The notes under the pieces are model-generated. The model was not told where the DNA came from. It ran no database searches and was given only the letters and a program-made list of their open reading frames with translations. Both the position numbers and the translations under genes were made by a program. 64,000 bases of DNA, taken from the NCBI GenBank assembly GCA_943348815.1, contig CALQYT010000001.1, forward strand, positions 12,488 through 76,487, in the 5' to 3' direction. Source of the DNA: Candidatus Nomurabacteria bacterium (GTDB lineage: Bacteria > Patescibacteriota > Minisyncoccia > Phycocordibacterales > SBAW01). Shown piece by piece: positions 1 through 64,000 of this stretch; positions within the stretch are counted from its first letter, which is position 1, and each line of letters begins with the position of its first letter.

Positions 1-577
1 CTTGCGTGTCAGACCGCACGTTGCGCTTGGCCGAACCAGGGCCAAAGTTATCCTCGGCTATTTTGAGCGTGGTCACATTCGCCATGTATTTGTTGAGATC
101 TCCTTCGTTGAGATCTTTAACCAGCACATCGAACTCGGCCCGCGCCTTTTCAAAGTCGTACCTGCTGCCTCCTCTTTCTTTGCCTTTCGTGGCTTGAGAT
201 AACCGTTCCGCACGCACATCAAATGCATCGTTAAAGAATGAAGCTTCTTGTTGTGCCAACTCTAACTGGCCCGCTTCTGTTTTAGCATATTGCTTTTCTA
301 TACCCAGGTGTTTGGCATGACCGGTCTTGCGGCCAGGGAAACCCTTGTGTCTATACTCCATTTGGTCAGGACGTATAGACTCACGAAAAATTTTAAACGC
401 TTTTACTGCCGCACCAATAAGGCCCGGTTCACCCGACTGGTTGGCCTTTACCCAACGATCCCGGATAGCTCGGTATTCTTCCAGTTTGGCTTTTAGATCG
501 GGACTTATATCAGACTTGTGAGCTCGTTGATGCTCGTCTTTCGAATAAGCACCCGTAAATTCAGGACGGAAATTCAT
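1..577 (-). CDS. hypothetical protein, partial (3' end lies beyond the window start)
   Basis: Reverse-strand frame is open from an ATG at 577..575 (MNFRPEFTGAYSKDEHQRAH...) through position 1 with no stop. It is absent from the ORF track, which appears to list only ORFs with an in-window stop. Confidence 0.5.
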   Translation of the reverse strand, partial: MNFRPEFTGAYSKDEHQRAHKSDISPDLKAKLEEYRAIRDRWVKANQSGEPGLIGAAVKAFKIFRESIRPDQMEYRHKGFPGRKTGHAKHLGIEKQYAKTEAGQLELAQQEASFFNDAFDVRAERLSQATKGKERGGSRYDFEKARAEFDVLVKDLNEGDLNKYMANVTTLKIAEDNFGPGSAKRNVRSDTQ

Positions 578-761
578 GTAAAAAATGATTAACTACTATG
601 AGCCAATTGTTGCAACTCCCCTCCAAATTGCAAGGCAACACAAAGGACAACCAAAATACGCCTCTATACCAATACTTTTGCGCCCCAGTTCGTGGGAAAC
701 CTCGAACCCGGGTGTCCACATGTCGCAGGAAACTCTGAGATACCCGGTGTAGTATTTCGGT

Positions 762-1493
762 ATGACAAAAAACTTGGGAAATGCGGGACCCTCTAGACGC
801 AACTTCCTACAAGGACTCGGGGCAGCGGCAGCGATCGTGACAGCTGGTGAATTACTAACCAATTCCGCGGAAGCACAGGAAGCTATTGAATCGCAAGAAA
901 ATAAAATTCCTTCAGTGCAGGAAATTGATACTATGACCCGAGAAACTCTTTCCACCCTGCGAAAGCAGGACAAGAGTATATGGGTTGAAAACGCGAGCGA
1001 CGAGCTTAGGAAGCGGATATTTGGCGGAAGCGACGTATCGGCAGGTATCCTGGCTTATTCCGATGGGACATCTGGTCAGGATATTTACACTCTGCTGAAT
1101 CGACGGAGGAACCAGGCGACATCACTACCCACGTCTGATCTCGTACACCAGATGGTTGAAAAACTTGATAGTGAACTCAAAAATGCCGAGACGTTGAAAA
1201 ACGACGCCCTGCAGTTACACAACACTTATCTAGTAGAGAGCCGGACGTTCTTCCGAAAAGTCGATTCTGCACTTGACCTGGAACTCAGAGCACAAAAACT
1301 TAAGGAGCAGGCTGCAAAGCTTAAGAATATTCCCGGCCTAAATGCAGATACTCTGCAAGGGCAAGGTGAGCCCGAACGTATCGATACTCTCCCAGCGTCT
1401 GAGCAAGTACGCGAAGCTGCACTTGCACTTGCTCGTGCGAATGACAAGTTACTCGAATTGCGGACCAAGTATTTACGGGACGAGCAGAGGTAG
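762..1493 (+). CDS. secreted coiled-coil protein with twin-arginine (Tat) signal peptide
   Basis: N-terminus MTKNLGNAGPSRRNFLQGLGAAAAIVTAG carries an SRRxFLx motif followed by a hydrophobic stretch. The remainder is charged and coiled-coil-like. Confidence 0.6.
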   Translation: MTKNLGNAGPSRRNFLQGLGAAAAIVTAGELLTNSAEAQEAIESQENKIPSVQEIDTMTRETLSTLRKQDKSIWVENASDELRKRIFGGSDVSAGILAYSDGTSGQDIYTLLNRRRNQATSLPTSDLVHQMVEKLDSELKNAETLKNDALQLHNTYLVESRTFFRKVDSALDLELRAQKLKEQAAKLKNIPGLNADTLQGQGEPERIDTLPASEQVREAALALARANDKLLELRTKYLRDEQR

Positions 1494-1520
1494 CTAAAAA
1501 TGCATTTTCCCCGAAACTTG

Positions 1521-1566
1521 TCCCTTCGGTAGGAATCGAACCTGCATCAACGGCTTAGAAGTCCGC
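1521..1566 (-). pseudogene. tRNA 3'-half fragment (anticodon arm + T-arm + 3' acceptor strand) with Arg-TCT-like anticodon loop
   Basis: Minus-strand read GCGGA-CTTCTAA-GCCGT-TGAT-GCAGG-TTCGATT-CCTAC-CGAAGGG-A has a T-loop GTTCGATTC and the same anticodon loop as the intact tRNA downstream. No complementary 5' acceptor strand or D-arm can be found upstream. Confidence 0.35.
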
Positions 1567-1577
1567 CACTACCCAAG

Positions 1578-1621
1578 CCGACGCTTCGGTCGGTTCCCCG
1601 ACCCGCTTTGCGGCGTCGGGG
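1578..1621. repeat. two adjacent GC-rich palindromic hairpin repeats (CCGAC-GCTTCG-GTCGG and CCCCGAC-CCGCTTTGCGGC-GTCGGGG)
   Basis: Perfect 5-bp and 7-bp stems read directly from the sequence. The same CCCCGAC...GTCGGGG motif recurs at 1998..2021, 10446..10482 and 13835..13854. Confidence 0.6.
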
Positions 1622-1638
1622 TTGAACTATTCTCTCCA

Positions 1639-1710
1639 TGCCCCCGCGAGGAGTCGAACCTCGAATAGCGGCTTAGAAGTCCGCAGTTATATCCGTTTAA
1701 CTACAGGGGC
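1639..1710 (-). tRNA. tRNA-Arg (anticodon TCT)
   Basis: 72-nt cloverleaf on the minus strand. Acceptor stem GCCCCTG pairs with CGGGGGC; D-arm GTTA/AACGGATA/TAAC; anticodon stem GCGGA/GCCGC with loop CTTCTAA; T-arm CGAGG-TTCGACT-CCTCG; discriminator A. CCA is not encoded. Confidence 0.85.
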
Positions 1711-1971
1711 TTATGGTTCAAGTCTAATGTATCCTTCTTTTATCATTTTCTCAATGTAGTCTTTCCGTTTAAGTCTCTTTATTTTACGTTCAACCGAACG
1801 TGCTTCTTTAAGAGTTTTATACTCTTGACTTAATAAAAGTTTCTTCACACCAAAATTTGCCGTGGTGTAGGTGTGTCCGAGCTCATGTTGTCTAAGACGT
1901 TTCTTAAGATCATGAGTACTGCCTATGTAATATCTCCCTACATTGGTTTCCAAAATGTATACCCAAGCCAT
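1711..1971 (-). CDS. GIY-YIG domain nuclease family protein (YhbQ/UPF0213-like, 86 aa)
   Basis: MAWVYILETNVGRYYIGSTHDLKKRLRQH is a GIY-YIG signature. Start is at the internal ATG at 1971..1969. The TAA stop at 1713..1711 directly abuts the tRNA +1 nucleotide at 1710. Confidence 0.8.
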   Translation of the reverse strand: MAWVYILETNVGRYYIGSTHDLKKRLRQHELGHTYTTANFGVKKLLLSQEYKTLKEARSVERKIKRLKRKDYIEKMIKEGYIRLEP

Positions 1972-1997
1972 AAATACTGAGAGGAGTTGGGTGCAAG

Positions 1998-2021
1998 CCC
2001 CGACGCACAAAGTGGTCGGGG
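1998..2021. repeat. palindromic hairpin repeat CCCCGAC-GCACAAAGTG-GTCGGGG
   Basis: 7-bp perfect stem. Lies immediately upstream of the GIY-YIG start codon. Confidence 0.55.
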
Positions 2022-2036
2022 AGCCGACTCGCCCAA

Positions 2037-2651
2037 CTAGAATAGTTGGGGCAGAACGTCGGCTCGCACCATAGCATATATGATAGCAAGCACCAGCACG
2101 AAGATGCTCACCCACAAGAAATAGCGCTTGATAAACACCAGCGCCTCGGCGCCAAAGCGGTGCGTAAGGTAGACAAAGAGCGCCATGCGGATGCCGCGGC
2201 CAAGCACATAGCCCAAAAAGTATGGCACAAAGTGTACGCCCAAAAATCCGCCGGCATAAATAAATACTTTGTCCGGTATTGGCGTAAACGACGCAACCGC
2301 CATCGCCAAAAATACGTGGCCCATAATATAGTGCCGCGCCATGCGGAAAGCTCCCTGCAGGTTATAAAACGCCAAAATCGGCTCGCCGAATTGTTTAAAC
2401 AAAAATGCGGCGACAAAGTAGCCGGTTGCTGCACCCAATGCGGAGCAAGTGATGGCGACGGCGAGGTAAGAGCGGGCGCGCTCTTTGTGCGCGAGCGTAA
2501 GGGCTACCAAAAATATCTCCGGCGCCACGGGGAAAAAGAGTGCATCGGTAAACGAAATGAGCCCGAGCCACCAGAGTGCATGGGGCCGTTGTGCCTGTAG
2601 CACAAACCACGCCCACCATCGCTCTTGCCAGAGCTTGAAGTAATTCTCCAT
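2037..2651 (-). CDS. YqaA/DedA-family (VTT domain) membrane protein
   Basis: Polytopic membrane protein. The motif ...VFLAMAVASFTPIPDKVFIYAGG... is typical of the YqaA/DedA family. Confidence 0.6.
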   Translation of the reverse strand: MENYFKLWQERWWAWFVLQAQRPHALWWLGLISFTDALFFPVAPEIFLVALTLAHKERARSYLAVAITCSALGAATGYFVAAFLFKQFGEPILAFYNLQGAFRMARHYIMGHVFLAMAVASFTPIPDKVFIYAGGFLGVHFVPYFLGYVLGRGIRMALFVYLTHRFGAEALVFIKRYFLWVSIFVLVLAIIYAMVRADVLPQLF

Positions 2652-2658
2652 ATCTTAT

Positions 2659-2988
2659 TTAACGCACGCGCGAGCCGGGGGTTGCGGCCGGGGCCTCCAA
2701 AATTGCAAACGGCGTTTCGCCATCTCCCCCAACTGCCAAGATCATTGCTTGGCTCTCAAGACCCATAATCGAGCGGGGCTCGAGGTTGGTCGCAAAGGCA
2801 AACTTTTTGCCGACTATTTCTTCTAATTTTACAAATTTGGCGATGCCGGAGATAACTTGTCTTTCTTCCGTACCAAAACTGACACGCAGCTTGAGCAACT
2901 TCTCCGAGCCCTCAACCGGCTCGGCCGCAAGTATCTCCCCTACTTGCATTTCGGCTTTTTTAAATTCGTCGATAGTGATATTAGTCAT
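2659..2988 (-). CDS. csaA: tRNA-binding protein CsaA/Trbp111 (EMAP/Myf domain)
   Basis: MTNITIDEFKKAEMQVGEILAAEPVEGSEKLLKLRVSFGTEERQVISGIAKFV...AFATNLEPRSIMGLESQAMILAVG matches the tRNA-binding OB-fold family. Start is at the internal ATG at 2988. Confidence 0.75.
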   Translation of the reverse strand: MTNITIDEFKKAEMQVGEILAAEPVEGSEKLLKLRVSFGTEERQVISGIAKFVKLEEIVGKKFAFATNLEPRSIMGLESQAMILAVGGDGETPFAILEAPAATPGSRVR

Positions 2989-3514
2989 TGCGTTTTTGAA
3001 GTGCCTCGCGTGCATCAAGGATAGTAGCACGTACCAACTCCGGATCGGGCACTTGTTTAAACGTTATCTTTTCATGCGCGCCGGCGGTCTCGACCGCAAC
3101 ATCACCAAAGTTAAAGAAAGTTGGGATAAGACCGTTGAGTGTGGTTGTCACATCCTCTACTCGCTCGACCGGTGCCTCAACCACCGTGTGAGCAAAAAAG
3201 CCCTGCTGCTGGCTGTCGAGTACGCGGTGGTTAGTAACTATCCAGTAATCAAGCGCGTAGAGCGTGAGTTGATAAAACAACAGGTGCCAGCCGGCAATAA
3301 CCAAGAGCAAAATCCCCAAGCCCACCACGCGTGCTAACCCTGACGCGACGATGTCGGGGTAAAAGAAAATAATCACCGCTGCCACCACTATCACAAAGAA
3401 CAGAAGTTGCAATCCTATCCCCACAAATACCCACCAGTGCCGGCGCAGCAACAAAAGTACGTGTTCTTCTGACCGTTGGCCCTCAAAACTATTTCTTGAT
3501 TTAAAAAGTGACAT
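2981..3514 (-). CDS. membrane protein with bacterial PH (bPH_2/YdbT-like) domain
   Basis: Two N-terminal TM helices followed by ...YWIVTNHRVL..., typical of the bPH_2 family. Start at the ATG at 3514 (MSLFKSR); 8-bp overlap with csaA. Confidence 0.5.
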   Translation of the reverse strand: MSLFKSRNSFEGQRSEEHVLLLLRRHWWVFVGIGLQLLFFVIVVAAVIIFFYPDIVASGLARVVGLGILLLVIAGWHLLFYQLTLYALDYWIVTNHRVLDSQQQGFFAHTVVEAPVERVEDVTTTLNGLIPTFFNFGDVAVETAGAHEKITFKQVPDPELVRATILDAREALQKRND

Positions 3515-3515
3515 A

Positions 3516-3725
3516 TTACAGGGGGAGCACCGCGCTAAAATCAACGGCTAAAAAAAATATGCCAAAGACCATCATCAACAGCACCGAGCCGGTGAGGTAT
3601 ACCGCCGCAAGCAGCTTGGGCAAACTCCCCACCCCAAAGCGGATGAGGTGGTAGAGCGCCACAAACATAAAAATAGCCTGTGCGAGCAGGAGAACCAGGA
3701 GTATCAGGGGCGGAAGGTAGGCCAT
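3516..3725 (-). CDS. small membrane protein (69 aa, two TM helices)
   Basis: Start at internal ATG 3725 (MAYLPPLILLVLLL...). Hydrophobic throughout and tightly packed against neighbouring genes. Confidence 0.4.
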   Translation of the reverse strand: MAYLPPLILLVLLLAQAIFMFVALYHLIRFGVGSLPKLLAAVYLTGSVLLMMVFGIFFLAVDFSAVLPL

Positions 3726-3735
3726 GAGGGTTATT

Positions 3736-4152
3736 TTACACGCCCTGGGCCCTATCGAGATAGCTCTGGAGTATGAGCGCCGCGGCCGAGGCGTCGAGGT
3801 TATCGTGCGCCGGGTTTTGCTTGCGCGAATTTTCTTCGGGCGCAAATTGTCGCGCCGCGAGCGCGGAGGTAAAAAACTCACGTTCGTACTCTACGGGGAG
3901 GCCCGCAAGATCGCCCAAATCTTTTTTAAATTGCTGGATGTCTTCTTGCACCGGATTATCTTCGCCTTGCAAGCCGCGCGACTCGCCTAAAATTACTTTT
4001 TCTACCTCCTCTTTTTTTATCAGTTCGACTATGGCCGAAAGTGCTTCCCTATCGGCGGCAATCACCGTGCGGGGGAAAGCAATTTTGCCATCCTGGTCAG
4101 ACACGGCAATGCCAATCTTTTTCGTCCCGTAATCTATCCCTAAATACCGCAT
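3736..4152 (-). CDS. ruvX: Holliday-junction resolvase-like protein RuvX/YqgF
   Basis: MRYLGIDYGTKKIGIAVSD... is a RuvX signature. Start at ATG 4152..4150. Confidence 0.85.
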   Translation of the reverse strand: MRYLGIDYGTKKIGIAVSDQDGKIAFPRTVIAADREALSAIVELIKKEEVEKVILGESRGLQGEDNPVQEDIQQFKKDLGDLAGLPVEYEREFFTSALAARQFAPEENSRKQNPAHDNLDASAAALILQSYLDRAQGV

Positions 4153-4240
4153 TGGTGTAGCATAGCAAACATTGGAGGGGTGGCAGACCACCGCCTACGG
4201 CGGGGCCTCGCCAAAGGCGATGGGTGGTCTACAAAACAAG

Positions 4241-4522
4241 ATGTACTTTGCATACATTCTACAGAGCAAAACCAGTGGCCGATATTATATAGGATCTACT
4301 CAAGATCTAGAGAACCGGCTGAAACAACACAATCGTGGTTCAAATAAATCCACACGCCCCTACCGCCCCTGGCAGCTCGTATACTCTGAATCTTTCCCGG
4401 ACAAAAAATCAGCATGGTTGCGCGAACAACAGATAAAAAGATATAAAGGCGGAGAAGCGTTCCACCGCTTGCTTCGGGATCCCGTCGAAGGCGGTGATAA
4501 AAAGCTTATAATAAACGCGTAA
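4241..4522 (+). CDS. GIY-YIG domain nuclease family protein (94 aa)
   Basis: MYFAYILQSKTSGRYYIGSTQDLENRLKQHN is a GIY-YIG signature. The TAA stop at 4520..4522 directly abuts tRNA-Ser +1 at 4523. Confidence 0.8.
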   Translation: MYFAYILQSKTSGRYYIGSTQDLENRLKQHNRGSNKSTRPYRPWQLVYSESFPDKKSAWLREQQIKRYKGGEAFHRLLRDPVEGGDKKLIINA

Positions 4523-4610
4523 GGAGGGATGGCAGAGTGGTCTATCGCACCGCACTTGAAATGCGGCGTACCGCAAGGTACCGGAGGTTCGAATCCTCCT
4601 CCCTCCGCCA
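4523..4610 (+). tRNA. tRNA-Ser (anticodon TGA), CCA encoded
   Basis: Acceptor stem GGAGGGA pairs with TCCCTCC. Anticodon stem CCGCA/TGCGG with loop CTTGAAA. Long variable arm CGTACCGCAAGGTAC is class II. T-arm CGGAG-GTTCGAATC-CTCCT; discriminator G followed by CCA. Confidence 0.9.
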
Positions 4611-6104
4611 AAATTCGGAATTCAAATTTCCGCCAAAAATATGGTCGGCGCGAAGCGCCGTCTGTTCTGCATTCCCCCCACAAAATCCTGATTCTGCAAG
4701 GATTCGCCACGCTCCGCGTGGCTCAAAAAAGACGGTTCGATCCTTAATTTGAAAGTTCGAACCGACTTTTTTGTACAAATGAATTTTTTCTTCATTTGTA
4801 CACTCGTTTGCCAATTCCACATTGAATTTCAAAAACTTTTCCGTAAGTTCGAACCGATTATTCGCTTTTTGCTCAAAAGCCGATAATTTCTCTTTGAGAA
4901 GCTGTTTTTGATTAACCAACGCACTTTTAGCGTCCCGATATTCCTCTAGTGAAAGTGCGTTCTCTAGGTAAGCGTTCATCAGCTTCTCAATCTTGGAATC
5001 CAAAAGAGAAATGTCTGCTTTTGTTTTGTCTGCAAAAAGCGTAGACGATTGGGCTTCCACCAATTTGTCTTTTTCGTTTTCCGCCAACATCCATTTAGCC
5101 CAATCGTCTGGCAAAGAAACTTTTTTGATTTCTTTTTGAATTTCGGAAGTGATGATTTCCTCACGAGTATATTTTTGTGAACAAGGATTTTTCCGCTTGG
5201 TACATCGTAAATAGTTATGACCTTTTTGTGTTTCGGTGGTAATAAAACATCCACATTCTCCACAACGGAAAAATCCTCTATACAAAAATGGTTTCAGTCC
5301 TTTCGGGTGAGGTTTAGATTTCCTCATCATCACTTCTTGAACAGAATCAAAAAGTTTCTTTGAAATAATCGGTTCGTGTTTGCCTTCGTGGATTTCACCG
5401 TTATACAACATTAAACCTGTGTATATCGGATTTTTCAAAAGTTTTTGATAATTCGACACCGCAAGTTCCTTTCCGCTTTTTCGTTTCAATCCAAGTTCGT
5501 TAAATTTGTCACGGAGCTGTCTCAAAGTGAAAGACCCAGACGAATATGCCTCAAATGTTTTCTTGATTAAAGGTGCGATACTTTCATCAACGACAATTTT
5601 CCCGCCCTCGTTTATATATCCGAGTGGAGACATTTGAGGCCATATACCGTCTTTCACTTTGTTTCTTTTTCCACGCTTGATATTCTCCGACAAATTGTCC
5701 ACATAATACTTGGATTGCGAAAAAGCGATTGAGAGCATGAATTTGCCTTGCGGTGTCGGATCACACCAGAAAGTTGGAAATTTTAGCTCGGCAATTTTTC
5801 CCGTATCGAGCAAATATATTATCTTTCCACCATCAACACTATTTCTCGCTAACCTATCGGGATGCCACGCTAAAATTCCGCTTGCCTCATTTTGCTCGAT
5901 ACGAAGAAGCATTTCATTAAATACTGGCCGACCCGGAACTTTAGCAGTTTGTTTTTCAACGAAGATATCTACAACTTCAATATTCTCTTTGAGGGCGAGA
6001 GATTTTAATTCGGCCAGTTGGTCTGAAATGCTTCTAACTTGCCGATCTTCAGTATCGGTAGATTTTCTTGTATATATGAAAAACTTTCTGGTGTGATTAT
6101 TCAT
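4542..6104 (-). CDS. large serine recombinase (resolvase/integrase family) with zinc-ribbon domain
   Basis: N-terminal FFIYTRKSTDTEDRQ...SISDQ is a serine-recombinase catalytic motif. Followed by a recombinase domain, a CGECGC...C zinc ribbon and a coiled-coil. The reading frame has no stop before running through IR-A into the tRNA, so the true C-terminus is uncertain. Confidence 0.85.
   Translation of the reverse strand: MNNHTRKFFIYTRKSTDTEDRQVRSISDQLAELKSLALKENIEVVDIFVEKQTAKVPGRPVFNEMLLRIEQNEASGILAWHPDRLARNSVDGGKIIYLLDTGKIAELKFPTFWCDPTPQGKFMLSIAFSQSKYYVDNLSENIKRGKRNKVKDGIWPQMSPLGYINEGGKIVVDESIAPLIKKTFEAYSSGSFTLRQLRDKFNELGLKRKSGKELAVSNYQKLLKNPIYTGLMLYNGEIHEGKHEPIISKKLFDSVQEVMMRKSKPHPKGLKPFLYRGFFRCGECGCFITTETQKGHNYLRCTKRKNPCSQKYTREEIITSEIQKEIKKVSLPDDWAKWMLAENEKDKLVEAQSSTLFADKTKADISLLDSKIEKLMNAYLENALSLEEYRDAKSALVNQKQLLKEKLSAFEQKANNRFELTEKFLKFNVELANECTNEEKIHLYKKVGSNFQIKDRTVFFEPRGAWRILAESGFCGGNAEQTALRADHIFGGNLNSEFWRREEDSNLRYLAVRRISSAVR
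4605..4724. repeat. inverted repeat A (120 bp, perfect partner at 6126..6245)
   Basis: The reverse complement of 4605..4724 is identical to 6126..6245 by hand alignment. Its first 6 nt (CCGCCA) are the 3' end of tRNA-Ser. Confidence 0.85.
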
Positions 6105-6125
6105 AGAATTGTATTGGCAAACGAG

Positions 6126-6245
6126 GAGCCACGCGGAGCGTGGCGAATCCTTGCAGAATCAGGATTTTGTGGGGGGAATGCAGAACAGACGGCGCTTCGC
6201 GCCGACCATATTTTTGGCGGAAATTTGAATTCCGAATTTTGGCGG
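6126..6245. repeat. inverted repeat B (partner of A)
   Basis: Identical to the reverse complement of 4605..4724. Confidence 0.85.
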
Positions 6246-6429
6246 TGTTTGTTGGACAAAGTTCGAAACTATTTCGAGCAGAATCCAAATGATTAAAGCG
6301 GACTCGGCAGGGCGAAACAATTTGTCTGGGGGAAAGGATTCGCCCTGCCTCGGCTGATTTCCCGCCCGCAGGAAGGGTCTGGGGAGGAATGCGGGCGGGT
6401 TTCGGATTCGCCAAATTCTTTTTTCGCCA
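6241..6429. repeat. inverted repeat C (189 bp, partner at 8252..8440, 1 mismatch)
   Basis: The reverse complement of 8252..8440 matches with a single A/G mismatch. It shares the GGCGG core with IR-B and contains internal hairpins such as CCCGCCCGCA...TGCGGGCGGG. Confidence 0.85.
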
Positions 6430-6503
6430 ATCAGAATTCATATATGGGATTATACCTCCATATTGAGGAGAAGCGCAATAGTTGATAACATGTTAATATA
6501 AAT

Positions 6504-6710
6504 ATGTCCCAAACTTCCAAAACATTAGGCAATAACATCAAACGCTTACGGCTTCGCCGTAAAATGTCGCAAGGCGACATTTGTCGAGCAATTAGCATGG
6601 ATAGGAGCTATATGAGCGCGATTGAGGGTGGTAAAGTAAATGTTACCTTAGTGGTTTTAGAAAAGCTCGCCAAAGCGCTTGATGTTTCAGTTGATGAGCT
6701 TTTGAAATAA
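6504..6710 (+). CDS. XRE-family helix-turn-helix transcriptional regulator (68 aa)
   Basis: LGNNIKRLRLRRKMSQGDICRAISMDRSYMSAIEGGKVNVTLVVLEKLAKAL is a canonical Cro/C1 HTH. Confidence 0.8.
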   Translation: MSQTSKTLGNNIKRLRLRRKMSQGDICRAISMDRSYMSAIEGGKVNVTLVVLEKLAKALDVSVDELLK

Positions 6711-6711
6711 T

Positions 6712-7083
6712 ATGGAAAAAAATTTAAAAACAATTATTTACGATTTAGAAACTTCCCTCCTAAAACCAGAGATTAGGTCGTCGACTAGTGATTTGGATTT
6801 GCTATTAGCCGACGATTTTAGAGAATTTGGAAGTTCGGGTGAAATTTATGACAAAAAACTTATACTTGAAAGGTTGCCAAAAGATACACAAACTTCACCT
6901 GTTGAGTTTTTGGTTTCTGATTTTCAAATTCAAGAGTTAGGTGAAAATATTGTTTTGGCAACCTTTAAGACAGACAAAACCTTGCCTGATAAAAGTCATG
7001 TTGGCGCTTTGAGAACTTCAATATGGAGAAAAAATAATAACAGTTGGCAAATGATTTTTCATCAAGGAACACCGACAAAATAA
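6712..7083 (+). CDS. NTF2-like/DUF4440-like domain protein
   Basis: LLADDFREFGSSGEIYDK...W...FHQGT pattern, recognised by memory only. AT-rich codon usage. Confidence 0.35.
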   Translation: MEKNLKTIIYDLETSLLKPEIRSSTSDLDLLLADDFREFGSSGEIYDKKLILERLPKDTQTSPVEFLVSDFQIQELGENIVLATFKTDKTLPDKSHVGALRTSIWRKNNNSWQMIFHQGTPTK

Positions 7084-7087
7084 TTCT

Positions 7088-15277: not shown

Positions 15278-15604
15278 ATGGCAGACGAACCCAAAGGCCC
15301 GACAGGCGTCGAAGATGGGCTCCTCTTTATCGGTGGGTTTATCCTGCTAGTAATCATCTGGTACTTTGCGGGCGGCCCGGGCAAGGCCGATCTCCGCGGG
15401 CTGTTTTTGGCCCCGCCGCCGCCGCTCGGCTCGGGCGACGCCTATGGCCCACAGTTAGGCAGCTCTACCCCCAACTCCGCCGAATACGTCCAGGCACCCT
15501 CGCCTGACAGCGCCTACCAACCCGCCCCTTACGCCTCGAGCACGTACACTTACACCCAACCTCCGTATGCCGAGGCCACCTACAGCGCTGCTGTACCACA
15601 ATAA
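15278..15604 (+). CDS. small membrane protein with Pro/Tyr/Ser-rich C-terminal tail
   Basis: One TM helix (LLFIGGFILLVIIWYFAGGPG), then a low-complexity tail ...YQPAPYASSTYTYTQPPYAEATY. Confidence 0.45.
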   Translation: MADEPKGPTGVEDGLLFIGGFILLVIIWYFAGGPGKADLRGLFLAPPPPLGSGDAYGPQLGSSTPNSAEYVQAPSPDSAYQPAPYASSTYTYTQPPYAEATYSAAVPQ

Positions 15605-16005
15605 TGCTTAACCCCTTCCCTCATTTGCTCGTATACGGATTCTTTGCCCCTACACTACTGCGTGTTGCGGCTGCCTTGGTGCTTTTTTATGTCGCCTATT
15701 TTTTGACCACCAAACGGCATGAGTTACTAAACACATCGCTCCCGCTCATCGGCAAACCGCAGCTCTGGATCTTGCGCGCCGCTGCAGCAATTGACGCACT
15801 CATTGGGCTGTCGCTGTTGGTGGGCTACGACACGCAATGGGCAGCGATCTTGGGTGCCGTCATTGCGGTTAAATGTTTAATCTGGAAGCGCCGCTATCCT
15901 GCCATCGTTCCTCTCTCCCACATAGCAAGCCTGCTCTTGCTGGTCATTTGCCTTTCTCTTCTTGTCTCCGGCGCCGGCGCCTTTGCCTACGACCTGCCGT
16001 TGTGA
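15604..16005 (+). CDS. hypothetical membrane protein (4 TM)
   Basis: Hydrophobic ORF whose start overlaps the stop of the previous gene. Confidence 0.45.
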   Translation: MLNPFPHLLVYGFFAPTLLRVAAALVLFYVAYFLTTKRHELLNTSLPLIGKPQLWILRAAAAIDALIGLSLLVGYDTQWAAILGAVIAVKCLIWKRRYPAIVPLSHIASLLLLVICLSLLVSGAGAFAYDLPL

Positions 16006-16020
16006 GCTATACTAGTCGAT

Positions 16021-16176
16021 ATGAATAACACAAGCCCTATTAATACGATTCTTTTAGTAGTCGTGCTGGTGCTCTTGGTTGGCGGCGGCGTGTGGTGGTA
16101 CCAGACCTATGGCCCGGGCGCACCTAAGCAAGAAGGAGGGGTACAGATAAATCTGGGCGGCTCAAACAATAAATAA
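16021..16176 (+). CDS. small membrane protein (51 aa), not in the ORF track
   Basis: ATG at 16021. Translates to MNNTSPINTILLVVVLVLLVGGGVWWYQTYGPGAPKQEGGVQINLGGSNNK; the TM-then-GPG architecture resembles the 15278 protein. Confidence 0.35.
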   Translation: MNNTSPINTILLVVVLVLLVGGGVWWYQTYGPGAPKQEGGVQINLGGSNNK

Positions 16177-16245
16177 ACAGAAGGGACGGCGCCCTTTCGT
16201 CACTTTAAATTGAGACCTTCTTTTGCTATAGTCAGTTTGTTTTAT

Positions 16246-16318
16246 GCGCCCATAGCTCAGTTGGTAGAGCGGCTCCCTTTTAAGGAGATGGTCCTTGGTT
16301 CGAATCCAAGTGGGCGCA
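16246..16318 (+). tRNA. tRNA-Lys (anticodon TTT)
   Basis: Acceptor GCGCCCA/TGGGCGC, D-arm GCTC-AGTTGGTA-GAGC, anticodon loop CTTTTAA, T-arm CTTGG-TTCGAAT-CCAAG, discriminator A. Confidence 0.9.
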
Positions 16319-16325
16319 CAAAGAG

Positions 16326-16709
16326 CTAGTGCATTAGCTGGCCGCCATCTAGAAGTATGACGAGCGACTGCCATTTTCCATAAAGGCAGAAGTCGGTAAT
16401 CATAGTGAGAACCAGGAGAAGAGCCAGATAAGAAACTAATCTAACCGAGTAAGGAAGGGATTGCATATAAGCTCCTCTGTCGACAAACCAAAAACTGACG
16501 AGCAATAACACAACAGGGATAATAGGGAAAAAATTACCTTGCGCAATCGCGGCAAAAGTAAACATTGCGTTCCAAAAACCATATGGCGCAAACAATCCGA
16601 CTAAAAGAGCAGGTTGAGAGAACGACTCCCCAAACAAAAAAGTAAAACCTAGGTACACTATAGTCACTAAAAACCAGACGATGAAAAAACTGGGTCGATA
16701 GTTACGCAT
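16326..16709 (-). CDS. hypothetical membrane protein
   Basis: Start at ATG 16709 (MRNYRPSFFIVWFLV...). Four TM helices. Confidence 0.4.
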   Translation of the reverse strand: MRNYRPSFFIVWFLVTIVYLGFTFLFGESFSQPALLVGLFAPYGFWNAMFTFAAIAQGNFFPIIPVVLLLVSFWFVDRGAYMQSLPYSVRLVSYLALLLVLTMITDFCLYGKWQSLVILLDGGQLMH

Positions 16710-16717
16710 ATTCCAAA

Positions 16718-17284
16718 TTATAACCTCAGCGCAAACCGCTCTAGCAACAATTCCAACTCCCCTACTCCGCGATGGGAGTCGTGATAAAGCTTTATTAACT
16801 GCCGGGAGAGATCCGCGTTTTTCATTTGGCGAGCTTTCCAACACATTAGGCCCGCGACCGCTTCGGCTTTCTCGCCCGCGGCAAACGATTGCACAAGGCC
16901 AAGCCACAATTTCTTTTTATCTTTTGCCCCCAGCGCCGCTGCGACGCCAAAAGTATCAAACTCCCGCCTGCCGGCGGGCAGGTCCATTCCTTTTTCTTTT
17001 TTAACTTCTTCGATTTTTGCCCCGGCCTTAACCAGCGCATCGCGCGGCCCTTTGAGCAGTTTCTCCTCCACAAAAATAAACGTATGCGGCGACTCAGCAA
17101 ACACCTCGAGCAAATCCAAAAACTCCTCTCCTCGCTCCCCTGCCAGCGCGCCCTCGAGCACAAAGGTTTGTTTGCCACCAAAGAGCGCAGGTGTTGAGGC
17201 AAGTGACACCAATTCTTCCTGCGAGATCCCCTCCCACTTTAGCTCCTCGCCCTTTTTATTTTTACCAATGGTCGCCAGTAACAT
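16718..17284 (-). CDS. DNA polymerase III delta-subunit-like protein (short)
   Basis: The C-terminal region ...LGAKDKKKLWLGLVQSFAAGEKAEAVAGLMCWKARQM resembles the HolA C-terminal domain. Lies directly downstream of polA. Weak call. Confidence 0.3.
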   Translation of the reverse strand: MLLATIGKNKKGEELKWEGISQEELVSLASTPALFGGKQTFVLEGALAGERGEEFLDLLEVFAESPHTFIFVEEKLLKGPRDALVKAGAKIEEVKKEKGMDLPAGRREFDTFGVAAALGAKDKKKLWLGLVQSFAAGEKAEAVAGLMCWKARQMKNADLSRQLIKLYHDSHRGVGELELLLERFALRL

Positions 17285-17288
17285 AGTC

Positions 17289-19661
17289 CTAAATTTTTAG
17301 AGGGTTCATCTCGCCCCAGTTTTTACCCACCTTACCCTCAACCAATATCGGCACCCCACGGCGTTTTTCTTTGGGCACCACACTCTCCATTATCTCTTTT
17401 ATTTTTGGTGCGTACTCCTGCACCTTATTTTTAGGGATTTCAAACACCAATTCGTCGTGCACTTGTAGCAACAAAATATCGGGCAGCTGTTTATCTATCT
17501 CTATCATCGCCAACTTAATGATGTCGGCCGAGGTGCCTTGGAGCGGCGCGTTGATGGCCATGCGCTCGGCCGCCGCCTGCACGTAGGGTATGGCCGATTT
17601 GATCCCCTCAAAGTAGCGCCGACGCCCAAAAAAGGTGGCGGTGTAGCCCTTGCGCGCCGCCTCGCCTTTTATTTCGTCGAGATACTCGGCCAACCGCGGG
17701 AAGGTCGCAAAGTATTGGTTATAAAATTCCTGTGCCTCTTTGCGGTTGGTGTTGAGCGACTGCTGCAATGCCATGACCCCCATCCCGTAGAGGATCCCGA
17801 AGTTGATAACCTTCGCTCGGCGGCGCTGCTCGTAGGCATCGAGCGTGCTGTTTTTGCCCTGGCCGGGCAGGCCAAACACGCGCGCGGCAACTTCGGCATG
17901 TACGTCGCGGCCATTTTTAAATATTTCAATCAGTGCTTCGTCGCCCGAAAGTATTGCGGCTAGCCGCAACTCCACCTGGCTGTAGTCGAACGACACCAAC
18001 TCCATCCCCTTGCTCGCCACAAACGCGTGACGGATCCGCCGGCCCAAATCACTTTTGACCGGGATGTTTTGAAGGTTGGGGTCGAGCGACGCCATGCGGC
18101 CCGTAGCCGCACCTATTTGTACATAGCGCGTGTGCACGCGGCTCTTTTTATCTAACAGTGCAGGCAGTGCGTCGATGTACGTACCAAGCAGCTTGCTTAA
18201 CTCGCGATACGCCAAAATGTCGTTGATGATGGGGTGAACATCGGCGAGCTTTTGCAATTCGGACTCGCGCGTCGAGCGCTGACCACCAGCGGTCTTCTTT
18301 TTGGTCGCGAGCCCCAGTTTGTCAAAAAGCACTTCGCCTAATTGTTTAGGGCTGCTGACATTAAACTCGCCGCCCGCCTGCGCATAAATGCGTTTGGCTA
18401 TTTTCTCCGACTCTTTGGTATATTCTTTCGAAAGTTCTTTCAAAAATTCTTTATCCACCTCGACGCCCCGCACTTCCATGCGCCGCAATACGGGCGCCAG
18501 GGCCAGCTCGATGTCCTCGTATACAAACTGGAGATCTTTTTCTTTTATCTCTGCTTCCAAATTTTTAAGAGCGTCTTCAAAATCTTCCGACTTGCCCATA
18601 CGCAGCACATCTTCTGTTGTCGGCTCGGCAATAGCGCTGTCGAGCACCGACACCGCGATTTGCGCGCGATTAAACAACTCCGGCGCAACACTCTTGGCAA
18701 AAAGTCCGCTCGTGGTTTCAGCTACAGGAGATTCTTGCTCCGCCTCGATTCCTAATATCTTTTTTACCCGTGGGACGAGCGCTCTAAACTCAAACTCCGC
18801 CAACATATCGAGTGCGGCTTTGGGGTGTGCGCCTTCGCGCCAGGTTTGGTTAGGAATTTCAAATACGATAGGTACGTCGCGGCGAATAGTCGCAAGCAAC
18901 TTACTAAATTCAGCTTCCTCTTTATGATCGGCAACGAGCTGCACAAAACGTTTTTGTACGGCGCTCGCTTCGGCCACCCCTTCCACCCCGTCTTTTTTAA
19001 TCGCCACAAAAATGCCTTTTAGAGAGCCGTATTTTTGTAGGAGCTTAAGCGCGCTCCCCTCGCCCACGCCGGGTACCCCTTTAATATTGTCGCTCGCGTC
19101 GCCCGCAATCCCTTTAAGGTCGGGCACGACCTTTGGCCCAAAGCCGTAGCGCGCGTTGACCGCCGCTTCGTCAAACATCACCGTATCGTTGAGTCCTTTG
19201 CCGAGGGTAAAAACCGTAACCTTCTCACCATCAATTAATTGCAGTGCGTCTTTGTCGCCCGAGGCAATTATTATTTCAAGATCTTTCTTTTTTTTAACCT
19301 GCTCAACAATCGTGCCGATGACATCGTCGGCCTCAAACCCCTTGTGCGAGTAAACCGGCACGCCAAAGGCCTCGAGTACGGCGGGTGCACGTTTAAGCTG
19401 TACCGACAGCGCCTCCTCGGTTTTCATACGAGTAGCCTTGTACTCTTTGTACGCAACATCTCTAAAAGTATCGCCGGGGAGGTCGATTGCGGCAGCAATA
19501 TAATCGGGCCGCAGGTCGTTGATAATTTTAATAAGCATCGAAAGCAGCCCGTAGAGACCGCCTGTAGGCACCCCCTTACTCGAACTAAAATCCGGCAGCG
19601 CGTGGTACGCCCGGTGCAATATGGCGTGTGTGTCGAGTATGACGAGGCGCTTTTGGCTCAT
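17289..19661 (-). CDS. polA: DNA polymerase I
   Basis: N-terminal 5'-3' exonuclease domain (LVILDTHAILHRAYHAL..., FEADDVIGT) and C-terminal polymerase domain (motifs A, B, C; ...LQVHDELVFE...). Confidence 0.9.
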   Translation of the reverse strand: MSQKRLVILDTHAILHRAYHALPDFSSSKGVPTGGLYGLLSMLIKIINDLRPDYIAAAIDLPGDTFRDVAYKEYKATRMKTEEALSVQLKRAPAVLEAFGVPVYSHKGFEADDVIGTIVEQVKKKKDLEIIIASGDKDALQLIDGEKVTVFTLGKGLNDTVMFDEAAVNARYGFGPKVVPDLKGIAGDASDNIKGVPGVGEGSALKLLQKYGSLKGIFVAIKKDGVEGVAEASAVQKRFVQLVADHKEEAEFSKLLATIRRDVPIVFEIPNQTWREGAHPKAALDMLAEFEFRALVPRVKKILGIEAEQESPVAETTSGLFAKSVAPELFNRAQIAVSVLDSAIAEPTTEDVLRMGKSEDFEDALKNLEAEIKEKDLQFVYEDIELALAPVLRRMEVRGVEVDKEFLKELSKEYTKESEKIAKRIYAQAGGEFNVSSPKQLGEVLFDKLGLATKKKTAGGQRSTRESELQKLADVHPIINDILAYRELSKLLGTYIDALPALLDKKSRVHTRYVQIGAATGRMASLDPNLQNIPVKSDLGRRIRHAFVASKGMELVSFDYSQVELRLAAILSGDEALIEIFKNGRDVHAEVAARVFGLPGQGKNSTLDAYEQRRRAKVINFGILYGMGVMALQQSLNTNRKEAQEFYNQYFATFPRLAEYLDEIKGEAARKGYTATFFGRRRYFEGIKSAIPYVQAAAERMAINAPLQGTSADIIKLAMIEIDKQLPDILLLQVHDELVFEIPKNKVQEYAPKIKEIMESVVPKEKRRGVPILVEGKVGKNWGEMNPLKI

Positions 19662-20131
19662 ATAACCTCAATATACCGCTCTTGTTCGCCCGCGCCATCT
19701 GCGGAAAAAGAGAGGTTGAGGTCAGCCTTGGGCAGCGCCGAACCAAGCCGCTCGGGCCATTCGACAACCACTAAGTTAGATGGGTCGTCTAAAAATTCTG
19801 CAGGTTTGAGTGCCGCAAACTCTTTTGGATTTTCTAAGCGGTAGGCGTCGATGTGCACGAGATTTTTAAAGCGCCGTTTTTGCCCCATGGGGTTGAGCCC
19901 GTCCGGCAACGCGTACTTTTTCATCAGTACATAGGTGGGGCTTTGTACTACCTCGCGTACACCCATTTGTCGTGCCAGCTGTTGTACAAACGTGGTCTTC
20001 CCCGCACCCAACTCGCCGCGCAGCCCAAGCACCACCGCCTTGGTATTATGGCGATCCATTGCCAGCATCGCGGTTACATTACGGACAAACTCGGGCAACT
20101 CAATCAAAGGCACTTTCTGCATGCCGTACAA
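19658..20131 (-). CDS. tsaE: tRNA threonylcarbamoyladenosine biosynthesis protein TsaE
   Basis: LGLRGELGAGKTTFVQ...SPTYVL...HIDAYRL are TsaE/YjeE motifs. Confidence 0.8.
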   Translation of the reverse strand: MYGMQKVPLIELPEFVRNVTAMLAMDRHNTKAVVLGLRGELGAGKTTFVQQLARQMGVREVVQSPTYVLMKKYALPDGLNPMGQKRRFKNLVHIDAYRLENPKEFAALKPAEFLDDPSNLVVVEWPERLGSALPKADLNLSFSADGAGEQERYIEVI

Positions 20132-20139
20132 TATACCTC

Positions 20140-21822
20140 ATGGTTGTCTTTGCGGATGCTGAAGAACAGAAGCGCTTAGACTTTTTACGTCGGCGCGAAG
20201 AGGAAGAGCTCGCGCAAGTACTCTCGAGCAAGTATGGCGTGCAGTACGTCGACCTGACGCTCGTCGCTATCAACGTCGATGCGCTGCGGGTTATTACCGA
20301 AGCCGACGCTAAGGGGGCCGAGGCTGCGGCATTTGGTCGAGTAGGCAAAAAGCTTTCGGTCGCCGTGCGTGCGCCCGAGAATCCCAAAGTGAAGGCGCTC
20401 GCCAACAAACTCACTGAACTCGGCTACGAAGTAACGCTCTTTATGTGCTCGCAGGAGTCGCTCAAGCGCGCCTACCAGCGTTACGCCGACCTCTCGTATG
20501 CTACCGAAACTAAGGCGGGTGTGTTTGAGCTTTCGCCGGAGGAGCTCGAGCAGTTGCTGGCAAAGGTAAATTCCCTCCCCGACATTGGCAAACTTATTTC
20601 TGAAGCGATCGAACTTAAAAAAGCCTACCGTATTACGCGCATACTCGAAGTGATTTTGGCCGGCGGGTTGGCGACCGGCGCGTCTGACATACACTTTGAG
20701 CCCGAGGAAAAAGCGGTGCGGCTGCGCTATAGGCTCGACGGTGTGTTGGTTGACGTGCTTACCTTCGATCACGAGACGTACCACCTCATGCTCAGCCGTT
20801 TAAAACTACTGTCGGGATTGAAATTAAATATCGAAGGCGAGGCGCAGGACGGGCGCTTTTCTATCAAAATCAAAGGCGACGAAATTGAGCTGCGCACCTC
20901 GATACTCCCGGGCAATTATTCTGAAACGTTGGTGCTCCGTATTCTTAATCCCAAAGCAATTGGCGTGCAGCTGGAGGAGCTTGGGTTTGAAAAAAAACTA
21001 AAAGAAAGGATCGAAAAAGAAATCAGCAAGCCAAACGGCATGATACTGACGACCGGCCCCACCGGTTCGGGCAAAACAACAACCCTCTACGCCTTTTTAC
21101 GCAAAGTAAATTCATCCCAGAGCAAAATAATTACGATCGAAGACCCTATCGAGTATCACCTGCAGGGTATTGTACAAACGCAGGTCGACAAAAAAACCTA
21201 CACCTTTGCCAACGGCCTGCGTAGCGCCCTGCGCCAAGACCCCGACATCATCATGGTCGGCGAGATACGCGACGCCGAGGTGGCCGAAACAGCCATCAAC
21301 GCCGCGCTCACCGGACACTTGGTCTTCTCTACCCTGCACACCAACGATGCACCGGGGGCCTTCCCCCGCCTTATCGACCTCGGCGTCGACGATAAAGTGC
21401 TCTCCTCGGCTATCAACGCGGTGTTGGCACAGCGCCTCGTGCGCAAACTGTGTGACAAATGTAAAATCGCGCGCGACGCAACTGCCGATGAGCAAAAAGT
21501 AATCGACAAATATTTGGCGACGGTGGTCGACAAAGCATTAGTGCCCCCAGAATCAAAAAAAGTTTGGGAAGCAGGTCAAAAACCCGACTGCGAACTCTGC
21601 CATGGGCGCGGCTACAAAGGCCGCATTGCTATTTTTGAAGCGGTGTTTATGGACTCGGCTATCGAAGCTATTTTGCGCAACAAACCCTCGGGCCGCGAGA
21701 TTTATGCCGCCGCCCGCCCGCAAGGCCTCCCGAGTATGCAAGAAGACGGCATTATCAAAGTCCTGCGCGGCATCACGAGTATGGAAGAACTCCGCCGCGT
21801 CGTAGATTTGGATACTAACTAA
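20140..21822 (+). CDS. pilB: type IV pilus / type II secretion assembly ATPase (PilB/GspE family)
   Basis: Walker A GPTGSGKTTT, Asp box, Walker B DPDIIMVGEIRD, His box, and the tetracysteine motif CDKC...CELCHGRGYKGR. Start at ATG 20140, after the tsaE start. Confidence 0.85.
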   Translation: MVVFADAEEQKRLDFLRRREEEELAQVLSSKYGVQYVDLTLVAINVDALRVITEADAKGAEAAAFGRVGKKLSVAVRAPENPKVKALANKLTELGYEVTLFMCSQESLKRAYQRYADLSYATETKAGVFELSPEELEQLLAKVNSLPDIGKLISEAIELKKAYRITRILEVILAGGLATGASDIHFEPEEKAVRLRYRLDGVLVDVLTFDHETYHLMLSRLKLLSGLKLNIEGEAQDGRFSIKIKGDEIELRTSILPGNYSETLVLRILNPKAIGVQLEELGFEKKLKERIEKEISKPNGMILTTGPTGSGKTTTLYAFLRKVNSSQSKIITIEDPIEYHLQGIVQTQVDKKTYTFANGLRSALRQDPDIIMVGEIRDAEVAETAINAALTGHLVFSTLHTNDAPGAFPRLIDLGVDDKVLSSAINAVLAQRLVRKLCDKCKIARDATADEQKVIDKYLATVVDKALVPPESKKVWEAGQKPDCELCHGRGYKGRIAIFEAVFMDSAIEAILRNKPSGREIYAAARPQGLPSMQEDGIIKVLRGITSMEELRRVVDLDTN

Positions 21823-22564
21823 AATGGATTTTAGTAAATGAATAGTTCGGCGTAGTTTGCACATACTCCCACTGCAAACCAGGAGGAATAATTTTTGCCA
21901 CTTGTTCTTTTTCGACTTTACCAGTTTCAAAAAACAAAACCGTTTTCCATTTTTTCTTCAAAATAGAAGCGATAAGTTCTTGATACGCAGCCAAACTTCC
22001 TGCCGGGTGCCAAAAAGATACCGGGGGTAAATGCGGAATCTCCTGCTCATTGTTGGTATCGAGCAAATGATCTTTGTCCCCGTACGGCAGGTCGGCAATG
22101 ACATACTCCGGTGCAGAAATACCAAGATCGTCTACATACAAACTTTCTACAAATTGTACTTTTGCCTTAAAGAAATCCGCATTATGCCTCGCCACCTCAA
22201 GCGCCGTAGGGTCGAGTTCAACTCCAAAGACTGTGACCTGAGGCACCCGCAGTTTAATACTGACGGCAATAGCTCCCGACCCACATCCGACATCAACAAC
22301 CGTGTCGCCATTTTTTATTTCTTTGAACAAAGCCTCGACCATTTGCTCTGTCTCACTGTTGGGAATGTATACTCGTCGGTCAACATAAAAATCATTTCCT
22401 AAAAACTTCGCTTTGTTAAAAAGGTATGCAAACGGCTCGTTAAAAAGCCGACGCTGTGCAAGACGTCGAAAAACTCCCACATCACTACCTGAATGCGTGT
22501 GCAAAGTTTTTATATCAGCATCCGTAATACCCTTTTCTTTATATTCTTTTATAGTTTCTTCCAT
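21815..22564 (-). CDS. prmC: release factor glutamine N5-methyltransferase PrmC/HemK
   Basis: SAM-binding motif VVDVGCGSGAIAVS and NPPY-like motif DLPYG. Confidence 0.75.
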   Translation of the reverse strand: MEETIKEYKEKGITDADIKTLHTHSGSDVGVFRRLAQRRLFNEPFAYLFNKAKFLGNDFYVDRRVYIPNSETEQMVEALFKEIKNGDTVVDVGCGSGAIAVSIKLRVPQVTVFGVELDPTALEVARHNADFFKAKVQFVESLYVDDLGISAPEYVIADLPYGDKDHLLDTNNEQEIPHLPPVSFWHPAGSLAAYQELIASILKKKWKTVLFFETGKVEKEQVAKIIPPGLQWEYVQTTPNYSFTKIHFS

Positions 22565-22588
22565 ATCTCAATACCTTGAACAATAAAT

Positions 22589-22622
22589 AAAAGGGAGCGA
22601 GACGGGCCCACTCCCTTTTTTA
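22589..22622. terminator. hairpin AAAGGGAG-N13-CTCCCTTTTTT between the cupin gene and prmC
   Basis: 8-bp stem flanked by T-runs (A-runs on the other strand); could act as a bidirectional intrinsic terminator. Confidence 0.45.
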
Positions 22623-22631
22623 CTAGGCCGG

Positions 22632-22979
22632 TTATTGGTGGAACTTGATGTCCAACTTCTCGTCGCCCTGGACGATGCCGTTGCCGTCGGAGATCGATAC
22701 GAAGGCAAATCCTTCCGGGCCGACCTCGTCGAACCCGTGCGGCTCATGCGGCGCCTTACAGATGACGTCGCCCGGCTTAACCGGCTCGCTCTTGCCCTCG
22801 GCAAGGAGCTTACGCGCCGTGCCGTGCGTGACGATCATCGTCGCAGCGCACGCGTGCGAATGGAGCGGGACACGACCACCCTTCTCCATGTTGATCTGGA
22901 GGAACTGCAGTCCGTGCGCACCCGGTAAGGGTGTAACGGTGGTTCCGGGGCATCCCGGAACAGCGAACGCCTGTTGCAT
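22632..22979 (-). CDS. cupin domain protein
   Basis: ...HSHACAATMIVTHGTA...PGDVICKAPHEPHGF... is a cupin two-His motif pattern. Confidence 0.55.
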   Translation of the reverse strand: MQQAFAVPGCPGTTVTPLPGAHGLQFLQINMEKGGRVPLHSHACAATMIVTHGTARKLLAEGKSEPVKPGDVICKAPHEPHGFDEVGPEGFAFVSISDGNGIVQGDEKLDIKFHQ

Positions 22980-23037
22980 GTGCTTTCTCCTACCACGGGG
23001 CTCTGTGGCCTCGCGTGCATGCAGTAAACGGCCACCA

Positions 23038-23067
23038 TTGACAAATGGCTAGTTTTTCAGGTATCTT
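23038..23067 (+). promoter_or_regulatory. sigma70-like promoter candidate (TTGACA-18-TATCTT)
   Basis: Consensus -35 element and a reasonable -10 element about 27 nt upstream of the ATG at 23094. Confidence 0.25.
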
Positions 23068-23093
23068 ATTTATCTACTAAACTTTTAGTTTAT

Positions 23094-23936
23094 ATGTTGG
23101 CAAGCGGCAAACCTAAAATAGATGACCTTATCGTTCGGGCGCTCGCTACGCGTCCGGCGCAGACCGCATCCGAACTTCTACAACAAATCGAGACTCGTTT
23201 AAAAAATAAACCAACCACCCAAGGTTGGTACAAGGCTTTGCGAAGACTTTTGGCACAAGAAGTTTTGATCAAAGACGGTCAGACCTACTCGCTCAACACC
23301 CGCTGGGTGCTCAGTGTCATACGCTGGGCCGAGCAGGCAGAGAAAACACATCTTATATCCCCTCCCTTTGAGCCTGTGCGACTGCCCAAAGGAAAACAAC
23401 GCATTACCTTCCATTTTAAAAGCTTGGTCGCCATGGACACCTTTTGGGGTCACCTGTTGGTTTATATAGCCTCACAGGCCAAGCGACCACCTACACTCTG
23501 GGCCTATAACCATCACTTTTGGTTTTATCTCGCCCACGAACAGTCAGAGGTTGAGTACAACAAAGGTATGCGCGAGTATGGGGTTAAAACCCGTATGTTG
23601 ATCGGTTCTGATGGTTTCCTGGACCGCTGGAGCACGGGGTTTTTTGACTCGACTTTTAAATTTTGGCTTCACCCAGTACCTTTGTACAAAGACGAAACTG
23701 CCATCTATAACTATCTGGATGGTTATTTTATGGAAGTAAAAATAGCTACTTCGGCTGCCAAAGCCATTGACCAACTTTTTAAAGAAACTAAAAACCTCGA
23801 TCAAATTTCTCCTCTCACCCTGATTCGAATTTTCCACAGCAACGCTCCTTGTACCCTCACCATCTCACGCGCAAAAACCCGTGGCGAGGCACTTAAGAGC
23901 AAAGTTGAAAAATTTGTAAATAAACCAAAAGTTTAA
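23094..23936 (+). CDS. hypothetical protein (possible N-terminal winged-HTH)
   Basis: ORF with no clear motif. Confidence 0.45.
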   Translation: MLASGKPKIDDLIVRALATRPAQTASELLQQIETRLKNKPTTQGWYKALRRLLAQEVLIKDGQTYSLNTRWVLSVIRWAEQAEKTHLISPPFEPVRLPKGKQRITFHFKSLVAMDTFWGHLLVYIASQAKRPPTLWAYNHHFWFYLAHEQSEVEYNKGMREYGVKTRMLIGSDGFLDRWSTGFFDSTFKFWLHPVPLYKDETAIYNYLDGYFMEVKIATSAAKAIDQLFKETKNLDQISPLTLIRIFHSNAPCTLTISRAKTRGEALKSKVEKFVNKPKV

Positions 23937-24024
23937 AAAGGGAGTACTACGACCTAAACATTGAGCTGTATAACGTTTTCAGGTTGGATTCTTTTGGAGT
24001 ACCGACAAAACAAGGAGACCACCT

Positions 24025-24630
24025 ATGCAGCCAGGTACCGTTATGGCGCAGGCCATACAAACTCTCGCCAAAAAGAGTCCACAATATTGTAATGGGAAAG
24101 GTTTGGGTTTTTGGCCTATTCCGACACTATTTCCCCTCTTACTCACGCATACCTTGCTTCTCCTACAAACGGAGATAAGCCGGCTCTATCTGGAGCACGA
24201 CCCATTGGCGGCACGACTTACTCACGCGCGGACACAGTTCTCTAAATTGTCGCACGAGGGTGATCTCGGCGAGAATCACACCGAATTATTCCTCGCCGAT
24301 CACCCGGAGGTACGAAAACTTACTCCCACCGTAACGGAGCAGCTCCCGTTTGCCGACTTCTGCCGGGGCATGCTCGCACTGCAAGACTTCGCAGAACTCT
24401 GTGGCGCCATCACTGACAACGAGATCGGCTCTGTAGAAGAGGCGCGTGCCTTGCAAGACGCGCGCATCGTGGTCGACGGCCCATACCTGCAAAAGCATCT
24501 GGTCGAAGAAGTCGAGCATGCAAAGGCCGCTGAAAAAATCAATCAGATCTTCTTAACCAGCCCTTACAACGATCGGTTCACTTCAGGCATAGAAAAACAC
24601 CGCCAGTTATATCTCCGAGCTTGTTCTTGA
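24025..24630 (+). CDS. hypothetical protein
   Basis: ORF; followed by an intrinsic terminator. Confidence 0.4.
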   Translation: MQPGTVMAQAIQTLAKKSPQYCNGKGLGFWPIPTLFPLLLTHTLLLLQTEISRLYLEHDPLAARLTHARTQFSKLSHEGDLGENHTELFLADHPEVRKLTPTVTEQLPFADFCRGMLALQDFAELCGAITDNEIGSVEEARALQDARIVVDGPYLQKHLVEEVEHAKAAEKINQIFLTSPYNDRFTSGIEKHRQLYLRACS

Positions 24631-24637
24631 AACGCAC

Positions 24638-24667
24638 AATCCCTCACTAGTTTGTGAGGGATTTTTA
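24638..24667 (+). terminator. rho-independent terminator (AATCCCTCAC-tagtttg-GTGAGGGATT + TTTTT)
   Basis: Perfect 10-bp stem followed by a T-run directly after the 24630 stop. Confidence 0.65.
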
Positions 24668-24952
24668 GCGAACAGATTATATCGTCGGTCAACGTTGCGC
24701 GAGGTGCTGTGAGGTGTAGAGTGAGTTCAGGAAGAGTATACCGCCAAGCAATACACATCTAGAGCAAGCTCTAGAAGCGGCAGAGAAATCTAAGGATAAC
24801 GCCCGCGGATTTGTATAAAACAAGTGCCGGCGCGTCCTCGATTAGATGCCAAACGGTTAAGCTGTATTGCTTGAGGGTATACTTTGCCCAAATAAAATCG
24901 CCCTACTGGGCGGTAAAACGGCTACCCACCAGCTTATCATAGTAAACACTAC

Positions 24953-25963
24953 ATGTCAAGCGAGTCTGAGACCCCTCAAAACGCCACGAGTTTAGACTCT
25001 ACTTTGCGCCCCGCCTCGTGGGACGAGTACGTCGGCCAAGAGCCGATCAAAAATAACCTCAGCATCCTCATTTCGGCTGCCAAAGAGCGCGGCACCCCGC
25101 CCGAACACGTGCTTTTTTACGGCCCACCGGGGCTTGGCAAGACCACCCTGGCGCACCTAATTGCCCACGAGCTTGGTGGCACGCTCCGCTCAACCTCGGG
25201 CCCTGCAATCGAGAAAGTTGGCGACCTCGCGGCACTCCTCACCAACATGGGGCCAGGCGATATTTTGTTTATCGACGAGATCCACCGCCTACCGCGCGCG
25301 ATTGAGGAGGTCCTCTACCCTGCCATGGAGTCGGGGGTGCTTAATATCATCATTGGCAAAGGCCCGAGTGCGCGCACGATTGAGTTGCCACTGCCGCCAT
25401 TTACGTTGGTGGCCGCAACGACGCGTGTTGCCGAACTTTCGGCACCGCTGCGCTCGCGTTTTAGCGGCGGCACCTTCCGCTTGGAGTTTTATAGCCAACA
25501 AGACATTGAGCAGATCGTTAAACGCTCCGCTAAAATTTTAAAAGTGGAAATTGATAAAGCTGGTGTGCAAGAAATTGCCAAACGCAGCCGCGCCACACCG
25601 CGCACGGCTAATTATCTTCTTAAACGCGCGCGCGACGTCGCACAACTAAAGCGCGCTCCTCTTTCGGCAGCGTTGGTAGACGAAGCGCTCGCGATGCTCG
25701 AGGTAGACGCACTCGGCCTAACCCCCGTTGATCGCAAATTACTTGGCGTACTTATTGAGCGCTTTAATGGGGGGCCCGCAGGGTTAAGTGCGTTGGCGGC
25801 AGGACTGCAAGAAGAGCCCGCGACTATTTCGGAAGTGCACGAACCATTCCTCCTACAACTCGGGTTAATCGAGCGCACCTCCCGCGGCCGTGTGGCCACC
25901 AAAAAAGCCTACGAACATTTGGGTAAAAAAGTACCTAGTGATTTAAACGAAAAATTATTGTAA
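24953..25963 (+). CDS. ruvB: Holliday junction DNA helicase RuvB
   Basis: LFYGPPGLGKTTLAHLIAHELG, DEIHRL, and sensor motifs throughout. Confidence 0.9.
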   Translation: MSSESETPQNATSLDSTLRPASWDEYVGQEPIKNNLSILISAAKERGTPPEHVLFYGPPGLGKTTLAHLIAHELGGTLRSTSGPAIEKVGDLAALLTNMGPGDILFIDEIHRLPRAIEEVLYPAMESGVLNIIIGKGPSARTIELPLPPFTLVAATTRVAELSAPLRSRFSGGTFRLEFYSQQDIEQIVKRSAKILKVEIDKAGVQEIAKRSRATPRTANYLLKRARDVAQLKRAPLSAALVDEALAMLEVDALGLTPVDRKLLGVLIERFNGGPAGLSALAAGLQEEPATISEVHEPFLLQLGLIERTSRGRVATKKAYEHLGKKVPSDLNEKLL

Positions 25964-25972
25964 ATTCATTCT

Positions 25973-26497
25973 ATGGCAGGACACAGCAAGTGGGCAAAGC
26001 TTAAACATTACAAAGGCAAGACCGACGCACAAAAGGCCAAACTTTTTGGCAAGTTGGTGCGGATTATTGGCGTGGAGATTAAAAAGTCGAAGGGCGACAA
26101 AACCTCCCCCGGTGTGCGCGCCGCGGTAGAAAAAGCACGTGCGGCAAATATGCCAAACGACAATATTGAGCGCGCACTTTCTAAATCGGATGGGGCCGAA
26201 TTGGAGCAGGTACTCTACGAAGCCTATGGCCCCGGTGGTTGCGCGCTGATAATTGAGGGCTACACCGACTCGCGCAACCGCACCTCGCAAGAACTCAAAC
26301 ATCTTTTGAGTCTGCATGGCGGTAGTTTAGCCAACCCGGGCGCGGCGATGTGGGCATTTCAAAAAAATGCCGAAGGAAAATACGAACCGATGGTGCCGGT
26401 CGAGTTGTCTGACGAAGACGCACAAAAAATGGCTGAATTGAGCGATGCGCTCGAGGAACACGACGATGTGAGCGAAGTTTATTCCAGCGCAGCATAG
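25973..26497 (+). CDS. yebC: YebC/PmpR family DNA-binding regulator (short, 174 aa)
   Basis: MAGHSKWAKLKHYKGKTDAQKAKLFGKL... is a YebC N-terminal signature. C-terminus ends DDVSEVY. Shorter than the typical ~240 aa. Confidence 0.75.
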   Translation: MAGHSKWAKLKHYKGKTDAQKAKLFGKLVRIIGVEIKKSKGDKTSPGVRAAVEKARAANMPNDNIERALSKSDGAELEQVLYEAYGPGGCALIIEGYTDSRNRTSQELKHLLSLHGGSLANPGAAMWAFQKNAEGKYEPMVPVELSDEDAQKMAELSDALEEHDDVSEVYSSAA

Positions 26498-26506
26498 CCG
26501 ACGCTG

Positions 26507-26556
26507 GAAAGTATCAAGTAGCAAGTTTCAGGTATCAAACAAGTGGTAAAGTTTTA
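26507..26556. repeat. MITE-like element, left inverted-repeat arm
   Basis: gaaagtatcaagtagcaagtttcaggtatcaaacaagtggtaaagtttta is an imperfect inverted repeat of 26928..26991. Confidence 0.55.
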
Positions 26557-26559
26557 GGT

Positions 26560-26913
26560 GTGGAAGACACAAAACCCAGGAGTAATTTGGAAGAAAGGAC
26601 CGAACGCTTTGCGCGCGATATGCGTACTTTTGTAAAACAACTGCCACGAAACACCGCTAGTGTCGAAGACGGCACTCAGCTTATTCGTTCTTCCGGTTCT
26701 ATTGGAGCGAATTACATCGAGGCCCAGGAGGCGCTGAGCCGAAAAGATTTTGCCATGCGAATAAAAATCTCCCGCAAAGAAGCCAAAGAAAGCAAGTACT
26801 GGTTGAATCTACTCGAAGTGCCCGAGGCTCTCACCCATGAACACAAACGATTATTGGGAGAAGTTTCTGAGCTACTGAAGATTTTTAGCGCGATTGTACA
26901 AAAAGTGAGCTGA
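26560..26913 (+). CDS. four-helix-bundle protein (TIGR02436 / 23S rRNA intervening-sequence protein family)
   Basis: ...LIRSSGSIGANYIEAQEALSRKDFAMRIKISRKEAKESKYWLNLL... is the family signature. Inserted between yebC and ruvC, which are usually adjacent. Confidence 0.8.
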   Translation: MEDTKPRSNLEERTERFARDMRTFVKQLPRNTASVEDGTQLIRSSGSIGANYIEAQEALSRKDFAMRIKISRKEAKESKYWLNLLEVPEALTHEHKRLLGEVSELLKIFSAIVQKVS

Positions 26914-26927
26914 GTCTGAACTTAGAC

Positions 26928-26991
26928 CTTAAAATTTTGCTTACTTGATACCTGTTTGCTACTTGTCCCCTGATACTTGATACTTACCCGT
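26928..26991. repeat. MITE-like element, right inverted-repeat arm, ending at the ruvC ATG
   Basis: ttaaaattttgcttacttgatacctgtttgctacttgtcccctgatacttgatacttacccgt. The 3' end shares the ...CTTGATACTTGATACTTAnnCnTATG structure seen upstream of ruvA and rnpA. Confidence 0.55.
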
Positions 26992-27462
26992 ATGAGAGTA
27001 CTCGCCTTTGACCCCGGCTATGAGCGCCTGGGTGCCGCCGTATTAGAGAAAGAAAATGGAAAGGAAACCCTCCTGTTTTCAACCTGTATCCGCACGCTCG
27101 CCAAAGTGAGCTTTGAAGAGCGGTTAAAAAAGTTAGGGGGCGAGGCCGAAGCGCTGATAAAGGAGTGGCACCCCAACGCCGTAGCCCTTGAAGAAGTTTT
27201 TTTTGAAAAGAACGCTAAAACCGCTATGCAAGTGGCCGAGGTTCGCGGCGCCTTAATGTACATTGCGGCTGCACAAAACTTAAAAGTTCATCATTACACC
27301 CCCGGCGAGGTTAAGGTGGCCGTAACGGGTTATGGGGGTAGTGACAAGAAGGCCATCGCCGCGATGGTGCCCAAATTATTGCGTATTTCTCTAGGCAAAC
27401 GCCTTGACGACGAGCTCGATGCTATTGCCGTGGGGATTACTTGTCTTGCCAGCGTGCGCTAA
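26992..27462 (+). CDS. ruvC: crossover junction endodeoxyribonuclease RuvC
   Basis: MRVLAFDPGYERLGAAVLE... is a RuvC N-terminus; 156 aa. Confidence 0.85.
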   Translation: MRVLAFDPGYERLGAAVLEKENGKETLLFSTCIRTLAKVSFEERLKKLGGEAEALIKEWHPNAVALEEVFFEKNAKTAMQVAEVRGALMYIAAAQNLKVHHYTPGEVKVAVTGYGGSDKKAIAAMVPKLLRISLGKRLDDELDAIAVGITCLASVR

Positions 27463-27526
27463 GCCCGTTATAACTCTTTGTGTTACTTGAGGTAAAAAAA
27501 TAATTACTCAATAAAAAACACGAACC

Positions 27527-27685
27527 ATGCACGAGGAGTTTGAGGAAAAGGGGTTTTTGCTCGATGGAGACGAGGGCGAAGAAGGAGAGGAAGTAGGAAC
27601 TGAAGAGGGAGACAAAGAAGACGAAACTGAGGATACCGAAGAAACAAATTGGACCCCGGGCAACACTGAGGACGAGGAAGTTTAA
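27527..27685 (+). CDS. small highly acidic protein (52 aa), not in the ORF track
   Basis: Translates to MHEEFEEKGFLLDGDEGEEGEEVGTEEGDKEDETEDTEETNWTPGNTEDEEV. Preceded by an A-rich leader. Could be a chance ORF. Confidence 0.25.
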   Translation: MHEEFEEKGFLLDGDEGEEGEEVGTEEGDKEDETEDTEETNWTPGNTEDEEV

Positions 27686-28854
27686 TCAGTTTTTATAAAA
27701 CGATGTTTTCCGATACGGATGACATCGTTTTGTATTTCGGCATCGATACTCTCGATTTTTTTACCGCTCACTACCGAAGAGACCGCACCTTGTTCTACCA
27801 AACGGCGCAGCTCGCTCGTTGAAATATCTTTTACAATATCGCGCAGCTTGCCGCGCGCAACCGTTGGCAAATCTTGCGGCACACCGCCTTGGCTAAACGT
27901 CTGCGTCCAATCGTCTTCGGCTTTCGCGGCCGCGTCTTTGTGGTGGTACCTGCCGACAATCTCCCGAGCCAAACGCATTTTTGCTTCTTTGGGGTGGCCT
28001 GCGACTATTTGTTCAACCTCGCTCATGGGTACGCGCGTGCAAAGCTCAAAGTACGTACGCACTTGCTCGTCGGCCATACTCATTACTTTGCCGTACATAT
28101 TTGAGGGTGTTGCGGTCAGGTTAATGACATTGCCCTTGCTCGAGCTCATCTTGGTGCCATCAAGCCCGTCGATAAGCGGGTTGAGCACAACATTCTGCGG
28201 CTCTTGCCCAAAATGCTCTTGCATCGGCCGACCAGCAAGCACATTAAACTTTTGGTCCATGCCACCCAACTCAACATCGGCTTTAATGGCCACGCTGTCG
28301 TAGCCTTGCATCAAGGGGTAGAGGAGTTCGCGCAACGAAACGCGCTTCCCTGCCTCAAGACGGCGGGCAATATTGTCGCGCGCAATAAAATCGGCAACCG
28401 AAAAGAGGTCCGCATGCTCCCCTATCTGCCGGTAGTTAAGAGGTTTGAGCCACTCGCTGTTGTAACGCATCTCAATTTTAGAGAGATCCAATAGTTTGCC
28501 CGCCTGGTCGAAGTAATGTTTTTTGTTTTTCTCAATTATTTCCTGCTCGAGCATCGGCCTCTCGGCGTCTTTGTCGGACGTATCGCCGATGACTGCCGTA
28601 AAATCTCCCACAATCAATACTATTTGATGTCCCAATTCTTGAAAGTCGCGTAACTTAAGCAATGGTATAGAGCGTCCAATGTGTAGGTCGGGCGAGGTAG
28701 GATCGATACCCAGTTTTATACGCAATTGCTTACCCGAAAGCAGCTTTTTGCGCAGCTCATCCTTAACGATCACTTCAGTCACTCCGCGTGTTAATACGGC
28801 ATCGACGGCAGCGGGATCGGTATTGATTTTAGGCGCGCTGGAAAAAAGCCTCAT
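27682..28854 (-). CDS. tyrS: tyrosine--tRNA ligase
   Basis: HIGH-class motif (DPTSPDLHIGRS), KMSSS motif (KMSSSKG), and C-terminal S4-like domain. Confidence 0.85.
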   Translation of the reverse strand: MRLFSSAPKINTDPAAVDAVLTRGVTEVIVKDELRKKLLSGKQLRIKLGIDPTSPDLHIGRSIPLLKLRDFQELGHQIVLIVGDFTAVIGDTSDKDAERPMLEQEIIEKNKKHYFDQAGKLLDLSKIEMRYNSEWLKPLNYRQIGEHADLFSVADFIARDNIARRLEAGKRVSLRELLYPLMQGYDSVAIKADVELGGMDQKFNVLAGRPMQEHFGQEPQNVVLNPLIDGLDGTKMSSSKGNVINLTATPSNMYGKVMSMADEQVRTYFELCTRVPMSEVEQIVAGHPKEAKMRLAREIVGRYHHKDAAAKAEDDWTQTFSQGGVPQDLPTVARGKLRDIVKDISTSELRRLVEQGAVSSVVSGKKIESIDAEIQNDVIRIGKHRFIKTD

Positions 28855-28877
28855 AGGTTTGTTATATACTACTACTC

Positions 28878-31178
28878 ATGCCTGAGTTTGTCCTCCGTCT
28901 GCAGCGGGAGCTGCGACGCCTCCTAAAACGACTCGACCCGGTGTTTACCGAGGTCGACCGCCGCTTTATGCGCGGAGCGCGCTTTGCCTACAAACACTGG
29001 AAGCTCTTGTTTGTGTGGGGACTTTCGGCCTGCTTCTTTGTAGGCGGACTCACGCTCTTGTGGGCCGCAACGCTCCAGCTGCCCGACCTCTCGGCGCTCG
29101 AGAGCCGCAAGATCGAGCAGTCGGTCAAAATTTATGACCGCACCAGCCAAGTGTTGCTGTACGACCTGCACGACAAAATGCAGCGTACGGTGGTACCGCT
29201 TGCCAATATTTCGCCTAACTTACAGCAAGCAGTAATCGCGATCGAAGATCCGGAGTTTTATACGCACAAAGGGATTAAGCCGACGGCAATTTTGCGCGCG
29301 ATCTTTACGAACCTCACCCAGGGCGACCTACTCTCCGGACAAGGCGGCTCTACCATAACACAGCAAGTTATTAAACTCACCGTACTCACGACCGACAAAA
29401 CCATTACCCGCAAACTCAAAGAGTGGGTGTTGGCGCTCAAAATAGAGCGCGCACTCACCAAAGATCAAATTCTTGAGATCTATCTCAATCAAGTACCGTT
29501 TGGCGGGCAGCTCTACGGGGTAGAAGAAGCGTCGATGACCTTCTTTGGCAAACACGCTTCGGACCTCTCCGTGCCCGAAGCAGCGTACATGGCGGCCGTG
29601 TTACCCGCACCCACGCGCCTTTCGCCCTATGGCACCCACCTCGATCAACTCACGGCGCGCAAAAACTTGGTGCTCGACAAAATGTTTGAGCATGGCTACA
29701 TCACTGCTGATGAGCGCGACCAATACAAAGCGGCGACGGTGGCATTTTTGCCGCAGCGCGACACCGCAATACAAGCTCCGCACTTTGTCTTTTATGTACG
29801 ACAATATTTGGAAGACAAGTATGGCAGCGATGCCCTGACGGAGAGTGGTTGGCGTGTGACGACTACCCTTGATGCCGACCTACAGGCGCACGCCGAGGAG
29901 ATAGTTAACCGCAACGCACTTGCGAATGTTGCTAAATTTAACGCCTCCAACATGGCGCTCGTCGCGGTCGACCCGCAAACCGGCGGCATACTCACCATGG
30001 TCGGTTCGCGCAACTACTTTGATACCGACATCCCGGGCGCTTACAACGTCGCCACCATGGCACCCGGCCGCCAACCAGGCTCGGCGTTTAAACCCTTTGT
30101 CTACGCACAAGCGTTTGCCGAGGGTTACACGCCGAGCACTATTTTGTTTGATATGCGCACACAGTTTTCTACTAATTGCGGCGCTACCGACATTACCAAT
30201 GACACCCCACCCTGCTACTCGCCGGTTAACTACGACGGCAAATTCCGCGGCCCCATGACCCTGCGTGATGCACTCGCGCAATCAATCAACATTCCTGCCG
30301 TTAAATTACTTTATTTGGTTGGCATCAACGACGCGCTTAAGTTAGCTAAATCGCTGGGCATCAATACCCTCACCAACCCCGCTCAATACGGACTCACGTT
30401 GGTGCTCGGCGGTGGCGAAGTAACGCCGCTCGATATGACGAGCGCCTACGCCGTGTTTGCCGACGACGGTATCCAGTATGACCCAACGCCAATACTCAAA
30501 ATTGAAGACGCACAGGGAAACTTGATTGAAGATAATACCGAGCGCGGCGGCAATCAAGTACTCGACCCGAGTGTTGCCGAAAAAATTAACGATGTGCTTT
30601 CCGACTCGGTCGCACGCGCACCGCTGGGCGAGAATGATCTCTTTACCTTCCCTGGTCGGGACGTGGCGGTTAAAACCGGTACCACGAACGACTTCCGCGA
30701 CGCCTGGACCGTTGGCTACACCCCCAACCTGGCGGTGGGTATTTGGGCCGGAAATAACGACAACACGCCAATGCAAAAGAAGGTCTCGGGCTTTATTGTA
30801 GGGCCCGCATGGAGCGAGTTTATGCGCTACGCGCTCAGCAAACTACCCCCAGCGTCGTTTACTCGTGCCGAGTATACTCCCGCCGACAAACCGGTGCTAA
30901 ACGGCAACTGGCAGGTACCCGGCGCCGATGGCTTGGTGCACGAAATCCTCTACTGGGTCAGCAAGGGCGACCCAACCGGGCCGCAACCCACCAACCCCGG
31001 TGCAGACCCGCAGTTTGAGCGCTGGGATGCCCCAGTACGCGCCGTGTACGGCAACTATGGAGTGCAGCAGCAACCGGCCTACCAAAACCCCGGCCAGGCA
31101 CCCTACCAGGCCCCCCAACAACCGCAGTATCAAAACCCTTATGGTGGGTCGGTAATCCCAACCGTACCGGGACAGTAA
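28878..31178 (+). CDS. class A penicillin-binding protein (transglycosylase + transpeptidase, PBP1A family)
   Basis: GT51 motif AVIAIEDPEFYTHKGI, transpeptidase motifs SAFKPF (SxxK) and KTGTT. Ends in a Pro/Gln/Tyr-rich tail ...QQPAYQNPGQAPYQAPQQPQYQNPYGG. Confidence 0.85.
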   Translation: MPEFVLRLQRELRRLLKRLDPVFTEVDRRFMRGARFAYKHWKLLFVWGLSACFFVGGLTLLWAATLQLPDLSALESRKIEQSVKIYDRTSQVLLYDLHDKMQRTVVPLANISPNLQQAVIAIEDPEFYTHKGIKPTAILRAIFTNLTQGDLLSGQGGSTITQQVIKLTVLTTDKTITRKLKEWVLALKIERALTKDQILEIYLNQVPFGGQLYGVEEASMTFFGKHASDLSVPEAAYMAAVLPAPTRLSPYGTHLDQLTARKNLVLDKMFEHGYITADERDQYKAATVAFLPQRDTAIQAPHFVFYVRQYLEDKYGSDALTESGWRVTTTLDADLQAHAEEIVNRNALANVAKFNASNMALVAVDPQTGGILTMVGSRNYFDTDIPGAYNVATMAPGRQPGSAFKPFVYAQAFAEGYTPSTILFDMRTQFSTNCGATDITNDTPPCYSPVNYDGKFRGPMTLRDALAQSINIPAVKLLYLVGINDALKLAKSLGINTLTNPAQYGLTLVLGGGEVTPLDMTSAYAVFADDGIQYDPTPILKIEDAQGNLIEDNTERGGNQVLDPSVAEKINDVLSDSVARAPLGENDLFTFPGRDVAVKTGTTNDFRDAWTVGYTPNLAVGIWAGNNDNTPMQKKVSGFIVGPAWSEFMRYALSKLPPASFTRAEYTPADKPVLNGNWQVPGADGLVHEILYWVSKGDPTGPQPTNPGADPQFERWDAPVRAVYGNYGVQQQPAYQNPGQAPYQAPQQPQYQNPYGGSVIPTVPGQ

Positions 31179-31180
31179 AT

Positions 31181-31351
31181 TTAAAAGCGTTGGCTGAGTT
31201 GGTAACCAAACCAAATTCCTACAAACGCACCTACCGCGCCCAACAGAAGCGAAACGAAAGAAAAAGGACTATCTCCCCACAAAGTTGGAATATACCCGCC
31301 GATCGTCGAGCCAAGAAACACCCCAACCCAAATAAAAGTTTTTGAGTTCAT
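31181..31351 (-). CDS. small membrane protein (56 aa), not in the ORF track
   Basis: Minus-strand ATG at 31351. Translates to MNSKTFIWVGVFLGSTIGGYIPTLWGDSPFSFVSLLLGAVGAFVGIWFGYQLSQRF, with two glycine-zipper TM helices. Confidence 0.35.
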   Translation of the reverse strand: MNSKTFIWVGVFLGSTIGGYIPTLWGDSPFSFVSLLLGAVGAFVGIWFGYQLSQRF

Positions 31352-31356
31352 GGAAA

Positions 31357-31569
31357 CTATTCTTTTTCTCTAGAAAAGTATTTCCAAACACTCACCATTT
31401 GTTCGCCACGAGCTATTACTCCTGAAAATTTCAACAACAAAAATCCCACCACAGCGATTACCGCTCCTACTAATCTGTATTGAAAAAGCCAAGCAATAAA
31501 AATCCCTCCTATTCCAAATATGGTGCCTAACCAAAAAGCACCCCATCGAACTTTTGAGGAAAATTGCAT
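31357..31569 (-). CDS. small membrane protein (70 aa)
   Basis: MQFSSKVRWGAFWLGTIFGIGGIFIAWLF...VGAVIAVVGFLLL has two TM helices and sits adjacent to the other small membrane ORF. Confidence 0.4.
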   Translation of the reverse strand: MQFSSKVRWGAFWLGTIFGIGGIFIAWLFQYRLVGAVIAVVGFLLLKFSGVIARGEQMVSVWKYFSREKE

Positions 31570-31583
31570 GTAAATACTATACC

Positions 31584-32681
31584 CTACCGATTCATCGGCA
31601 TCGCCAAATACAAGAAAGAGTCGTCGCTTGCGTCCTTGATAAGCATGGCTTTGCCGGGGCCGTTGGAGTGGAGGCGCACTGAGTCGCCTTGTACCGACTG
31701 CAAACTGTCGGCCAAGTAGCGGCCGTTGAAGGATACGGCTACCGAGTCCCCTTCAGCTGAGGCTTTGACGGTCGAAACTTGCTCGCCTACATCAGGGTTG
31801 CGCGAGGAGAGAAACAGTGATTTTTTAGCCGGCTCTATCGAAAGCGAAACTTGCGCAAATTTGTCAGCAAAAACCGAAAGTGATTTGAGTGCGACCGCCA
31901 TATCCTCACGCAACACCACCGCCTCGGTGGTAAACGTTTTGGGGAGTATTTGGCGGTAATTAGGAAAGGCACCGTCGAGTAAGCGGCTCGTGTAATACAC
32001 CCCATCGAGTTGTGTGGAGAGTTGGTTGTCGTTGTAATAAAACTCAACGTCGCCTGAAATCTCCTCGAGTAGCCGCACCAACTCCGCCGCGTTGCGCGCC
32101 GGTAACAACATTTCCGGCACGGTGCCGCCCTGACGCAACGGGACGGTCTTTTCGGCAAGGCGGAAAGAGTCGGTCGCTACCGCGGTAAGTTTGCCACCCT
32201 CCCCGTAGAGCAAAACACTCTGGAGTTCGGGCTTGATGGCTGAGAGCGACGCGCAGTAGGCCACCGATCGTATCGCACGCGAAAGGTCGGCACTCTTGGC
32301 ACTAAATGAGTGTTCGGCTGAAACCCGCGGCAAAATAGGAAAGTCTTCGTTGGGAATTGTTTTGATTGAGGCGTGAGCGCGCTCGCATTCAAGTTTTAAA
32401 ACTTCCCCCGTCAAAACTCCGGTAACCATTTTTCCGCGCGCATTACCCAAAAATCCTGCAAAGGTTGCCGCGGGTACCGCCACGGTTCCCTCAGAAGTTA
32501 CTTTAGCTTGTAGCACCAACTCAACCCCACACTCAAGATTGGTGGCCCGTAAAACCAACCGTCCTCCTTCAGCGGTAATAAGTACACACGCCAACACTGG
32601 AAGGTTTGTACGACGCTCAGCAAAACGGTTTGCTGCCGCTGCTGCATTTTGGAGTGTGGTGAGTGTGGTTTCAAATTTCAT
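31584..32681 (-). CDS. dnaN: DNA polymerase III beta subunit (sliding clamp)
   Basis: MKFETTLTTLQNAAAAANRFAERRTNLPVLACVLI... is a DnaN N-terminus; three-domain length of 365 aa. Confidence 0.9.
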   Translation of the reverse strand: MKFETTLTTLQNAAAAANRFAERRTNLPVLACVLITAEGGRLVLRATNLECGVELVLQAKVTSEGTVAVPAATFAGFLGNARGKMVTGVLTGEVLKLECERAHASIKTIPNEDFPILPRVSAEHSFSAKSADLSRAIRSVAYCASLSAIKPELQSVLLYGEGGKLTAVATDSFRLAEKTVPLRQGGTVPEMLLPARNAAELVRLLEEISGDVEFYYNDNQLSTQLDGVYYTSRLLDGAFPNYRQILPKTFTTEAVVLREDMAVALKSLSVFADKFAQVSLSIEPAKKSLFLSSRNPDVGEQVSTVKASAEGDSVAVSFNGRYLADSLQSVQGDSVRLHSNGPGKAMLIKDASDDSFLYLAMPMNR

Positions 32682-32802
32682 AACTACTCTTATATAAGAC
32701 TATTACTACTATGAGGGCTGTGGATTGGGGAAAAGGTTATTTTATCTTTATTTTGCATACTGGTTTCGGGAAGGTGTTATACACACTACTGTGGGTAAGA
32801 AT
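32682..32802. promoter_or_regulatory. candidate oriC segment (dnaA-dnaN intergenic): AT-rich tract with DnaA-box-like 9-mers
   Basis: TGTGGATTG at 32719..32727, TTATACACA at 32777..32785, and TGTGGGTAA at 32790..32798 each differ by one base from TTATCCACA/TGTGGATAA. An AT-rich tract ttattttatctttattttg lies between them. Confidence 0.4.
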
Positions 32803-34140
32803 TTATTTCAACATCAGTCGGATCTGGTGTAGCTCGTTATTCAACAGGCTATCCACACGAAGATCATTCTTTATTTTGTCGCAGGAGTGGATAACGGTGG
32901 TGTGGTCGCGCCCCCCCAGTTTTTCACCAATAGTGGGGAAGGAAATCCGAAAATCTTCACGCAACAAAAACATAATCACCTGCCGCGGACGCACCACTTC
33001 TTTGCGGCGGGTTTTTTCGTAGATACTCCCCTCCTCTACGCCATAAAAGTTAGCGATCGTTTTAACCACCTCTTGGATAGAGACTGCTTTCTTAGTGGTC
33101 CCTGCACCACGCAGGAGCGTCTTGGCGTCGTTAATAGTGAGTGGTTGACCCCGCATCTCAAACTGGATCATCAATGTGTTGAGTGCCCCTTCCAATTCGC
33201 GTACATTGCCTTCGATAGTTGAGGCGAGGTACTCGAGCACTTCGTCGGCAAGAATAAAATTATGCGCTGAAGCTTTGGTGCGTATGATGGCGAGTCTTGA
33301 TTGATGATCAGGTGGGGTGACCGACACAATCATCCCCGCACTAAAACGACTTTTAAGACGGTCTTCGAGATTTTGGATGACGTTGGGGTGTTGATCGGAA
33401 GAAAATATCAACTGTTTGTTGCTGTCGTGCAGATAATTAAATAGGTGGAAGAATTCTTCTTTAATTTTGTCGCGCCCGGCCAAAAACTGCACGTCGTCCA
33501 TAATGAGCAGGTCATACTGGCGGTATTTTTCTTTAAAACTCTGGACCTTCCCCGCTTGCAGCGACGAGACATAATCCATCGAAAATTTTTCTGAAGTGAC
33601 ATAAAACACTTTGCGGTCCGGCGCGCTCATACGAAAGTGGTTGCCGATGGCCTGAATGAGATGCGTTTTGCCCAAACCAGTAGGACCGTAAACCAAGAGT
33701 GGGTTGTAGGCCACACCCGGTTTGCGCACTACCGCTTGTGCAGCCGCGTGAGCGAGCTCGTTAAAGGGTCCCACTACAAACGAACTAAAGGTAAACCGAG
33801 GGTTGAGGTTGCTTTTTTGGTGGACGGCCTCAAGCGGAAGTTCGGTTGGCGGGGGCGGCACCTGGCGCGCCTCGTCAGAAGAGCGTTTGGGGCCGCGCGA
33901 GATTACATATTCGACCGTTCGTACACTATCGGAGAGCATACGGAGCGAGCGGAGTATGTCTTTGTGGAACTTAGTAGAAAGCCAGTCGCGGGCAAACTGT
34001 GAGGGGACTCCCAAGTAGACCGTGCCGTCCTCGACCCGCACAATATGAGTGTCTTTAAACCACGTATTGAAGTTGGGTTTGGAGATACTCAGTTCGAGTT
34101 CTACCAGCGCATTTTCCCAAAGTTCTTTCGTGGTTGTCAT
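32803..34140 (-). CDS. dnaA: chromosomal replication initiator DnaA
   Basis: N-terminus ...LWENALVELELSIS..., AAA+ region LLVYGPTGLGKTHL, and C-terminal DNA-binding domain (...FGGRDHTTVIHSCDKI...). Confidence 0.9.
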   Translation of the reverse strand: MTTTKELWENALVELELSISKPNFNTWFKDTHIVRVEDGTVYLGVPSQFARDWLSTKFHKDILRSLRMLSDSVRTVEYVISRGPKRSSDEARQVPPPPTELPLEAVHQKSNLNPRFTFSSFVVGPFNELAHAAAQAVVRKPGVAYNPLLVYGPTGLGKTHLIQAIGNHFRMSAPDRKVFYVTSEKFSMDYVSSLQAGKVQSFKEKYRQYDLLIMDDVQFLAGRDKIKEEFFHLFNYLHDSNKQLIFSSDQHPNVIQNLEDRLKSRFSAGMIVSVTPPDHQSRLAIIRTKASAHNFILADEVLEYLASTIEGNVRELEGALNTLMIQFEMRGQPLTINDAKTLLRGAGTTKKAVSIQEVVKTIANFYGVEEGSIYEKTRRKEVVRPRQVIMFLLREDFRISFPTIGEKLGGRDHTTVIHSCDKIKNDLRVDSLLNNELHQIRLMLK

Positions 34141-34243
34141 AGCGTAGCCACATCAGGATACGCGAGCTGACCTCTGGCGTCAAAAATGTCCCTTTTGTGT
34201 ACAAGTTGTGGAAAACAGGTGGATATCGTATGATTGACAGCGC

Positions 34244-34378
34244 ATGTCAGTTACGTATCAACCTAAAAAACGTAAACGCGCCCGTTCACACGGATTTCTG
34301 AAGCGTAAATCAACGGCCGGGGGCCGCAAGACCGTTTTGCGCCGCCGCCGCAAGGGCCGCAAACGCCTGACGGCGTAG
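34244..34378 (+). CDS. rpmH: 50S ribosomal protein L34 (44 aa), not in the ORF track
   Basis: Translates to [44 protein letters not shown]. Sits in the canonical position upstream of rnpA and divergent from dnaA. Confidence 0.85.
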
Positions 34379-34440
34379 GTAGCAAGTAGCAGGTACCAAG
34401 TATCAAAAACTTGTTACTTGAAACTTGAGATTTGATACTT
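34379..34440. repeat. MITE-like GTATCAAG/CTTGATAC element, short empty copy, ending at the rnpA ATG
   Basis: agcaagtagcaggtaccaagtatcaaaaa | cttgttacttgaaacttgagatttgatactt has the same two halves as the copies at 13331 and 26507/26928. Confidence 0.5.
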
Positions 34441-34731
34441 ATGCTCTCAAAGAATCAGAGACTTAGAGCATCAGAGGTTCGTGAGATACTAAGCAAGGGT
34501 CGCTCGGTGCGCGGTACCGGTGTTTCGGCCAAAGTGCTGCCCGGCCGCCGCGCCGCTGCGGTGGTCGTAAGCTCTAAGGTGGCCAAGAGCGCGGTAGAGC
34601 GCAACCGCATCCGCCGCCTTGCCTACCGGGTGCTTGCCGGCTGTCTTCCCGAGGTCCGTGCCGCCTTCTTTATTGTCGACAAAAAATTTGAATCTGCAGA
34701 ACTTGTCACCCTATGTTCGAAACTATCTTAG
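34441..34731 (+). CDS. rnpA: ribonuclease P protein component
   Basis: MLSKNQRLRASEVREIL...NRIRRLAYRVL is an RnpA signature, and the gene follows rpmH. Confidence 0.8.
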   Translation: MLSKNQRLRASEVREILSKGRSVRGTGVSAKVLPGRRAAAVVVSSKVAKSAVERNRIRRLAYRVLAGCLPEVRAAFFIVDKKFESAELVTLCSKLS

Positions 34732-35447
34732 TACAGCCGATTTATAACCTGTTTATTGCCGCGGTGGGCGTTATGCCCCACGGCGACGCAGGCCTCGCTA
34801 TTATTGCGCTTACCTTCCTGATGCGGTTGGTACTGTACCCTGTGTTTACCGCCTCAATCCGCACGCAAATGGGCATGCAAGCGATGCAGGGGGACCTCGA
34901 TATAATCAAAGTTGAGCACAAAGACGACAAAGAGCGTCTCGCTCGCGAACAAATTGCCCTGTTTAAAAAACACAAAGTTAACCCCCTCGCAGGTTTTTTG
35001 GCACTCTTTATTCAGTTGGTTGTTTTGATTGCTTTATACTTCGCGCTCTTTCGTGAACATTTCCCTCAAATTGATACCGCGCTGCTGTATCCTTTTGTGC
35101 ACGCGCCCTCAGTCGTGTCGACCAACTTTTTTGGTTTGATCGACCTGCTGACACCCCACCACCTGGTGTTGCCTCTTTTAGTTGGTGCAACACAATTTGC
35201 CGCGATATGGCTCACACTTGGCCGCACCCCTTCCCCGCAAGGCGGCGGTGACAAAGCTGCGGTTGCACGCATGCAGCAACAAATGATGCTCTACTTTATG
35301 CCCGCGGTAATGGTGGTCACGACCTACTTTTTTGCCGCTGCGGTTGGCGTTTACTTTGTTGCTACCAACCTTTTTTCGGTCGGCCAGGAGTGGCTGATCC
35401 GTCGGGAGTTAAAAAACCTGCCGGCAGCCAGGCAGGCAAAAAACTAA
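34713..35447 (+). CDS. yidC: membrane protein insertase YidC (short form)
   Basis: ...MRLVLYPVFTASIRTQMGMQAMQGDLDIIKVEHKDDKERLAREQIALFKKHKVNPLAGFLALFIQL... matches the YidC/Oxa1 core, and the gene follows rnpA. Confidence 0.85.
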   Translation: MFETILVQPIYNLFIAAVGVMPHGDAGLAIIALTFLMRLVLYPVFTASIRTQMGMQAMQGDLDIIKVEHKDDKERLAREQIALFKKHKVNPLAGFLALFIQLVVLIALYFALFREHFPQIDTALLYPFVHAPSVVSTNFFGLIDLLTPHHLVLPLLVGATQFAAIWLTLGRTPSPQGGGDKAAVARMQQQMMLYFMPAVMVVTTYFFAAAVGVYFVATNLFSVGQEWLIRRELKNLPAARQAKN

Positions 35448-35481
35448 AAGTCTAGGTGGTCAAGTGTTTTGTTTTTGATTT

Positions 35482-35964
35482 TTGGTTTATAGTGCGTGCA
35501 TGGACGCCGCACTCCTTAAAAGCCTGGTAACCGAGCTCCTCACCCTTCTTGAGGTAGCCGTAGGTTCGGTGGAGGTTAAGACCGGTCACCGCACGTTGGT
35601 GCAAGTAACCTCTGAGGATTCGGCCCGACTCATTGGCCCTCAAGGAGAGAGCCTGCGCTCGCTCAATACCCTTGCCCGCCGGTTGGTTGAGGCTAAACAC
35701 GGCGAGCAGGCGGCCAACTTTTTAATTGACGTCAACGGCTATCATGAAGCGCAAATGGAAAAGGTACGCGCCCAGGCGCGCATGATGGCACAGCGCGCAC
35801 GGCTTTTTAAACACGATGTCGAGATGAGCCCCATGAGCCCGTACGAACGGTTAGTGGTGCACGAACTATTTTCAGAAGATCCAGAAATTAAGACCGAGTC
35901 GGCAGGCGAAGGAAAGTTCCGCCACATTATACTCAAATACAAAGACGCCGGGTTTGTGAGCTAA
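35482..35964 (+). CDS. jag: Jag/KhpB-like KH + R3H domain RNA-binding protein
   Basis: KH region (...VQVTSEDSARLIGPQGESLRSL...) and R3H region (...MSPYERLVVHELF...) in the canonical rnpA-yidC-jag order. Start may instead be the ATG at 35500. Confidence 0.7.
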   Translation: MVYSACMDAALLKSLVTELLTLLEVAVGSVEVKTGHRTLVQVTSEDSARLIGPQGESLRSLNTLARRLVEAKHGEQAANFLIDVNGYHEAQMEKVRAQARMMAQRARLFKHDVEMSPMSPYERLVVHELFSEDPEIKTESAGEGKFRHIILKYKDAGFVS

Positions 35965-37181
35965 TTAGTTAAGCGGATCGTCCACAGCGAGCGGTCGCCT
36001 TTGCGCACATAGGCCGCATAGTGGTCGTCTGGTGAGAGGGTGAGCGAGGCAAAGTCAGCTTGCTGGCCTCCGTCGGTAGAGCCCGGTACGGCGAGCGCCT
36101 GCCGCGCTCCCGTGGTGAGGTTGTACGAGAGCAGCGCGTCCGAGTAGCTCGCGGTCCCCATACGCCAAAGGTCAGGATAGTTAGGGGGCGCGCTACTATC
36201 GTAGGGCGCTCCGCAGTAGAGTACCGTGCTTGAGGCATTACCAAACGCACACTGCTCGGGCATTGGGGTAAGCACAAGGGGTAGCGCGATGCCGGTTTTA
36301 ATAGTGTAAGAGTACGTGGTACGTGAATCACCGCTCGTTTGGTACACCACATGCGCAAACGCGCGGTCGGCGATCGCGGTTAACCCCGCGCCAAAAAGGA
36401 TCGGGCTTGAAGCGCCGCTTTTGGTGTCGATGGCAAGTGCAATACCCGCGACACCACTTGCGGCTGCACTTTGTACCAACAAAGTTCCTGGTGCTGGCCA
36501 ACCAAGGGCTATCTGCGAGAGTGGGAGTGAAGTAAGTTTTTGTCCTCCCCCATTTGGTTTGGCGATAAAAATATCTGCGCCGCTTTGCGTTTTAACTACA
36601 TAGGCAATGTTGCTGCCGTCAGGTGCGACAGCCAAGCTACTGATGCTATTAGGTAAAAACTGTATGCGTGCAAGCGGCGTAGTAGTGCTGCCGGGTGTAG
36701 GGAGTGAAATATGCGCAGTTTTAACCGTGGTGCCATCGAGATACTGCACCAAAACGCCAGCCCCCCGCTCGCTCCAAAAAGCTTGGGCGATACCGGGCAC
36801 GGTGGTGTTGGAGAGCGCTTTGGGTATTGCGCCCGGCGAGTCAAGGGCCACTTCCATCACGTGGCCGTTCGATTGCAGCACATAGCGCGCCACGGTGGTG
36901 GTTGGGTGGCCGGTTTGCAACAGGACTGCCCCGGCAATAGGACCCTCGGCTATTTTAGTTATTTTTTGTCCAACCGAGTTGGTGTTTTGCACCGGTTGTG
37001 CGGTGTTGGTAGTTTGTTCTTGTGTTGCGGTGGTGGTAGTTTTTGTGCCACTTTCCCCAAAGCCGGTATTGGTTGTGGCAGTGGGTGGGGTCGCGGTTTG
37101 AGAAAATACAAACCACACTAGCAGCAGTGCGGCTACCGCTCCTAAACCGACGATGCTAAGAATTACTTTCCAGTTGTTCAT
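35961..37181 (-). CDS. membrane-anchored/secreted Thr-rich protein (last gene of the T4SS operon)
   Basis: N-terminal TM/signal MNNWKVILSIVGLGAVAALLLVWFVF, then a Thr-rich linker and a ~300-aa beta-rich domain. Confidence 0.45.
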   Translation of the reverse strand: MNNWKVILSIVGLGAVAALLLVWFVFSQTATPPTATTNTGFGESGTKTTTTATQEQTTNTAQPVQNTNSVGQKITKIAEGPIAGAVLLQTGHPTTTVARYVLQSNGHVMEVALDSPGAIPKALSNTTVPGIAQAFWSERGAGVLVQYLDGTTVKTAHISLPTPGSTTTPLARIQFLPNSISSLAVAPDGSNIAYVVKTQSGADIFIAKPNGGGQKLTSLPLSQIALGWPAPGTLLVQSAAASGVAGIALAIDTKSGASSPILFGAGLTAIADRAFAHVVYQTSGDSRTTYSYTIKTGIALPLVLTPMPEQCAFGNASSTVLYCGAPYDSSAPPNYPDLWRMGTASYSDALLSYNLTTGARQALAVPGSTDGGQQADFASLTLSPDDHYAAYVRKGDRSLWTIRLTN

Positions 37182-37183
37182 AG

Positions 37184-37747
37184 TTAGGAGGCGCCTGTGG
37201 GGCAGCCTACGGCGCCTGTGCAGTTTTTGGCCGGAGTAAACGAAGCGTTTATGCTTGCGGCGTCGGGTGCTGTTCCGGCGCCCGGGGTGGGCGTAGCGGC
37301 CGGTGCATTGCCGTTGCGTAAGTTATTGATATCGCTCCCTAGTTTATCTAATTGCAAAAGCTGGGGGTTAATAGTTTCGAGTATGAGCACGGACATCACC
37401 AACAATAGTAACCCCCACATCGCTGCTTTAGCACGCTCTTTGGCTCTAGAAATATCAACACCCGATTCTGAAACCATGTAGCCGATGCCCGCGACAACCA
37501 GCATCACTACGGCAAAGAGCGCGCCAAAGGTGAGTAGTAGCCGGAAGGTGTTGTTGACGAGCGCGCCAAAGTCGGTACCGCTTTGCCCGCATTTTCCAGC
37601 TCCGTCGGGGCACGGCAGCGGCTCGAGTGGTGTATACGTACACTGGCCACTTTTTGGGTCACAAAACGGTGCTGCGTGTGCATGCGGGGCGGCAATCACC
37701 CCAAGAAACAGTATGGTCAGTAGGCTGATTAAAAAGTATTTCTTCAT
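37184..37747 (-). CDS. T4SS pilin-like protein (TrbC/VirB2-like topology: signal peptide + two TM helices)
   Basis: Signal peptide MKKYFLISLLTILFLGVIAAPHAHA, a Cys-rich segment, two TM helices (FRLLLTFGALFAVVMLVVAGIGYMV and AMWGLLLLVMSVLILETI), then a Pro/Ala/Thr tail. Confidence 0.4.
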   Translation of the reverse strand: MKKYFLISLLTILFLGVIAAPHAHAAPFCDPKSGQCTYTPLEPLPCPDGAGKCGQSGTDFGALVNNTFRLLLTFGALFAVVMLVVAGIGYMVSESGVDISRAKERAKAAMWGLLLLVMSVLILETINPQLLQLDKLGSDINNLRNGNAPAATPTPGAGTAPDAASINASFTPAKNCTGAVGCPTGAS

Positions 37748-39402
37748 AGGCCAAAGAGATTAAGTAGCGGTGTGCTCGATTGAGCGCCAAAAACCAACTG
37801 CAATGAGCGCTGCGCGGTTTGTACAAACTGGTCAGGGGTCGAGTTTTGTACCGAAACACCGAGTGTAGCGACTCCTTCCCCCGATCCTGCTTGGCGTAGC
37901 GTCAGCAAGCCCTGCGCGGCATCAGGACCGGTTGTCTGTTGTTGATTTAGTGTCCACACAAACGGAATGGCTCCTTGGTTGCGCGCGGTTGTTGAAAAAA
38001 AGTACGGTTCAGCTTTGACCGTAATTTCTTTACCCACTAACGAGAGGGCCTCAGGAAGTGCGGCGTCATATAGGGTGCCACGCAGGGCATCGTATTGATA
38101 AAACAAAACTTGAGGATTGCTCGTCGGGATCGATATCGCCGCCCTCCCCACCCTGTTATTGCCGTAGTACACTTCTACCCCAACATCCTCGGCCGCTTGG
38201 AGCTGGTCGCCCGCGTAGCTGAAGGTGTTACGCCCAAGGCCCGACTGCTCGGGCACAGCATCACCGTTGCGCGTCCATTGGTATGAGAGTGCTTGGGGGA
38301 GCACGCGCGCACCACCGGAGTAAACCGTGGGGAACGCAACTACTTTGTATAAAGAGCCGGCGCTGTAAAGCGCTTTGCCGGTATAAAACGGTGGTACGGT
38401 AGTGTCTGCCTCCCACAACAAGTTGATGCGCGAGGGCGTGAAGCTAAAGGTTTGGGTAAAAAATCCTTGCGAGGAATCTGTTGAGACTTTGATAGTAGTT
38501 TTTTCTCCCAAGTTGCCGGTGACAAACGTGTAGCGACGCTCGCCAACACCTTCTTTCACCGTCTTACCGTCTTGCGTCCATGCCAGAGTGGCACTGCCCA
38601 AAAAAGAGCCAACACCCTGCACCTCAATAGTGACACTTTCATGCGGTCCGGGCACCTCCGGGTTGACGACGTATTGTATTGGCGGCGGCACCGCCTGCGC
38701 GTGCGCGGTGAGTCCTAAGCAAAGTAAGAGTGCCAGCGCCGCGCCCTTCATAGCGGGTTTGATGTCAGCAAAGCGGTTCGACAATAGAGGGGTGCGCGGA
38801 GAATTTTTTTGTTTTTCTTCCTCCTCTGGTGTTTGTTGTCCAGTTTGTGGTCGCCCTCGATTTATATTGGCCGCTTGTACTCCCACGTTGGCAACTTTTT
38901 GTACCAAATCGCCACCAGGCAAGAGTCCCAGCGCAGTACTGAGCAGCGTGCTGCCCTGCTTTAGCCCACCTTGCTCATGGCGCTTGATGCAGCGGCGCAC
39001 CATAATAGTCCATGCTGGTACAAAGCTACTCAAAATAGGAATCACTTTAAATACCGAACTACGGAAGAAAAGATCGGGATAAAACATACCACCCCACGCA
39101 AGACCCAGCACCAACACACTGCCAAAGGTAATGCCGATGAAATAGCCTACCGCAGCTCCTAGTGGCACCGCAAAGGCGCTTGCGGCCGCTCCCATAACTC
39201 CTCCGGCAACGGCACACGCAGCTCCGTTAGTAATTCCTTCCACAATACCTCCTGAGAGGGTCCAACAAATATATCCGCCCCCTAACGCTCCTGCCGCGCC
39301 GCTGCCATAGGGTGTAGCCCACTGGAGTGCAAGGAAAATAAAAAAGAAAATAAATTGCAGGGTGTCGGTGATCAATGCCAGACCGATCAAAAACCACTTC
39401 AT
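37744..39402 (-). CDS. T4SS-operon membrane protein (Gly-rich polytopic N-domain + internal signal-peptide-like segment + ~300-aa extracytoplasmic domain)
   Basis: 552 aa. The N-terminal 150 aa hold Gly-zipper TM helices. At ~aa 225, MKGAALALLLCLGLTAHAQA looks like a cleavable signal peptide. ATGA overlap with virB4. Confidence 0.5.
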   Translation of the reverse strand: MKWFLIGLALITDTLQFIFFFIFLALQWATPYGSGAAGALGGGYICWTLSGGIVEGITNGAACAVAGGVMGAAASAFAVPLGAAVGYFIGITFGSVLVLGLAWGGMFYPDLFFRSSVFKVIPILSSFVPAWTIMVRRCIKRHEQGGLKQGSTLLSTALGLLPGGDLVQKVANVGVQAANINRGRPQTGQQTPEEEEKQKNSPRTPLLSNRFADIKPAMKGAALALLLCLGLTAHAQAVPPPIQYVVNPEVPGPHESVTIEVQGVGSFLGSATLAWTQDGKTVKEGVGERRYTFVTGNLGEKTTIKVSTDSSQGFFTQTFSFTPSRINLLWEADTTVPPFYTGKALYSAGSLYKVVAFPTVYSGGARVLPQALSYQWTRNGDAVPEQSGLGRNTFSYAGDQLQAAEDVGVEVYYGNNRVGRAAISIPTSNPQVLFYQYDALRGTLYDAALPEALSLVGKEITVKAEPYFFSTTARNQGAIPFVWTLNQQQTTGPDAAQGLLTLRQAGSGEGVATLGVSVQNSTPDQFVQTAQRSLQLVFGAQSSTPLLNLFGL

Positions 39403-41207
39403 AGTCCTGCCTCAGCCTTTTTTTGCCGCAGGGCCAAGACCTGCGATGGGTCAGACGTAATAATTTGATCTTCGGTATAGGACGCAATTACCTTGATAGC
39501 CACGTGCTTCATGCCGGCAAAAAAGATTCCCTCTCCCACGTCGCTCTCGAGTAATAGATATTTTTCTTCATCCGAAAGATTAAACGTTTTTTGCAGATTG
39601 TCGATCGTGGTTGGCGATTGTTTAAGCAATATCTGGATCGATGAGTTGGTGATCATCGGCAGGCCGTAGGGCGACTTTAGAAAGTCGTCCACGTCTTGGG
39701 TAATCGTGGCGAGGCCGAGATAATATTTGCGTCCACGTTTTGCCATCGAGTACAAAAAGCTCGCCGTGTCGTCGGACTTCATCATCCACCAGGCCTCGTC
39801 GATAACGAGGAGGCGTTTTTTCAGATTTTTGCGCACCGCATTCCAGATGTAGTGGGTAATCAGGTACATGGCGACGGGTTTGAGGTCATCCTCCATGTCG
39901 CGTACCGAAAACACCACAAACTTTTTGTTGATATCGACATTGGTCGGCTGGTTGATAAAGCCAGCCCAGGTGCCTTTAGTATATTTGCTCAGGCGTTGTA
40001 CCAATGACTCCGAGCCCTGCATGCCGGCGAGTACTAACTCAAAGTCGCTTAAGAGCGGCGGCTCTGTCTCCGCAAAGTTGGAGTCGACGGTAATATCCTT
40101 AAGCGCGTATGTTTCGCTAATCGCTTTGTCGATGATGGCGTCTTCTTCGGGCGTGAGGCCACCGAGCATAATCCGGAACATTCCTACGAGGGCGACGATA
40201 TTTGAACGCAAAATATCAGCCGGCGACTCGTCCTCGCGCGGCGGCGGTAAATCAAAGGGGTTGATGTGGTTTTCGGAGTTAAGGGAGATATTGAAGTAGC
40301 GTCCCCCTACCGTTTGGGCCAAAAATTCGTATTCGCGCTCGGGGTCTATCACGACCACCTCGGTATCAAACATCAGCGTACGCAAAATCTCGAGTTTGGT
40401 GGCGTAGCTTTTGCCCGAGCCCGATTTGGCAAAAATAACCGAGTTGTAGTTCTCTAACGAAAAGCGATCAAAGAGTACGAGCGATGCGTTGTGGCGGTTG
40501 ACGCCGTACAGTATGCCTTTGTCGGAGGTGAGGTCAAACGATACAAAGGGAAATATTGAAGAGAGCGGCGAAGAATTGAGCTTGGAGTTGACGTTGAGTT
40601 CGTCGTGCCCAAGCGGCATCACTGATTTAAAACCTTGTTCTTGTTGAAAGAGCGCAGGCTTAACATACACCAAGCGTGACTCGAGCATCGACTTTATTTC
40701 GCTCTCCGCTTTGTCTAACTCTTCCACCGACTCGCCATAGATAGTGATGTAGACGCCAACGTCAAAAAGTTTTTCTTGCGCCTGCTGCAGCTGATCACGT
40801 AAGGTTTCGAGGTCTTGATACGCGGTGTCCAAGACCGGGTCGCGCACGAGGCCCTTTTCCTCCCTCGTCATAATTTGTGACTGTACCTCGGCGACTTTCT
40901 TTTGAAACTTTTTGAGTATATCGGCCGAGTCTATTGGGTGGATAAAGATTGATATGTCGAGCACCCGGTCGAGGTTAATGATAGGCGAAAACCACGAGTC
41001 AGAAAGCACGCGCGGGTACGACATTACAAAGAAAGTGCGCGCAATTTTGTCGCCTAGGTTTATTTCGCGCGGCGTAATTTTAAGGGCCGAAGGTGCGATA
41101 ACATCTTGCAGTTCGAGTACCCCCTGTTTGTAAATAGCCTCGGGGAGTATCGGGGCAATCGGTGCCTCGGCTGTCTTTTTTTTGTTTAAAAAATCAAGTA
41201 ATGCCAT
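39399..41207 (-). CDS. virB4: VirB4/TrbE-family T4SS ATPase (Gram-positive TcpF/PrgJ-like, 602 aa)
   Basis: Walker A IFAKSGSGKSYATK, Walker B LLVIDEAWWMM, and the motif ...GLATITQDVDDF.... Confidence 0.85.
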   Translation of the reverse strand: MALLDFLNKKKTAEAPIAPILPEAIYKQGVLELQDVIAPSALKITPREINLGDKIARTFFVMSYPRVLSDSWFSPIINLDRVLDISIFIHPIDSADILKKFQKKVAEVQSQIMTREEKGLVRDPVLDTAYQDLETLRDQLQQAQEKLFDVGVYITIYGESVEELDKAESEIKSMLESRLVYVKPALFQQEQGFKSVMPLGHDELNVNSKLNSSPLSSIFPFVSFDLTSDKGILYGVNRHNASLVLFDRFSLENYNSVIFAKSGSGKSYATKLEILRTLMFDTEVVVIDPEREYEFLAQTVGGRYFNISLNSENHINPFDLPPPREDESPADILRSNIVALVGMFRIMLGGLTPEEDAIIDKAISETYALKDITVDSNFAETEPPLLSDFELVLAGMQGSESLVQRLSKYTKGTWAGFINQPTNVDINKKFVVFSVRDMEDDLKPVAMYLITHYIWNAVRKNLKKRLLVIDEAWWMMKSDDTASFLYSMAKRGRKYYLGLATITQDVDDFLKSPYGLPMITNSSIQILLKQSPTTIDNLQKTFNLSDEEKYLLLESDVGEGIFFAGMKHVAIKVIASYTEDQIITSDPSQVLALRQKKAEAGL

Positions 41208-41213
41208 AGGTTT

Positions 41214-41873
41214 TTAGCGTTGGGCGAGCTCTCCTACCTGCAGCGGCTTCTCCAACTCGCCGGGGTTAAAGAGTTTGTAGAATAATTCTATAACCTCTTC
41301 GGTACCGAGCTTGACCACCCGCACGCCGGTGCGCACCAAACCTTGCTCTATCACCGACATGCGCTGCTCAAGCTGGGTACGGTACTGCTCGAACACCTCG
41401 TCCGAAAGCGAAGTTTTTGCCGAGCTACTCCCCGGCAGCAAACTCCCCAGTATCCCCCCGCTGCGGTTAACGAGCGCCGGGTCGTAGGGTACGACGATAA
41501 AAAAGTTTTTGGTCATGATGTTGGCGCGCTCGGTAAAGTCTTTGATAAACGCAACATACTCGCGGATCTGGATCTTCATAAGATCATCGAGCTCAACTTG
41601 CAGGCGCTCTTGCAAGAGTGCGATGTAGGGGCGGATATCGAGTTCGCGACTTTCGACAAAAAACTGCGTGGTAAATTCGAGTGAGTTAAGAAAATTTTGG
41701 AACTGTCCCATGACCGCCTGTTGCTCGTCTTGTGATTTGAGCGCCAAGTTGATAGACGATGCCATCAAAAGTACCCGCAGCGAGCCGTCCTTAAGTATCA
41801 CTACCCCATCGCGTACTTCTTTGAGAGGTACGAAATCCTGGGTTGCTTGGGCTTTTACTTTAGTGTCGGCCAT
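41214..41873 (-). CDS. T4SS-associated protein resembling the VirB4 N-terminal (CagE/TrbE/VirB) domain
   Basis: ...DFVPLKEVRDGVVILKDGSLRVLLMASSINLALKSQDEQQAV... resembles the N-terminal region of VirB4 proteins. It ends 6 bp before virB4. Confidence 0.4.
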   Translation of the reverse strand: MADTKVKAQATQDFVPLKEVRDGVVILKDGSLRVLLMASSINLALKSQDEQQAVMGQFQNFLNSLEFTTQFFVESRELDIRPYIALLQERLQVELDDLMKIQIREYVAFIKDFTERANIMTKNFFIVVPYDPALVNRSGGILGSLLPGSSSAKTSLSDEVFEQYRTQLEQRMSVIEQGLVRTGVRVVKLGTEEVIELFYKLFNPGELEKPLQVGELAQR

Positions 41874-41876
41874 ACA

Positions 41877-42320
41877 TTAGATTGCGAAGTTTTCGTTTTT
41901 TGTGGTTCCGTTTTCGCGGTCTTTAATATTGAGCGACCACGACAAGTCTTTGAGTTTGCTTTGGGATAGTTTGGGTACGGGGAGCGCTTCGGGCTTGACC
42001 CCTGCCGGTTGTGTCGAGGAGGCTGCGTGTTGCTGCTGTTGCCAAAGGTAGAGTTTGCTGCCAAAAAAGTAATTAAAAGCGTGTTCCACCGCGTGTATGA
42101 GCGGCCGGCCGTTGACTTTAAAAAATGCCAACCCTATCGCAAAGGCGATGACGGGGATCGAGAAGACAACCGTAAGGTAGAGCGGCAGGAAGGTAAACAG
42201 CACTAAGCACATCCCGCCGGCGCCGCCGAGATAGACAAATTGTTTTAGCGTTAGGGGGCCAAAGATTTTGTCTTCGACCTCGATAAATTGAGGTACTTGA
42301 TACTGAGCCATCAGTATCAA
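41877..42320 (-). CDS. VirB3/PrgI-like small membrane protein
   Basis: 147 aa with two TM helices (...LGGAGGMCLVLFTFLPLYLTVVFSIPVIAFAIGLAFF...), positioned just upstream of the VirB4-related genes. Confidence 0.5.
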   Translation of the reverse strand: MILMAQYQVPQFIEVEDKIFGPLTLKQFVYLGGAGGMCLVLFTFLPLYLTVVFSIPVIAFAIGLAFFKVNGRPLIHAVEHAFNYFFGSKLYLWQQQQHAASSTQPAGVKPEALPVPKLSQSKLKDLSWSLNIKDRENGTTKNENFAI

Positions 42321-42335
42321 TTATACCGCCATTTT

Positions 42336-42956
42336 TTAATTGGTTGGCTCGCGATACGGATCTGCTTTGTACGGTTGAGGTTTAGCAGGCGTTGTGTCCT
42401 GGGGAGCCTTCGGCGGAGCCGGAGGTGGTGCCACACTTACGGTTTTTTGGGTGAGCATCATATCCGTCGGATGTATATCCGGAGCTTTGGCGGGTAGCGG
42501 TGCTGCTGGCATAACGGGTGCCGGTACACTTGGCGCGGCAGGTGCCGGTGGTGTTGGAGAGACAGGAGTTGTGGTCACGGGTGCCACGGTTTTGGGCGCT
42601 TTGGCTTCTTCTGCCAGTGTTTCCCGGAGGGCACGTTCTTCCGTAAACTCTTGCATTGACTGCCGTATCGGTACAAACAGCGCCTCACTAAGCTCACGCG
42701 CGATAGCCTCGGCTTTGTCTTGAGGTACCTTTACCTGTTTAGCGATAGTACCAGCAAACTCTGTAGGTTCGGTAAAGCCCAGCATAACCAGGTAGGTCTC
42801 GTCGCTCAGACTGCCAATCTGGTCTATATGGAGTGCATTCTTGACGCCGATTTCTTGTATTTTTTTATCCGCATCGGCAGAGGTAATTGCCCGCTGAACG
42901 TCTTGCGGTAGTTCTTCAAACCGTGCTTGAATTTTTTGTCGTACGTTTTGGTCCAT
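42336..42956 (-). CDS. hypothetical protein with Pro-rich C-terminal half
   Basis: Globular N-terminal region of ~110 aa followed by ...TPVSPTPPAPAAPSVPAPVMPAAPLPAKAP.... Confidence 0.4.
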   Translation of the reverse strand: MDQNVRQKIQARFEELPQDVQRAITSADADKKIQEIGVKNALHIDQIGSLSDETYLVMLGFTEPTEFAGTIAKQVKVPQDKAEAIARELSEALFVPIRQSMQEFTEERALRETLAEEAKAPKTVAPVTTTPVSPTPPAPAAPSVPAPVMPAAPLPAKAPDIHPTDMMLTQKTVSVAPPPAPPKAPQDTTPAKPQPYKADPYREPTN

Positions 42957-42975
42957 AGATTTATTCTAGTAAGGA

Positions 42976-45237
42976 TTAATGCTCCGTATCGTCCCGGTGT
43001 ACATCATCTTCCTCCCCTTCTTCTCTGGGTGGTGTTGCTGGTGCGCGGCTTCCCCTGTCAGGTCGTGCGGGAGTTTCATACCCATCTGCTACCTTTTCTC
43101 CCTTACTGCCCAACATATTTTTTACCCGGTCGGCATCCTTGTCGCTGCCGCGTATTTGGGCTATAGCTTCTTGGTCTGCTACTGCAGTATATTTCCAAAA
43201 TGGGAAATAAGGGTGTGAAGCGAGACTCCACACGTTACGCCAATCGTGGGTTTCTAACGATTTTGCGTACGTCTTTGCGTTGTCGCCGCCCACTGCTTTT
43301 TTGGCGTCGACTATGGCAGTTTTTAGATCTTTTACTTTACCATCGGCACCCGTAACGGTAAGATTTTTAACCACTTGATTGTATTCATCCCGCGCGTCGT
43401 TCACCTCTTTTTGGCTCGCGAGGTTGTTCTTTCGGTCTTCTATTTTTTGCGAGTAGGTGCCCGCCGCATTCATCAATCGCTGTCGCTGGTCTTTGTCTAG
43501 TTTTGAAAGCACCCCTCCCAGAGAATCGGAGAGCTGCCGGTCGGTCGGTTTGAGTGCCTTAGATTCTTTCTCGCGCCATTCGGTACGTTTTTGCTCTCTT
43601 GCGAGGAACCCGCCCTCGCCTTTGGCATCACCCACCTCAAGGCCCAACTTGCTCGCTCCTGTTTTAAGGAGGCCAACACCGCGTGCATCAAAACTGGCTT
43701 TTCCCAATGCTCCTGCCGCACGCCAGGCGTTTCTGCGCAATAACCCTCCCTCGGCAGCCCAGTTACGCATTCTAGTACTTTGGGCGGCTCGCAGTGCTCC
43801 ATATCCAATGGTGGTGCGAGCCACCGCGCCAACCGCTCCCAGTGATTTCCCACTGGCCCAGCCCGCAGCTCCCAGTGATTTGCTCTTAGCCCAACCCATA
43901 GCCTTGCTTGCCTCTGCGCTTCCCTCTTTGACGATCCATTCCGACACATTAAGTCCGATATATATAAGCGCTACGATAAAGCCCATCTTAATTGAGACCG
44001 TAGCTATAGCTGCCAAAAAGCCGATGGAGCTGGCACCCGGGCTCCCCGGAGTGGCGTTGATAATCTCTCCAAAAATTCCGCCTGCGCCGTTGCCAGTCGT
44101 ATTAGCTGCAAAGATGGTGCTCACAATTTGAGTGAGCAAATAAAACATAAACAAGAAAATTGCCGGATAGAATGAAAATTCGATCAAATACTTGAGCCAT
44201 TTATCAAAAAAGTGTGCTGTTTTTTCGTTCGTCTTTGCAACAAACGCTAGGGGTGAGGATATAAGGACAAACCACAGCCCCACGATCCGGAGCATAAATT
44301 TAATACCCACCTGCAGGAAGCTAAAGAACAAAAGCCAAAAGATAACCGCTATCGCCAGATAGGCTACGGTAAGTACCGCAAGGCCTCCGATCTCGGCTGC
44401 CCATCCGCCTTGAGTGCCCACCGCCGTTTTAACCGCATCAAATTGTTGTTGATTAAGCAGGCTTTGGGTGCCGAGCCCATTCATAATTGCAAAACTCAAA
44501 TCTTTTGCTCCTCCTACCATGGCCGGAGTACCGTTAGAGTACTGACCTAAAGGAATTGCGTTATAAAATTGCACCGCTAAGATATTCCCCGCATCTATTG
44601 CCACGCGCGTAAAGAAGAAACTAAAGTTTACTAACAGCGCTATTACCACGACCGTCGCAAGCGTTTTGATAGTGCCCGCGGTTTCGGCTTGGAGCATTAT
44701 GGTGAGCGCCAGATAAATGAGGATAAAAATAAACGCCATGTTGGCTAAGTCGCGCACTAATTCCCAACCCGTGGAAAGAAAGTTGAGTGCGTAGGCGGTA
44801 CTGTTGAGCGAAAGTTGTATGACGATGCTAAAGAAGGCGGCACCTATATAAGCGATTTGGCTTGCAAGCGCAGGGCCAACATAATAAACAATGAGTGCCA
44901 TACAGTTGGCGAGGCTGCTGCACGTAATTTGTGAGGTAACACTACTCCCGGGGCGAGGTATCACCTGGCCGGTGGTTTGGCTTGTTACATTTCCGGTAAC
45001 AGGGCTTGCTATCAGGTCTGGGTTCTTGGTGGTTACAGTGCCTCCGAGTGTTGCAGAAACGCAGGCGTTATTGTCGGCTTGAGTAATAGTATGGCCGTCG
45101 ATGACGGTACCTACACTAGGACAGGCCGACGGCGCCGCCTGGGCTTTCTTTACTCCAACGGGGGTTGTCCCTATGGCTAGGGCTACCAATAGCACGAAGG
45201 CCCCCCCAAGAATTATTTTTAGAATTTTATTGCGCAT
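42976..45237 (-). CDS. VirB6/TrbL-like polytopic T4SS channel protein (TcpH-like, 753 aa)
   Basis: Signal peptide, ~100-aa extracytoplasmic domain, at least 6 TM helices, and a long Lys/Ala/Gly-rich hydrophilic C-terminal domain. Confidence 0.6.
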   Translation of the reverse strand: MRNKILKIILGGAFVLLVALAIGTTPVGVKKAQAAPSACPSVGTVIDGHTITQADNNACVSATLGGTVTTKNPDLIASPVTGNVTSQTTGQVIPRPGSSVTSQITCSSLANCMALIVYYVGPALASQIAYIGAAFFSIVIQLSLNSTAYALNFLSTGWELVRDLANMAFIFILIYLALTIMLQAETAGTIKTLATVVVIALLVNFSFFFTRVAIDAGNILAVQFYNAIPLGQYSNGTPAMVGGAKDLSFAIMNGLGTQSLLNQQQFDAVKTAVGTQGGWAAEIGGLAVLTVAYLAIAVIFWLLFFSFLQVGIKFMLRIVGLWFVLISSPLAFVAKTNEKTAHFFDKWLKYLIEFSFYPAIFLFMFYLLTQIVSTIFAANTTGNGAGGIFGEIINATPGSPGASSIGFLAAIATVSIKMGFIVALIYIGLNVSEWIVKEGSAEASKAMGWAKSKSLGAAGWASGKSLGAVGAVARTTIGYGALRAAQSTRMRNWAAEGGLLRRNAWRAAGALGKASFDARGVGLLKTGASKLGLEVGDAKGEGGFLAREQKRTEWREKESKALKPTDRQLSDSLGGVLSKLDKDQRQRLMNAAGTYSQKIEDRKNNLASQKEVNDARDEYNQVVKNLTVTGADGKVKDLKTAIVDAKKAVGGDNAKTYAKSLETHDWRNVWSLASHPYFPFWKYTAVADQEAIAQIRGSDKDADRVKNMLGSKGEKVADGYETPARPDRGSRAPATPPREEGEEDDVHRDDTEH

Positions 45238-47065
45238 AGCAGGCGGCGAGTTGACCTTGAGTTATCGAGTTGCGACCGGAGAGATTGCTTTGCAGCGTCG
45301 TGCGGTCTTGGGTGGCGGTGGTAACATCCGCATCGGTGATAAACGCACCCGCCGCCTGCGCTTGTTGGAAAGAGCTCGTGACCGCCGCCACATCTGCCGG
45401 CGAGGCCACGCTGATAGTGCGCGTCTGCAGGTCTTGCAGGAGTGCAATCGTTTGGTTGGCACGGGTGATGTAGTTGTTGTACATAGCAATCATCACCTGA
45501 TAGTTGTTTATTATTTCTTGGGTGCTCGATGCGTGCTGACTGTCGCCTTTGCTATCGTAACAGTTAAACAAGTCCTGCAATTTTTGTTGCGTGCTCTGGA
45601 TGTCGCTGATGCTCGCCTGCTCGACACTGCCAAACTGCTGTGCGGTCTGCACCAAATTTTGGAGCTTGGTAAGTAATGTCTGCGCATCGGCCTGTGCCTG
45701 TTGCTCGGCGGGGGTCAGATAGCTCGACGCGTACCCGTTTTGGCCCGAGAGGCTCGAGAGTCCTTGGTAGAGCGTGCGGGTTACGAGCTGGTTGAGGAGC
45801 GCGTTGATTATTTCGTCAAAACTTTTAGCCAACTGGTTGGCCAAGAAAGGTTGTTTGAGGGTTTCTTTGAGCGATGACTCCACCAAGGCGCTTGGGGTTG
45901 AGACTTTGCAATTAGTCGAGCCGGGTGGGTCGCATTTTTTGACCGAAATAAATCCGCCAGGGCTGAGGTTGCGGTTAGCATCGGTGAGCGCATTTTGTTG
46001 TGCGGTCGCGAGCCCTACCTGCGCGTAGGCGTAGGCGCCAAACGGGTTGTTGGTTGGCATAGTGGTAAATTGCAGCAGTCCCGGCCATCCACCTTGAGAA
46101 AAGTTGCCGTTCATAAAACCGGTCAGGTTTTTGACAATACCCGTGAGGGAGCAGGAGCCGGCGTTACGCTGCGCATAACTTTGCGCGATGGCAATGCGAA
46201 TTTGATTTTTGAATGGTGAGCAGAGGAACGAGAGCGCCGTGCCCTTGATAAACTCGCCTGCGGCTTGGTCGCCTACGTTGGTAAAGAATTGCTGAAAGTT
46301 TTGTACAAACGACGGTTTACCATTGAAGCCCGAGTTGATCCAGTTGACGATGCTGTTGGTCATCTGTTGGATCACCGCTTTAGCAATAGTGCGCGCCAAG
46401 CAGTCGCTGACATCTTTAAATTGATTTTGCGAGCGCTGTTTGTACGCATTAAAGTCGTAGGTGAGCACAAACCCGCCCGCTAGTGACGCCGCGCCGCGCG
46501 CGCTCGCGTCGGCATTCGCCGGTGCTTCGCTGGTGGCAAAGAGTACTGCGCAGCCTGCCGCCGCGCCAAAGAGCCCGCCCAACCCAAGCCCCAAACCATT
46601 GTTGGAACCTTGATCGCTAAAACCGGTGCCGACAATATAAGGAGTGCCGTCCACACCGCCATCTAACTGGTTAATACCCGAGGGGACAAAACTCGTGGTC
46701 GGTCTACCGGTCCCTCCGTTACCACCGCTCGCGCTCCCGTCCCCGCCTAGCCAATCTACCCCTGGTGCGCCCGCAATACCCTGGGCCGGAGCAACCCCAC
46801 CCCCCGTGCTGTTGGCATAGGGGTTAACCGCCACTCCTACGTTAGTCGCCCCCGTGGTGCCGCCGCCCACGCCGGTTATGTTAGTAGCAACATTCCCCGT
46901 CGTGCCCGCACCGCTCGTCCCTCCCTGCCTATCTTGCCCGGTGCCAAAACTCCCGGCAGGTGCTTGTGTGTTACTCTTGCCGCTAAAAAACCAAAACCAC
47001 AAAAAACCAATCAGGAGCGCAAAGGCTACCGCGGCGAGAATTATAAGGATAACGCGTTTGGTCAT
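45227..47065 (-). CDS. large membrane-anchored Gly/Thr-rich secreted protein (T4SS operon)
   Basis: N-terminal TM MTKRVILIILAAVAFALLIGFLWFWFF, a Gly/Thr low-complexity region, and a C-terminal Gln-rich coiled-coil region. 612 aa. Confidence 0.45.
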   Translation of the reverse strand: MTKRVILIILAAVAFALLIGFLWFWFFSGKSNTQAPAGSFGTGQDRQGGTSGAGTTGNVATNITGVGGGTTGATNVGVAVNPYANSTGGGVAPAQGIAGAPGVDWLGGDGSASGGNGGTGRPTTSFVPSGINQLDGGVDGTPYIVGTGFSDQGSNNGLGLGLGGLFGAAAGCAVLFATSEAPANADASARGAASLAGGFVLTYDFNAYKQRSQNQFKDVSDCLARTIAKAVIQQMTNSIVNWINSGFNGKPSFVQNFQQFFTNVGDQAAGEFIKGTALSFLCSPFKNQIRIAIAQSYAQRNAGSCSLTGIVKNLTGFMNGNFSQGGWPGLLQFTTMPTNNPFGAYAYAQVGLATAQQNALTDANRNLSPGGFISVKKCDPPGSTNCKVSTPSALVESSLKETLKQPFLANQLAKSFDEIINALLNQLVTRTLYQGLSSLSGQNGYASSYLTPAEQQAQADAQTLLTKLQNLVQTAQQFGSVEQASISDIQSTQQKLQDLFNCYDSKGDSQHASSTQEIINNYQVMIAMYNNYITRANQTIALLQDLQTRTISVASPADVAAVTSSFQQAQAAGAFITDADVTTATQDRTTLQSNLSGRNSITQGQLAACYAQ

Positions 47066-47958
47066 TGGATAGGGGTAGACACAAAAACAGTCCAGGCTGC
47101 GCCCGGTTCGCTGTTAGTAAAAAGTATACCGTTCTTGCCAAACTGTTCGGCGATAGATGTGAACACACGCGCAACTTCGCCCAGCAGGAGTTGATACTGC
47201 TGCAGCGCTTGTAGTCCGCGCAGCGGATCCTCAAACAATTTTTGCATATCTCCTACTGAGTTGGCCGCCGCTGCAAGGTCGTTGAGTGCTTGTACGTGCA
47301 GCGGTGCAAGCGTTTTGGGCACGCGGAGTTTGGTTAAGTCAGCAACCAATGCTTGGTACTCGTGTTGGACGTGCGCCAATGCTTGCAGTTGCGCGGGGCT
47401 GTCGCTGTCGGTCGCGTTGCTCATCGCGAGCAAAACATTTCTCGAAGTCGCGTCTTGGTGATTGCCTAAGGCAACCATCACCGCATTGCCGTAGTCGTGG
47501 CGCGTCTGTGTTGAGTCTTCAACTAACGTTACGTCGCTCTGGGTGTACGTTTTGGGCGTGCCGGCAACGCCGACGTTTTGGCTCACACTGGCAATAATGC
47601 TCTCTTGGGTTGGGATATCGCTCCCCATCCCCTGAGCGCTCGCGTCGCTTAAGTTTACAAACAGCGAGCGGGCGACGGTGTCGGTAAGATTGTTGCTCTT
47701 AGCGGCATTTAATAAGTTGGCGACCGCGTTTTCATCTGGTGCAGGCGGCAAACCGGGCGAGTCGGCCTGGATCTGGTCCAACTGTGCGCGCCAGTCTTCC
47801 TGTGCTTGTGCGGCCACTGCCGCGTCGTTGGTTGCAACGGTCGCCGGTGCGTGCGGGGTGGTTAAGTACTGCGATCCGACAATAAGTCCTGCTGCGGCGG
47901 CGATTGAGCCGGCGATACTTAAAAAATGCGTACTCGGTAAGTAAGCCGGGAGCCTCAT
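47062..47958 (-). CDS. membrane-anchored hypothetical protein (first gene of the T4SS operon; possibly VirB8-like)
   Basis: N-terminal TM (FLSIAGSIAAAAGLIVG) and a 270-aa extracytoplasmic domain. ATGA overlap with the next gene. Confidence 0.4.
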   Translation of the reverse strand: MRLPAYLPSTHFLSIAGSIAAAAGLIVGSQYLTTPHAPATVATNDAAVAAQAQEDWRAQLDQIQADSPGLPPAPDENAVANLLNAAKSNNLTDTVARSLFVNLSDASAQGMGSDIPTQESIIASVSQNVGVAGTPKTYTQSDVTLVEDSTQTRHDYGNAVMVALGNHQDATSRNVLLAMSNATDSDSPAQLQALAHVQHEYQALVADLTKLRVPKTLAPLHVQALNDLAAAANSVGDMQKLFEDPLRGLQALQQYQLLLGEVARVFTSIAEQFGKNGILFTNSEPGAAWTVFVSTPIQ

Positions 47959-47979
47959 TACCTAAAGTATACTGTATAT

Positions 47980-48339
47980 ATGTACGCATTCAGACGGTTA
48001 CTACTGGTGGTTTTTATAGCGGGGAGCCTGTTAGTACCCTTTTTTGCCTCAGCCTACGGCATTTCGTTCGGCGGCCGAGTTGTTGATATGAATTTTTGTG
48101 TAAATGGAGCTATACAGTTTACGGTTTTGCCCGCGGGCAAGTTTCCTATAACCTATCTCTGGACTCCTTTGGTTAGACACAACTACCTGTCCCCCACCCC
48201 CACTAAGCCACCGGTGTTTGGCGAGCAAATATTAGGGTTTGCACTGCCGGCCCCCACTTTTTGTCTTGGTCCGGGCAAGTATCCTCACCAATACTTTGGC
48301 TTGCCGGTACAGTACGAGCGCTCAAGTTACGATATTTAG
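47980..48339 (+). CDS. secreted hypothetical protein
   Basis: Signal peptide MYAFRRLLLVVFIAGSLLVPFFASAYG. Divergent from the T4SS operon. Confidence 0.4.
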   Translation: MYAFRRLLLVVFIAGSLLVPFFASAYGISFGGRVVDMNFCVNGAIQFTVLPAGKFPITYLWTPLVRHNYLSPTPTKPPVFGEQILGFALPAPTFCLGPGKYPHQYFGLPVQYERSSYDI

Positions 48340-49058
48340 GAGCGACTTAGCTCAAGCCACTCTCCTAGCGAGACATCTTCGGCACGAGCGGTGCTGAGTG
48401 CGCCAATGTCACCGAGGGTGTTTCTAAGCAACTTTCTTTTTTGAGAAAATCCTTTTTTAACTAATTCGAAAAACTTTTCTTCGTGCTTTTTGTTTTTAAA
48501 ATTGGTGCGCGAAATATTTTCTATAAGCAAAATAGCCGAGTCTACTTTCGGTGGTGGCGAAAAAGCTCCGGCCGGAACCGTCTTTATGTATTTTGGATTT
48601 CCATACGCTTTTACCGAAAGAGAGAGGATACTTTCTTTTTTTGAACGCGCGATGCGTTGCGCGACCTCTTTTTGCACCAAAAATACTAACCGCGATGGCT
48701 GGTGTTCTGTTGTTAAGAATTTTTTAAACAGTGCTCCAGAAATGTAGTACGGAATATTACCCACGACTTTGTAATCTTTTAAGGCATAGTTTGATATATC
48801 AAACTCTAGTGCATCGCCCTCAATCACTTCTAAATCTTTTCCCGAAAACTTTTTGCGCAACCCTTCAATCAAGCGCGAATCTTTTTCGAGCGCAATAACG
48901 TTTGCACCGCGTTCAAGTAACTTCTCGGTTAACGCTCCCTCCCCTGGGCCAATTTCTAATACCGTCTCCCCTTCTTTGATATCAGCAGCATCAGCCACCG
49001 TATTCAAATAAAACGGGTTGTGCAAAAAGTGTTGCCCAAGTGATTTCTTTTTATACAT
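48336..49058 (-). CDS. rsmA: 16S rRNA (adenine1518/1519-N6)-dimethyltransferase KsgA/RsmA
   Basis: MYKKKSLGQHFLHNPFYLNTVADAADIKEGETVLEIGPGEGALT is a KsgA signature. The ATG start is approximate because the hand translation and the ORF track disagree by one base. Confidence 0.8.
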   Translation of the reverse strand: MYKKKSLGQHFLHNPFYLNTVADAADIKEGETVLEIGPGEGALTEKLLERGANVIALEKDSRLIEGLRKKFSGKDLEVIEGDALEFDISNYALKDYKVVGNIPYYISGALFKKFLTTEHQPSRLVFLVQKEVAQRIARSKKESILSLSVKAYGNPKYIKTVPAGAFSPPPKVDSAILLIENISRTNFKNKKHEEKFFELVKKGFSQKRKLLRNTLGDIGALSTARAEDVSLGEWLELSRS

Positions 49059-49917
49059 GGGCAAGTTGTTGAAGAGAAAACTGGCTACAGTACAGCTCCC
49101 CGAATTCAAGCGGGATTACGGGCAGGTTGATGTTTCTTGTTTCTAAAAAAGTGCGCACACCCTCGACCTGTTCTTGCGGCACTTCCACATGAGTAAATCG
49201 TTCAAAAGGAACTCCGCCTAAGGTGCGTGCTTCTAGGCGCTGCAAAAATGGCATGACCCCTTTCCCCTCCACTGCCTCTTTCTTTACCCCAAACAATATT
49301 GAATGGTTCCCCTCGATGTCGGAGCGCAGATCGTAAGCGCGCCAAACAGGAATGACTTTATGCTTTTCCAAATTACAAACCGCACTCATCCATGTGCGCA
49401 TATGTTTGAAAAAATGTGGGCTCAGTACCGTTTGTCGCATAAAGCTCCATTGTCCGGGCTTCAGTTGAGTAAACAGTTCCTTGAAGGCCACCATAAAAAA
49501 GAAGGACATCCAAAAACGAGTGCCCCCGAAAACATATTTCAACCACACTCCTTCCCGTAGATGTATATGTGCGTATAATCTTGCGTTCATGCGTGACGGC
49601 GCTAACGAAACTGTTTTGCCGACCCCCGCCCACAGATCCTGGTGGGCAATAAGTCCTCCACTTTCAGCAATTGAGTTCAAAATATCAACAATCCTTTCAT
49701 TGTCTGTTAGTCCGAAGAAGCGCGAATTGCCGGAGTGGACATAATGATAACGCCCTGTACCGTGCCAATAGGTCGCTTTGTCGTAGCAGCGCTCTATGGT
49801 TGGGAGATACGCTTCATACTCATGCGCTAACTCCTTTTTAACGCTTTCAGCATCTCGCCTGTACCGAGCCAGATGCTTTTCGCTTCGAGACAATATGAAA
49901 GTTCCGATAATACCCAT
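49051..49917 (-). CDS. hypothetical protein
   Basis: 288-aa ORF with no recognisable motif. Confidence 0.45.
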   Translation of the reverse strand: MGIIGTFILSRSEKHLARYRRDAESVKKELAHEYEAYLPTIERCYDKATYWHGTGRYHYVHSGNSRFFGLTDNERIVDILNSIAESGGLIAHQDLWAGVGKTVSLAPSRMNARLYAHIHLREGVWLKYVFGGTRFWMSFFFMVAFKELFTQLKPGQWSFMRQTVLSPHFFKHMRTWMSAVCNLEKHKVIPVWRAYDLRSDIEGNHSILFGVKKEAVEGKGVMPFLQRLEARTLGGVPFERFTHVEVPQEQVEGVRTFLETRNINLPVIPLEFGELYCSQFSLQQLAHV

Positions 49918-49919
49918 AG

Positions 49920-51827
49920 TTAATCCAAGTATATCGTTTTGCCCAGACGCTCGGGGGTTTCGGGTTCGATGAGTTCCTGCGGCAACTCTTGCAAAAAGGT
50001 TGAGGCCTGGCGGATATCGGTCGAGCCAAACACGGTACGCATCATGGCAAAACTCAAATATATTTTCTTTTGTGCCCGCGTCAGCGCCACGTACATCAAT
50101 CGCCGCTCTTCTTCGATCGCATTTTTTTCTTCGTCTTCTCGGCTGTAGGGGAAGAGCCCTTCCTCAAGCCCCACAATAAACACGTAAGGGAATTCTAACC
50201 CTTTGGCAGCGTGTACGGTCATCAGCCGCACCGCATCGCGTTCTTCTTTAAGTTCGTCCTGGTCACTCGCTAATGCGGCTGACTCTAAAAACGCCTCGAG
50301 TCCACTCGGCGCAGGTTGTCCATCGTATCGAACGGCAAGCGAAACGAGTTCGCGGAGGTTCTCCAACCGCTCCCCACCTTCGATCTTGTCGTCCTTGAGT
50401 GTCTGTTCAATGCCGCTTTCGACAATAGCCATCCGCACGAGGTGTGACGGCTGCAAGTTAGCAGCATGTACGCCAATTTTTTGCAGCGTCGCACGGGCCC
50501 GGCTCAAACGCTCGCGGATTTTTGGCGCCAAAGTATGTTCCTGCCCGGCCAAAATTTTAAGTTTGCTCACTTTGCCTACGCCCGAGAGCGTATCAATCAC
50601 CCGTGCAAGCTCGGTCGGAGTTTCTGAAATCGCCGCGCGCAGCCATGCCAACACGTCCTTAACTTCTTTGCGCTCAAAAAAGCGCGTACCAAGGACTTGG
50701 TAGGGTATGCCAGCGTCGAGCAACTTTTCTTCAATCGCGCGGGACTGAAAGTTCGCCCGATACAGCACAGCAATACTTTGCGGCCGCGCGCCGTCGTGTA
50801 TGAGCTCACCAATTTTGCGCGCGACAAACAGCGCTTCGTCTCCCCCGTCGCCGGCGGCATAGAGCGCCAACTTTTCGCCCGGCCCTGCCTCGGTAAATAA
50901 TCTTTTTTCTGGCCGGTTTGGGTTGTTGGCAATCAATTCGTTGGCTGCATCCAAAATATTTTGGCTTGAGCGATAGTTTTGCTCCAGCACTACCACGTGC
51001 CCGCCAAACTTTTTTTCAAACGACAGCATGTTTTCGATCATAGCGCCGCGCCACCCGTAAATAGTTTGGTCGAGGTCGCCCACGACGCAAATATTTTTCT
51101 GTGGCCCGACCAACAGCTCGGCCAAGGTTGCTTGTATAGCATTGGTGTCCTGATACTCGTCGATGTGCAAATATTCCCAACGCTCCTGATATTTTTTACG
51201 CACCTCCGGATTTGTCTGCAGCAACACCACCGCGCGTACGAGTAGGTCGTCAAAGTCCAGAGCACCACTCTCGCGCAGCTCTTTTTCGTACACCAGCCAC
51301 GCACGGGCAACGTCGCGCTCCATGGGGCTCGTAGCCCCGGCAGTAAAGGAGTCGGCATCCACCCCCTCGCCTTTGTTGCGCGATATGACCGCCAGCACCA
51401 TCCGTGGCTCCAAATCTTCGGCGCCGATCGTTTTGAGTGCGTGCTTAATTTCGCGCAGAGAGTCGCCGCGGTCATAAATGGCCGGGTTGCGTTTAAGCCC
51501 CAATACTTTGTGGTTCTCTTTAATAAGGGTCAGGCCCAGGGAGTGAAAAGTCGAAATAAAGGGGATATCTTTAAGGTTCGACCTTGGAGAGCCTTGAGCG
51601 AAGGTCGAACCTTGGATGCGATTACGCATTTCTTGCGCCGCTTTGTTAGTAAAGGTAACCGCAAGGACTTTTTCCGGCGCCACCCCTTGGCGGATAATCT
51701 CGCGGATGCGCTCGACAATAACGCGGGTCTTCCCCGCACCGGCGCCCGCTATCACTAAGAGCGGCCCCCCTATTGTCAAAACGGCTTTTTGTTGTTGAGC
51801 GTTAAGTTGGAGCGGAACCTTCATCAC
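49920..51827 (-). CDS. pcrA: ATP-dependent DNA helicase (UvrD/PcrA/Rep family)
   Basis: Motif I GPLLVIAGAGAGKT, Ia TFTNKAAQEM, II IDEYQDTN, and the remaining SF1 motifs. Confidence 0.9.
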   Translation of the reverse strand: MMKVPLQLNAQQQKAVLTIGGPLLVIAGAGAGKTRVIVERIREIIRQGVAPEKVLAVTFTNKAAQEMRNRIQGSTFAQGSPRSNLKDIPFISTFHSLGLTLIKENHKVLGLKRNPAIYDRGDSLREIKHALKTIGAEDLEPRMVLAVISRNKGEGVDADSFTAGATSPMERDVARAWLVYEKELRESGALDFDDLLVRAVVLLQTNPEVRKKYQERWEYLHIDEYQDTNAIQATLAELLVGPQKNICVVGDLDQTIYGWRGAMIENMLSFEKKFGGHVVVLEQNYRSSQNILDAANELIANNPNRPEKRLFTEAGPGEKLALYAAGDGGDEALFVARKIGELIHDGARPQSIAVLYRANFQSRAIEEKLLDAGIPYQVLGTRFFERKEVKDVLAWLRAAISETPTELARVIDTLSGVGKVSKLKILAGQEHTLAPKIRERLSRARATLQKIGVHAANLQPSHLVRMAIVESGIEQTLKDDKIEGGERLENLRELVSLAVRYDGQPAPSGLEAFLESAALASDQDELKEERDAVRLMTVHAAKGLEFPYVFIVGLEEGLFPYSREDEEKNAIEEERRLMYVALTRAQKKIYLSFAMMRTVFGSTDIRQASTFLQELPQELIEPETPERLGKTIYLD

Positions 51828-52047
51828 CCTGAAGATAGCATATTGACCTTATTTTTCAACGTTTTTTCATGAACGGGGCTTCAGTTTTCCACAGCCTTCA
51901 AACTAAGTAGTTGACGGGCTAAGACCCCCCTGCGTATAGTGAGAGAGTACAGGGATGGGAGCAAGAAAGTGGCTCTGTAGAGCCATTTTTTAGCGGAATA
52001 CGAGAGAAATTCACCTGTCTGCCGGCGGGCAGGGCCTGAACACACCT

Positions 52048-53160
52048 TTGGAACCAACTCCTCAACATTCTTCCCCGCGTCTCGCGGAGAAGCTCAAACG
52101 TTCGGTTCTCTACATCCTTGCTTCATCGGGCGGATTTTTGTTTTTCCTCGCTCCCGCAGTAGTGTCGGCGAGCATTTTTTCTATCCCAGCTCTCCTCCAC
52201 AGTTTTTCTAACGAGTCTCAGGCGGCTGCAACGCAGTACAACTCGCAAACCGTTTCGCTCCTTACTCCCGCGCACAATATCGACCCAAGCCCCTCGGTGG
52301 GTGGTGGCGATATCGAGCTGGTCGGCGGCACGGCGCTCATGTCCGAAGACGGCCCATCCGGCACCCAGGCCGATGTCGAGAACGCGCCGCCGCAAGCGAG
52401 CGCTATTTCGGTATACACCGTGCACAAGGGCGACACGCTGCAGGCGATAGCCAAAATGTTTGGCGTTTCTCCTAACACCATCGTGTGGGCCAACAATCTT
52501 CCCGGCGGTGTTATTCATGAAGGCGACCAACTGATTATCCTCCCTATCTCGGGGGTTAAATACATCGTTCAAAAAGGCGACACGGTTGCTGCGATCGCCA
52601 AAAAATATAAAGCCGATGCCAACGAAGTAGCGCAGTACAACAACCTAGCACTTGATGCGGCGCTGCAAGAAGGAAGTGTCCTTATCATCCCCAACGGCGA
52701 GGTACCGCCTACCGCCGCACAAATTGCTCAGACTGCGCATCAAAAATCGATCACGAAAATTAAAAAGGGTGCTTCTGAACCGTTTTTGGGTGGCAGCGGC
52801 CCGGCAATCGACGGTTACTTTAGCTGGCCGGTCGCGGGTGGCGTTATTACGCAAGGTTTGCACGGATGGAATGCGGTAGACATCGGCGCGCCGTCGGGCA
52901 CGCCTATTTATGCGGCGGCAGGTGGTACGGTGATTGTCGCCCGCTCGGGCGGGTGGAATGGCGGCTACGGCAGTTACGTGGTTGTCTCGCATCCTAACGG
53001 AACACAAACCCTCTACGCGCACATGAGTCGCGTGCTGGTATCGCCCGGCCAGGCGGTGGCGCAAGGCACGACGCTCGGCAAGGTCGGCAAAACCGGTCTC
53101 GCCACCGGTCCGCACTTGCACTTTGAGGTCCGCGGTGCGGTCAACCCATTTGCAAATTAG
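52048..53160 (+). CDS. LysM-domain M23-family peptidoglycan endopeptidase
   Basis: Two LysM repeats (VHKGDTLQAIAKMFGVS..., VQKGDTVAAIAKKYKAD...) and an M23 catalytic region (...GTPIYAAAGG...HLHFEV). Confidence 0.8.
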   Translation: MEPTPQHSSPRLAEKLKRSVLYILASSGGFLFFLAPAVVSASIFSIPALLHSFSNESQAAATQYNSQTVSLLTPAHNIDPSPSVGGGDIELVGGTALMSEDGPSGTQADVENAPPQASAISVYTVHKGDTLQAIAKMFGVSPNTIVWANNLPGGVIHEGDQLIILPISGVKYIVQKGDTVAAIAKKYKADANEVAQYNNLALDAALQEGSVLIIPNGEVPPTAAQIAQTAHQKSITKIKKGASEPFLGGSGPAIDGYFSWPVAGGVITQGLHGWNAVDIGAPSGTPIYAAAGGTVIVARSGGWNGGYGSYVVVSHPNGTQTLYAHMSRVLVSPGQAVAQGTTLGKVGKTGLATGPHLHFEVRGAVNPFAN

Positions 53161-53175
53161 CTTTATACTAAAGGG

Positions 53176-53526
53176 GTGAATCAGTGGCTCGACGAAGTGT
53201 TTGCGATAAAAGGCCAGCGGATTAGTCGCCGACCTTACGCATTGGCAATTATTAAAGCTACCGCGCTCATGTTCATTTGGGGCTTTTTGTTTGGAGCGGT
53301 TTTTGACGGCACCGAAGAATTTAGTTCGTTTGGTGTTGGCGAGGCACTTATGATTATTGCTACGATAGGGATAATCTACATTACCCTGTACGTGTATCTG
53401 CTGAGCTCTGTGCGACGCCTCCGCGACATCGGCTGGAATGAGTATTGGGCACTTCTTCTCTTCATTCCTTATTTCAGCTGGCTGGTGATCTTATTTTTTT
53501 GTTTTAAAAAGGGCAAACATCACTAG
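53176..53526 (+). CDS. DUF805 family membrane protein
   Basis: RISRRPYALAII...RLRDIGWNEYWALLLFIPYFSWLV pattern. Confidence 0.55.
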   Translation: MNQWLDEVFAIKGQRISRRPYALAIIKATALMFIWGFLFGAVFDGTEEFSSFGVGEALMIIATIGIIYITLYVYLLSSVRRLRDIGWNEYWALLLFIPYFSWLVILFFCFKKGKHH

Positions 53527-53543
53527 TTTGCTACACTAGGTGC

Positions 53544-53897
53544 ATGCAATACAAAGGCGGCTGCCACTGCGGCAAAGTTAAGTACGAAGTCGAAGCTGAT
53601 TTAGAAACAGCGAAGATCATTGCCTGTAACTGTTCGCACTGCCACGCCAAAGGTTTAGTGCTTACGTTTGTCACGCCTGATAAATTTCGCCTGCTTTCAG
53701 GTGAAGGTGATCTTTCGAACTACCAATTCAATACCAAACGTATTCATCACTTGTTTTGCAAGCACTGCGGCGTACAATCGTTTAGCCGCGGCACCAACCG
53801 CGCCGGCGAAGAAATGAAAGCAATCAATGTTCGTTGTCTCGATGGGGTCGACCTCAATTCCCTAACGCTCACTCAGGTCAACGGCAAAGATTTTTAA
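53544..53897 (+). CDS. GFA-family (glutathione-dependent formaldehyde-activating/CENP-V-like) zinc protein
   Basis: GGCHCGKVKYEV...CNCSHC...FCKHCG cysteine pattern. Confidence 0.7.
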   Translation: MQYKGGCHCGKVKYEVEADLETAKIIACNCSHCHAKGLVLTFVTPDKFRLLSGEGDLSNYQFNTKRIHHLFCKHCGVQSFSRGTNRAGEEMKAINVRCLDGVDLNSLTLTQVNGKDF

Positions 53898-53904
53898 TCT
53901 CCCT

Positions 53905-54273
53905 TCACTTAAAAATAATTTCCCGCATCTCTTGGAGTAAGGTTTGTAGTGCTTCGGCTTGCTTCTTGGATTTTATGCCCTTGCCAATCAGGACATTTAT
54001 ACGGGCAACCGTATCGTCGTAGCGTGCGACGCGGTCCAGACTTTTTTGGTTGCTTGCGGCAATGACCGCTTCGGCAAACTCAGGATCGTTGGGAAACTGC
54101 ACTTGTCGCATGTATTCTGCGTACGACAGAGCAGGCTTTATAGCAGCCCAGTTTTCGACGGCAAGGTTGAGGTTTATGGCAGAGAAAGTATTCCACGCGT
54201 CAACAGGGAGTGGCTGCTTACCCATGTATTCTTTCAGTTTTTCTTGCGGAGTTTGTGGTTTTCTTTCGGTCAT
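53905..54273 (-). CDS. hypothetical protein
   Basis: ORF only. Confidence 0.4.
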   Translation of the reverse strand: MTERKPQTPQEKLKEYMGKQPLPVDAWNTFSAINLNLAVENWAAIKPALSYAEYMRQVQFPNDPEFAEAVIAASNQKSLDRVARYDDTVARINVLIGKGIKSKKQAEALQTLLQEMREIIFK

Positions 54274-54276
54274 AAG

Positions 54277-54915
54277 TTACTTAGAGTCTAACATCCGCCA
54301 AAGATAAAAGCAGGCGACCGTGCGGTGGCCGCTCCAACACTGCGCAAGCTTTGCCATTTTTTCGGGCGACGGTTTTTTCTTGAGCTTAAATACTTTTTGG
54401 AAGGCTTTTTGGATACCAAGGTCGCCCGTGGGCAAAATATCGGGCCGCCCGAGCGTAAACATCAAAAACATATGCGCGGTCCACTCGCCTATCCCCTTGA
54501 CCCTCGTCACGTGCTCAACAATCTCCGCGTCACTCATGCGGTCAAATAGTTTAGGGTTGATCGTGCCGTCTTTAAACTTTGCGGCGAGATCTTTTAAATA
54601 GCCTGCTTTTTGTTGCGACAAGCCCGCAGAGCGTAGTTTTGTAACTTTTATTTTCAAAACATCTTCTGGAGTAGGAAATTTCCGTGCCCCGCGAAACCTT
54701 GGCGAAGTGGGGTTTGGAGCGAAGAGCACAATAAATCTTTTGCAAATAGTATCTGCCGCTTTGCCCGAAAGTTGCTGATAAATAATCGATTCGGCGAGCG
54801 ATCGAAAAGCGCCACCCGTATGGTCGCGCCTAAAGGTAATAGGCCCGTGCGCGCGTATAAATTTGCCCAAGTGTTTGTCGCGCGAAAGGTGTTTTATAGA
54901 TGCGGCGTGCGGCAT
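54277..54915 (-). CDS. HhH-GPD superfamily DNA glycosylase (AlkA/3-methyladenine glycosylase II-like)
   Basis: ...VTRVKGIGEWTAHMFLMFTLGRPDILPTGDLGIQKA... HhH-GPD motif. Confidence 0.7.
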   Translation of the reverse strand: MPHAASIKHLSRDKHLGKFIRAHGPITFRRDHTGGAFRSLAESIIYQQLSGKAADTICKRFIVLFAPNPTSPRFRGARKFPTPEDVLKIKVTKLRSAGLSQQKAGYLKDLAAKFKDGTINPKLFDRMSDAEIVEHVTRVKGIGEWTAHMFLMFTLGRPDILPTGDLGIQKAFQKVFKLKKKPSPEKMAKLAQCWSGHRTVACFYLWRMLDSK

Positions 54916-54950
54916 AGTTGCATACTAACAAAAAAGCCGCCCGATTTTCT

Positions 54951-55274
54951 CTAGGCGGCTTGGCTGGTGGTCACCCTGACGATGGCGTCTTGCAGCGTCG
55001 ACAAGTCGGCGCTCTCCAGCAAGATCTTTTTCCTTGCCGTTCCTGCTTCGGTGAGACGGACGAATGTCGCGTCGTCGGTGTATCGTGCTTCGATCAGCCC
55101 CTTTTTTTCAAGGTTGTCGAGATGGACGTTGATCGTGTCGGCGACCTCCACCACTCCAGTAGTGCCTGTGGTAAGGACGGCTGCCCTACCCTTCTCTTCA
55201 AGTTGTTTGAGCGACTGCTCCTGTTGTGCGTCAAGCAACAAAAGAGTGTCGTCCTCGCTGAATTTCATCGGCAT
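54951..55274 (-). CDS. small hypothetical protein
   Basis: ORF only. Confidence 0.35.
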   Translation of the reverse strand: MPMKFSEDDTLLLLDAQQEQSLKQLEEKGRAAVLTTGTTGVVEVADTINVHLDNLEKKGLIEARYTDDATFVRLTEAGTARKKILLESADLSTLQDAIVRVTTSQAA

Positions 55275-55341
55275 TTCGTTGTCCTCCTAGAACCCGCCAC
55301 TGTCTCTTATACTCCCCCAGCCTAAATATTTCAAGTTTTTT

Positions 55342-56898
55342 CTAACTCTTTTTCTCCCGGTATTGCAGCGCTTCGAGCACGTGAGACTCGTTGATGTCAG
55401 GGTGTTCATCGAGGTCCGCTATCGTGCGCGCAACCTTAATGACGCGATGGAAGGCGCGCGGCGAGAGGGCAAGGCGAGTGCCAGCCTTTTCTAAAATCTC
55501 GCGCGCTTTGGGCGTGAGCGGCACCAGGTCGTCTATCTCGCGCGGGTTTAACTCGCTGTTAGTTTTGTTTGGGTTTTTATTTTTGGCAAAGCGTTTTTGT
55601 TGTGCGGCGCGGGCTTTAAGTACGCGCGCCCGTGCGGCAGTAGTTTCGGTCCCCTCCCTATTTCGTTTCCCTAATTCCGAAAGTTCGACGGGCCCCATCG
55701 TGCACCAAAGGTCGATGCGGTCGGCTATTGGCCCGGAGATTTTGCGGCGGTAGCGCTCGAGCGCAATCGGCGTACACGTGCAGGCAATTTCGGGGTGGCC
55801 ATAGTTGCCACAGGGGCACGGGTTCATCGCCGCCACCAAGGTAAAGCGCGCGGGGAATTGCGCCGTACCCTTAGCGCGCGCGACCGAAATTACTCGGTCT
55901 TCGAGCGGTTGTCGCAGCGCTTCAATCACGCGCCGCTCAAACTCGGGGAACTCGTCTAAAAAGAGCACGCCTTTGTGTGCAAGCGTTGCCTCGCCGGGGC
56001 GCGGAGTTGCGCCACCACCGACGATCGAGACGTACGACGAGGTGTGATGCGGTGCCCTAAACGGCGGGAGTGTGAGTATTTGGTCGCGCAGCACACCGGC
56101 GACCGAGTGTATTGAGTTGACTTCGAGCATGTCATCAAAGTTTAGTGGCGGCAAAATAGACGCGAGCGCTCGTGCCAGCATGGTTTTGCCGGTGCCCGGC
56201 GGGCCCGAGAGCCCAAGGTTGTGTCCACCGGCCGCGGCAATTATTGCGGCACGTTTAGCACTCTCTTGCCCGCGGATATCCTCAAAGGCAAACTGTGCTT
56301 CGCCAAAGTCAGGGGCAATTTTAGTTTGTGGCGTTGGTTTTATTTCCTGCCCCACCCGCTTTTTATTATCAGGAGTCTTTTTGGTATTTAAAAAATCAAT
56401 AACCTGTGCCAACGACTCTGCTGCGTACACCGGTATCCCCGGTACCAGCGCTGCCTCGGCAGCATTTTCGGCCGGGACAAAAACGCCTTTCTTCTTTTTG
56501 CGTTTGGCTTCGGCCACCAACGGCAGCACACCACGCACGGGCATCAGCCGGCCATCTAAAGAAAGTTCGCCGACAAATAAATAGGGTTCTGGGTCAAAGC
56601 GTATGTCCCCCGCTGCCAACAAATACGAGAGTGCGATCGGCAAATCAAACATCGGCCCTTCTTTTTTGAGGTCAGCGGGTGCGAGCGAGATCGTTATTTT
56701 TTGGTTGCGCTGCTTGGGTGAGGTAAATCCGGCGTGTTTAATCGCCGCTGCCACGCGGTCACGCGATTCTTCAACCGCTTTGTCGGGCAACCCTACCAAC
56801 GTAAAAGCGTGCAAACCTTGCGAAAGGTCGGTCTCGATGCTCACAATAACCGGTGAGAGTGCCGATGTCTGCGCCCCATCCACCCGTGCATAGTGCAT
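55342..56898 (-). CDS. comM: YifB/ComM-family Mg-chelatase-like AAA+ ATPase
   Basis: Lon-like N-terminal domain, Walker A LGLSGPPGTGKTMLA, and MCM-like C-terminal region. Confidence 0.85.
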   Translation of the reverse strand: MHYARVDGAQTSALSPVIVSIETDLSQGLHAFTLVGLPDKAVEESRDRVAAAIKHAGFTSPKQRNQKITISLAPADLKKEGPMFDLPIALSYLLAAGDIRFDPEPYLFVGELSLDGRLMPVRGVLPLVAEAKRKKKKGVFVPAENAAEAALVPGIPVYAAESLAQVIDFLNTKKTPDNKKRVGQEIKPTPQTKIAPDFGEAQFAFEDIRGQESAKRAAIIAAAGGHNLGLSGPPGTGKTMLARALASILPPLNFDDMLEVNSIHSVAGVLRDQILTLPPFRAPHHTSSYVSIVGGGATPRPGEATLAHKGVLFLDEFPEFERRVIEALRQPLEDRVISVARAKGTAQFPARFTLVAAMNPCPCGNYGHPEIACTCTPIALERYRRKISGPIADRIDLWCTMGPVELSELGKRNREGTETTAARARVLKARAAQQKRFAKNKNPNKTNSELNPREIDDLVPLTPKAREILEKAGTRLALSPRAFHRVIKVARTIADLDEHPDINESHVLEALQYREKKS

Positions 56899-56911
56899 GC
56901 ACCAAATTCTA

Positions 56912-58117
56912 CTATGAGATCTTCAGGGGATTCTTCCACCCGTCTTTAAACTTGAGCAAAATAAACAGGCCAATAATCATCAGCGCCGTCATACTCAGTA
57001 TTGCCGCACGATAGCCGTCGGAGCTGTTGCCAACCAACGCAATAGTGCTGCCCCAAGCGAGTGGGCCGACAAACGACGCAAAGCGCTCAAAGAGTGTAAA
57101 AAGCGAAAAGCCGTAGGTCATTTCCTCGGGCCGCAAAAGTTGAGTGAGGTACACGCGCGAGGTCGAGTACGAGGAGCCTATGAGCAAGCCAATGATGACG
57201 GTGTAGCCTGAAAAGATTACGAATGTTTGTGCCGAAGCAAGTATAGGGAGCATGACCACCCAACCCAAAATCAAGGCGATCAGTGTTTTGTACACACTCG
57301 TTTTGTCTGCTACCCATCCGGCGATAACGCCGCCCACGGCAGAAGATATAAGTATTGCGAGCAGCAGCAATGACTTGGTAGTATCTGGCACTTCGAACAT
57401 GCGCTGCAGCACAATGGCGTAGTTGTTGCTGAGCGTAATCACCGCGTCGTTAAAGAAAAAGTACGCCACTACAAATGATGCCGCAGCAGACGTAAAAATA
57501 AACGCGGATAATTTTTTAAAATACGGTTCGTGCGGAGTGGTTGTTGGAGCGGCAGGTGACTCTTTATAAAACAGCAGCATCGGAAGCGCGAGTACCAAAA
57601 AGATACCGACTGCAGGTAGCATCGGCCCCAAGTGGGTGCTTGCAAAGGGGAGCGCTATCACTACTCCTGCAATCTGTCCCAACGCGTTAGCAAACTGCCC
57701 TATTCCCGACGCGCGGGCACGCTTGCCTTCGGGGGCAATCTGCACGAGCATCGGGGTGTAAAACACAAACGAAAGTTGGTAGCAATATTGCCCGAGCAAA
57801 AAGAGTAGCGCTGCAGCCCACACATATGGTGTGCCTTGGTATGCAGTCAACACCGCGAGCGCGTAAAAAGCGGCCGTGCCAAGCGTGGCAAGTGTGAGCC
57901 AAAATTTTCCGCCACCCTGTTTGTCTACCCGTGCCGCAAGTAGGGGCGCGCTAAATAAAAGCATCAGCGTTGCAATCGCAAAGAGCGCGTTATACCAAAA
58001 ATCCGGGAGCCCCGCGTCTACGACAAGCCATTGTGCAAAGTAAAGGAGAAACGCGATATAAACTATCGAGTTGGCGAAGTCGTACAGCGACCACAAAAAA
58101 AGATTTTTCTTTTGCAT
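56912..58117 (-). CDS. MFS transporter
   Basis: 12 predicted TM segments; MFS-like N-terminal region ...LWSLYDFANS.... Confidence 0.65.
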   Translation of the reverse strand: MQKKNLFLWSLYDFANSIVYIAFLLYFAQWLVVDAGLPDFWYNALFAIATLMLLFSAPLLAARVDKQGGGKFWLTLATLGTAAFYALAVLTAYQGTPYVWAAALLFLLGQYCYQLSFVFYTPMLVQIAPEGKRARASGIGQFANALGQIAGVVIALPFASTHLGPMLPAVGIFLVLALPMLLFYKESPAAPTTTPHEPYFKKLSAFIFTSAAASFVVAYFFFNDAVITLSNNYAIVLQRMFEVPDTTKSLLLLAILISSAVGGVIAGWVADKTSVYKTLIALILGWVVMLPILASAQTFVIFSGYTVIIGLLIGSSYSTSRVYLTQLLRPEEMTYGFSLFTLFERFASFVGPLAWGSTIALVGNSSDGYRAAILSMTALMIIGLFILLKFKDGWKNPLKIS

Positions 58118-58254
58118 GCGTTAATACAACCGTTTTTTAGCAAAAACGTCAAGATTTATTAGAAATCTAATATTTCCTCCCTATATTTTTAGATTTTACC
58201 TTGCAAAATAGGGTGTTTGGAGTATAGTCAATTCGTCAAGAAATATCGACGTTT

Positions 58255-59013
58255 ATGGAGCAAGAACTACAAAAGCTCGGGCTCGAGGAAAAGGAGATTC
58301 AAATTTATCTTGCCGCTCTTGCGCAAGGCGCCCCTACCCCAACGCTTATTGCCAAAGCAACAGGACTCAAACGAGCCACGGTTTATTTTTATTTGGACCG
58401 ATTGATAGACAAAGGATTGATGGAGTGGGAGGTCCACAAAGCGCGTAAGCACATCGCCCTTGTTCCTCCACGCCGTGGTTTAAAAAACTTTGTCACAAAA
58501 AAGAAAGAAGAGGTGATGCGTAACGAGGATATCGTTAAGCAGCTATTGGTTGAGATAGAAAAACTGCCGCAAGCAAAAGGCGCAGAGTCCCGCGTCTATC
58601 ACTATGAGGGGGAGGAAGGCATACGTTTTGCAATAGAAAAGGCGTTGGCAACACGCAAAGATATGTATTGGTTTGGTTCGATAGAAACGATGGTTTCGGC
58701 CGTGGGCGAAGACAAGTGGTACCGCCTCTTTACGCGCCACCGCCTGAAGCAAGGCACGGCGACCTATGGGCTTACCGACCGGCGCGTTTTAAAGTATCCG
58801 CGCTTTAGCGAGATGCAAAAGAGTAAACGCTACTTTAGATTTTTTGAAGAAGACTTTGATCTCCCTACGGTGTTGGCCCTCTTTGGCGACTCACTGTGTC
58901 TCTTTTCTAAACAAAAAAACGAAATGCGCGTGGTGTTGGTGGAAAACGCTCTTATGGCTCAAACGTTGAAGTTTTTGTTCAAAGCTCTTTGGAACAGCCT
59001 TTCGAAGGAATAG
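58255..59013 (+). CDS. TrmB-family transcriptional regulator
   Basis: N-terminal wHTH (LGLEEKEIQIYLAALAQGAPTPTLIAKATGLKRATVYFYLDRLIDKGLM) with a TrmB-like C-terminal domain. Confidence 0.6.
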   Translation: MEQELQKLGLEEKEIQIYLAALAQGAPTPTLIAKATGLKRATVYFYLDRLIDKGLMEWEVHKARKHIALVPPRRGLKNFVTKKKEEVMRNEDIVKQLLVEIEKLPQAKGAESRVYHYEGEEGIRFAIEKALATRKDMYWFGSIETMVSAVGEDKWYRLFTRHRLKQGTATYGLTDRRVLKYPRFSEMQKSKRYFRFFEEDFDLPTVLALFGDSLCLFSKQKNEMRVVLVENALMAQTLKFLFKALWNSLSKE

Positions 59014-59052
59014 TGATAAACAAAAAAGCGCCCGAGGGCGCTCGAAAGTAGG

Positions 59053-59610
59053 TCAGCGGGCTGGCCGCAACCGCTTGCTGGACTCGTCGTGCCAGAAGCA
59101 GATCAGCCAGAAGAACTGCATGCCCAAGCAAAACAACAGCGTTGCAACCGGCCAGTAGCGGTCGAACTGCCCGTAGTACTGGTCGACGTAGAAGGCTGCG
59201 ATAATGCCAGCCGGCATCAGAAGCGGCCTTAACCAACCGCCCTGCTCGTCTATGGTTTCGCTCGCGAAGACCCAGTAAAAGAAGCCGAGGAGAGCGAAGA
59301 GGAGGCTAAGGGTAAGCGTGGCTGTCAGCGGCGAGGTGGTTTGCACTGCCACGAACACTGCCGCGCAGATGGCCATAATAGTTGCTGCCACCGCCAGGAT
59401 CATTTCGTCGAGCAAATTGTTCGGAGTGTAGATCTCGACAACGATGGCACCCAGGATGATGATGACGCCCGCCACACACGCAGCAATGCCAGCTGCACCG
59501 GCAGCGTCCGCCGGGGTGTGGCCATAGTAGAGTCTAACGGCGTATGTCGTCGCCATCGCCAGCGCAATCAGCGGTGGCGTAACAGCCTCGAGAACCTTGT
59601 TCAAGATCAT
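59053..59610 (-). CDS. hypothetical membrane protein (5 TM)
   Basis: Hydrophobic ORF between the two TrmB-like regulators. Confidence 0.4.
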   Translation of the reverse strand: MILNKVLEAVTPPLIALAMATTYAVRLYYGHTPADAAGAAGIAACVAGVIIILGAIVVEIYTPNNLLDEMILAVAATIMAICAAVFVAVQTTSPLTATLTLSLLFALLGFFYWVFASETIDEQGGWLRPLLMPAGIIAAFYVDQYYGQFDRYWPVATLLFCLGMQFFWLICFWHDESSKRLRPAR

Positions 59611-59673
59611 GCGCGTTCAAGCGGGCTTCCCCGCAGCTCCCTGTGAAGTGTCTTCCACCGTGACTGTAACAAA

Positions 59674-60408
59674 TTATTTCGCCGCCTGCCACAAGACCTC
59701 AAACAGGGCGCGTTGGCTTTTTACGGCCGCGTCGTTTTTGACCAATACGTAAATAATTTCCGGCTCGTAGATACAAAAGCAAACGCTGTCTTTGCGAATG
59801 ACGACAGTCACGATGTCGCCAATACCTTGGATTATTCGGGACTCATTTTTGAGAGGGCTCTCCTCAAGGTTGTAGCGCACATCCTCTCCCGTGCCAACGT
59901 AGCGGACCTTAATATTTTTTTCTCTACCCAGGTCGCTCCACTCTTTTTCGATATCCTTCCCTATCATGTGCACCCAGTGCATCCCGCCACCGCCAATAAT
60001 TTCTAAAAAGTCGCCCTGGTCCGCCTCGCGCAGCGAGCGCAGGTCATACTCTATTGCCGCCTCGCGTCCACGAATTATTTCTACAATTCCTGCGGGCGAA
60101 CGATCGTAAAGTTTCATCAAGTCGCGTACGCCATCTTGGGCGTCCAATCGTGTTTTTTCGGCTTCTTGCAGCAGGCGGTCGGGTGTCGCGCCGTGGTATT
60201 TAACCCGATGCCCGCTCCCCTCCTTAACCACCAATCGCCGGTCCTCAAGCTCTTGCAGCGCGTCATACACATACTGCCGGTGCAGCTTGGTGCGCAGAAT
60301 TATGGCCTTGGGCGGCAGAGCCACCCCTGCTTCCAGCAATGCTACGTATACCGTTGCGGCCTTGGCTGAGAGCCCTGCTTTCAGCGCGCTTTTGAAGTAA
60401 TCAGTCAT
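59674..60408 (-). CDS. TrmB-family transcriptional regulator
   Basis: wHTH ...LSAKAATVYVALLEAGVALPPKAIILRTKLHRQYVYDALQELEDRRLV.... Confidence 0.6.
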   Translation of the reverse strand: MTDYFKSALKAGLSAKAATVYVALLEAGVALPPKAIILRTKLHRQYVYDALQELEDRRLVVKEGSGHRVKYHGATPDRLLQEAEKTRLDAQDGVRDLMKLYDRSPAGIVEIIRGREAAIEYDLRSLREADQGDFLEIIGGGGMHWVHMIGKDIEKEWSDLGREKNIKVRYVGTGEDVRYNLEESPLKNESRIIQGIGDIVTVVIRKDSVCFCIYEPEIIYVLVKNDAAVKSQRALFEVLWQAAK

Positions 60409-60528
60409 AAATATATGACTATACTACCCTTTAAAATACTCTATTGCAATAGATTTGGTAATAAATAAATGGAAATAAAGTCATGACTTTTTGTTGACTA
60501 CTTGACGTTTTAAAGGAAGAATGCCGCC

Positions 60529-61644
60529 ATGCAAAAGAATATTATATGGGCGGTTTTAGTAATAGTCGTGCTGGGCGGTGTCATTTTTTGGGCTACCAAG
60601 CCTGCAGTGCAGACCGGTAACCCAATTAAAATCGGGGCGGTTATATCGCAGACCGGTTTTGCGGCGAGCTATGGCCAACCTGCAGCACAGGCCGTGCAGA
60701 TGGCGGTGGAAGATATCAATAAAAGTGGCGGCATTAACGGCCGTTTGGTTGAACTGTCTTTGGAAGACGATCATACCGACCCCAAACAAGCAGTATCAGC
60801 GTTTCAGAAACTTACCAGCATCGACGGCGTGCAAGGCATTGTGGGCGGGCTGTTTGATTTTACGACCAAGCCACTCTTCCCTCTCGCCGATGAATCAAAG
60901 GTTACTCTCATCTCCCCCATCAACTTGCGTATCCCGGGCGGGTTTGAGCTTACGCCAAACACCTTTGTAATGCTGCCTGATTTTAGTTTGGTAATCCGCC
61001 AACTAAAGACGTATCTTGCACAGAGCAATAGCAAAAAAATTGCGGTCGTGCACTTTAAGTCGACGTTTGGCCAGGAAATTGCCAGCACACTCTCGCAGGT
61101 GTCACAGGAGCTTGCTCGCGGACCCATCGTCGACGAAGCGTACTACCAAATTGGTGGCAACGATTTTAAAACTACCATCCTCAAACTCAAAGCAGCCGGA
61201 GTTGATACGGTGTTCCTCGACATGGTTGATGTTGATCCCGTCAACTTTATGACGCGGGCCAACGACCTTGGATTTAAACCTACGATTATCAGCTACCATT
61301 CGATTGTCGACTCCTTTGCTGCCTCTGACAAAGACAAGGCATTGATCGAAGGAGCCGTGATACTCGATTGGGAGTTTAGTCCAGCAGGGTTTGCTGCAGA
61401 ATTTAAGCAGCATTGGGGAGTCGAGCCGAGTCACAACGCCGACAAAAGTTACAGTGCAGTCTATGCACTTGCTCGTGCGATTGCAGCAACAAATAATACT
61501 GCCAAAGTTGCGCCCTACCTGGCGTCACATCCACTCGAAACGCCATTTGGTAACGTTATCTTCAACCAAAATCACGCGGTCGATTCGACACCCGTAAAAA
61601 TCGAAGTAGTTAAAAACGGAGTACCCGTGGAGTGGACACAGTAG
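60529..61644 (+). CDS. ABC transporter substrate-binding protein (LivJ/LivK-like branched-chain amino-acid type)
   Basis: Signal/anchor peptide, then ...KIGAVISQTGFAASYGQPAAQAVQMAVEDINKSGGINGR... characteristic of the Peripla_BP_6 family. Confidence 0.75.
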   Translation: MQKNIIWAVLVIVVLGGVIFWATKPAVQTGNPIKIGAVISQTGFAASYGQPAAQAVQMAVEDINKSGGINGRLVELSLEDDHTDPKQAVSAFQKLTSIDGVQGIVGGLFDFTTKPLFPLADESKVTLISPINLRIPGGFELTPNTFVMLPDFSLVIRQLKTYLAQSNSKKIAVVHFKSTFGQEIASTLSQVSQELARGPIVDEAYYQIGGNDFKTTILKLKAAGVDTVFLDMVDVDPVNFMTRANDLGFKPTIISYHSIVDSFAASDKDKALIEGAVILDWEFSPAGFAAEFKQHWGVEPSHNADKSYSAVYALARAIAATNNTAKVAPYLASHPLETPFGNVIFNQNHAVDSTPVKIEVVKNGVPVEWTQ

Positions 61645-62859
61645 CTAGCCCCAGATTCTCAAATTAAGTCGGCGAATAGGCCCGAGTTTGAGCAGTGTGG
61701 GGACTTCTACCCCCAACTTCTTCCATTCAGTAGCCTGCAAGTAGTATTTTTCACGCTGCCCCTTGGTTTTATGGAGTTGCTGGAGACTAGTGAGGATCGC
61801 TGTTTTAACCAAGGGATTTTTCAGGAGTTCTGCGGTATTCCAAACTGATCCCCAGTTTTCTGCGGCGGTCTTAAATACAAAGGGGCTCGTGCTTGCTTGC
61901 ACCGCAACAGACAAGATCGTGCTTTGCACGGTCGGTTCCTTGCTTAGATCGTATCCAAACCCAACTTCTCGCCATTTTTTTGTCGCAGCGCTAAACGCAA
62001 GAGGCCCCTCCGTTAGCGTTATAAGGCAGTTATTTATAACGGCGCTGCGTGCCTGAGCGTCTCCTTCAATCGCGGGTGACTTGAAGCCCAATTTAATCCA
62101 CTCCACGATCTCGTTATGATAGACGAATGGTCCTTGGGTAAGCAGCTGCAAACAGCGGGATTTAAATGCTGCTTGTATTAACTCCTCGGTGTGAATGTTT
62201 TTTAGTAGTTCCTGCGCTCCCGTGTTTGCCCATCGCTTCATGTCCATGGCATATTCTACGTACCCTTTTCGTACGAGCCCGGCTAGCTGTTTGATGAGCA
62301 CCCGGCGCATGTCTTCATAAAACTGTTTTCTGCGCGCTTCGGGGAGAAGTTCTGGAGATATGTTGTGGCGATCGAAAGTGGCGGTGAGACTTTCGAACTT
62401 AAAAGGCCCGTTGGCTATAGCGCTCAAGATGTCGGTGAGCTCTCGGTCGGTTGGGGGTCGGGGAGCACCCGCTTTTGTTTCGCTCGCTGCGGGTGTCGGC
62501 CCGTCCTTGAGATGCTGATACGCCTCCACTAACAACCGGTATAGTTCGTTATCCCCTCCAAAATCTGGGTGATATAAGGCCGAGAGTTTTTTGAAGCTAG
62601 CCGTAAGATTTTGCGGAGTGTAGTTAGCGGGCAGGTGTAAACGATCAACCAGTCGCGCTACCCTATATACTCGCCGCGCTTCTTCAATAAGACCATCGCG
62701 CGCCTCGCGCATAAGACGATACATCTCGGCGTCCCCGCCAGACTTAGGGTCCCACTTTTGAGAGAGTTTTTTAAACTGAGACAGCAGTTCTGCAGAAGTA
62801 GGGCGGGCCGAAAGTTCCAAACGTTCAGCAAAGGTTTTTTTAGCAAATGCTTGCCGCAT
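61645..62859 (-). CDS. hypothetical protein with two degenerate J-domain-like repeats
   Basis: FKKLSQKWDPKSGGDAEMYRLMREA and FKKLSALYHPDFGGDNELYRLLVEAYQHL; only the second keeps the HPD motif. Start at ATG 62859 to avoid overlap with the dksA-like gene. Confidence 0.45.
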   Translation of the reverse strand: MRQAFAKKTFAERLELSARPTSAELLSQFKKLSQKWDPKSGGDAEMYRLMREARDGLIEEARRVYRVARLVDRLHLPANYTPQNLTASFKKLSALYHPDFGGDNELYRLLVEAYQHLKDGPTPAASETKAGAPRPPTDRELTDILSAIANGPFKFESLTATFDRHNISPELLPEARRKQFYEDMRRVLIKQLAGLVRKGYVEYAMDMKRWANTGAQELLKNIHTEELIQAAFKSRCLQLLTQGPFVYHNEIVEWIKLGFKSPAIEGDAQARSAVINNCLITLTEGPLAFSAATKKWREVGFGYDLSKEPTVQSTILSVAVQASTSPFVFKTAAENWGSVWNTAELLKNPLVKTAILTSLQQLHKTKGQREKYYLQATEWKKLGVEVPTLLKLGPIRRLNLRIWG

Positions 62860-62903
62860 TTGTTGGAGTTGTATGGGCGAGCGTGTCTCCTGCGTTGTCA
62901 CAG

Positions 62904-63263
62904 TTATTCCATGTGCGCCTTGCAGGTGCGTGCGGCGGGGTTGGCCTCGAGTCGGTCTGGTTCGATCTCTTCGCCGCACTCCTCGCAGATGCCAAAAATC
63001 CCTTCATCAATTCGCTTCAGCGCGGCGCGGATCTCGCGGTAGCGGACCTCGAGCTCGTCGTTGATCCCGCGGTTAATGCCGTATTCCTCCTGCGCGTCGG
63101 CCGACTCGTTAGGGTCTTGCATAGGCGTCGCCTCGTCCATCTCGGTCTCTTTGGCCTCCCAATCGCCGGTCTGTGCGTTGGTAAGTCGGCCTACGGTCTC
63201 GAGCTCTTTCGTCACCTCCTCAAACTCTTCTTGTAATTTAAGTTTGTACTGTTCTATTTCCAT
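62904..63263 (-). CDS. DksA/TraR-family C4 zinc-finger protein
   Basis: ...DEGIFGICEECGEEIEPDRLEANPAARTCKAHME plus coiled-coil N-terminal region. Start at ATG 63263. Confidence 0.75.
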   Translation of the reverse strand: MEIEQYKLKLQEEFEEVTKELETVGRLTNAQTGDWEAKETEMDEATPMQDPNESADAQEEYGINRGINDELEVRYREIRAALKRIDEGIFGICEECGEEIEPDRLEANPAARTCKAHME

Positions 63264-63294
63264 GCCGACAGTATAGCAAATTAAAAACCAGCGC

Positions 63295-63588
63295 CTATTC
63301 GGGCGCTGGCGTAAAGCTGTTGACCCATGTCGCAAGAATCAGGAGACGAGTAGATTGATTCATCCCCCACGCACGTCTGCGGGCGATCGACCAAACGTAA
63401 TAGTTGAGGGCGTTCGCCTGTTCGTCGGTGAGCTCGCTGGCCTGGTCGGTCATACGAAGTAACTCGCTCGTAGTCTGCGCTGCAAAGTAACAGTAAGCCC
63501 TCTTCCACCGTAGAAAAAAGGTCTTCTCTCCTATTTGCTTAGATCTTGCGTTCATCTCGAGAAGAACTTGCCACGCTGACCTATTCAT
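63295..63588 (-). CDS. hypothetical protein
   Basis: ORF only. Confidence 0.35.
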   Translation of the reverse strand: MNRSAWQVLLEMNARSKQIGEKTFFLRWKRAYCYFAAQTTSELLRMTDQASELTDEQANALNYYVWSIARRRAWGMNQSTRLLILATWVNSFTPAPE

Positions 63589-63615
63589 GACCCTCTCCTG
63601 CGGGTTGAGACTTCT

Positions 63616-64000
63616 CTATGGCGTGTAGGGCAGAATTTCACCGCCTTTCACAACATAGAAGCGAGGGTCTTTGATCGCACCACCATATTGGTCGAAGGTA
63701 AGTTTGCCCGACGCACCATCCCAGGTTTTGATGTTCATCAGTTCGTTTTTAACTCGCTCAGGATCGGTAGAGCTTGCTTTTTTAATGGCCGCAACAAGGA
63801 TGTTTGCGGCGTCATATACCGCGTCCGAGCCGGTGAATGGTTTTGTACCGTATCGCTTCTCAAATTTTTCAGTAAAGGCAGATTGTGGAGACTCTGAACT
63901 AATATAGATAGTTCCTTCCAGTGTGCCGTTCGCTTCTTCAACACGTTCGCTTCCAAGCGCCACGCTATAAAAGGGCACTTTGATGCCGAAGGTACGCATA
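63616..64000 (-). CDS. ABC substrate-binding protein (LivJ-like), C-terminal portion; the gene continues beyond the window end
   Basis: ...TWDGASGKLTFDQYGGAIKDPRFYVVKGGEIL is a typical C-terminus of branched-chain amino-acid binding proteins. A paralog of the 60529 gene. Confidence 0.55.
   Translation of the reverse strand, partial: MRTFGIKVPFYSVALGSERVEEANGTLEGTIYISSESPQSAFTEKFEKRYGTKPFTGSDAVYDAANILVAAIKKASSTDPERVKNELMNIKTWDGASGKLTFDQYGGAIKDPRFYVVKGGEILPYTP

Follow-up and report, generated by a model that had tools for sequence, protein, structure and literature searches.

What is the truncated tRNA-Arg(TCT) sequence that lies just downstream of an intact tRNA-Arg(TCT) gene in this patescibacterial DNA, and what left it there? 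Patescibacterial genomes are tiny and their tRNA genes are single-copy; to persist there, anything that disrupts tRNA genes needs a way to replace them. The initial annotation interpreted the sequence as a partial duplicate of the neighboring gene, left at the 3′ end of the tRNA by an element that is now gone. We analyzed the window (the whole stretch of DNA, 64,000 nt) together with related loci that were obtained by protein searches and contig look-ups; a scan of contigs with the DedA protein yielded only two loci.

Results

An intact tRNA gene followed by an interrupted one

Read 5′ to 3′ on the minus strand, the locus is organized as follows:

1999..2063 (−), leader double hairpin upstream of the GIY-YIG gene; an inverted repeat, inverted relative to the trailer pair
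1711..1971 (−), stand-alone GIY-YIG nuclease gene, 86 aa, UPF0213/bacterial Slx1-like (Pfam PF01541, E 2e-13)
1639..1710 (−), intact tRNA-Arg(TCT), 'type A' (ARAGORN; Rfam tRNA, 57.7 bits)
1630..1638 (−), junction TGGAGAGAA, 9 nt, from the intact tRNA to the pseudo-tRNA module (from the sequence)
1622..1629 (−), octamer TAGTTCAA, a copy of tRNA nt 8-15 (U8, 5′ D-stem strand, D-loop), directly 5′ of the double hairpin
1596..1621 (−), hairpin 1, CCCCGAC-GCCGCAAAGCGG-GTCGGGG (pattern search, DNA fold)
1577..1594 (−), hairpin 2, ACCGAC-CGAAGC-GTCGGC (core CCGAC-CGAAGC-GTCGG, 1578-1593)
1521..1576 (−), pseudo-tRNA-Arg(TCT), 'type B', 56 nt, nt ~16-73, from the D-loop through the discriminator base: TTGGGTAGTG (D-loop and 3′ D-strand), anticodon arm, variable loop, T-arm, CGAAGGG, discriminator A

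The intact tRNA and the two GC hairpins between it and the fragment agree with the initial annotation. Hairpin 1 is stable in the DNA fold, centroid structure included, and a pattern search for its type gives three matches in the window (zero expected). ARAGORN finds no further tRNA at this spot beyond 1639-1710 (−).

The fragment had been described as a 46-nt segment with the same anticodon arm as the intact gene. The 16-nt arm, GCGGACTTCTAAGCCG, is exact and has exactly two minus-strand copies (1551-1566 and 1669-1684; 0.04 expected by chance), and it is part of a longer match of 36 nt that is 83% identical (1531-1566 versus 1649-1684); however, the segment is 56 nt long, beginning in the D-loop with TTGGGTAGTG (1576..1567, −), and its T-arm and acceptor strand differ from those of the intact gene. 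As described, the 3′ acceptor strand (CGAAGGG) is present and the 5′ acceptor strand is absent; the T-arm, considered good, has one mismatch in its stem (GCAGG/CCTAC). The D-arm, considered missing, is partly present but split, since TAGTTCAA, which resembles nt 8-15, is located beyond the hairpins; the order TAGTTCAA, hairpin pair, TT-GGGTAGTG, remainder of the tRNA places the insertion point of the hairpins at tRNA position ~15/16. The intact gene and the 56-nt remnant are separated by 72 nt.

The segment remains a fragment when alternative 5′ boundaries are considered: ARAGORN calls no bacterial cloverleaf at the stub with lowered thresholds (-ps90, -ps80, -ps70) or in intron mode, and no tRNA when the hairpins are deleted in silico or when nt 1-15 of the intact gene are joined to the stub. 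The sole ARAGORN fold is of the metazoan-mitochondrial, D-armless type with 5/7 acceptor pairs, and the Rfam tRNA model gives a partial match of 20.5 bits (1525-1581, −), below the gathering score of 29. An intron-containing or split/permuted tRNA was rejected: the missing 5′ acceptor strand, CCCTTCGTAG (CCCTTCG), is not found within 1.5 kb when up to two mismatches are allowed, the Rfam group I and group II intron models have no match at the stub, and the ARAGORN intron mode returns nothing credible. The segment has clear tRNA homology without a complete cloverleaf, that is, it is a tRNA pseudogene. Together with TAGTTCAA, it appears to be a dead tRNA-Arg(TCT) gene that is interrupted in the D-loop by a double hairpin and has lost its 5′ acceptor strand. 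The stub is itself most probably without function.

The stub is not a partial duplicate of its neighbor. It matches the adjacent intact gene at 40 of 56 positions (71%), versus 51/56 (91%), 50/56 (89%), and 88% for the functional tRNA-Arg(TCT) genes of related Patescibacteria in loci L010, L015, and L019; given 91% to the first of these and 71% to the neighbor, the stub would be a foreign or older allele. The type A tRNA shares 94% identity with its tRNA-Arg(TCT) counterparts in relatives L007 and L018. Both Logan contigs end at window position 1683, in the anticodon arm; we considered these ends as a recombination junction and judged them uninformative, because tRNA sequence that is common to community members suffices to break assemblies.

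The adjoining gene encodes a minimal GIY-YIG protein

The stop codon of the GIY-YIG gene directly adjoins the first base of the intact tRNA-Arg(TCT), so an element that had been thought to be gone still has a gene at this locus; the ORF is free-standing and outside any intron. Members of UPF0213 are recognized by a length of ~85-105 aa, a GIY-YIG domain only, and similarity to BH0048 and EF2693, and the 86-aa protein has these features of the UPF0213/bacterial Slx1-like family (described in PMC1564403); Slx1, their relative in eukaryotes, acts as a structure-specific endonuclease (PMC1564403). A phmmer search against the PDB identifies two UPF0213 structures (1zg2, E 3.8e-5; 1ywl, E 8e-3), and the match to TIGR01453 is weak and confined to the N-terminal motif. 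The protein is the catalytic domain only; a C-terminal DNA-binding domain of the type that recognizes a long asymmetric site is absent. We consider the gene to be the predicted protein component of a cassette, with putative nuclease activity and a putative role in homing. The databases contain no nuclease homologue between 71% and 100% identity, closer ones coming only from the same population, so there is no before-and-after pair.

The gene arrangement recurs next to many tRNA genes

Homologues of the GIY-YIG protein with 48-67% identity, from independent metagenomes, are encoded directly 5′ of a tRNA gene and on the same strand in 26 of 27 cases, with a gap of about −10 to +26 nt (one at 93 nt). 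Eight tRNA species are found downstream (Arg-TCT, Arg-GCG, Arg-CCT, Val, Asn, Ile, His, and Thr); distant GIY-YIG homologues (<45%) have no tRNA nearby. The hosts appear to be Patescibacteria (Paceibacteria, Adlerbacteria-like).

Leader hairpins (CCGAC/GTCGG; core CGAC/GTCG) are located upstream of the nuclease gene in 25 of 29 loci, and they are embedded in a copy of the tRNA: the left flank is nt 1-10..15 of the downstream tRNA, and the right flank is the continuation of that tRNA's own D-loop (GGATAGAA for Arg, GGTAGAG for Val, CTCAAT for Asn, CTCAG for Thr, and GTGGTCTA for Ser). The left flanks mostly end in ..TCAA or ..TCAG. The trailer form, that is, the hairpin-split 3′ pseudo-tRNA, occurs in six of the 29 loci (the window, L019, L023, L026, L027, and L032), with the layout intact tRNA, 3-14 nt, tRNA nt 8/10-15, hairpin pair, and tRNA nt 16/17-62..73; this last part is 91-100% identical to the adjacent intact tRNA in L019, L023, L026, and L027. 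The TAGTTCAA-like octamer or hexamer precedes the hairpins in all five of the other trailer loci and likewise precedes the leader hairpins of L017, L018, L026, and L029; the junctions in the other trailer loci differ from locus to locus (TAAA, TAGA, AAA, TTT, and others). The 3′ stubs always lack nt 1-7, and hairpins are present at both junctions. The hairpin GCCGAC-CGAAGC-GTCGGC, the same as hairpin 2, is also found in L017 and L019.

A second cassette in the window has the same design:

4174..4240 (+), second-cassette leader: copy of tRNA-Ser nt 1-14 (GGAGGGGTGGCAGA), two hairpins, then GTGGTCTAC
4241..4522 (+), second GIY-YIG gene, 93 aa, 36% identical to the first

Following the hairpins, GTGGTCTAC corresponds to the tRNA-Ser D-loop (nt ~15-23), and the stop codon of the nuclease gene adjoins tRNA-Ser(TGA) at 4523-4610. 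The hairpin stems differ from those of the first cassette and from each other (CCGCC/GGCGG and TCGCC/GGCGA); it would seem that hairpin structure, rather than one sequence, accompanies each nuclease subfamily. The hairpins are, in our reading, a hallmark of the element family and not a mere spacer.

In an alternative reading, the hairpins and the tRNA-like 3′ piece would be a functional RNA signal of the tRNA operon, such as a terminator, a processing site, or a stabilizing tRNA-like end; GC-rich hairpins do directly follow a tRNA gene, and their stem sequences are conserved between loci. We consider this explanation very improbable: neither hairpin is followed by a T-run and a terminator scan finds none there, the same hairpins are also seen ahead of the ORF and in inverted orientation, the fold z-score is only −1.77, no Rfam family matches, and the structure is absent in relatives that have the same tRNA pair.

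Orthologous sites are filled or empty

In L005 and L007-L012, the gene order is DedA, tRNA-Arg(TCT), and then tRNA-Val, and the nuclease gene, the fragment, and the hairpins are all absent; this is the comparison with relatives called for by the initial annotation. The DedA/tRNA-Arg(TCT) site is empty in these seven relatives and filled in the window, L013, L015, and L016; the site before tRNA-Val is filled in L014, L017, L019, and L032. This is the presence/absence polymorphism at orthologous sites by which a homing-endonuclease cassette is recognized. The closest DedA relatives (L007-L009, 75%) have the type A tRNA without any cassette; therefore, the intact gene in the window could be vertical and the stub the import.

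An alternative is an integrase-type footprint, in which an element entered the 3′ part of tRNA-Arg(TCT), duplicated it as attL/attR, and was later lost to leave ~70 bp, or in which an adjacent 10.5-kb insertion is the element. The fragment is a 3′-proximal partial copy that follows an intact tRNA on the same strand, and the 10.5-kb insertion, which encodes a TraG/VirD4-like ATPase and is absent in relatives, begins ≤30 nt from the fragment. However, only the anticodon arm is shared with the intact 3′ end (71% identity overall), and the break is in the D-loop; the 10.5 kb encode no integrase/recombinase domain (Pfam, PHROGs). The fragment is not repeated at the far end of the island by tRNA-Val, nor beyond the 72-nt gap; a search across L001 gives no direct repeats, and the island ends share no short matches; the fragment lies at the tRNA-proximal end of the island, where a displaced attR would not be expected; and the hairpin-plus-stub design occurs with a GIY-YIG gene in five other loci. 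This reading is largely refuted, and we give it almost no weight. What survives of the original interpretation is the non-functional partial tRNA beside an intact one, most plausibly a scar left when a mobile element hit a tRNA gene; the 3′-end integration does not survive, because the break is at ~15/16.

Outer pieces enclose an inner tRNA

We examined the acceptor pairing of the outer stubs in three loci. The outer 5′ stub and the acceptor strand of the outer 3′ stub form 7/7 pairs in L023 and 6/7 in L027; the inner tRNA of each locus has its own, different 7/7 acceptor stem, and the outer pieces, when joined, form a clean cloverleaf. The pairing of the outer pieces around a different inner stem in these two loci indicates nested insertion. 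In L026, it is the inner tRNA, rather than the 3′ stub (4/7), that the outer 5′ stub fits. The window has no outer 5′ stub, and its inverted leader passes directly into the DedA gene; the case for nestedness here is therefore one of analogy with L023 and L027. The first loop of this leader (1999..2063) contains a nested palindrome and the last nine codons and stop codon of the DedA gene; an inverted leader that adjoins DedA is also found in L013, L015, and L016.

A local tandem amplification of the nuclease + tRNA unit, followed by deletion of the second nuclease copy, would also leave hairpins and a 3′ tRNA part. SegB, a GIY-YIG endonuclease, drives tandem amplification of tRNA + segB units in phage T6 via microhomology (PMC13096335). 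The stub is 100% identical to the inner tRNA over nt 16-63 in L027 and 96% over nt 17-62 in L026, and L020 contains two successive 5′ stubs with hairpins. Against this explanation, in four loci (the window, L023, L026, and L027) the stubs have acceptor strands, and usually T-stems, that are quite unlike those of the inner tRNA, in L023 and L027 they fit the outer 5′ stub, and the stub in the window is only 71% identical to the intact gene; we therefore judge tandem amplification to be improbable.

Hairpins without a nuclease gene

Double hairpins are not confined to complete cassettes. One further module is located in the window:

10445..10481 (+), solo double hairpin GCCGAC..GTCGGC TC TCCGAC..GTCGGA, 3 nt upstream of tRNA-Arg(GCG) (10485-10557), without a GIY-YIG gene

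This pair is probably the relic of a lost cassette. Solo leaders without the ORF are also found in L017 and L024, the latter with a remnant of the ORF start, and the three may represent a decay series of cassettes. All three double-hairpin modules in the 64 kb are beside tRNA genes, with no recognizable target-site duplication around them; a single hairpin is located within a coding region (13835-13854). Elsewhere, a hairpin pair is located in the 3′ end of rplS (L013, 7333-7370), and hairpins are nested within the loops of other hairpins in L023, L024, L029, and L034.

These observations speak for a rival explanation with two unrelated events, in which a redundant second tRNA-Arg(TCT), tandem or acquired, was struck by an independent MITE/REP-like double hairpin that prefers TTCAA (the usual left flanks are ..TCAA or ..TCAG), with the GIY-YIG gene a mere neighbor or a nuclease acting in trans. 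However, no double hairpins are present in 65.9 kb of cassette-free relatives (L005, L007-L012) or in 126 kb around the distant nuclease homologues, versus 25/29 cassette loci; pseudo-copies are rare as targets, yet essentially all carry hairpins; the stub breakpoints coincide with the position of the hairpins; the stems differ between nuclease subfamilies; and the outer pieces in L023 and L027 are one gene around a cassette. Two unrelated events are unlikely, although this explanation retains more credit in our assessment than tandem amplification.

Discussion

We favor, with some reservation, the interpretation that the stub is half of a recurrent scar from a family of small tRNA-targeting GIY-YIG cassettes in Patescibacteria. 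A cassette would consist of an 86-93-aa Slx1-like GIY-YIG gene directly 5′ of a working tRNA plus one or two GC hairpin pairs in D-arm sequence. In the proposed mechanism, the nuclease would cut the DNA of a tRNA gene in the D-arm, or at a cruciform that the hairpins could form; repair would then introduce the cassette, with its hairpins, its nuclease gene, and a working copy of the tRNA, into the targeted gene by copying; of the split resident gene, an upstream 5′ stub (nt 1-15), a downstream 3′ stub (nt ~16-73), or both would remain; and an intact copy of a single-copy, essential tRNA would stay in the cell. The nuclease gene may use the tRNA promoter, with RNase P processing freeing the nuclease transcript from the tRNA. 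In the window, type A would be the retained or imported working copy, and the type B 3′ stub the displaced resident gene.

With the D-arm as target, the working tRNA would keep an intact site, and no immunity mechanism is evident; this counts against the model. The TTAAA D-loop of type A was considered as an immune allele; this idea was dropped, since the inner tRNAs of the Arg-GCG loci keep the TTCAA/TGGATAG site. That the protein has no I-TevI- or Seg-type DNA-binding domain also counts against the model.

In our literature search, GIY-YIG genes that adjoin tRNA genes and are accompanied by D-arm hairpins were described for neither Patescibacteria nor any other organism. In fungal mitochondria, homing-endonuclease ORFs reportedly insert into essential genes together with a replacement portion of the gene and leave the native part as a pseudogene (Paquin and Lang; Allomyces atp6), and short mobile double-hairpin elements are reported to occur near such mitochondrial junctions. 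The logic is alike in that an endonuclease ORF plus a replacement copy preserves the host gene while the displaced part decays alongside; however, the Allomyces-type targets are organellar and protein-coding, with larger endonucleases and hairpins of unrelated sequence, whereas here the target is a bacterial tRNA gene and the tRNA copy is complete. Islands and prophages with tyrosine integrases also use tRNA genes as landing sites, supply the replacement part, and leave a partial tRNA copy, but they have an exact 3′-end att repeat around an integrase-encoding element; the loci described here have a D-loop break, inexact pieces, and no integrase. REP/BIME, MITE-like, and Rickettsia-type palindromes are likewise short, GC-rich, multi-copy units that are at times nested or intragenic; REP/BIME-type families, in contrast, are genome-wide and accompanied by RAYT or other transposases or by no protein, whereas the double hairpins in the 64 kb are all beside tRNA genes, and they co-occur with a GIY-YIG gene.

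The nearest enzyme is SegB, which is encoded within the tRNA cluster of phages T4/T6, recognizes the conserved T-psi-C motif of tRNA genes, and promotes inheritance of the tRNA region (PMC2330249). In both systems, a GIY-YIG gene is located among tRNA genes, and the SegB target is a universally conserved tRNA-gene motif. SegB, however, is a full-length homing enzyme with a DNA-binding part directed to T-psi-C, whereas here we predict an 86-aa catalytic domain of the Slx1/UPF0213 lineage, with scars in the D-arm; the SegB loci have neither double hairpins nor flanking split pseudo-tRNAs; and SegB is from phage, whereas the cassettes are in cellular Patescibacteria chromosomes and are known from sequence alone. 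The group I introns in Patescibacteria tRNA genes also interrupt tRNA genes in this phylum with inserts that standard finders miss, but these are 184-894 nt, self-splicing, and located in the anticodon loop of functional tRNAs (PMC13011429); here, a 44-nt hairpin pair without a match to intron models is located in the D-loop of a gene that has no 5′ acceptor strand.

The cassettes could perhaps, though we hold this more tentatively than the scar interpretation, represent an undescribed class of mobile element in which a minimal GIY-YIG protein with cognate double hairpins homes into tRNA D-arms, brings or regenerates an intact tRNA, hops between tRNA species, and is widespread in Patescibacteria, the hairpins serving as a structure-specific substrate that replaces a DNA-binding domain. 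If so, a bare GIY-YIG catalytic domain plus DNA hairpins would suffice for a selfish element, and the large, orphan UPF0213/Slx1-like family would gain a concrete biological role and a testable substrate; the status of the tRNA-Arg(TCT)-tRNA-Val region as a rearrangement hot spot in this lineage would also be explained. The scars yield tRNA fragments and altered 3′ ends of neighboring genes (here, the last nine codons of DedA), and such scars can mislead both annotation and the prediction of islands from attachment sites.

A probable displaced 3′ part of tRNA-Arg(TCT)

ARAGORN identifies a single tRNA in the region, the intact tRNA-Arg(TCT) (1639–1710, minus strand; 57.7 bits with Rfam). The initial annotation placed a partial tRNA beside it, and this is confirmed: the 16-nt anticodon arm occurs in exactly two copies in the window (0.04 expected by chance), a repeat finder extends the match between remnant and intact tRNA to 36 nt (83% identity), and the remnant gives a partial, sub-threshold match (20.5 bits) to the Rfam tRNA model. 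The segment had been described as 46 nt without a D-arm; instead, the remnant is 56 nt and starts in the D-loop, and the hairpins that precede it are bordered by D-arm sequence on both sides. The T-arm, described as good, is present with one mismatch.

Features downstream of the intact tRNA-Arg(TCT), in window positions
1638..1630, minus strand: junction after the intact tRNA, TGGAGAGAA
1629..1622, minus strand: segment resembling tRNA nt 8–15, TAGTTCAA
1621..1596, minus strand: hairpin 1, CCCCGAC-GCCGCAAAGCGG-GTCGGGG
1595..1577, minus strand: hairpin 2, AACCGAC-CGAAGC-GTCGGC
1576..1567, minus strand: D-loop and 3′ D-strand, TTGGGTAGTG
1566..1550, minus strand: anticodon arm of the remnant, GCGGA-CTTCTAA-GCCGT
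1549..1546, minus strand: variable loop of the remnant, TGAT
1545..1529, minus strand: T-arm of the remnant, GCAGG-TTCGATT-CCTAC, with one C·A mismatch
1528..1522, minus strand: 3′ acceptor strand of the remnant, CGAAGGG
1521, minus strand: discriminator of the remnant, A

As the annotation stated, the remnant has no 5′ acceptor strand (none was found within 1.5 kb); for this reason, in silico deletion of the hairpins does not restore a tRNA. No complete bacterial cloverleaf with another boundary, which would make the segment a second full tRNA gene, was found when the ARAGORN thresholds were lowered or introns were allowed; the sole call is a metazoan-mitochondrial D-armless fold in which the 3′ arm of hairpin 2 serves as an acceptor strand with 5/7 pairs. 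The segment is a pseudogene.

Nine related loci share the order DedA, tRNA-Arg(TCT), tRNA-Val(TAC), and pseudouridine synthase, with the two tRNAs usually separated by 7–100 nt. The DNA derives from a Patescibacteria population. The adjoining DedA gene shares 52% identity with that of a Candidatus Adlerbacteria MAG and 66–75% with those of other Patescibacteria contigs; a metagenome contig, L001, matches the window exactly over 1–4038 and reaches further left. The intact tRNA (‘type A’) is 92–94% identical to the tRNA-Arg(TCT) of loci L007, L008, and L018, whereas the remnant (‘type B’) is 91%, 89%, and 88% identical to the functional tRNA-Arg(TCT) of L010, L015, and L019, respectively (its 3′ half differs from the working gene of L019 at two positions), and only 71% identical to the adjoining intact tRNA. 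Judging from these identities, the remnant is not a copy of its intact neighbor.

A GIY-YIG nuclease gene abuts the working tRNA

An 86-aa ORF (1711–1971, minus strand) ends directly at the intact tRNA, with its stop codon against base 1. The ORF encodes a GIY-YIG domain alone (PF01541, E 2e-13); its closest solved structures are the UPF0213 proteins 1zg2 and 1ywl, which are bacterial Slx1-like stand-alone nucleases (PMC1564403). A second GIY-YIG gene (4241–4522; 36% identity to the first) abuts tRNA-Ser(TGA) at 4523.

A metagenome scan with the 86-aa protein as query returned 62 loci. All but one of the 27 homologues with 48–67% identity are located directly 5′ of a same-strand tRNA gene (26/27), at a distance of −10 to +26 nt apart from one gap of 93 nt; in the same scan, no tRNA was found near more distant homologues. 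The partners are Arg-TCT, Arg-GCG, Arg-CCT, Val-TAC, Asn, Ile, His, and Thr tRNAs. In a neighbor-joining tree of the nucleases, the partner varies within clades (Arg-TCT/Val/Thr; Asn/Ile/Arg-CCT; Arg-GCG/Arg-CCT); this implies that the cassettes have switched targets among tRNA species.

Split tRNAs and paired hairpins recur with the nuclease

Partial copies were detected by comparing each tRNA against its own locus. The 5′ stubs (10–15-nt copies of the tRNA 5′ end, 41–113 nt upstream of the nuclease ORF) occur in ∼17 loci, including the tRNA-Ser cassette of the window; the 3′ stubs (copies from tRNA nt 16–19 onward, 50–83 nt downstream of the intact tRNA) occur in L019, L023, L026, L027, L032, L076, and the window. 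In the 418 kb of DNA searched, two consecutive CCGAC..GTCGG hairpins are almost exclusive to cassette loci and always lie within D-arm sequence; neither the 65.9 kb from cassette-free relatives nor the 126 kb surrounding distant nuclease homologues contained any. That an independent MITE struck a redundant tRNA copy is an unlikely explanation of the remnant.

The leader, found with its hairpins in 25/29 loci, has the order tRNA nt 1–15 (nt 1–10/11 instead in the Asn, Ile, Thr, and Arg-CCT subfamily), hairpin pair, D-loop continuation, and ATG of the nuclease gene; the continuation fits the specific downstream tRNA (GGATAGAA, GGTAGAG, CTCAAT, CTCAG). The trailer, found with hairpins and 3′ stub in 6/29 loci, has the order intact tRNA, 3–14 nt, tRNA nt 8/10–15, hairpin pair, and tRNA nt 16–73. 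The tRNA-Ser cassette (4174–4610) contains a copy of tRNA nt 1–14, two hairpins, D-loop nt 15–23, a 93-aa GIY-YIG ORF whose stop codon abuts the tRNA, and tRNA-Ser(TGA), with different stems (GGAGGGGTGGCAGA, CCGCC/GGCGG, TCGCC/GGCGA, GTGGTCTAC); thus, an architecture, not one sequence, accompanies each nuclease subfamily.

In the window, the leader (1999–2063) is an inverted version of the trailer (inverted repeat I5), an arrangement common to L013, L015, and L016. The last nine codons and stop of the DedA/VTT-domain gene fall inside the leader hairpin module (2037–2063), and the DedA C-terminus is ...MVRADVLPQLF* compared with ...MVHWHLLGL* in relatives, so the insertion rewrote the end of the neighboring gene. 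The hairpins could instead be read as a terminator or processing signal; however, no T-run follows them, their fold z-score is weak (−1.77), they also occur upstream and inverted, and they are missing from relatives.

A single CCCCGAC-CGAAGC-GTCGGGG hairpin lies within a coding region (13835–13854) and a double hairpin in the 3′ end of rplS (L013, 7333–7370), so hairpins are not strictly limited to tRNA genes. One 5′ stub, in L019 (2835–2920), contains two double hairpins, the first at tRNA position 7/8 and the second at 15/16; in the leaders of L023, L024, L029, and L034, hairpins are nested in the loops of others, as if units insert into one another.

Nested cassettes and their decay

Nestedness is evident in two loci, L023 and L027, and not in the window. 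At L023, all 7/7 positions of the upstream stub GCCCTCG pair with CGAGGGC of the downstream stub, and the working tRNA between them uses a stem of its own (GGTCCCG/CGGGATC). At L027, pairing between the outer pieces is 6/7, and here too the inner tRNA has a different stem. The outer pieces, joined in silico, give a clean tRNA-Arg(GCG) cloverleaf. As read from their sequences, these loci are nested: a resident tRNA gene, opened at nt ∼15/16, encloses hairpins, a nuclease gene, and another tRNA that is complete.

L026 is a misfit: the sequence of its outer 5′ stub is that of the inner tRNA. The center of the 3′ stub in L026 and L027 is 96–100% identical to the inner tRNA and the ends differ. Tandem amplification followed by deletion would account for the high central identity but leaves the foreign acceptor strands unexplained; the like centers and unlike ends point to probable later gene conversion.

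A solo leader without a nuclease gene (10445–10481; GCCGAC..GTCGGC TC TCCGAC..GTCGGA) precedes tRNA-Arg(GCG) by 3 nt and has the appearance of a remnant from a cassette that was lost. Together with those in L017 and L024 (where the first codons of the ORF are still present), it shows cassette decay.

Other insertions near the remnant

The annotation interpreted the partial tRNA as the footprint of an element integrated at the tRNA 3′ end. We rejected this integrase/att reading, which failed each defining feature that could be tested. An insertion of ∼10.5 kb (window 1–1520, then L001 201–10760), absent from all related loci, separates the pseudo-tRNA from tRNA-Val(TAC); it encodes a 916-aa TraG/VirD4-like ATPase (phrog_5156, E 8e-65), a DnaJ-domain protein, a 243-aa Tat-signal protein, and several unknown ORFs. 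No recombinase or flanking repeats were found for it, and similar stubs in other loci have no island; we regard it as an independent insertion at this hot spot.

The tRNA-Arg(TCT)/tRNA-Val interval is a hot spot in relatives also, with different, unrelated insertions (L007 5738–6250; L010 5784–6607; L012 2704–5545; L014 5643–10053); tRNA-Val is inverted in L010, L015, and L016. Elsewhere in the window, a perfect 36-nt inverted repeat (4605–4640 and 6210–6245) flanks a gene for a 520-aa large serine recombinase (ORF 4542–6104, minus strand) whose 3′ end overlaps tRNA-Ser; the left arm starts in the final 6 nt of tRNA-Ser(TGA), and GC content drops to 0.34–0.45 over ∼4.5–9 kb. A large serine recombinase also adjoins tRNA-Ser or tRNA-Arg(CCG) in L013 and L014. 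This segment may be invertible or an integrated element.

Proposed mechanism

We read the remnant as the displaced 3′ portion of a tRNA-Arg(TCT) gene whose D-loop was split in association with a GIY-YIG/double-hairpin cassette; the tRNA function is supplied by the intact type A copy next to the nuclease gene, and the stub is most likely inert. We favor nuclease-initiated repair copying (homing), in which both the activity and the mobility are predicted. The nuclease would cut the tRNA-gene DNA in the D-arm, or at a cruciform formed by the hairpins, and the cassette would be installed through repair from a cassette-bearing template. If the two broken ends were extended on different template segments before joining illegitimately, a trailer with its 3′ stub would result. 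The nucleotides at the trailer junction differ in every locus; illegitimate joining would account for these locus-specific junctions and for trailers being the minority form.

There are precedents for such a system. In phage T4, the GIY-YIG enzyme SegB, encoded in a tRNA cluster, recognizes the T-psi-C motif conserved among tRNA genes and drives the inheritance of the surrounding tRNA region (PMC2330249); in phage T6, SegB leads to tandem tRNA+segB repeats (PMC13096335). Slx1, the eukaryotic relative of the cassette nuclease family, is structure-specific (PMC1564403), which by analogy would be consistent with a hairpin substrate.

In the literature that we searched, we found no description of GIY-YIG genes abutting tRNA genes with D-arm hairpins; a recent study of Patescibacteria tRNA genes deals with anticodon-loop group I introns and contains no mention of GIY-YIG genes (PMC13011429). 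The underlying logic, in which a free-standing endonuclease gene comes with a replacement for its target and leaves a displaced remnant behind, is already known; its implementation with a minimal Slx1-like nuclease, cognate double hairpins, and tRNA D-arm targets on a bacterial chromosome appears to be new.

Follow-up and report, generated by a model that had tools for sequence, protein, structure and literature searches.

Palindromes around tRNA and GIY-YIG genes as probable copies of a mobile double-hairpin module

The 64-kb stretch of DNA analysed here (the window) carries short GC-rich palindromes with a common stem beside tRNA genes and a GIY-YIG gene, and the question is what these palindromes are and what ties them to their neighbours. 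Inspection of the window showed that all the hairpins listed in a sequence-only reading are present, and a search with its pattern, CCCCGAC-N4-14-GTCGGGG, returned three copies (1596-1621, 1998-2021 and 13835-13854), compared with a mean of 0.00 in 100 dinucleotide-preserving shuffles of the window. The 5-bp core CCGAC-N3-16-GTCGG occurs eight times (0.75 expected), a number reached by none of the shuffles. By k-mer expectation CCGAC is the most enriched 5-mer palindrome stem in the window (8 observed, 1.6 expected), and no 7-bp stem other than CCCCGAC has three copies. The loop CGAAGC is indeed identical in two copies (1593 to 1578 on the minus strand and 13837-13852), and the loop of the copy at 10465-10480 is CGGAGC. 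The reported vicinity to tRNA and GIY-YIG genes is also seen: the hairpins at 1578-1621 lie 17 nt 3' of tRNA-Arg(TCT), that at 1998-2021 lies 26 nt 5' of the GIY-YIG start codon, and those at 10444-10482 stop 2 nt short of tRNA-Arg(GCG).

The single hairpins described before are real, but the unit is a pair of hairpins, which directly abut at three sites of the window (Table 1). The module is 39-67 nt long with 7-bp stems and typically reads CCCCGAC-variable loop-GTCGGGG followed by AGCCGAC-CGRAGC-GTCGGCT. The inner 5 bp (CCGAC/GTCGG) are fixed in sequence, with covariation in the outer 2 bp and a hypervariable sequence in one of the loops. When hairpins were chosen solely by the inner 5-bp core, the outer two pairs were complementary in 353 of 368 cells (158 +/- 12 in shuffles), with eight different complementary dinucleotide types. 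A covariance model (R1) built from sequences outside the window reports exactly three full modules and one half module over the 64 kb, that is, 3.5 copies per 64 kb; some copies elsewhere are located inside ORFs. Two further CCGAC hairpins, at 21242 and 31694, have no R1 match at E<=10 and were rejected as family members. Hairpins between genes are frequent in the source genome, and several CCGAC hairpins are located there. Searches against Rfam 15 matched only tRNA (E<=10 over 1400-2200, E<=5 over 10400-10800), so that a known RNA family was rejected. The consensus scan of 1300-2300 for intrinsic terminators calls no CCGAC hairpin, and no T-run follows the hairpins. Hairpin 2 (CCGACCGAAG) resembles a tRNA 3' end (CCTACCGAAG, repeat D10), but derivation from it was dropped because the same hairpin adjoins many unrelated tRNAs. 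The palindromes are very probably copies of a mobile double-hairpin module that is widespread in Paceibacteria/Parcubacteria (candidate phyla radiation) and is the constant companion of a GIY-YIG/tRNA cassette.

Table 1. Positions of the modules, tRNA genes and fragments, and GIY-YIG genes in the window
Feature	Position	Strand	Description
Remnant of resident tRNA-Arg(TCT)	1521-1575	-	Rfam tRNA model 20.5 bits, under the gathering score
Module copy 1	1576-1621	-	R1 54.3 bits, E=6e-10; in the D-loop of the broken resident tRNA-Arg(TCT); minus strand: CCCCGAC-GCCGCAAAGCGG-GTCGGGG (1621-1596), then AACCGAC-CGAAGC-GTCGGCT (1595-1576)
tRNA-Arg D-arm piece, nt 8-15	1622-1629	-	TAGTTCAA; directly 5' of module copy 1
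Cassette tRNA-Arg(TCT), intact	1639-1710	-	ARAGORN; Rfam 57.7 bits
D-arm of intact tRNA-Arg			GTAGCTCAATGGATAGAGC
GIY-YIG gene #1	1711-1971	-	86 aa; Pfam GIY-YIG E=2e-13; UPF0213/YhbQ type
Module copy 2	1998-2064	+	R1 40.9 bits, E=4e-7; fold z-score -5.55; CCCCGAC-GCACAAAGTG-GTCGGGG (1998-2021), then AGCCGAC-29-nt loop-GTCGGCT (2022-2064); nested hairpin in the 29-nt loop (2032-2050)
VTT/DedA gene	2037-2651	-	3' end holds copy 2
Second cassette	4174-4610	+	same architecture, different hairpin pair
tRNA-Ser 5' fragment	4174-4187		GGAGGGGTGGCAGA
Two-hairpin insert	4188-4223		36 nt
Sequence after the insert	4224-4232		GTGGTCTAC
GIY-YIG gene #2	4241-4522
tRNA-Ser(TGA), intact	4523-4610		starts on the base after the stop codon
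Module copy 3	10444-10482	+	R1 43.1 bits, E=1.5e-7; AGCCGAC-GTTTT-GTCGGCT (10444-10462), then CTCCGAC-CGGAGC-GTCGGAG (10463-10482)
tRNA-Arg(GCG)	10485-10557		2 nt after copy 3
Half module in ruvA	13835-13854	+	R1 24 bits, first hairpin only; CCCCGAC-CGAAGC-GTCGGGG

Module copy 1 interrupts a tRNA gene. The resident remnant retains the rest of the D-loop, the TCT anticodon arm, the T arm with one C-A mismatch, the 3' acceptor strand and the discriminator, and lacks the 5' acceptor strand, which speaks against a tRNA intron at this position. Compared with the native tRNA of locus L003, the remnant shows 83% identity over 60 nt. In the syntenic relative L145, the native tRNA has the same trailer CAA and departs from the 3' body of the remnant at three of ~50 positions. 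The GIY-YIG stop codon is directly followed, on the next base, by the intact tRNA-Arg(TCT), which has only 75% identity with the native L003 tRNA. The module-bearing 5' fragment of L141 agrees with the first 15 nt of this intact tRNA, GCCCCTGTAGTTAAA, at every position. In L144, a module interrupts the same tRNA allele after nt 10, with flanks that match only nt 1-10 and nt 11-19. The junction of TAGTTCAA, module and (C)TTGGATAG is also found in L011, L006, L049 and L141. The resident tRNA-Arg(TCT) is broken by the module and replaced by a divergent cassette copy. As only a broken remnant of the resident gene is left, the sole tRNA-Arg(TCT) of the window is the cassette's own.

The other window copies occupy different surroundings. 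Copy 2 is inverted relative to copy 1 and provides the final nine codons and the stop of the VTT gene, whose protein ends in ...MVRADVLPQLF in the window versus ...MVHWHLFGL in homologues of 66-75% identity. A scan of the genome contigs with the VTT protein matched two loci, and DNA alignment with L145 places the insertion after ATGGTGC. In L145 and L003, the VTT gene and the intact tRNA-Arg(TCT) that follows it are direct neighbours without a GIY-YIG gene between them, showing a presence/absence polymorphism of this gene at the same locus among relatives. No module lies 5' of tRNA-Arg(GCG), the site of copy 3, in L145 or in L003, where the spacer is too diverged for fine mapping; the AGCCGAC/CTCCGAC subtype of copy 3 also borders GIY-YIG/tRNA-Arg(GCG) cassettes in L139. 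The ruvA hairpin is in frame in a variable linker and encodes (H)PDRSVG; in L093, the same 20 nt make up one of the two hairpins of a module in a D-loop. The linker is 2-5 aa longer than in 14 homologues (68-77% identity) exactly at the hairpin, and the L145 ruvA has no such hairpin. A clean insertion was rejected here given a net gain of only +2 to +5 aa, and a D/E-R pair at the linker is common to L003 and L011 and absent from closer homologues. Except for this copy, insertions are clean, in either orientation and without target duplication. The suspected mobility is borne out by L145, in which all four window sites are empty and modules lie at two other sites.

Matches of a module-derived 19-mer were found in at least 120 metagenome contigs; the sample was seeded by this 19-mer, and hairpin 2 is thereby fixed in it. 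Among the matches listed, the first hairpin is located directly 5' of the 19-mer in 90 of 113 unique contexts, and 79 distinct module versions occur, in which G-U does not dominate the non-Watson-Crick cells. Modules are located in the D-loops of tRNA copies (after nt 15, or after nt 10 in a subtype), in spacers and in protein-coding genes, where they are in frame or at the 3' end. A tRNA D-loop is the context of 52 of the 89 modules listed. Among these matches the module-bearing tRNA is without exception a truncated duplicate with an intact tRNA next to it, and in 19 of 22 cases the upstream copy follows the intact tRNA over exactly 15 nt up to the start of the module. A tRNA intron was rejected, since in-silico excision gives an ARAGORN tRNA in only 2 of the 89 listed. 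Proximity to genes was as the sequence-only reading had suggested: an intact tRNA is found no more than 100 nt away from 51 of the 89 listed modules (6.8% expected, P~5e-36) and a GIY-YIG ORF no more than 120 nt away from 17 of them (1.7% expected, P~3e-13), leaving ~80% of the listed modules with no GIY-YIG gene within 120 nt. The module length is divisible by 3 in eight of the nine listed cases spanned by ORFs of at least 330 aa. Orientation counts (43 same, 9 opposite) were discarded because the final TT of the 19-mer biases orientation. A phage origin was rejected, as only three viral contigs match the 19-mer and none of them has the first hairpin.

The GIY-YIG protein of the first cassette consists of the catalytic domain only, with residues 1-70 forming the GIY-YIG domain and no other Pfam domain. 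Its best matches among solved structures are the UPF0213 proteins 1zg2 (BH0048, E=3.8e-5) and 1ywl (E=8e-3), and residues Y5, Y15, G17, R25, H29 and E61 are invariant across 33 homologues. Ten homologue loci (58-71% identity) were fetched independently, by protein similarity only. A module lies 8-60 nt upstream of the start codon in all ten, in agreement with the co-location noted earlier, and an intact tRNA lies 0-120 nt 3' of the gene in all nine loci readable downstream. The cassette order is module, 86-aa GIY-YIG gene and intact tRNA, often followed by a second module and a 5'-truncated resident tRNA. The full order is seen in the window and in L049, L085, L090, L115 and L139; L133 has the order up to the second module, beyond which the tRNA nature was read from the flank by eye only. 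The loop sequence is common to both flanking modules in six of eight loci. The flanking modules are direct repeats at most loci and inverted in the window and in L005. The second window cassette carries a GIY-YIG protein with 36% identity to the first (tblastn); its tRNA-Ser 5' fragment was compared with tRNA-Ser(TGA) by eye, and the insert falls at nt 14/15 of the tRNA. GIY-YIG genes are found at syntenic positions (RuvX, tRNA_bind ... tRNA-Arg) in several genera, so that long residence or domestication fits as well as recent homing.

The REP-like character proposed earlier is supported in part. The module is a dispersed, mobile palindrome, and like REP/BIME elements it is short, GC-rich and often paired. 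However, it is not a member of the REP/RAYT family: REP/BIME palindromes are imperfect and have a conserved 5' GT(A/G)G head, yet none of the 79 distinct versions has a GTAG head, the ends being CCCCGAC.../...GTCGGCT, and Pfam annotation of the genes near modules and cassettes (16 look-ups) shows no RAYT, Y1 (HUH; Y1_Tnp) or any other transposase family. Copies inside genes and a GIY-YIG partner are further differences. REP/BIME elements are extragenic and number tens to hundreds per genome, and the density of the module in the window is low. The module could still be a REP/PATE-like element whose single-stranded hairpin form is moved by an enzyme encoded elsewhere, such as a Y1/HUH RAYT or IS200/IS605-type TnpA; the link to GIY-YIG genes would then be indirect, both selfish DNAs gathering at tRNA D-arm hairpins and dispensable tRNA duplicates. 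Clean insertions with boundaries exactly at the hairpin feet are consistent with such movement, as is the lack of a nearby GIY-YIG gene at most listed modules, and hairpins nested in hairpin loops (L031, L069, L112, L006 and copy 2) suggest that hairpin loops are its target. Beyond the missing head and transposases, an indirect link hardly explains the occupation of ten out of ten GIY-YIG loci so close to the start codon, and the second, divergent GIY-YIG type has a different hairpin pair, as expected if hairpins and nuclease co-vary. We regard this explanation as improbable. A similarly small probability is given to hairpins that act in RNA, as a leader, processing signal or stability element of a GIY-YIG mRNA-tRNA transcript made from the tRNA promoter, in which RNase P would cut at the stop codon. 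The constant position 5' of the GIY-YIG start codon, the tRNA abutting the stop codon, the co-variation of the outer stem pairs and the strong fold of the region (z=-5.55) agree with a role in RNA. However, both module orientations occur at the same tRNA position, and modules are also located 3' of tRNAs, in frame inside ORFs and in spacers. The inner 5 bp are kept in sequence beyond what pairing alone would need, the non-Watson-Crick cells are not dominated by G-U, and Rfam gives no match at E<=10 besides tRNA.

Folded attC-like sites, at which a site-specific recombinase would insert small GIY-YIG/tRNA circles in the manner of integron cassettes, are very unlikely. The sister modules that flank cassettes mostly as direct repeats, the YYYYRAC/GTYRRRR palindrome pattern and the genes for large serine recombinases nearby in the window (4542-6104) and in L137 recall such a system, but the gene tables contain no integron integrase, and most loci have no recombinase. 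Extrahelical bases are typical of attC sites, whereas the module stems are perfect 7-bp helices without them, and neither the solo modules in ORFs nor the inverted flanking pairs agree with such sites. Unrelated GC-rich structures that share a stem, such as terminators or chance palindromes, would be in keeping with the intergenic position of several hairpins in a genome where such hairpins are common. This explanation has practically no probability left and is refuted by the shuffles, none of which reached the observed counts, by the occurrence of the same module in at least 120 unrelated contigs and by the R1 matches in the window; in addition, the hairpins have no T-tail and none was called terminator-like. 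As a whole, a mobile double-hairpin element tied to tRNA-replacing GIY-YIG cassettes is the best explanation and is favoured with moderate confidence.

One of the closest known parallels is T4 SegB, a free-standing GIY-YIG homing endonuclease encoded in a phage tRNA gene cluster, which targets a conserved stem-loop motif of tRNAs and promotes the spread of the tRNA genes next to its own (PMC2330249). As this target motif is universally conserved, many tRNA genes qualify. The cassettes resemble the SegB system in that a GIY-YIG gene is located among tRNA genes, the neighbouring tRNAs are co-inherited and some relatives have the element while others lack it. SegB recognises the T-arm and carries a NUMOD3 motif in a C-terminal DNA-binding region (PMC2330249), whereas the system here involves an 86-aa catalytic domain, a D-loop junction and a cellular chromosome, with junctions marked by conserved double hairpins and truncated tRNA duplicates, neither of which is described for SegB. 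The catalytic Tyr, Tyr, Arg, His and Glu of Seg-like proteins are present, but a separate DNA-binding domain (NUMOD, zinc finger or HTH), which gives such enzymes a long asymmetric target, is absent. The stand-alone UPF0213/YhbQ/YazA proteins (1zg2, 1ywl), each a GIY-YIG domain of about 90-100 aa, have the same domain family and size, and a review groups YhbQ and YazA with the structure-selective nuclease Slx1 (PMC7017083). Literature searches found no report tying these proteins to tRNA genes or hairpin repeats, and no description of the arrangement of module, GIY-YIG gene and tRNA in work on GIY-YIG and tRNA in Parcubacteria/Patescibacteria, on UPF0213/YhbQ or on truncated tRNAs with GIY-YIG; the module sequences themselves also led to no description. 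A paper on group I introns in Patescibacteria tRNAs concerns anticodon-loop introns unrelated to the module.

Among short mobile hairpin elements, mitochondrial double-hairpin elements, repetitive hairpin-forming elements and yeast mitochondrial GC clusters share with the module one or two hairpins, conserved stems and variable loops, occur in spacers and genes and are kept in transcripts (PMC2800124, PMC4478555). In the text examined, neither D-loop specificity nor a fixed partnership with a nuclease/tRNA cassette, both features of the module, is described for them. They are also organellar and unrelated in sequence. In Allomyces, double-hairpin elements have been linked to a mobile endonuclease ORF. 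Rickettsia palindromic elements are ~100-150 bp long and confined to Rickettsia, and we know of no nuclease partner for them. The module differs from them in its length of 39-67 nt and its defined two-hairpin form, and resembles them in the multiples of three in long ORFs among the matches listed (see above). In-frame insertions of the module are therefore a source of protein length variation in these lineages, as the palindromic elements are in Rickettsia.

How the module moves can be proposed tentatively. A nuclease with a catalytic domain only may act on extruded hairpins, its putative substrate, or on the hairpin-forming DNA of a tRNA D-arm. The resulting break would be repaired by copying the cassette from a donor, similar to the intron-less homing by T4 SegB. 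The module would thereby split the D-arm in the discarded tRNA copy, and the cassette-borne tRNA would make the element hard to lose. As ~80% of the listed modules have no nearby GIY-YIG gene, a nuclease gene in cis is not needed for modules to persist or spread. The intact tRNA of the cassette keeps an unbroken D-arm, so simple target-site immunity fails to explain self-protection, and no single integration mechanism covers both direct and inverted flanking modules. It is conceivable, though doubtful, that a domain-only GIY-YIG nuclease owes its specificity for sequence and structure to the double hairpin as its DNA substrate, such that a UPF0213-type nuclease mobilises a miniature hairpin element in a new kind of system. 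If so, the system would disrupt the D-loop of single-copy tRNA genes and at the same time bring in a replacement tRNA; losing the cassette would be lethal, and the essential tRNA would thus serve as an addiction device. This would also be the first function for the large UPF0213/YhbQ family.

The 40-nt double hairpin together with the tRNA D-arm provides a concrete candidate substrate for stand-alone UPF0213/YhbQ GIY-YIG proteins. The module is also found in frame in essential proteins, namely RuvA, a DedA/VTT protein and an isoleucyl-tRNA-synthetase-like ORF. In genome-reduced bacteria of the candidate phyla, small selfish cassettes turn over single-copy tRNA genes and put foreign tRNA alleles in place of the resident ones, leaving behind tRNA fragments tagged by modules, which annotation pipelines will overlook or assign wrongly.

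All the hairpins reported by the sequence-only reading were found in the window, whose host is a candidate-phyla-radiation bacterium with Candidatus Adlerbacteria as the nearest named genome match. A pattern search for CCCCGAC-N4-14-GTCGGGG gave three copies (1596-1621, 1998-2021 and 13835-13854) versus none in 100 dinucleotide-preserving shuffles. The shorter core CCGAC-N3-16-GTCGG occurs eight times in the window versus 0.75 expected, and CCGAC is the window's most over-represented 5-mer palindrome stem. The hairpins come as a pair, and the pair is the unit, hereafter the module. A covariance model of the module (R1), trained on 47 modules all taken from non-window contigs and run unfiltered on the whole window, scored 54 bits at 1576-1621, 43 bits at 10444-10482 and 41 bits at 1998-2064. 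The hairpin in ruvA is a half match of 24 bits, and no further match in the whole window was better than E=0.3, which marks the CCGAC hairpins at 21242 and 31694 as chance matches.

Modules and associated features in the window
Feature	Position	Strand	Details
VTT/DedA gene	2651-2037	minus	first in minus-strand order
Module copy 2	1998-2064	plus	CCCCGAC-GCACAAAGTG-GTCGGGG, then AGCCGAC-(29 nt including a nested hairpin)-GTCGGCT; follows VTT/DedA in minus-strand order, then a 26-nt spacer
GIY-YIG gene, 86 aa	1971-1711	minus	Pfam E=2e-13
Intact tRNA-Arg(TCT)	1710-1639	minus	first base directly after GIY-YIG stop codon
Spacer of 9 nt, then TAGTTCAA, then module copy 1		minus	3' of intact tRNA-Arg(TCT)
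Module copy 1	1621-1576	minus	CCCCGAC-GCCGCAAAGCGG-GTCGGGG, directly followed by AACCGAC-CGAAGC-GTCGGCT
tRNA-Arg(TCT) body TGGGTAGTGGCGGACTTCTAAGCCGTTGATGCAGGTTCGATTCCTACCGAAGGGA		minus	last in order; without 5' acceptor strand
Second cassette	4174-4610		tRNA-Ser fragment, 36-nt insert, GIY-YIG #2, tRNA-Ser(TGA)
Module copy 3	10444-10482		AGCCGAC-GTTTT-GTCGGCT, then CTCCGAC-CGGAGC-GTCGGAG

A survey with the 19-mer CCGACCGRAGCGTCGGCTT, which covers hairpin 2, gave matches in at least 120 metagenome contigs; among the matches listed, the contig names are mostly those of Hainich samples and JGI metagenome ids. Hairpin 1 lies directly 5' of the 19-mer in 90 of the 113 unique contexts among these matches, the rest being mostly GC-rich chance matches, and is present in none of the three viral contigs with the 19-mer. 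The later metagenome analyses used 89 of these 90 modules, all among the matches listed. Because the 19-mer seed is fixed, neither the orientation ratios of this sample nor the lack of variation in hairpin 2 is informative. Among the matches listed there are 79 distinct versions of the module, in which the hairpin 1 stem is ~95% conserved and its loop of 5-27 nt often lengthens the stem. In hairpins chosen solely by the inner 5-bp core, the outer two stem pairs are complementary in 353 of 368 cells versus 158 +/- 12 in shuffles, with eight different types of complementary dinucleotide, indicating that pairing is maintained there. The module is a conserved double-hairpin element. Hairpins nested in hairpin loops were seen at 2032-2050 of the window and on four other contigs (L031 5532-5561, L069 286-332, L112 1172-1217 and L006 9935-9978); in some of these, a second CCCCGAC/CTCCGAC hairpin lies within hairpin 1. 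The nesting points to hairpin loops as the insertion sites of new copies.

The clustering around tRNAs and GIY-YIG genes noticed in the window holds on the wider scale: among the matches listed, 51 of the 89 modules lie within 100 nt of an intact tRNA (6.8% expected, P~5e-36) and 17 of the 89 within 120 nt of a GIY-YIG ORF (1.7% expected, P~3e-13). A recognisable D-loop context surrounds 52 of the 89. Exactly 15 nt of tRNA match precede the module in 19 of the 22 upstream tRNA copies among the matches listed, and, judged against intact tRNAs with an upstream copy of their own 5' end, the tRNA sequence picks up past the module at (T)TGG. No bases are duplicated or lost at the D-loop junctions, and modules occur in both orientations. 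A second subtype, inserted past nt 10, was seen in loci L005, L127, L142 and L144, with stems such as GGCCGAC, TCCCGAC, GCCCGAC and, in L144, CCCCGAC. Two contigs (L127 1209-1297 and L021 9743-9830) carry two modules of different subtypes in a single tRNA fragment, one past nt 10 and one past nt 15, indicating that the insertion position is subtype-specific. In-silico excision gives back a tRNA in only 2 of the 89 cases among the matches listed, so the modules are not tRNA introns and their hosts are truncated duplicates. The insertions are clean and occupy a defined D-loop position of these duplicates.

About one third of the modules among the matches listed lie outside tRNAs. In ORFs of at least 330 aa, the inserted module length is divisible by 3 in 8 of 9 cases among these matches, versus 1/3 by chance. 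One module outside tRNAs, on contig L057, lies in an ORF read as isoleucyl-tRNA synthetase by its FPADYIAEGMDQTRGWFY motif. PDRSVG is encoded by the window ruvA hairpin, whose frame is that of hairpin 2 in this ORF; the same 20-mer forms one hairpin of a D-loop module on contig L093. The RuvA linker of the window is 2-5 aa longer than those of 14 homologues (68-77% identity), exactly at the hairpin, and its D/E-R pair is also found in contigs L003 and L011 and is missing from closer homologues. The net gain and the shared pair rule out a clean 20-nt insertion in ruvA.

In the cassette at 1576-2064, the remnant TGGGTAGTGGCGGACTTCTAAGCCGTTGATGCAGGTTCGATTCCTACCGAAGGGA reaches 20.5 bits with the Rfam tRNA model, under threshold. 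Two relatives, L003 and the syntenic L145 (GCA_034680565.1), have an intact tRNA-Arg(TCT) directly 3' of the VTT stop codon. The remnant differs from the L145 tRNA at 3 of ~50 positions of the 3' body and shares its trailer, and the intact window copy has only 75% identity to the native L003 tRNA. Thus, a divergent copy came in as the intact tRNA, and the remnant is the resident gene with a D-loop broken by the module. The VTT 3' end received module copy 2 in a separate insertion: the protein ends in ...MVHWHLFGL in homologues (66-75% identity) versus ...MVRADVLPQLF, encoded by the module, in the window.

Kaiserbacteria, Adlerbacteria and Paceibacterota assemblies encode homologues of the 86-aa nuclease (GIY-YIG #1) at 58-71% identity. 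Nine fetched loci picked by protein identity alone (L005, L006, L007, L011, L137, L139, L141, L142 and L144) and the window form an unbiased ten-locus set. A CCGAC-core two-hairpin module lies within 60 nt 5' of the GIY-YIG start codon in all ten, inside a tRNA 5' fragment in nine, the exception being the window copy at 1998-2064. An intact same-strand tRNA follows the GIY-YIG stop within 0-120 nt in all nine loci readable downstream; the tRNAs downstream of homologues are Arg, Val, Thr and Phe. In loci with two readable flanks, the usual order is module, GIY-YIG gene, intact tRNA, module and 5'-truncated tRNA body. The full order is found in the window, L049, L085, L090, L115 and L139; L133 has the first four parts in order, with the truncated body read from the flank by eye and absent from the blastn table. 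The flanking modules of one locus have a common loop sequence in 6 of 8 loci, which makes them sister copies, since this loop is otherwise hypervariable. Most loci have them as direct repeats, the window and L005 as inverted ones. The two Tyr, Arg, His and Glu of the catalytic site are invariant in 33 family members. The module is constantly linked to a replacement tRNA and to this nuclease, which appears catalytically intact. Among solved structures, BH0048 and EF2693, both UPF0213 proteins, are closest, and GIY-YIG #1 is itself a UPF0213 member. GIY-YIG #2 (4241-4522; 36% identity to GIY-YIG #1) abuts tRNA-Ser(TGA); upstream of it lies a 5' fragment of tRNA-Ser, interrupted past nt 14 by a different 36-nt two-hairpin insert, CCACCGCCTACGGCGGGGCCTCGCCAAAGGCGATGG. 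This second cassette suggests that several nuclease/hairpin pairings exist.

L145 is syntenic with the window across the Mur ligase, RuvA to RuvX, tRNA_bind and VTT genes, at ~70-75% protein identity. In L145, no module and cassette follow VTT, no module lies 5' of tRNA-Arg(GCG) and ruvA has no such hairpin; its modules lie elsewhere, at 2109-2148 and 18716-18759. With the window sites empty in L145 and two other L145 sites filled, all six sites are polymorphic between both genomes. This difference in occupancy bears out the suggestion of a mobile palindrome; sites are gained and lost among relatives. The first 15 nt of the intact window tRNA-Arg(TCT), GCCCCTGTAGTTAAA, exactly match the module-bearing 5' fragment of L141, and in L144 the GCCCCTGTAGTTAAA allele is split by a module past nt 10. 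The intact tRNA-Arg(TCT) of L141 and L144 is another allele, GCCC(T/C)CGTAGCTCAATGG..., which is the remnant in the window. These two tRNA-Arg(TCT) alleles swap roles among lineages (L141 2930-3340, L144 1660-2060, window 1639-1710).

Other features lie near these loci. L145 encodes a different, 214-aa GIY-YIG protein (PF26468, GIY_YIG_3) at 6813-7457, just 5' of RuvX and ~940 nt from tRNA-Ser(TGA), in this empty-site relative. In the window, an ORF for a large serine recombinase of 520 aa with Resolvase, Recombinase and Zn_ribbon domains (4542-6104, minus strand) is flanked by perfect 120-nt inverted repeats (4605-4724 and 6126-6245). The left repeat starts within the tRNA-Ser(TGA) 3' end, and the GC content of 4542-6245 is low (0.38-0.43); invertible segment, integrated element and assembly artefact are all possible readings of the region. 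L137 has a similar recombinase close to its GIY-YIG cassette. The ~145-nt spacer between tRNA-Arg(GCG) and tRNA-Arg(CCG) (10557-10701) holds 3-4 hairpins, is 85% identical to the L145 spacer (4316-4470) versus ~70% for proteins, and shows compensatory changes in its last hairpin (AACTTTTTGC..GCAAAAAGTT versus GCGTTTGCGC..GCGCAAACG). This spacer matches no Rfam family and is a candidate small structured RNA; in L003, whose spacer measures 24 nt, the structure is missing. On contig L001, which extends beyond window position 1, several unannotated ORFs were found together with a 916-aa ORF (4588-7338, outside the window and ~2-5 kb from its start) that has DUF8128 and weakly matches DUF87 (HerA/VirB4-like ATPase); this stretch may be another integrated element beside the tRNA-Arg locus.

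An intrinsic terminator is ruled out, as the terminator scan of the window hairpins found no 3' T-run and made no terminator-like call. The sequence-only reading had called the family REP-like: the module does form a dispersed palindrome family, but the absence of a GTAG head, and of a RAYT gene in the gene tables around modules and cassettes, rules out REP/RAYT membership. An attC site was likewise ruled out, and the module matches no Rfam family. Its behaviour is like that of the mitochondrial double-hairpin or hairpin-forming elements (PMC2800124), and, as with Rickettsia palindromic elements, it inserts in frame in genes. The open-access literature, searched also by the sequences themselves, gave no description of the module/cassette system.

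T4 SegB, a GIY-YIG homing endonuclease within a tRNA cluster, recognises the conserved T-arm motif and takes neighbouring tRNA genes along (PMC2330249). Several observations make simple homing by the nuclease less likely here: most modules among the matches listed have no GIY-YIG gene nearby, the D-arm is unbroken in the cassette's own tRNA, GIY-YIG genes stand at syntenic positions in several genera, and the flanking pairs are both direct and inverted. GIY-YIG #1 has no DNA-binding domain of the kind by which Seg-type and I-TevI-type homing enzymes are defined. The GIY-YIG nuclease may act on the hairpins or the D-arm as its putative substrate, and the resulting breaks would be mended by copying of the cassette, whose tRNA would render the element hard to lose. 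T4 SegB and the grouping of YhbQ and YazA with the structure-selective nuclease Slx1 (PMC7017083) are precedents supporting such a mechanism. Hairpin mini-elements and tRNA-linked GIY-YIG homing genes, each already known as a kind of selfish DNA, are here joined in one system, in which the nuclease and the hairpins would be functionally linked.

Follow-up and report, generated by a model that had tools for sequence, protein, structure and literature searches.

Each of the two GIY-YIG genes in the stretch of DNA analyzed here (64 kb; the window) is part of a compact unit formed around a tRNA gene. Comparison across related loci shows a bare GIY-YIG ORF and a pair of hairpins placed between two copies of one tRNA gene, one intact and the other disabled. 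We favor, at a probability of about 0.5, a model in which each unit is a small selfish cassette in a tRNA gene that carries cognate hairpins, is expressed through the tRNA promoter and RNase P, and spreads locally.

The window, from an ultra-small bacterium of the Candidate Phyla Radiation (CPR), contains two GIY-YIG ORFs and five tRNAs. ORF1 and ORF2 both end in a TAA codon that directly adjoins G1 of an intact tRNA on the same strand, tRNA-Arg(TCT) and tRNA-Ser(TGA), respectively (Table 1). The initial annotation had described the 86-residue ORF abutting tRNA +1 with no spacer, as well as the same arrangement on the other strand, and both observations are borne out. By our estimate, two exact abutments would arise by chance at a rate of ∼(5/128000)^2, roughly 1e-9. 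Both tRNAs are called by ARAGORN and by the Rfam model RF00005, at 57.7 bits for tRNA-Arg(tct) and 54.6 bits for tRNA-Ser(tga) against a gathering score of 29.

Upstream of ORF1 lies a hairpin pair, the longer member of which holds a further hairpin nested within its loop. No recognizable tRNA fragment flanks this pair, and a DedA-like ORF terminates within it; the layout matches that of the syntenic locus L002. On the downstream side, the intact tRNA-Arg is adjoined by a second tRNA-Arg(TCT) sequence, which is called by neither Rfam nor ARAGORN. Its 5′ acceptor strand is replaced and its D-loop is split by another hairpin pair; the functional type-B tRNA of L002 and L011 is colinear with it. 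The ORF2 unit begins instead next to the divergently transcribed ruvX gene, with a short spacer, presumably the promoter region, followed by two pieces of tRNA-Ser that flank a hairpin pair inserted at tRNA position 14/15. Nine nucleotides separate the second piece from the ORF2 start codon. Directly behind tRNA-Ser, and outside the GIY-YIG unit, is a large serine recombinase ORF with 120-nt inverted repeats. A further hairpin pair, this one with no ORF, ends 2 nt ahead of tRNA-Arg(GCG).

Table 1. Positions of the features of both GIY-YIG units, the ORF-less footprint and adjoining ORFs in the window
Feature	Position	Strand	Details
Pseudo-tRNA-Arg(TCT), sequence type B, tRNA positions ∼8–76	1521..1636	minus	Read from the sequence and by comparison; hairpin pair at 1576-1595 + 1596-1621
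Intact tRNA-Arg(TCT), sequence type A	1639..1710	minus	G1 = 1710, right behind ORF1 stop
ORF1, 86 aa, subfamily a1	1711..1971	minus	ATG 1971, TAA 1713-1711; stand-alone GIY-YIG
Hairpin pair upstream of ORF1	1998..2064		CCCCGAC..GTCGGGG 1998-2021 + AGCCGAC..GTCGGCT 2022-2064
DedA-like ORF	2037..2651	minus	Terminates within hairpin pair 1998..2064
Native 5′ flank of original tRNA-Ser gene	4153..4173	plus	21-nt spacer from ruvX start (CAT, 4150-4152) to pseudo +1; box TGTAGCATA at 4156-4164
Copy of tRNA-Ser positions 1–14	4174..4187	plus	GGAGGGGTGGCAGA; sequence comparison with empty site in L002
a2-type hairpin pair	4188..4223	plus	CCACCGCCtacGGCGGGG 4188-4205 + CCTCGCCaaaGGCGATGG 4206-4223
Copy of tRNA-Ser positions 15–22	4224..4231	plus	GTGGTCTA; sequence comparison
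ORF2, 93 aa, subfamily a2	4241..4522	plus	ATG 4241, TAA 4520-4522; stand-alone GIY-YIG
Intact tRNA-Ser(TGA)	4523..4610	plus	G1 = 4523, right behind ORF2 stop
Serine recombinase ORF	4542..6104		Outside the GIY-YIG unit
ORF-less footprint, a1-type hairpin pair	10444..10482	plus	AGCCGAC..GTCGGCT 10444-10462 + CTCCGAC..GTCGGAG 10463-10482; G1 of tRNA-Arg(GCG) at 10485

Both ORFs encode predicted nucleases of the GIY-YIG superfamily (Pfam PF01541; 50.7 bits for ORF1 and 69.1 bits for ORF2, cut-off 22.6). They are bare domains of the UPF0213/YhbQ/Slx1 type and agree with the UPF0213/YhbQ (COG2827) description of a single domain of ∼80–110 residues, with BH0048 and EF2693 the closest proteins; neither contains a DNA-binding domain (NUMOD or helix-turn-helix), for which 86–93 residues leave no room. 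The two proteins are 36% identical (E 5e-16) and form one family, which removes the objection, raised in advance by the initial annotation, that they might be unrelated. ORF2 (a2) is of the general UPF0213/COG2827 type; the subfamily of ORF1 (a1) has a C-terminal motif, LKRKDYIEKMIKEGYI, and an extra conserved C-terminal helix. The catalytic residues Y5, Y15, R25, H29 and E61, together with G17, are invariant in alignments of 27 and 78 sequences. An AlphaFold2 model of ORF1 (pLDDT 88.7) has the α/β GIY-YIG fold, and its closest solved structures are 1ZG2 (Foldseek probability 1.00), Slx1 and the UvrC N-terminal domain (TM 0.60, rmsd 2.6 Å). Matches by sequence to proteins of known structure comprise 1zg2_A (E 1e-9) and 1ywl_A (E 3e-7). 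UPF0213/YhbQ/COG2827 and Slx1, the best matches in both sequence and structure, are likewise single-domain proteins. Slx1 is structure-specific and eukaryotic; to our knowledge, the bacterial UPF0213/YhbQ proteins have no known function and no described linkage to tRNA genes.

The group I intron endonuclease model TIGR01453 scores 18.4 and 25.6 bits against the two ORFs, below its cut-off of 56, and the homing endonuclease models of PHROGs and PADLOC match the N-terminal motif only. We rejected membership of a defense-system or phage family, as these matches are weak and confined to the motif. A nucleotide-level cis element at the 3′ end of the ORF was also rejected, since third-codon positions are near maximal entropy along its whole length.

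The linkage to tRNA genes extends well beyond the window. In 160 related CPR loci holding 172 ORFs of both subfamilies (81 a1 and 91 a2), 110 ORFs end in the interval from −40 to +30 nt relative to a tRNA +1 on their own strand (67 of the a1 and 43 of the a2 ORFs), although this sample was retrieved by protein motif and is biased toward intact ORFs. More than 20 different anticodons are represented among the adjoining tRNAs. Other genomes, which the initial annotation had proposed to scan, show the same arrangement rather than ordinary spacers. Exact zero spacing, however, is a minority state and is not what is conserved. Of 112 related units, 50 have a stop codon that overlaps the tRNA and 6 have one that abuts it; in 41 it lies 1–8 nt ahead, and in 15 it lies 9–30 nt ahead. 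Many ORFs stop inside the tRNA, with U8-A9-G10 doubling as a TAG codon in 25 a1 units (positions 8–10) and the stop codon falling at positions 13–15 in 12 a2 units. The initial picture was incomplete in this respect, and it also missed the cognate hairpin pair and the existence of a mirror-image form. More than 100 assemblies, independent of one another and produced in many studies, show the layout; an a1 profile matches 519 clusters at 50% identity, and a single metagenome scan with an alignment of 8 close sequences returned more than 527 a2 relatives. A search of 50,697 phage records gave no match, and in IMG/VR a1 had three matches, all weak, while a2 had none. We therefore rejected a phage or viral vehicle for the units.

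A second, partial tRNA copy lies within 260 nt in 97 of 143 units, compared with 7% for unrelated control tRNAs. The disabled copy is truncated and/or has its D-loop split by a pair of 7-bp GC-rich hairpins, which in some cases occupy the anticodon loop instead. The direct repeat mostly comprises the 5′ part of the tRNA, and the 3′ part in mirror units, where the order is intact tRNA, ORF, broken copy. The intact copy is usually the one beginning at or within the ORF stop codon, and the GIY-YIG gene is the sole ORF between the repeats. Of 68 units, 53 have a fragment whose acceptor strand equals that of their local tRNA, despite the presence of 48 different acceptor strands. We also considered long-range RNA pairing of the fragment acceptor strand with the tRNA 3′ strand, but of the 22 changes by which fragments differ from the tRNA, 8 preserve pairing where 4.7 would be expected, and we found this unconvincing.

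A locus that lacks the gene locates the insertion. In L002, an intact, unoccupied tRNA-Ser(tga) lies 22 nt from ruvX and is preceded by the same box that is found in the window, where the +1 of the pseudo-tRNA-Ser is 21 nt from the ruvX start. The upstream fragment in the window is, by this comparison, the original 5′ end of the invaded gene; therefore, the insertion lies inside the tRNA gene. The initial annotation had offered two explanations, a co-transcription unit or a selfish cassette targeting the position just 5′ of tRNA genes, and had proposed comparison with unoccupied loci. Both explanations survive, but not the position: the empty site places the insertion within the gene, with the 5′ part duplicated and an intact tRNA rebuilt after the ORF.

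Occupancy of conserved target sites varies among these genomes, which are distant relatives. The tRNA-Ser(tga) gene occupied in the window is an empty site in L002, L003 and L006; tRNA-Arg(gcg) has no ORF in the window, but carries hairpins and a GIY-YIG ORF in five syntenic loci (L027, L031, L044, L052 and L057); and tRNA-Val(tac) is occupied in L001 only. In L001, the ORF precedes tRNA-Val(tac) rather than tRNA-Arg, and two ORF-less modules of fragment plus hairpins are left before tRNA-Arg. The module is duplicated in L004. Proteins 70–73% identical adjoin different tRNA species, and the two tRNA-Arg(TCT) sequence types exchange intact and broken roles between syntenic genomes. Considered together, the empty sites, the ORF-less footprints, the hop to a neighboring tRNA and the switching of partners point to a slow-moving selfish cassette, and the selfish explanation of the initial annotation gains from each of them. 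The unit is probably selfish. Near-identical copies at different sites were not found among the loci compared, which leaves recent movement without support, and spread of the cassette appears slow.

It is less likely that the unit is a domesticated host module with a cellular job, such as Slx1- or UvrC-like structure-specific repair, whose expression is tied to tRNA transcription and RNase P; the hairpins would then be RNA leader elements acting in stability or processing, and the tRNA fragments by-products of recombination. We consider this reading improbable, but several observations are in its favor. At tRNA-Arg(TCT), the ORF is syntenic in five genomes, and its identity of 64%–67% makes it about as diverged as its neighbors (46%–82%). 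The nuclease protein is under strong purifying selection, its catalytic residues being invariant while synonymous sites are saturated. Very small genomes retain units, often several of them (the 64 kb here has two), the nearest solved relatives (UPF0213, Slx1 and UvrC) are cellular, and the units are essentially absent from phages and viral contigs. However, a host module does not predict empty orthologous sites and ORF-less footprints, different tRNA partners for proteins still 70% identical, the regular wrecking of a second tRNA copy, or, within one genome, hairpin cores that differ according to nuclease subfamily. Two diverged paralogs at unrelated tRNAs would, moreover, be redundant.

The hairpins form a constrained family, comprising an invariant 5-bp core and two covarying outer pairs (n = 253 distinct hairpins). 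The outer pairs are Watson-Crick in 81% and 80% of cases, against ∼25% expected, and a third outer position in 24%. Among a1 ORFs, 88% have the CCGAC type upstream and 7% the CCGC type; among a2 ORFs, the figures are 1% and 49%, respectively, compared with 1%–3% in controls. On this distribution, the core is specific to the nuclease subfamily, and the cognate pair belongs to the unit. Hairpins are found between tRNA positions 10/11 and 16/17, at 35/36, just before +1, or in place of the D-arm or T-arm. Some are nested in the loops of other hairpins, and modules of fragment plus hairpins occur ORF-less and in tandem.

These properties also suit a different scheme, in which mobility belongs primarily to the hairpin pair. 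It would insert, in a REP- or MITE-like manner, into single-stranded loops of tRNA genes, with the GIY-YIG protein as a trans-acting nuclease that stands to the hairpins as RAYT does to REP. Hits in a single functional copy would be lethal, leaving hairpins only in redundant copies and leaders, and the ORF would sit at tRNA genes for transcription. Nesting, the several insertion positions, the ORF-less and tandem modules, the covariation of core with nuclease subfamily and the structural constraint on the stem with its covarying outer pairs are all in line with such an element. In REP/RAYT systems, short GC-rich palindromes likewise co-vary with the nuclease gene that they flank. REPs, in contrast, are scattered between genes at hundreds of positions, and RAYT belongs to the HUH/Y1 enzymes, whereas the hairpins described here are confined to tRNA and nuclease loci, with 232 of 269 (86%) within 150 nt of a tRNA or GIY-YIG ORF, and the enzyme is of the GIY-YIG type, with no HUH or other transposase present. 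A mobile hairpin also does not by itself account for the precise meeting of ORF and tRNA +1, for stop codons made of tRNA nucleotides or for the origin of the tRNA duplicate, and we regard it as unlikely.

An ORF-bearing group I or group II intron, with the upstream fragment as exon 1, is very improbable. Group I introns are common in the tRNA genes of Patescibacteria, GIY-YIG is a classic intron-encoded nuclease (PMC13011429), and the upstream fragment does copy the 5′ part of the tRNA. However, no ribozyme or other Rfam family is detected in positions 1–12000 at E ≤ 1, where four tRNAs and noise are the only matches; the downstream tRNA is complete and needs no splicing; and the space between fragment and ORF is filled by ∼45–70 nt of hairpins, with 0 nt between ORF and tRNA. 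The absence of a ribozyme and the completeness of the tRNA contradict this explanation. Coincidence, an assembly or annotation artifact, or duplication of an att site by the neighboring serine recombinase element is the least credible account: although the recombinase and its inverted repeats lie directly behind tRNA-Ser and homologs occur near five other units, coincidence and artifact are contradicted by recurrence of the architecture across independent assemblies, and att duplication by the absence of a recombinase near most units and by the duplicated part being the 5′ part of the tRNA, which faces away from the recombinase.

Returning to the selfish cassette, the layout of both window units is that of tRNA punctuation, with ORF and tRNA on the same strand and a spacer of 0 nt that leaves no room for a promoter or terminator between them. 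Because the spacer is absent, or the ORF overlaps the tRNA, we infer that the two are co-transcribed. In our model, the tRNA's own promoter would transcribe the whole unit (fragment, hairpins, ORF and tRNA), and RNase P would release the essential tRNA from the joint transcript. The same cut would end the nuclease mRNA at its stop codon in the window units and remove the stop codon in the −10 and −15 classes, and may keep nuclease expression low. A sigma-70 consensus scan upstream of both units gave nothing above shuffle expectation, and no peak emerged when TAnnnT positions were profiled upstream of +1 in 68 fragments, free tRNAs giving only a weak one; the case for use of the tRNA promoter therefore comes from the single comparison with L002. 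The cassette would be hard to lose, because the promoter is now upstream of it and imprecise loss would silence an essential tRNA.

For spread, we propose that the nuclease recognizes its own hairpin type as folded DNA. Breaks at the hairpins or in the tRNA D-arm could lead to local copying of tRNA sequence and to spread to the same or similar tRNA genes, for which the duplicated tRNA pieces would supply ready-made homology arms. Targets situated entirely inside the tRNA are still present in the intact copy, and classical homing immunity is therefore unaccounted for. We suggest tentatively, at rather less than even odds, that the units represent an unrecognized class of mobile element: a “break-and-rebuild” cassette of ∼350–400 nt, comprising a bare GIY-YIG nuclease and a cognate pair of DNA hairpins, that invades tRNA loops and regenerates the gene by local copying. 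The tRNA copies would act as portable homology arms, and the tRNA promoter and RNase P would tightly limit expression, making a natural cleave-and-rescue element that is hard to lose.

Several known systems share parts of this arrangement. Islands and prophages of the integrase type also enter tRNA genes and keep them intact through a direct repeat of part of the tRNA. Such elements span kilobases and encode a tyrosine or serine recombinase, and it is the 3′ part that they duplicate. The units described here share the att-type direct repeat, but most duplicate the 5′ part, encode a nuclease and no recombinase, measure ∼350–400 nt and would be read through from the tRNA promoter. In mitochondrial tRNA punctuation, RNase P cleavage at the 5′ end of an abutting tRNA sets the 3′ end of the mRNA, sometimes leaving an incomplete stop codon; this is organelle-wide and concerns host genes, whereas here it would concern one class of nuclease ORFs.

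T4-like phages contain free-standing GIY-YIG homing endonucleases, for example SegB in the T4 tRNA gene cluster (PMC2330249). As in the window, these are intron-less, selfish GIY-YIG genes among or beside tRNA genes, and they are believed to spread when DNA is broken and nearby markers are copied along. Seg proteins have ∼200–250 residues with a DNA-binding domain and lie in phages between intact genes with ordinary spacers. In contrast, the present units have a bare domain of 86–93 residues in a cellular chromosome, fused to tRNA +1 and accompanied by a broken second copy and cognate hairpins. CPR rRNA genes contain non-intron insertions that encode GIY-YIG proteins, and thus share phylum, superfamily, a structured-RNA host gene and the lack of a ribozyme with our units; they favor the tops or bases of stem-loops (PMC11270868). 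Their rRNA host tolerates fragmentation and needs no duplicate, and tRNA duplication, a cognate hairpin pair and fusion of stop codon to +1 are not described for them (PMC11270868), the comparison being one of descriptions.

The tRNA genes of Patescibacteria and cyanobacteria also harbor group I introns, some with homing endonuclease genes, which are likewise selfish DNA interrupting tRNAs in the same organisms and which favor position 35/36 (PMC13011429), a hairpin site in some a2 units. The units differ from them in having no ribozyme and in restoring the tRNA by DNA duplication rather than RNA splicing. In “fractured genes,” free-standing homing endonuclease genes split host genes and have hairpins in the endonuclease 5′ UTR (PMC2677866); there, as here, a free-standing nuclease ORF with conserved hairpins upstream breaks an essential gene. 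The host genes in that case encode proteins, function is kept through split inteins or subunit association, and the hairpins sequester the ribosome-binding site (PMC2677866), whereas here the host is a tRNA, a second copy restores function and the hairpins lie in the D-loop of a tRNA fragment. We found no published description of the arrangement in a literature search whose reach fell short of most subscription journals.

If the model is correct, CPR tRNA genes host a widespread family of minimal selfish elements, which would have a new route into an essential RNA gene, by partial gene duplication and with no ribozyme or splicing. It would provide a candidate hairpin-recognizing activity for the very large UPF0213/YhbQ family and a natural case in bacteria of RNase P setting the 3′ end and stop codon of an mRNA. 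It would also account for pseudo-tRNA fragments, and for “tRNAs” with an unusual D-arm, which annotation pipelines can be expected to call wrongly in CPR genomes. Hairpins of both the CCGAC and the CCGC type are present in the window, and such hairpin/nuclease pairs coexisting in one genome are concrete biochemical substrates.

ARAGORN places five tRNA genes in the window, and the only two GIY-YIG ORFs found there, ORF1 (86 aa) and ORF2 (93 aa), each terminate at one of them. As the initial annotation had it, the stop codon of ORF1 touches G1 of tRNA-Arg, and the same layout recurs exactly on the other strand with ORF2 and tRNA-Ser. Both proteins pass the Pfam GIY-YIG model and share 36% identity.

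Positions of features in the window
Feature	Position	Strand	Remarks
Weak terminator-like hairpin CCGAAgggacaagTTTCGG	1511-1545	minus	after pseudo-tRNA-Arg; followed by a T-rich run
Pseudo-tRNA-Arg(TCT), nearly full length	1636 to 1521	minus	after intact tRNA-Arg
tRNA-Arg(tct)	1639-1710	minus	ARAGORN; Rfam tRNA model 57.7 bits (gathering score 29)
ORF1	ATG 1971, TAA 1713-1711	minus	adjoining base 1710 is G1 of tRNA-Arg
Hairpin pair preceding ORF1	1998-2064		flanking tRNA fragment not recognisable
DedA-like ORF	2037..2651	minus	overlaps hairpin at 2037-2064
Copy of tRNA-Ser positions 1-14, GGAGGGGTGGCAGA	4174-4187		Ser unit
Two hairpins	4188-4205 and 4206-4223		Ser unit
Copy of tRNA-Ser positions 15-22, GTGGTCTA	4224-4231		Ser unit
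9-nt spacer ahead of ORF2	4232-4240		Ser unit
ORF2	4241-4522 (ATG 4241, TAA 4520-4522)	plus	adjoining base 4523 is G1 of tRNA-Ser
tRNA-Ser(tga)	4523-4610	plus	ARAGORN; Rfam tRNA model 54.6 bits (gathering score 29)
Large serine recombinase gene, 520 aa	4542..6104	minus	element 4542-6245
Inverted repeats, 120 nt, 100% identical	4605-4724 and 6126-6245		bracket the recombinase
a1 hairpin pair	10444-10482		2 nt upstream of tRNA-Arg(gcg)
tRNA-Arg(gcg)	10485		no ORF
a2-like hairpin GTCCCGCactgGCGGGAC	10615-10632		~70 nt upstream of tRNA-Arg(CCG)
tRNA-Arg(CCG)	10702
RuvA-like gene	13407..14006
a1-type hairpin CCCCGACCGAAGCGTCGGGG	13833-13856		within RuvA-like gene

The linkage extends to related loci. 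We fetched 80 loci (from one-genome-per-species contigs) with an alignment of the ORF1-type subfamily, a1, and 80 more (from metagenomes) with a close alignment of the ORF2-type subfamily, a2, and used HMMs to find the GIY-YIG ORFs and ARAGORN to find the tRNAs. Most loci are metagenome bins, and some taxon labels are doubtful. The scan bears out the association with tRNA starts: 67 of 81 testable a1 ORFs and 43 of 91 a2 ORFs end between -40 and +30 nt from the +1 of a same-strand tRNA, figures in which decayed ORFs are under-sampled because loci were retrieved via conserved protein motifs. Seven further a1 ORFs have a same-strand +1 within 200 nt, and 15 other a2 ORFs have a tRNA directly upstream; we estimate the chance expectation at ~0.2% per ORF for ~45 tRNAs/Mb. 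The partners of a1 are tRNAs for Arg (four anticodons), Thr (three), Phe, His, Val, Ile, Lys, Met and Ala, and those of a2 are for Ser (four), Tyr, Gly, Gln, Pro, Ala, Met and Thr. Among 112 units the stop codon overlaps the tRNA in 50, abuts +1 exactly, as in the window, in 6, and lies 1-8 nt before it in 41 and 9-30 nt before it in 15, so that the junction is very tight, with exact abutment in a minority of units; the ARAGORN +1 may err by one base, and a hairpin is sometimes taken as a D-arm (L098, L099). The overlap class has two sharp modes: in 25 a1 units tRNA U8-A9-G10 supplies a TAG stop, and 12 a2 units use tRNA positions 13-15. In L098 and L099 the ARAGORN "tRNA-Pro(tgg)" at 3237-3313 has an a2-type hairpin (CCCCGCCgtcGGCGGGG) as its D-arm, and the ORF has a normal tRNA-Pro(tgg) close by on its upstream side. 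Broken copies of this kind will be mistaken for tRNAs by annotation pipelines.

The general rule, judged from sequence, is that the ORF is flanked by an intact and a broken copy of a single tRNA gene. The usual layout upstream of the ORF, read first in the syntenic loci and then across the whole set, begins with a 5' copy of the same tRNA, from position 1 to 10-16, followed by two GC-rich hairpins that together span 35-85 nt, resumption of the tRNA sequence to about position 17-26 (at times 33-36) and 1-12 nt before the start codon. The Ser unit of the window is a clean example. Of 143 units, 97 have a second tRNA copy (local score of at least 12), as against 7% with an unrelated tRNA as control, and in 53 of 68 units fragment and local tRNA agree in their acceptor strand, with 48 different acceptor strands present. 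The Arg unit of the window is a rearranged variant, in which the D-loop of the pseudo-tRNA-Arg holds a hairpin pair and the 5' acceptor strand has been replaced. Other variants carry a second fragment-plus-hairpin module between ORF and intact tRNA, and seven loci (L032, L072, L109, L112, L147, L153 and L160) have a mirrored layout, in which the intact tRNA is followed by the ORF, hairpins and a 3' fragment, or by a copy of positions 8-76 with D-loop hairpins.

Several peculiarities accompany these layouts. The terminator-like hairpin behind the pseudo-tRNA-Arg, which the consensus scan did not call, may be the end of the transcription unit. The DedA-like ORF extends into the hairpin that precedes ORF1, and hairpin sequence thus codes for its final residues (..RADVLPQLF); the junction is identical in L002. 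Downstream of the ORF in L109, from 354, lies a full-length pseudo-tRNA-Pro that retains the acceptor and anticodon arms, with D-arm and T-arm swapped for family hairpins. Tandem a2 ORFs share one contig in L135 (1048-1293 and 1347-1592, preceded by tRNA-Pro(cgg)), L121 and L129.

Comparison with loci lacking the nuclease gene, which the initial annotation had proposed for finding the insertion boundaries, places them inside the tRNA gene. The tRNA-Ser(tga) gene next to ruvX is without a GIY-YIG ORF in L002 and L006. In L002, 22 nt, including TGTAGCATA, separate tRNA-Ser +1 from the ruvX start codon; in the window, 21 nt of homologous spacer with the same TGTAGCATA box separate the fragment +1 (4174) from the ruvX start (4150-4152). 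The fragment is thus the original 5' end of the gene, with its upstream region still attached. Relative to the empty gene of L002, the window has gained the hairpin pair at position 14/15 and, at 22/23, 9 nt, the ORF and a new copy of positions 1-22. By this alignment the position of the cassette is intragenic. The intact tRNA-Ser has no upstream region of its own and so would have to be transcribed through the cassette; promoter scans gave no informative signal for such transcription.

Each hairpin type goes with one nuclease subfamily. Across 253 distinct a1-type hairpins the core CCGAC...GTCGG is invariant, two outer pairs covary (81% and 80% Watson-Crick, as C-G, T-A, G-C or A-T) and the next position out is paired in 24%, the chance level; loops span 3-45 nt and often nest another hairpin of the same kind. 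This combination of structure-constrained stem, sequence-specific core and variable loop suggests that the cognate protein recognises the element as a folded hairpin. In 788 kb, 232 of 269 a1-type hairpins lie within 150 nt of a tRNA or GIY-YIG ORF, and 10 sites in the window match the pattern, where 1.3 would be expected. Hairpin type follows nuclease subfamily: within 150 nt upstream, the CCGAC type occurs at 88% of a1 and 1% of a2 ORFs (control 0-1%), and the CCGC type at 7% and 49%, respectively (control 1-3%). Since the window holds both types, each by its own ORF, specificity belongs to the unit and not to the genome. Two further hairpins of the window deserve mention. The perfect CCCCGACCGAAGCGTCGGGG hairpin, with the same loop as those at tRNA loci, is in frame (HPDRSVGA) in a variable linker of the RuvA-like gene, where orthologues differ in length by only 0-3 residues, so that insertion there is not proven. 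The GTCCCGCactgGCGGGAC hairpin, in the spacer past a terminator-like hairpin trailing tRNA-Arg(GCG), may be a further footprint.

The protein is a GIY-YIG superfamily member of UPF0213/YhbQ type. ORF1 has 72 database relatives, nearly all of 86-91 aa and nearly all from Kaiserbacteria, Paceibacteria, Adlerbacteria and other Patescibacteria, and a search of 1.84 billion representatives with the a1 profile gave 519 clusters at E<=1e-10. The a1 proteins share a conserved LKRKDYIEKMIKDGYI motif at the C terminus; ORF2 is of the broader UPF0213/COG2827 type. The catalytic Tyr, Tyr, Arg, His and Glu do not vary in the alignments. Among solved structures, the UPF0213 proteins BH0048 (E 1e-9) and EF2693 come closest, with Slx1 after them, and the I-TevI catalytic domain matches only weakly; the structural matches of an AlphaFold2 model (pLDDT 88.7) are 1ZG2, Slx1 and the N-terminal domain of UvrC. 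Neither window protein has a DNA-binding domain or the domain architecture of a classical GIY-YIG homing endonuclease, and both score far under the cut-off of the intron-endonuclease model TIGR01453.

The unit shows signs of both persistence and movement. Among the compared genomes, which are distant relatives, ORF1 is syntenic in L002, L003, L006 and L011 at 60-67% identity (neighbours 46-82%), and the nuclease is strongly conserved as a protein, with its synonymous sites saturated. Among syntenic relatives tRNA-Ser(tga) is occupied in the window only. The window tRNA-Arg(gcg) has hairpins and no ORF; in L027, L031, L044, L052 and L057 a fragment, hairpins and an ORF stand, in that order, between the orthologue of the 154-aa gene upstream of it and tRNA-Arg(gcg). 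L001 keeps the conserved order tRNA-Arg(tct), tRNA-Val(tac), tRNA-Leu(gag), with the ORF between the Arg and Val tRNAs (TGAC-ATG...TAA/tRNA-Val) and two modules without ORF persisting before tRNA-Arg; in L004 a module is duplicated ahead of a second tRNA. Two sequence types of tRNA-Arg(TCT) alternate in intact and broken roles among syntenic genomes. Protein pairs at least 80% identical always share the tRNA amino acid, as do 74% of pairs at 70-80% and 38% at 60-70%; pairs whose partners differ reach 70-73% identity at most. No copies of the nuclease were found in phage and viral sequences. Together, synteny, conservation and these signs of movement indicate an old element, mostly vertically inherited and rarely moving.

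From the observed anatomy, its recurrence, the pairing of hairpin and nuclease, the intragenic position and the site polymorphism, we infer a mechanism. The tRNA promoter would drive the whole unit, and RNase P would cut at +1 of the intact tRNA, leaving window mRNAs that end in UAA. In the -10 and -15 classes the cut would take off the stop codon, so that full-length protein would come from uncut precursors only, a built-in limiter. Now standing between an essential tRNA and its promoter, the cassette would be hard to lose. The nuclease may target its own hairpins, the tRNA D-arm or both, and repair would copy tRNA sequence locally; the two tRNA copies could then act as homology arms fitting the target gene in any genome. 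Either a single crossover with a small circle (fragment, hairpins, ORF) or break repair from an occupied donor would yield the exact layout. We assign this selfish-cassette model a probability of about one half. That the unit is instead a domesticated host module seems improbable to us, and a hairpin-first (REP/RAYT-like) origin, which overlaps with the selfish-cassette model, is likewise an unlikely account; intron or artefact readings carry little weight.

Several known systems resemble the unit, and none matches it. Integrase-type att duplications and REP/RAYT systems are alike but not matched. The same holds for SegB in the T4 tRNA cluster (PMC2330249), GIY-YIG-bearing non-intron insertions in CPR rRNA genes (PMC11270868), Patescibacteria tRNA introns (PMC13011429) and fractured genes with 5'-UTR hairpins (PMC2677866). 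No description of the unit was found in the literature searched, whose coverage mostly excluded subscription journals. We class it with free-standing nuclease cassettes that occupy the gene of a structured RNA, and propose only tentatively, with some doubt, that it represents a mobile-element class of its own.

A recombinase element adjoins the Ser unit. Its left repeat arm, which begins within the final 6 nt of tRNA-Ser, contains the C-terminal coding region of the recombinase; the element could be invertible or IS-like, using tRNA 3' ends. Recombinases 31-35% identical lie a few hundred nt to ~3 kb from GIY-YIG/tRNA units in L004, L034, L053, L062 and L068, the last with two.
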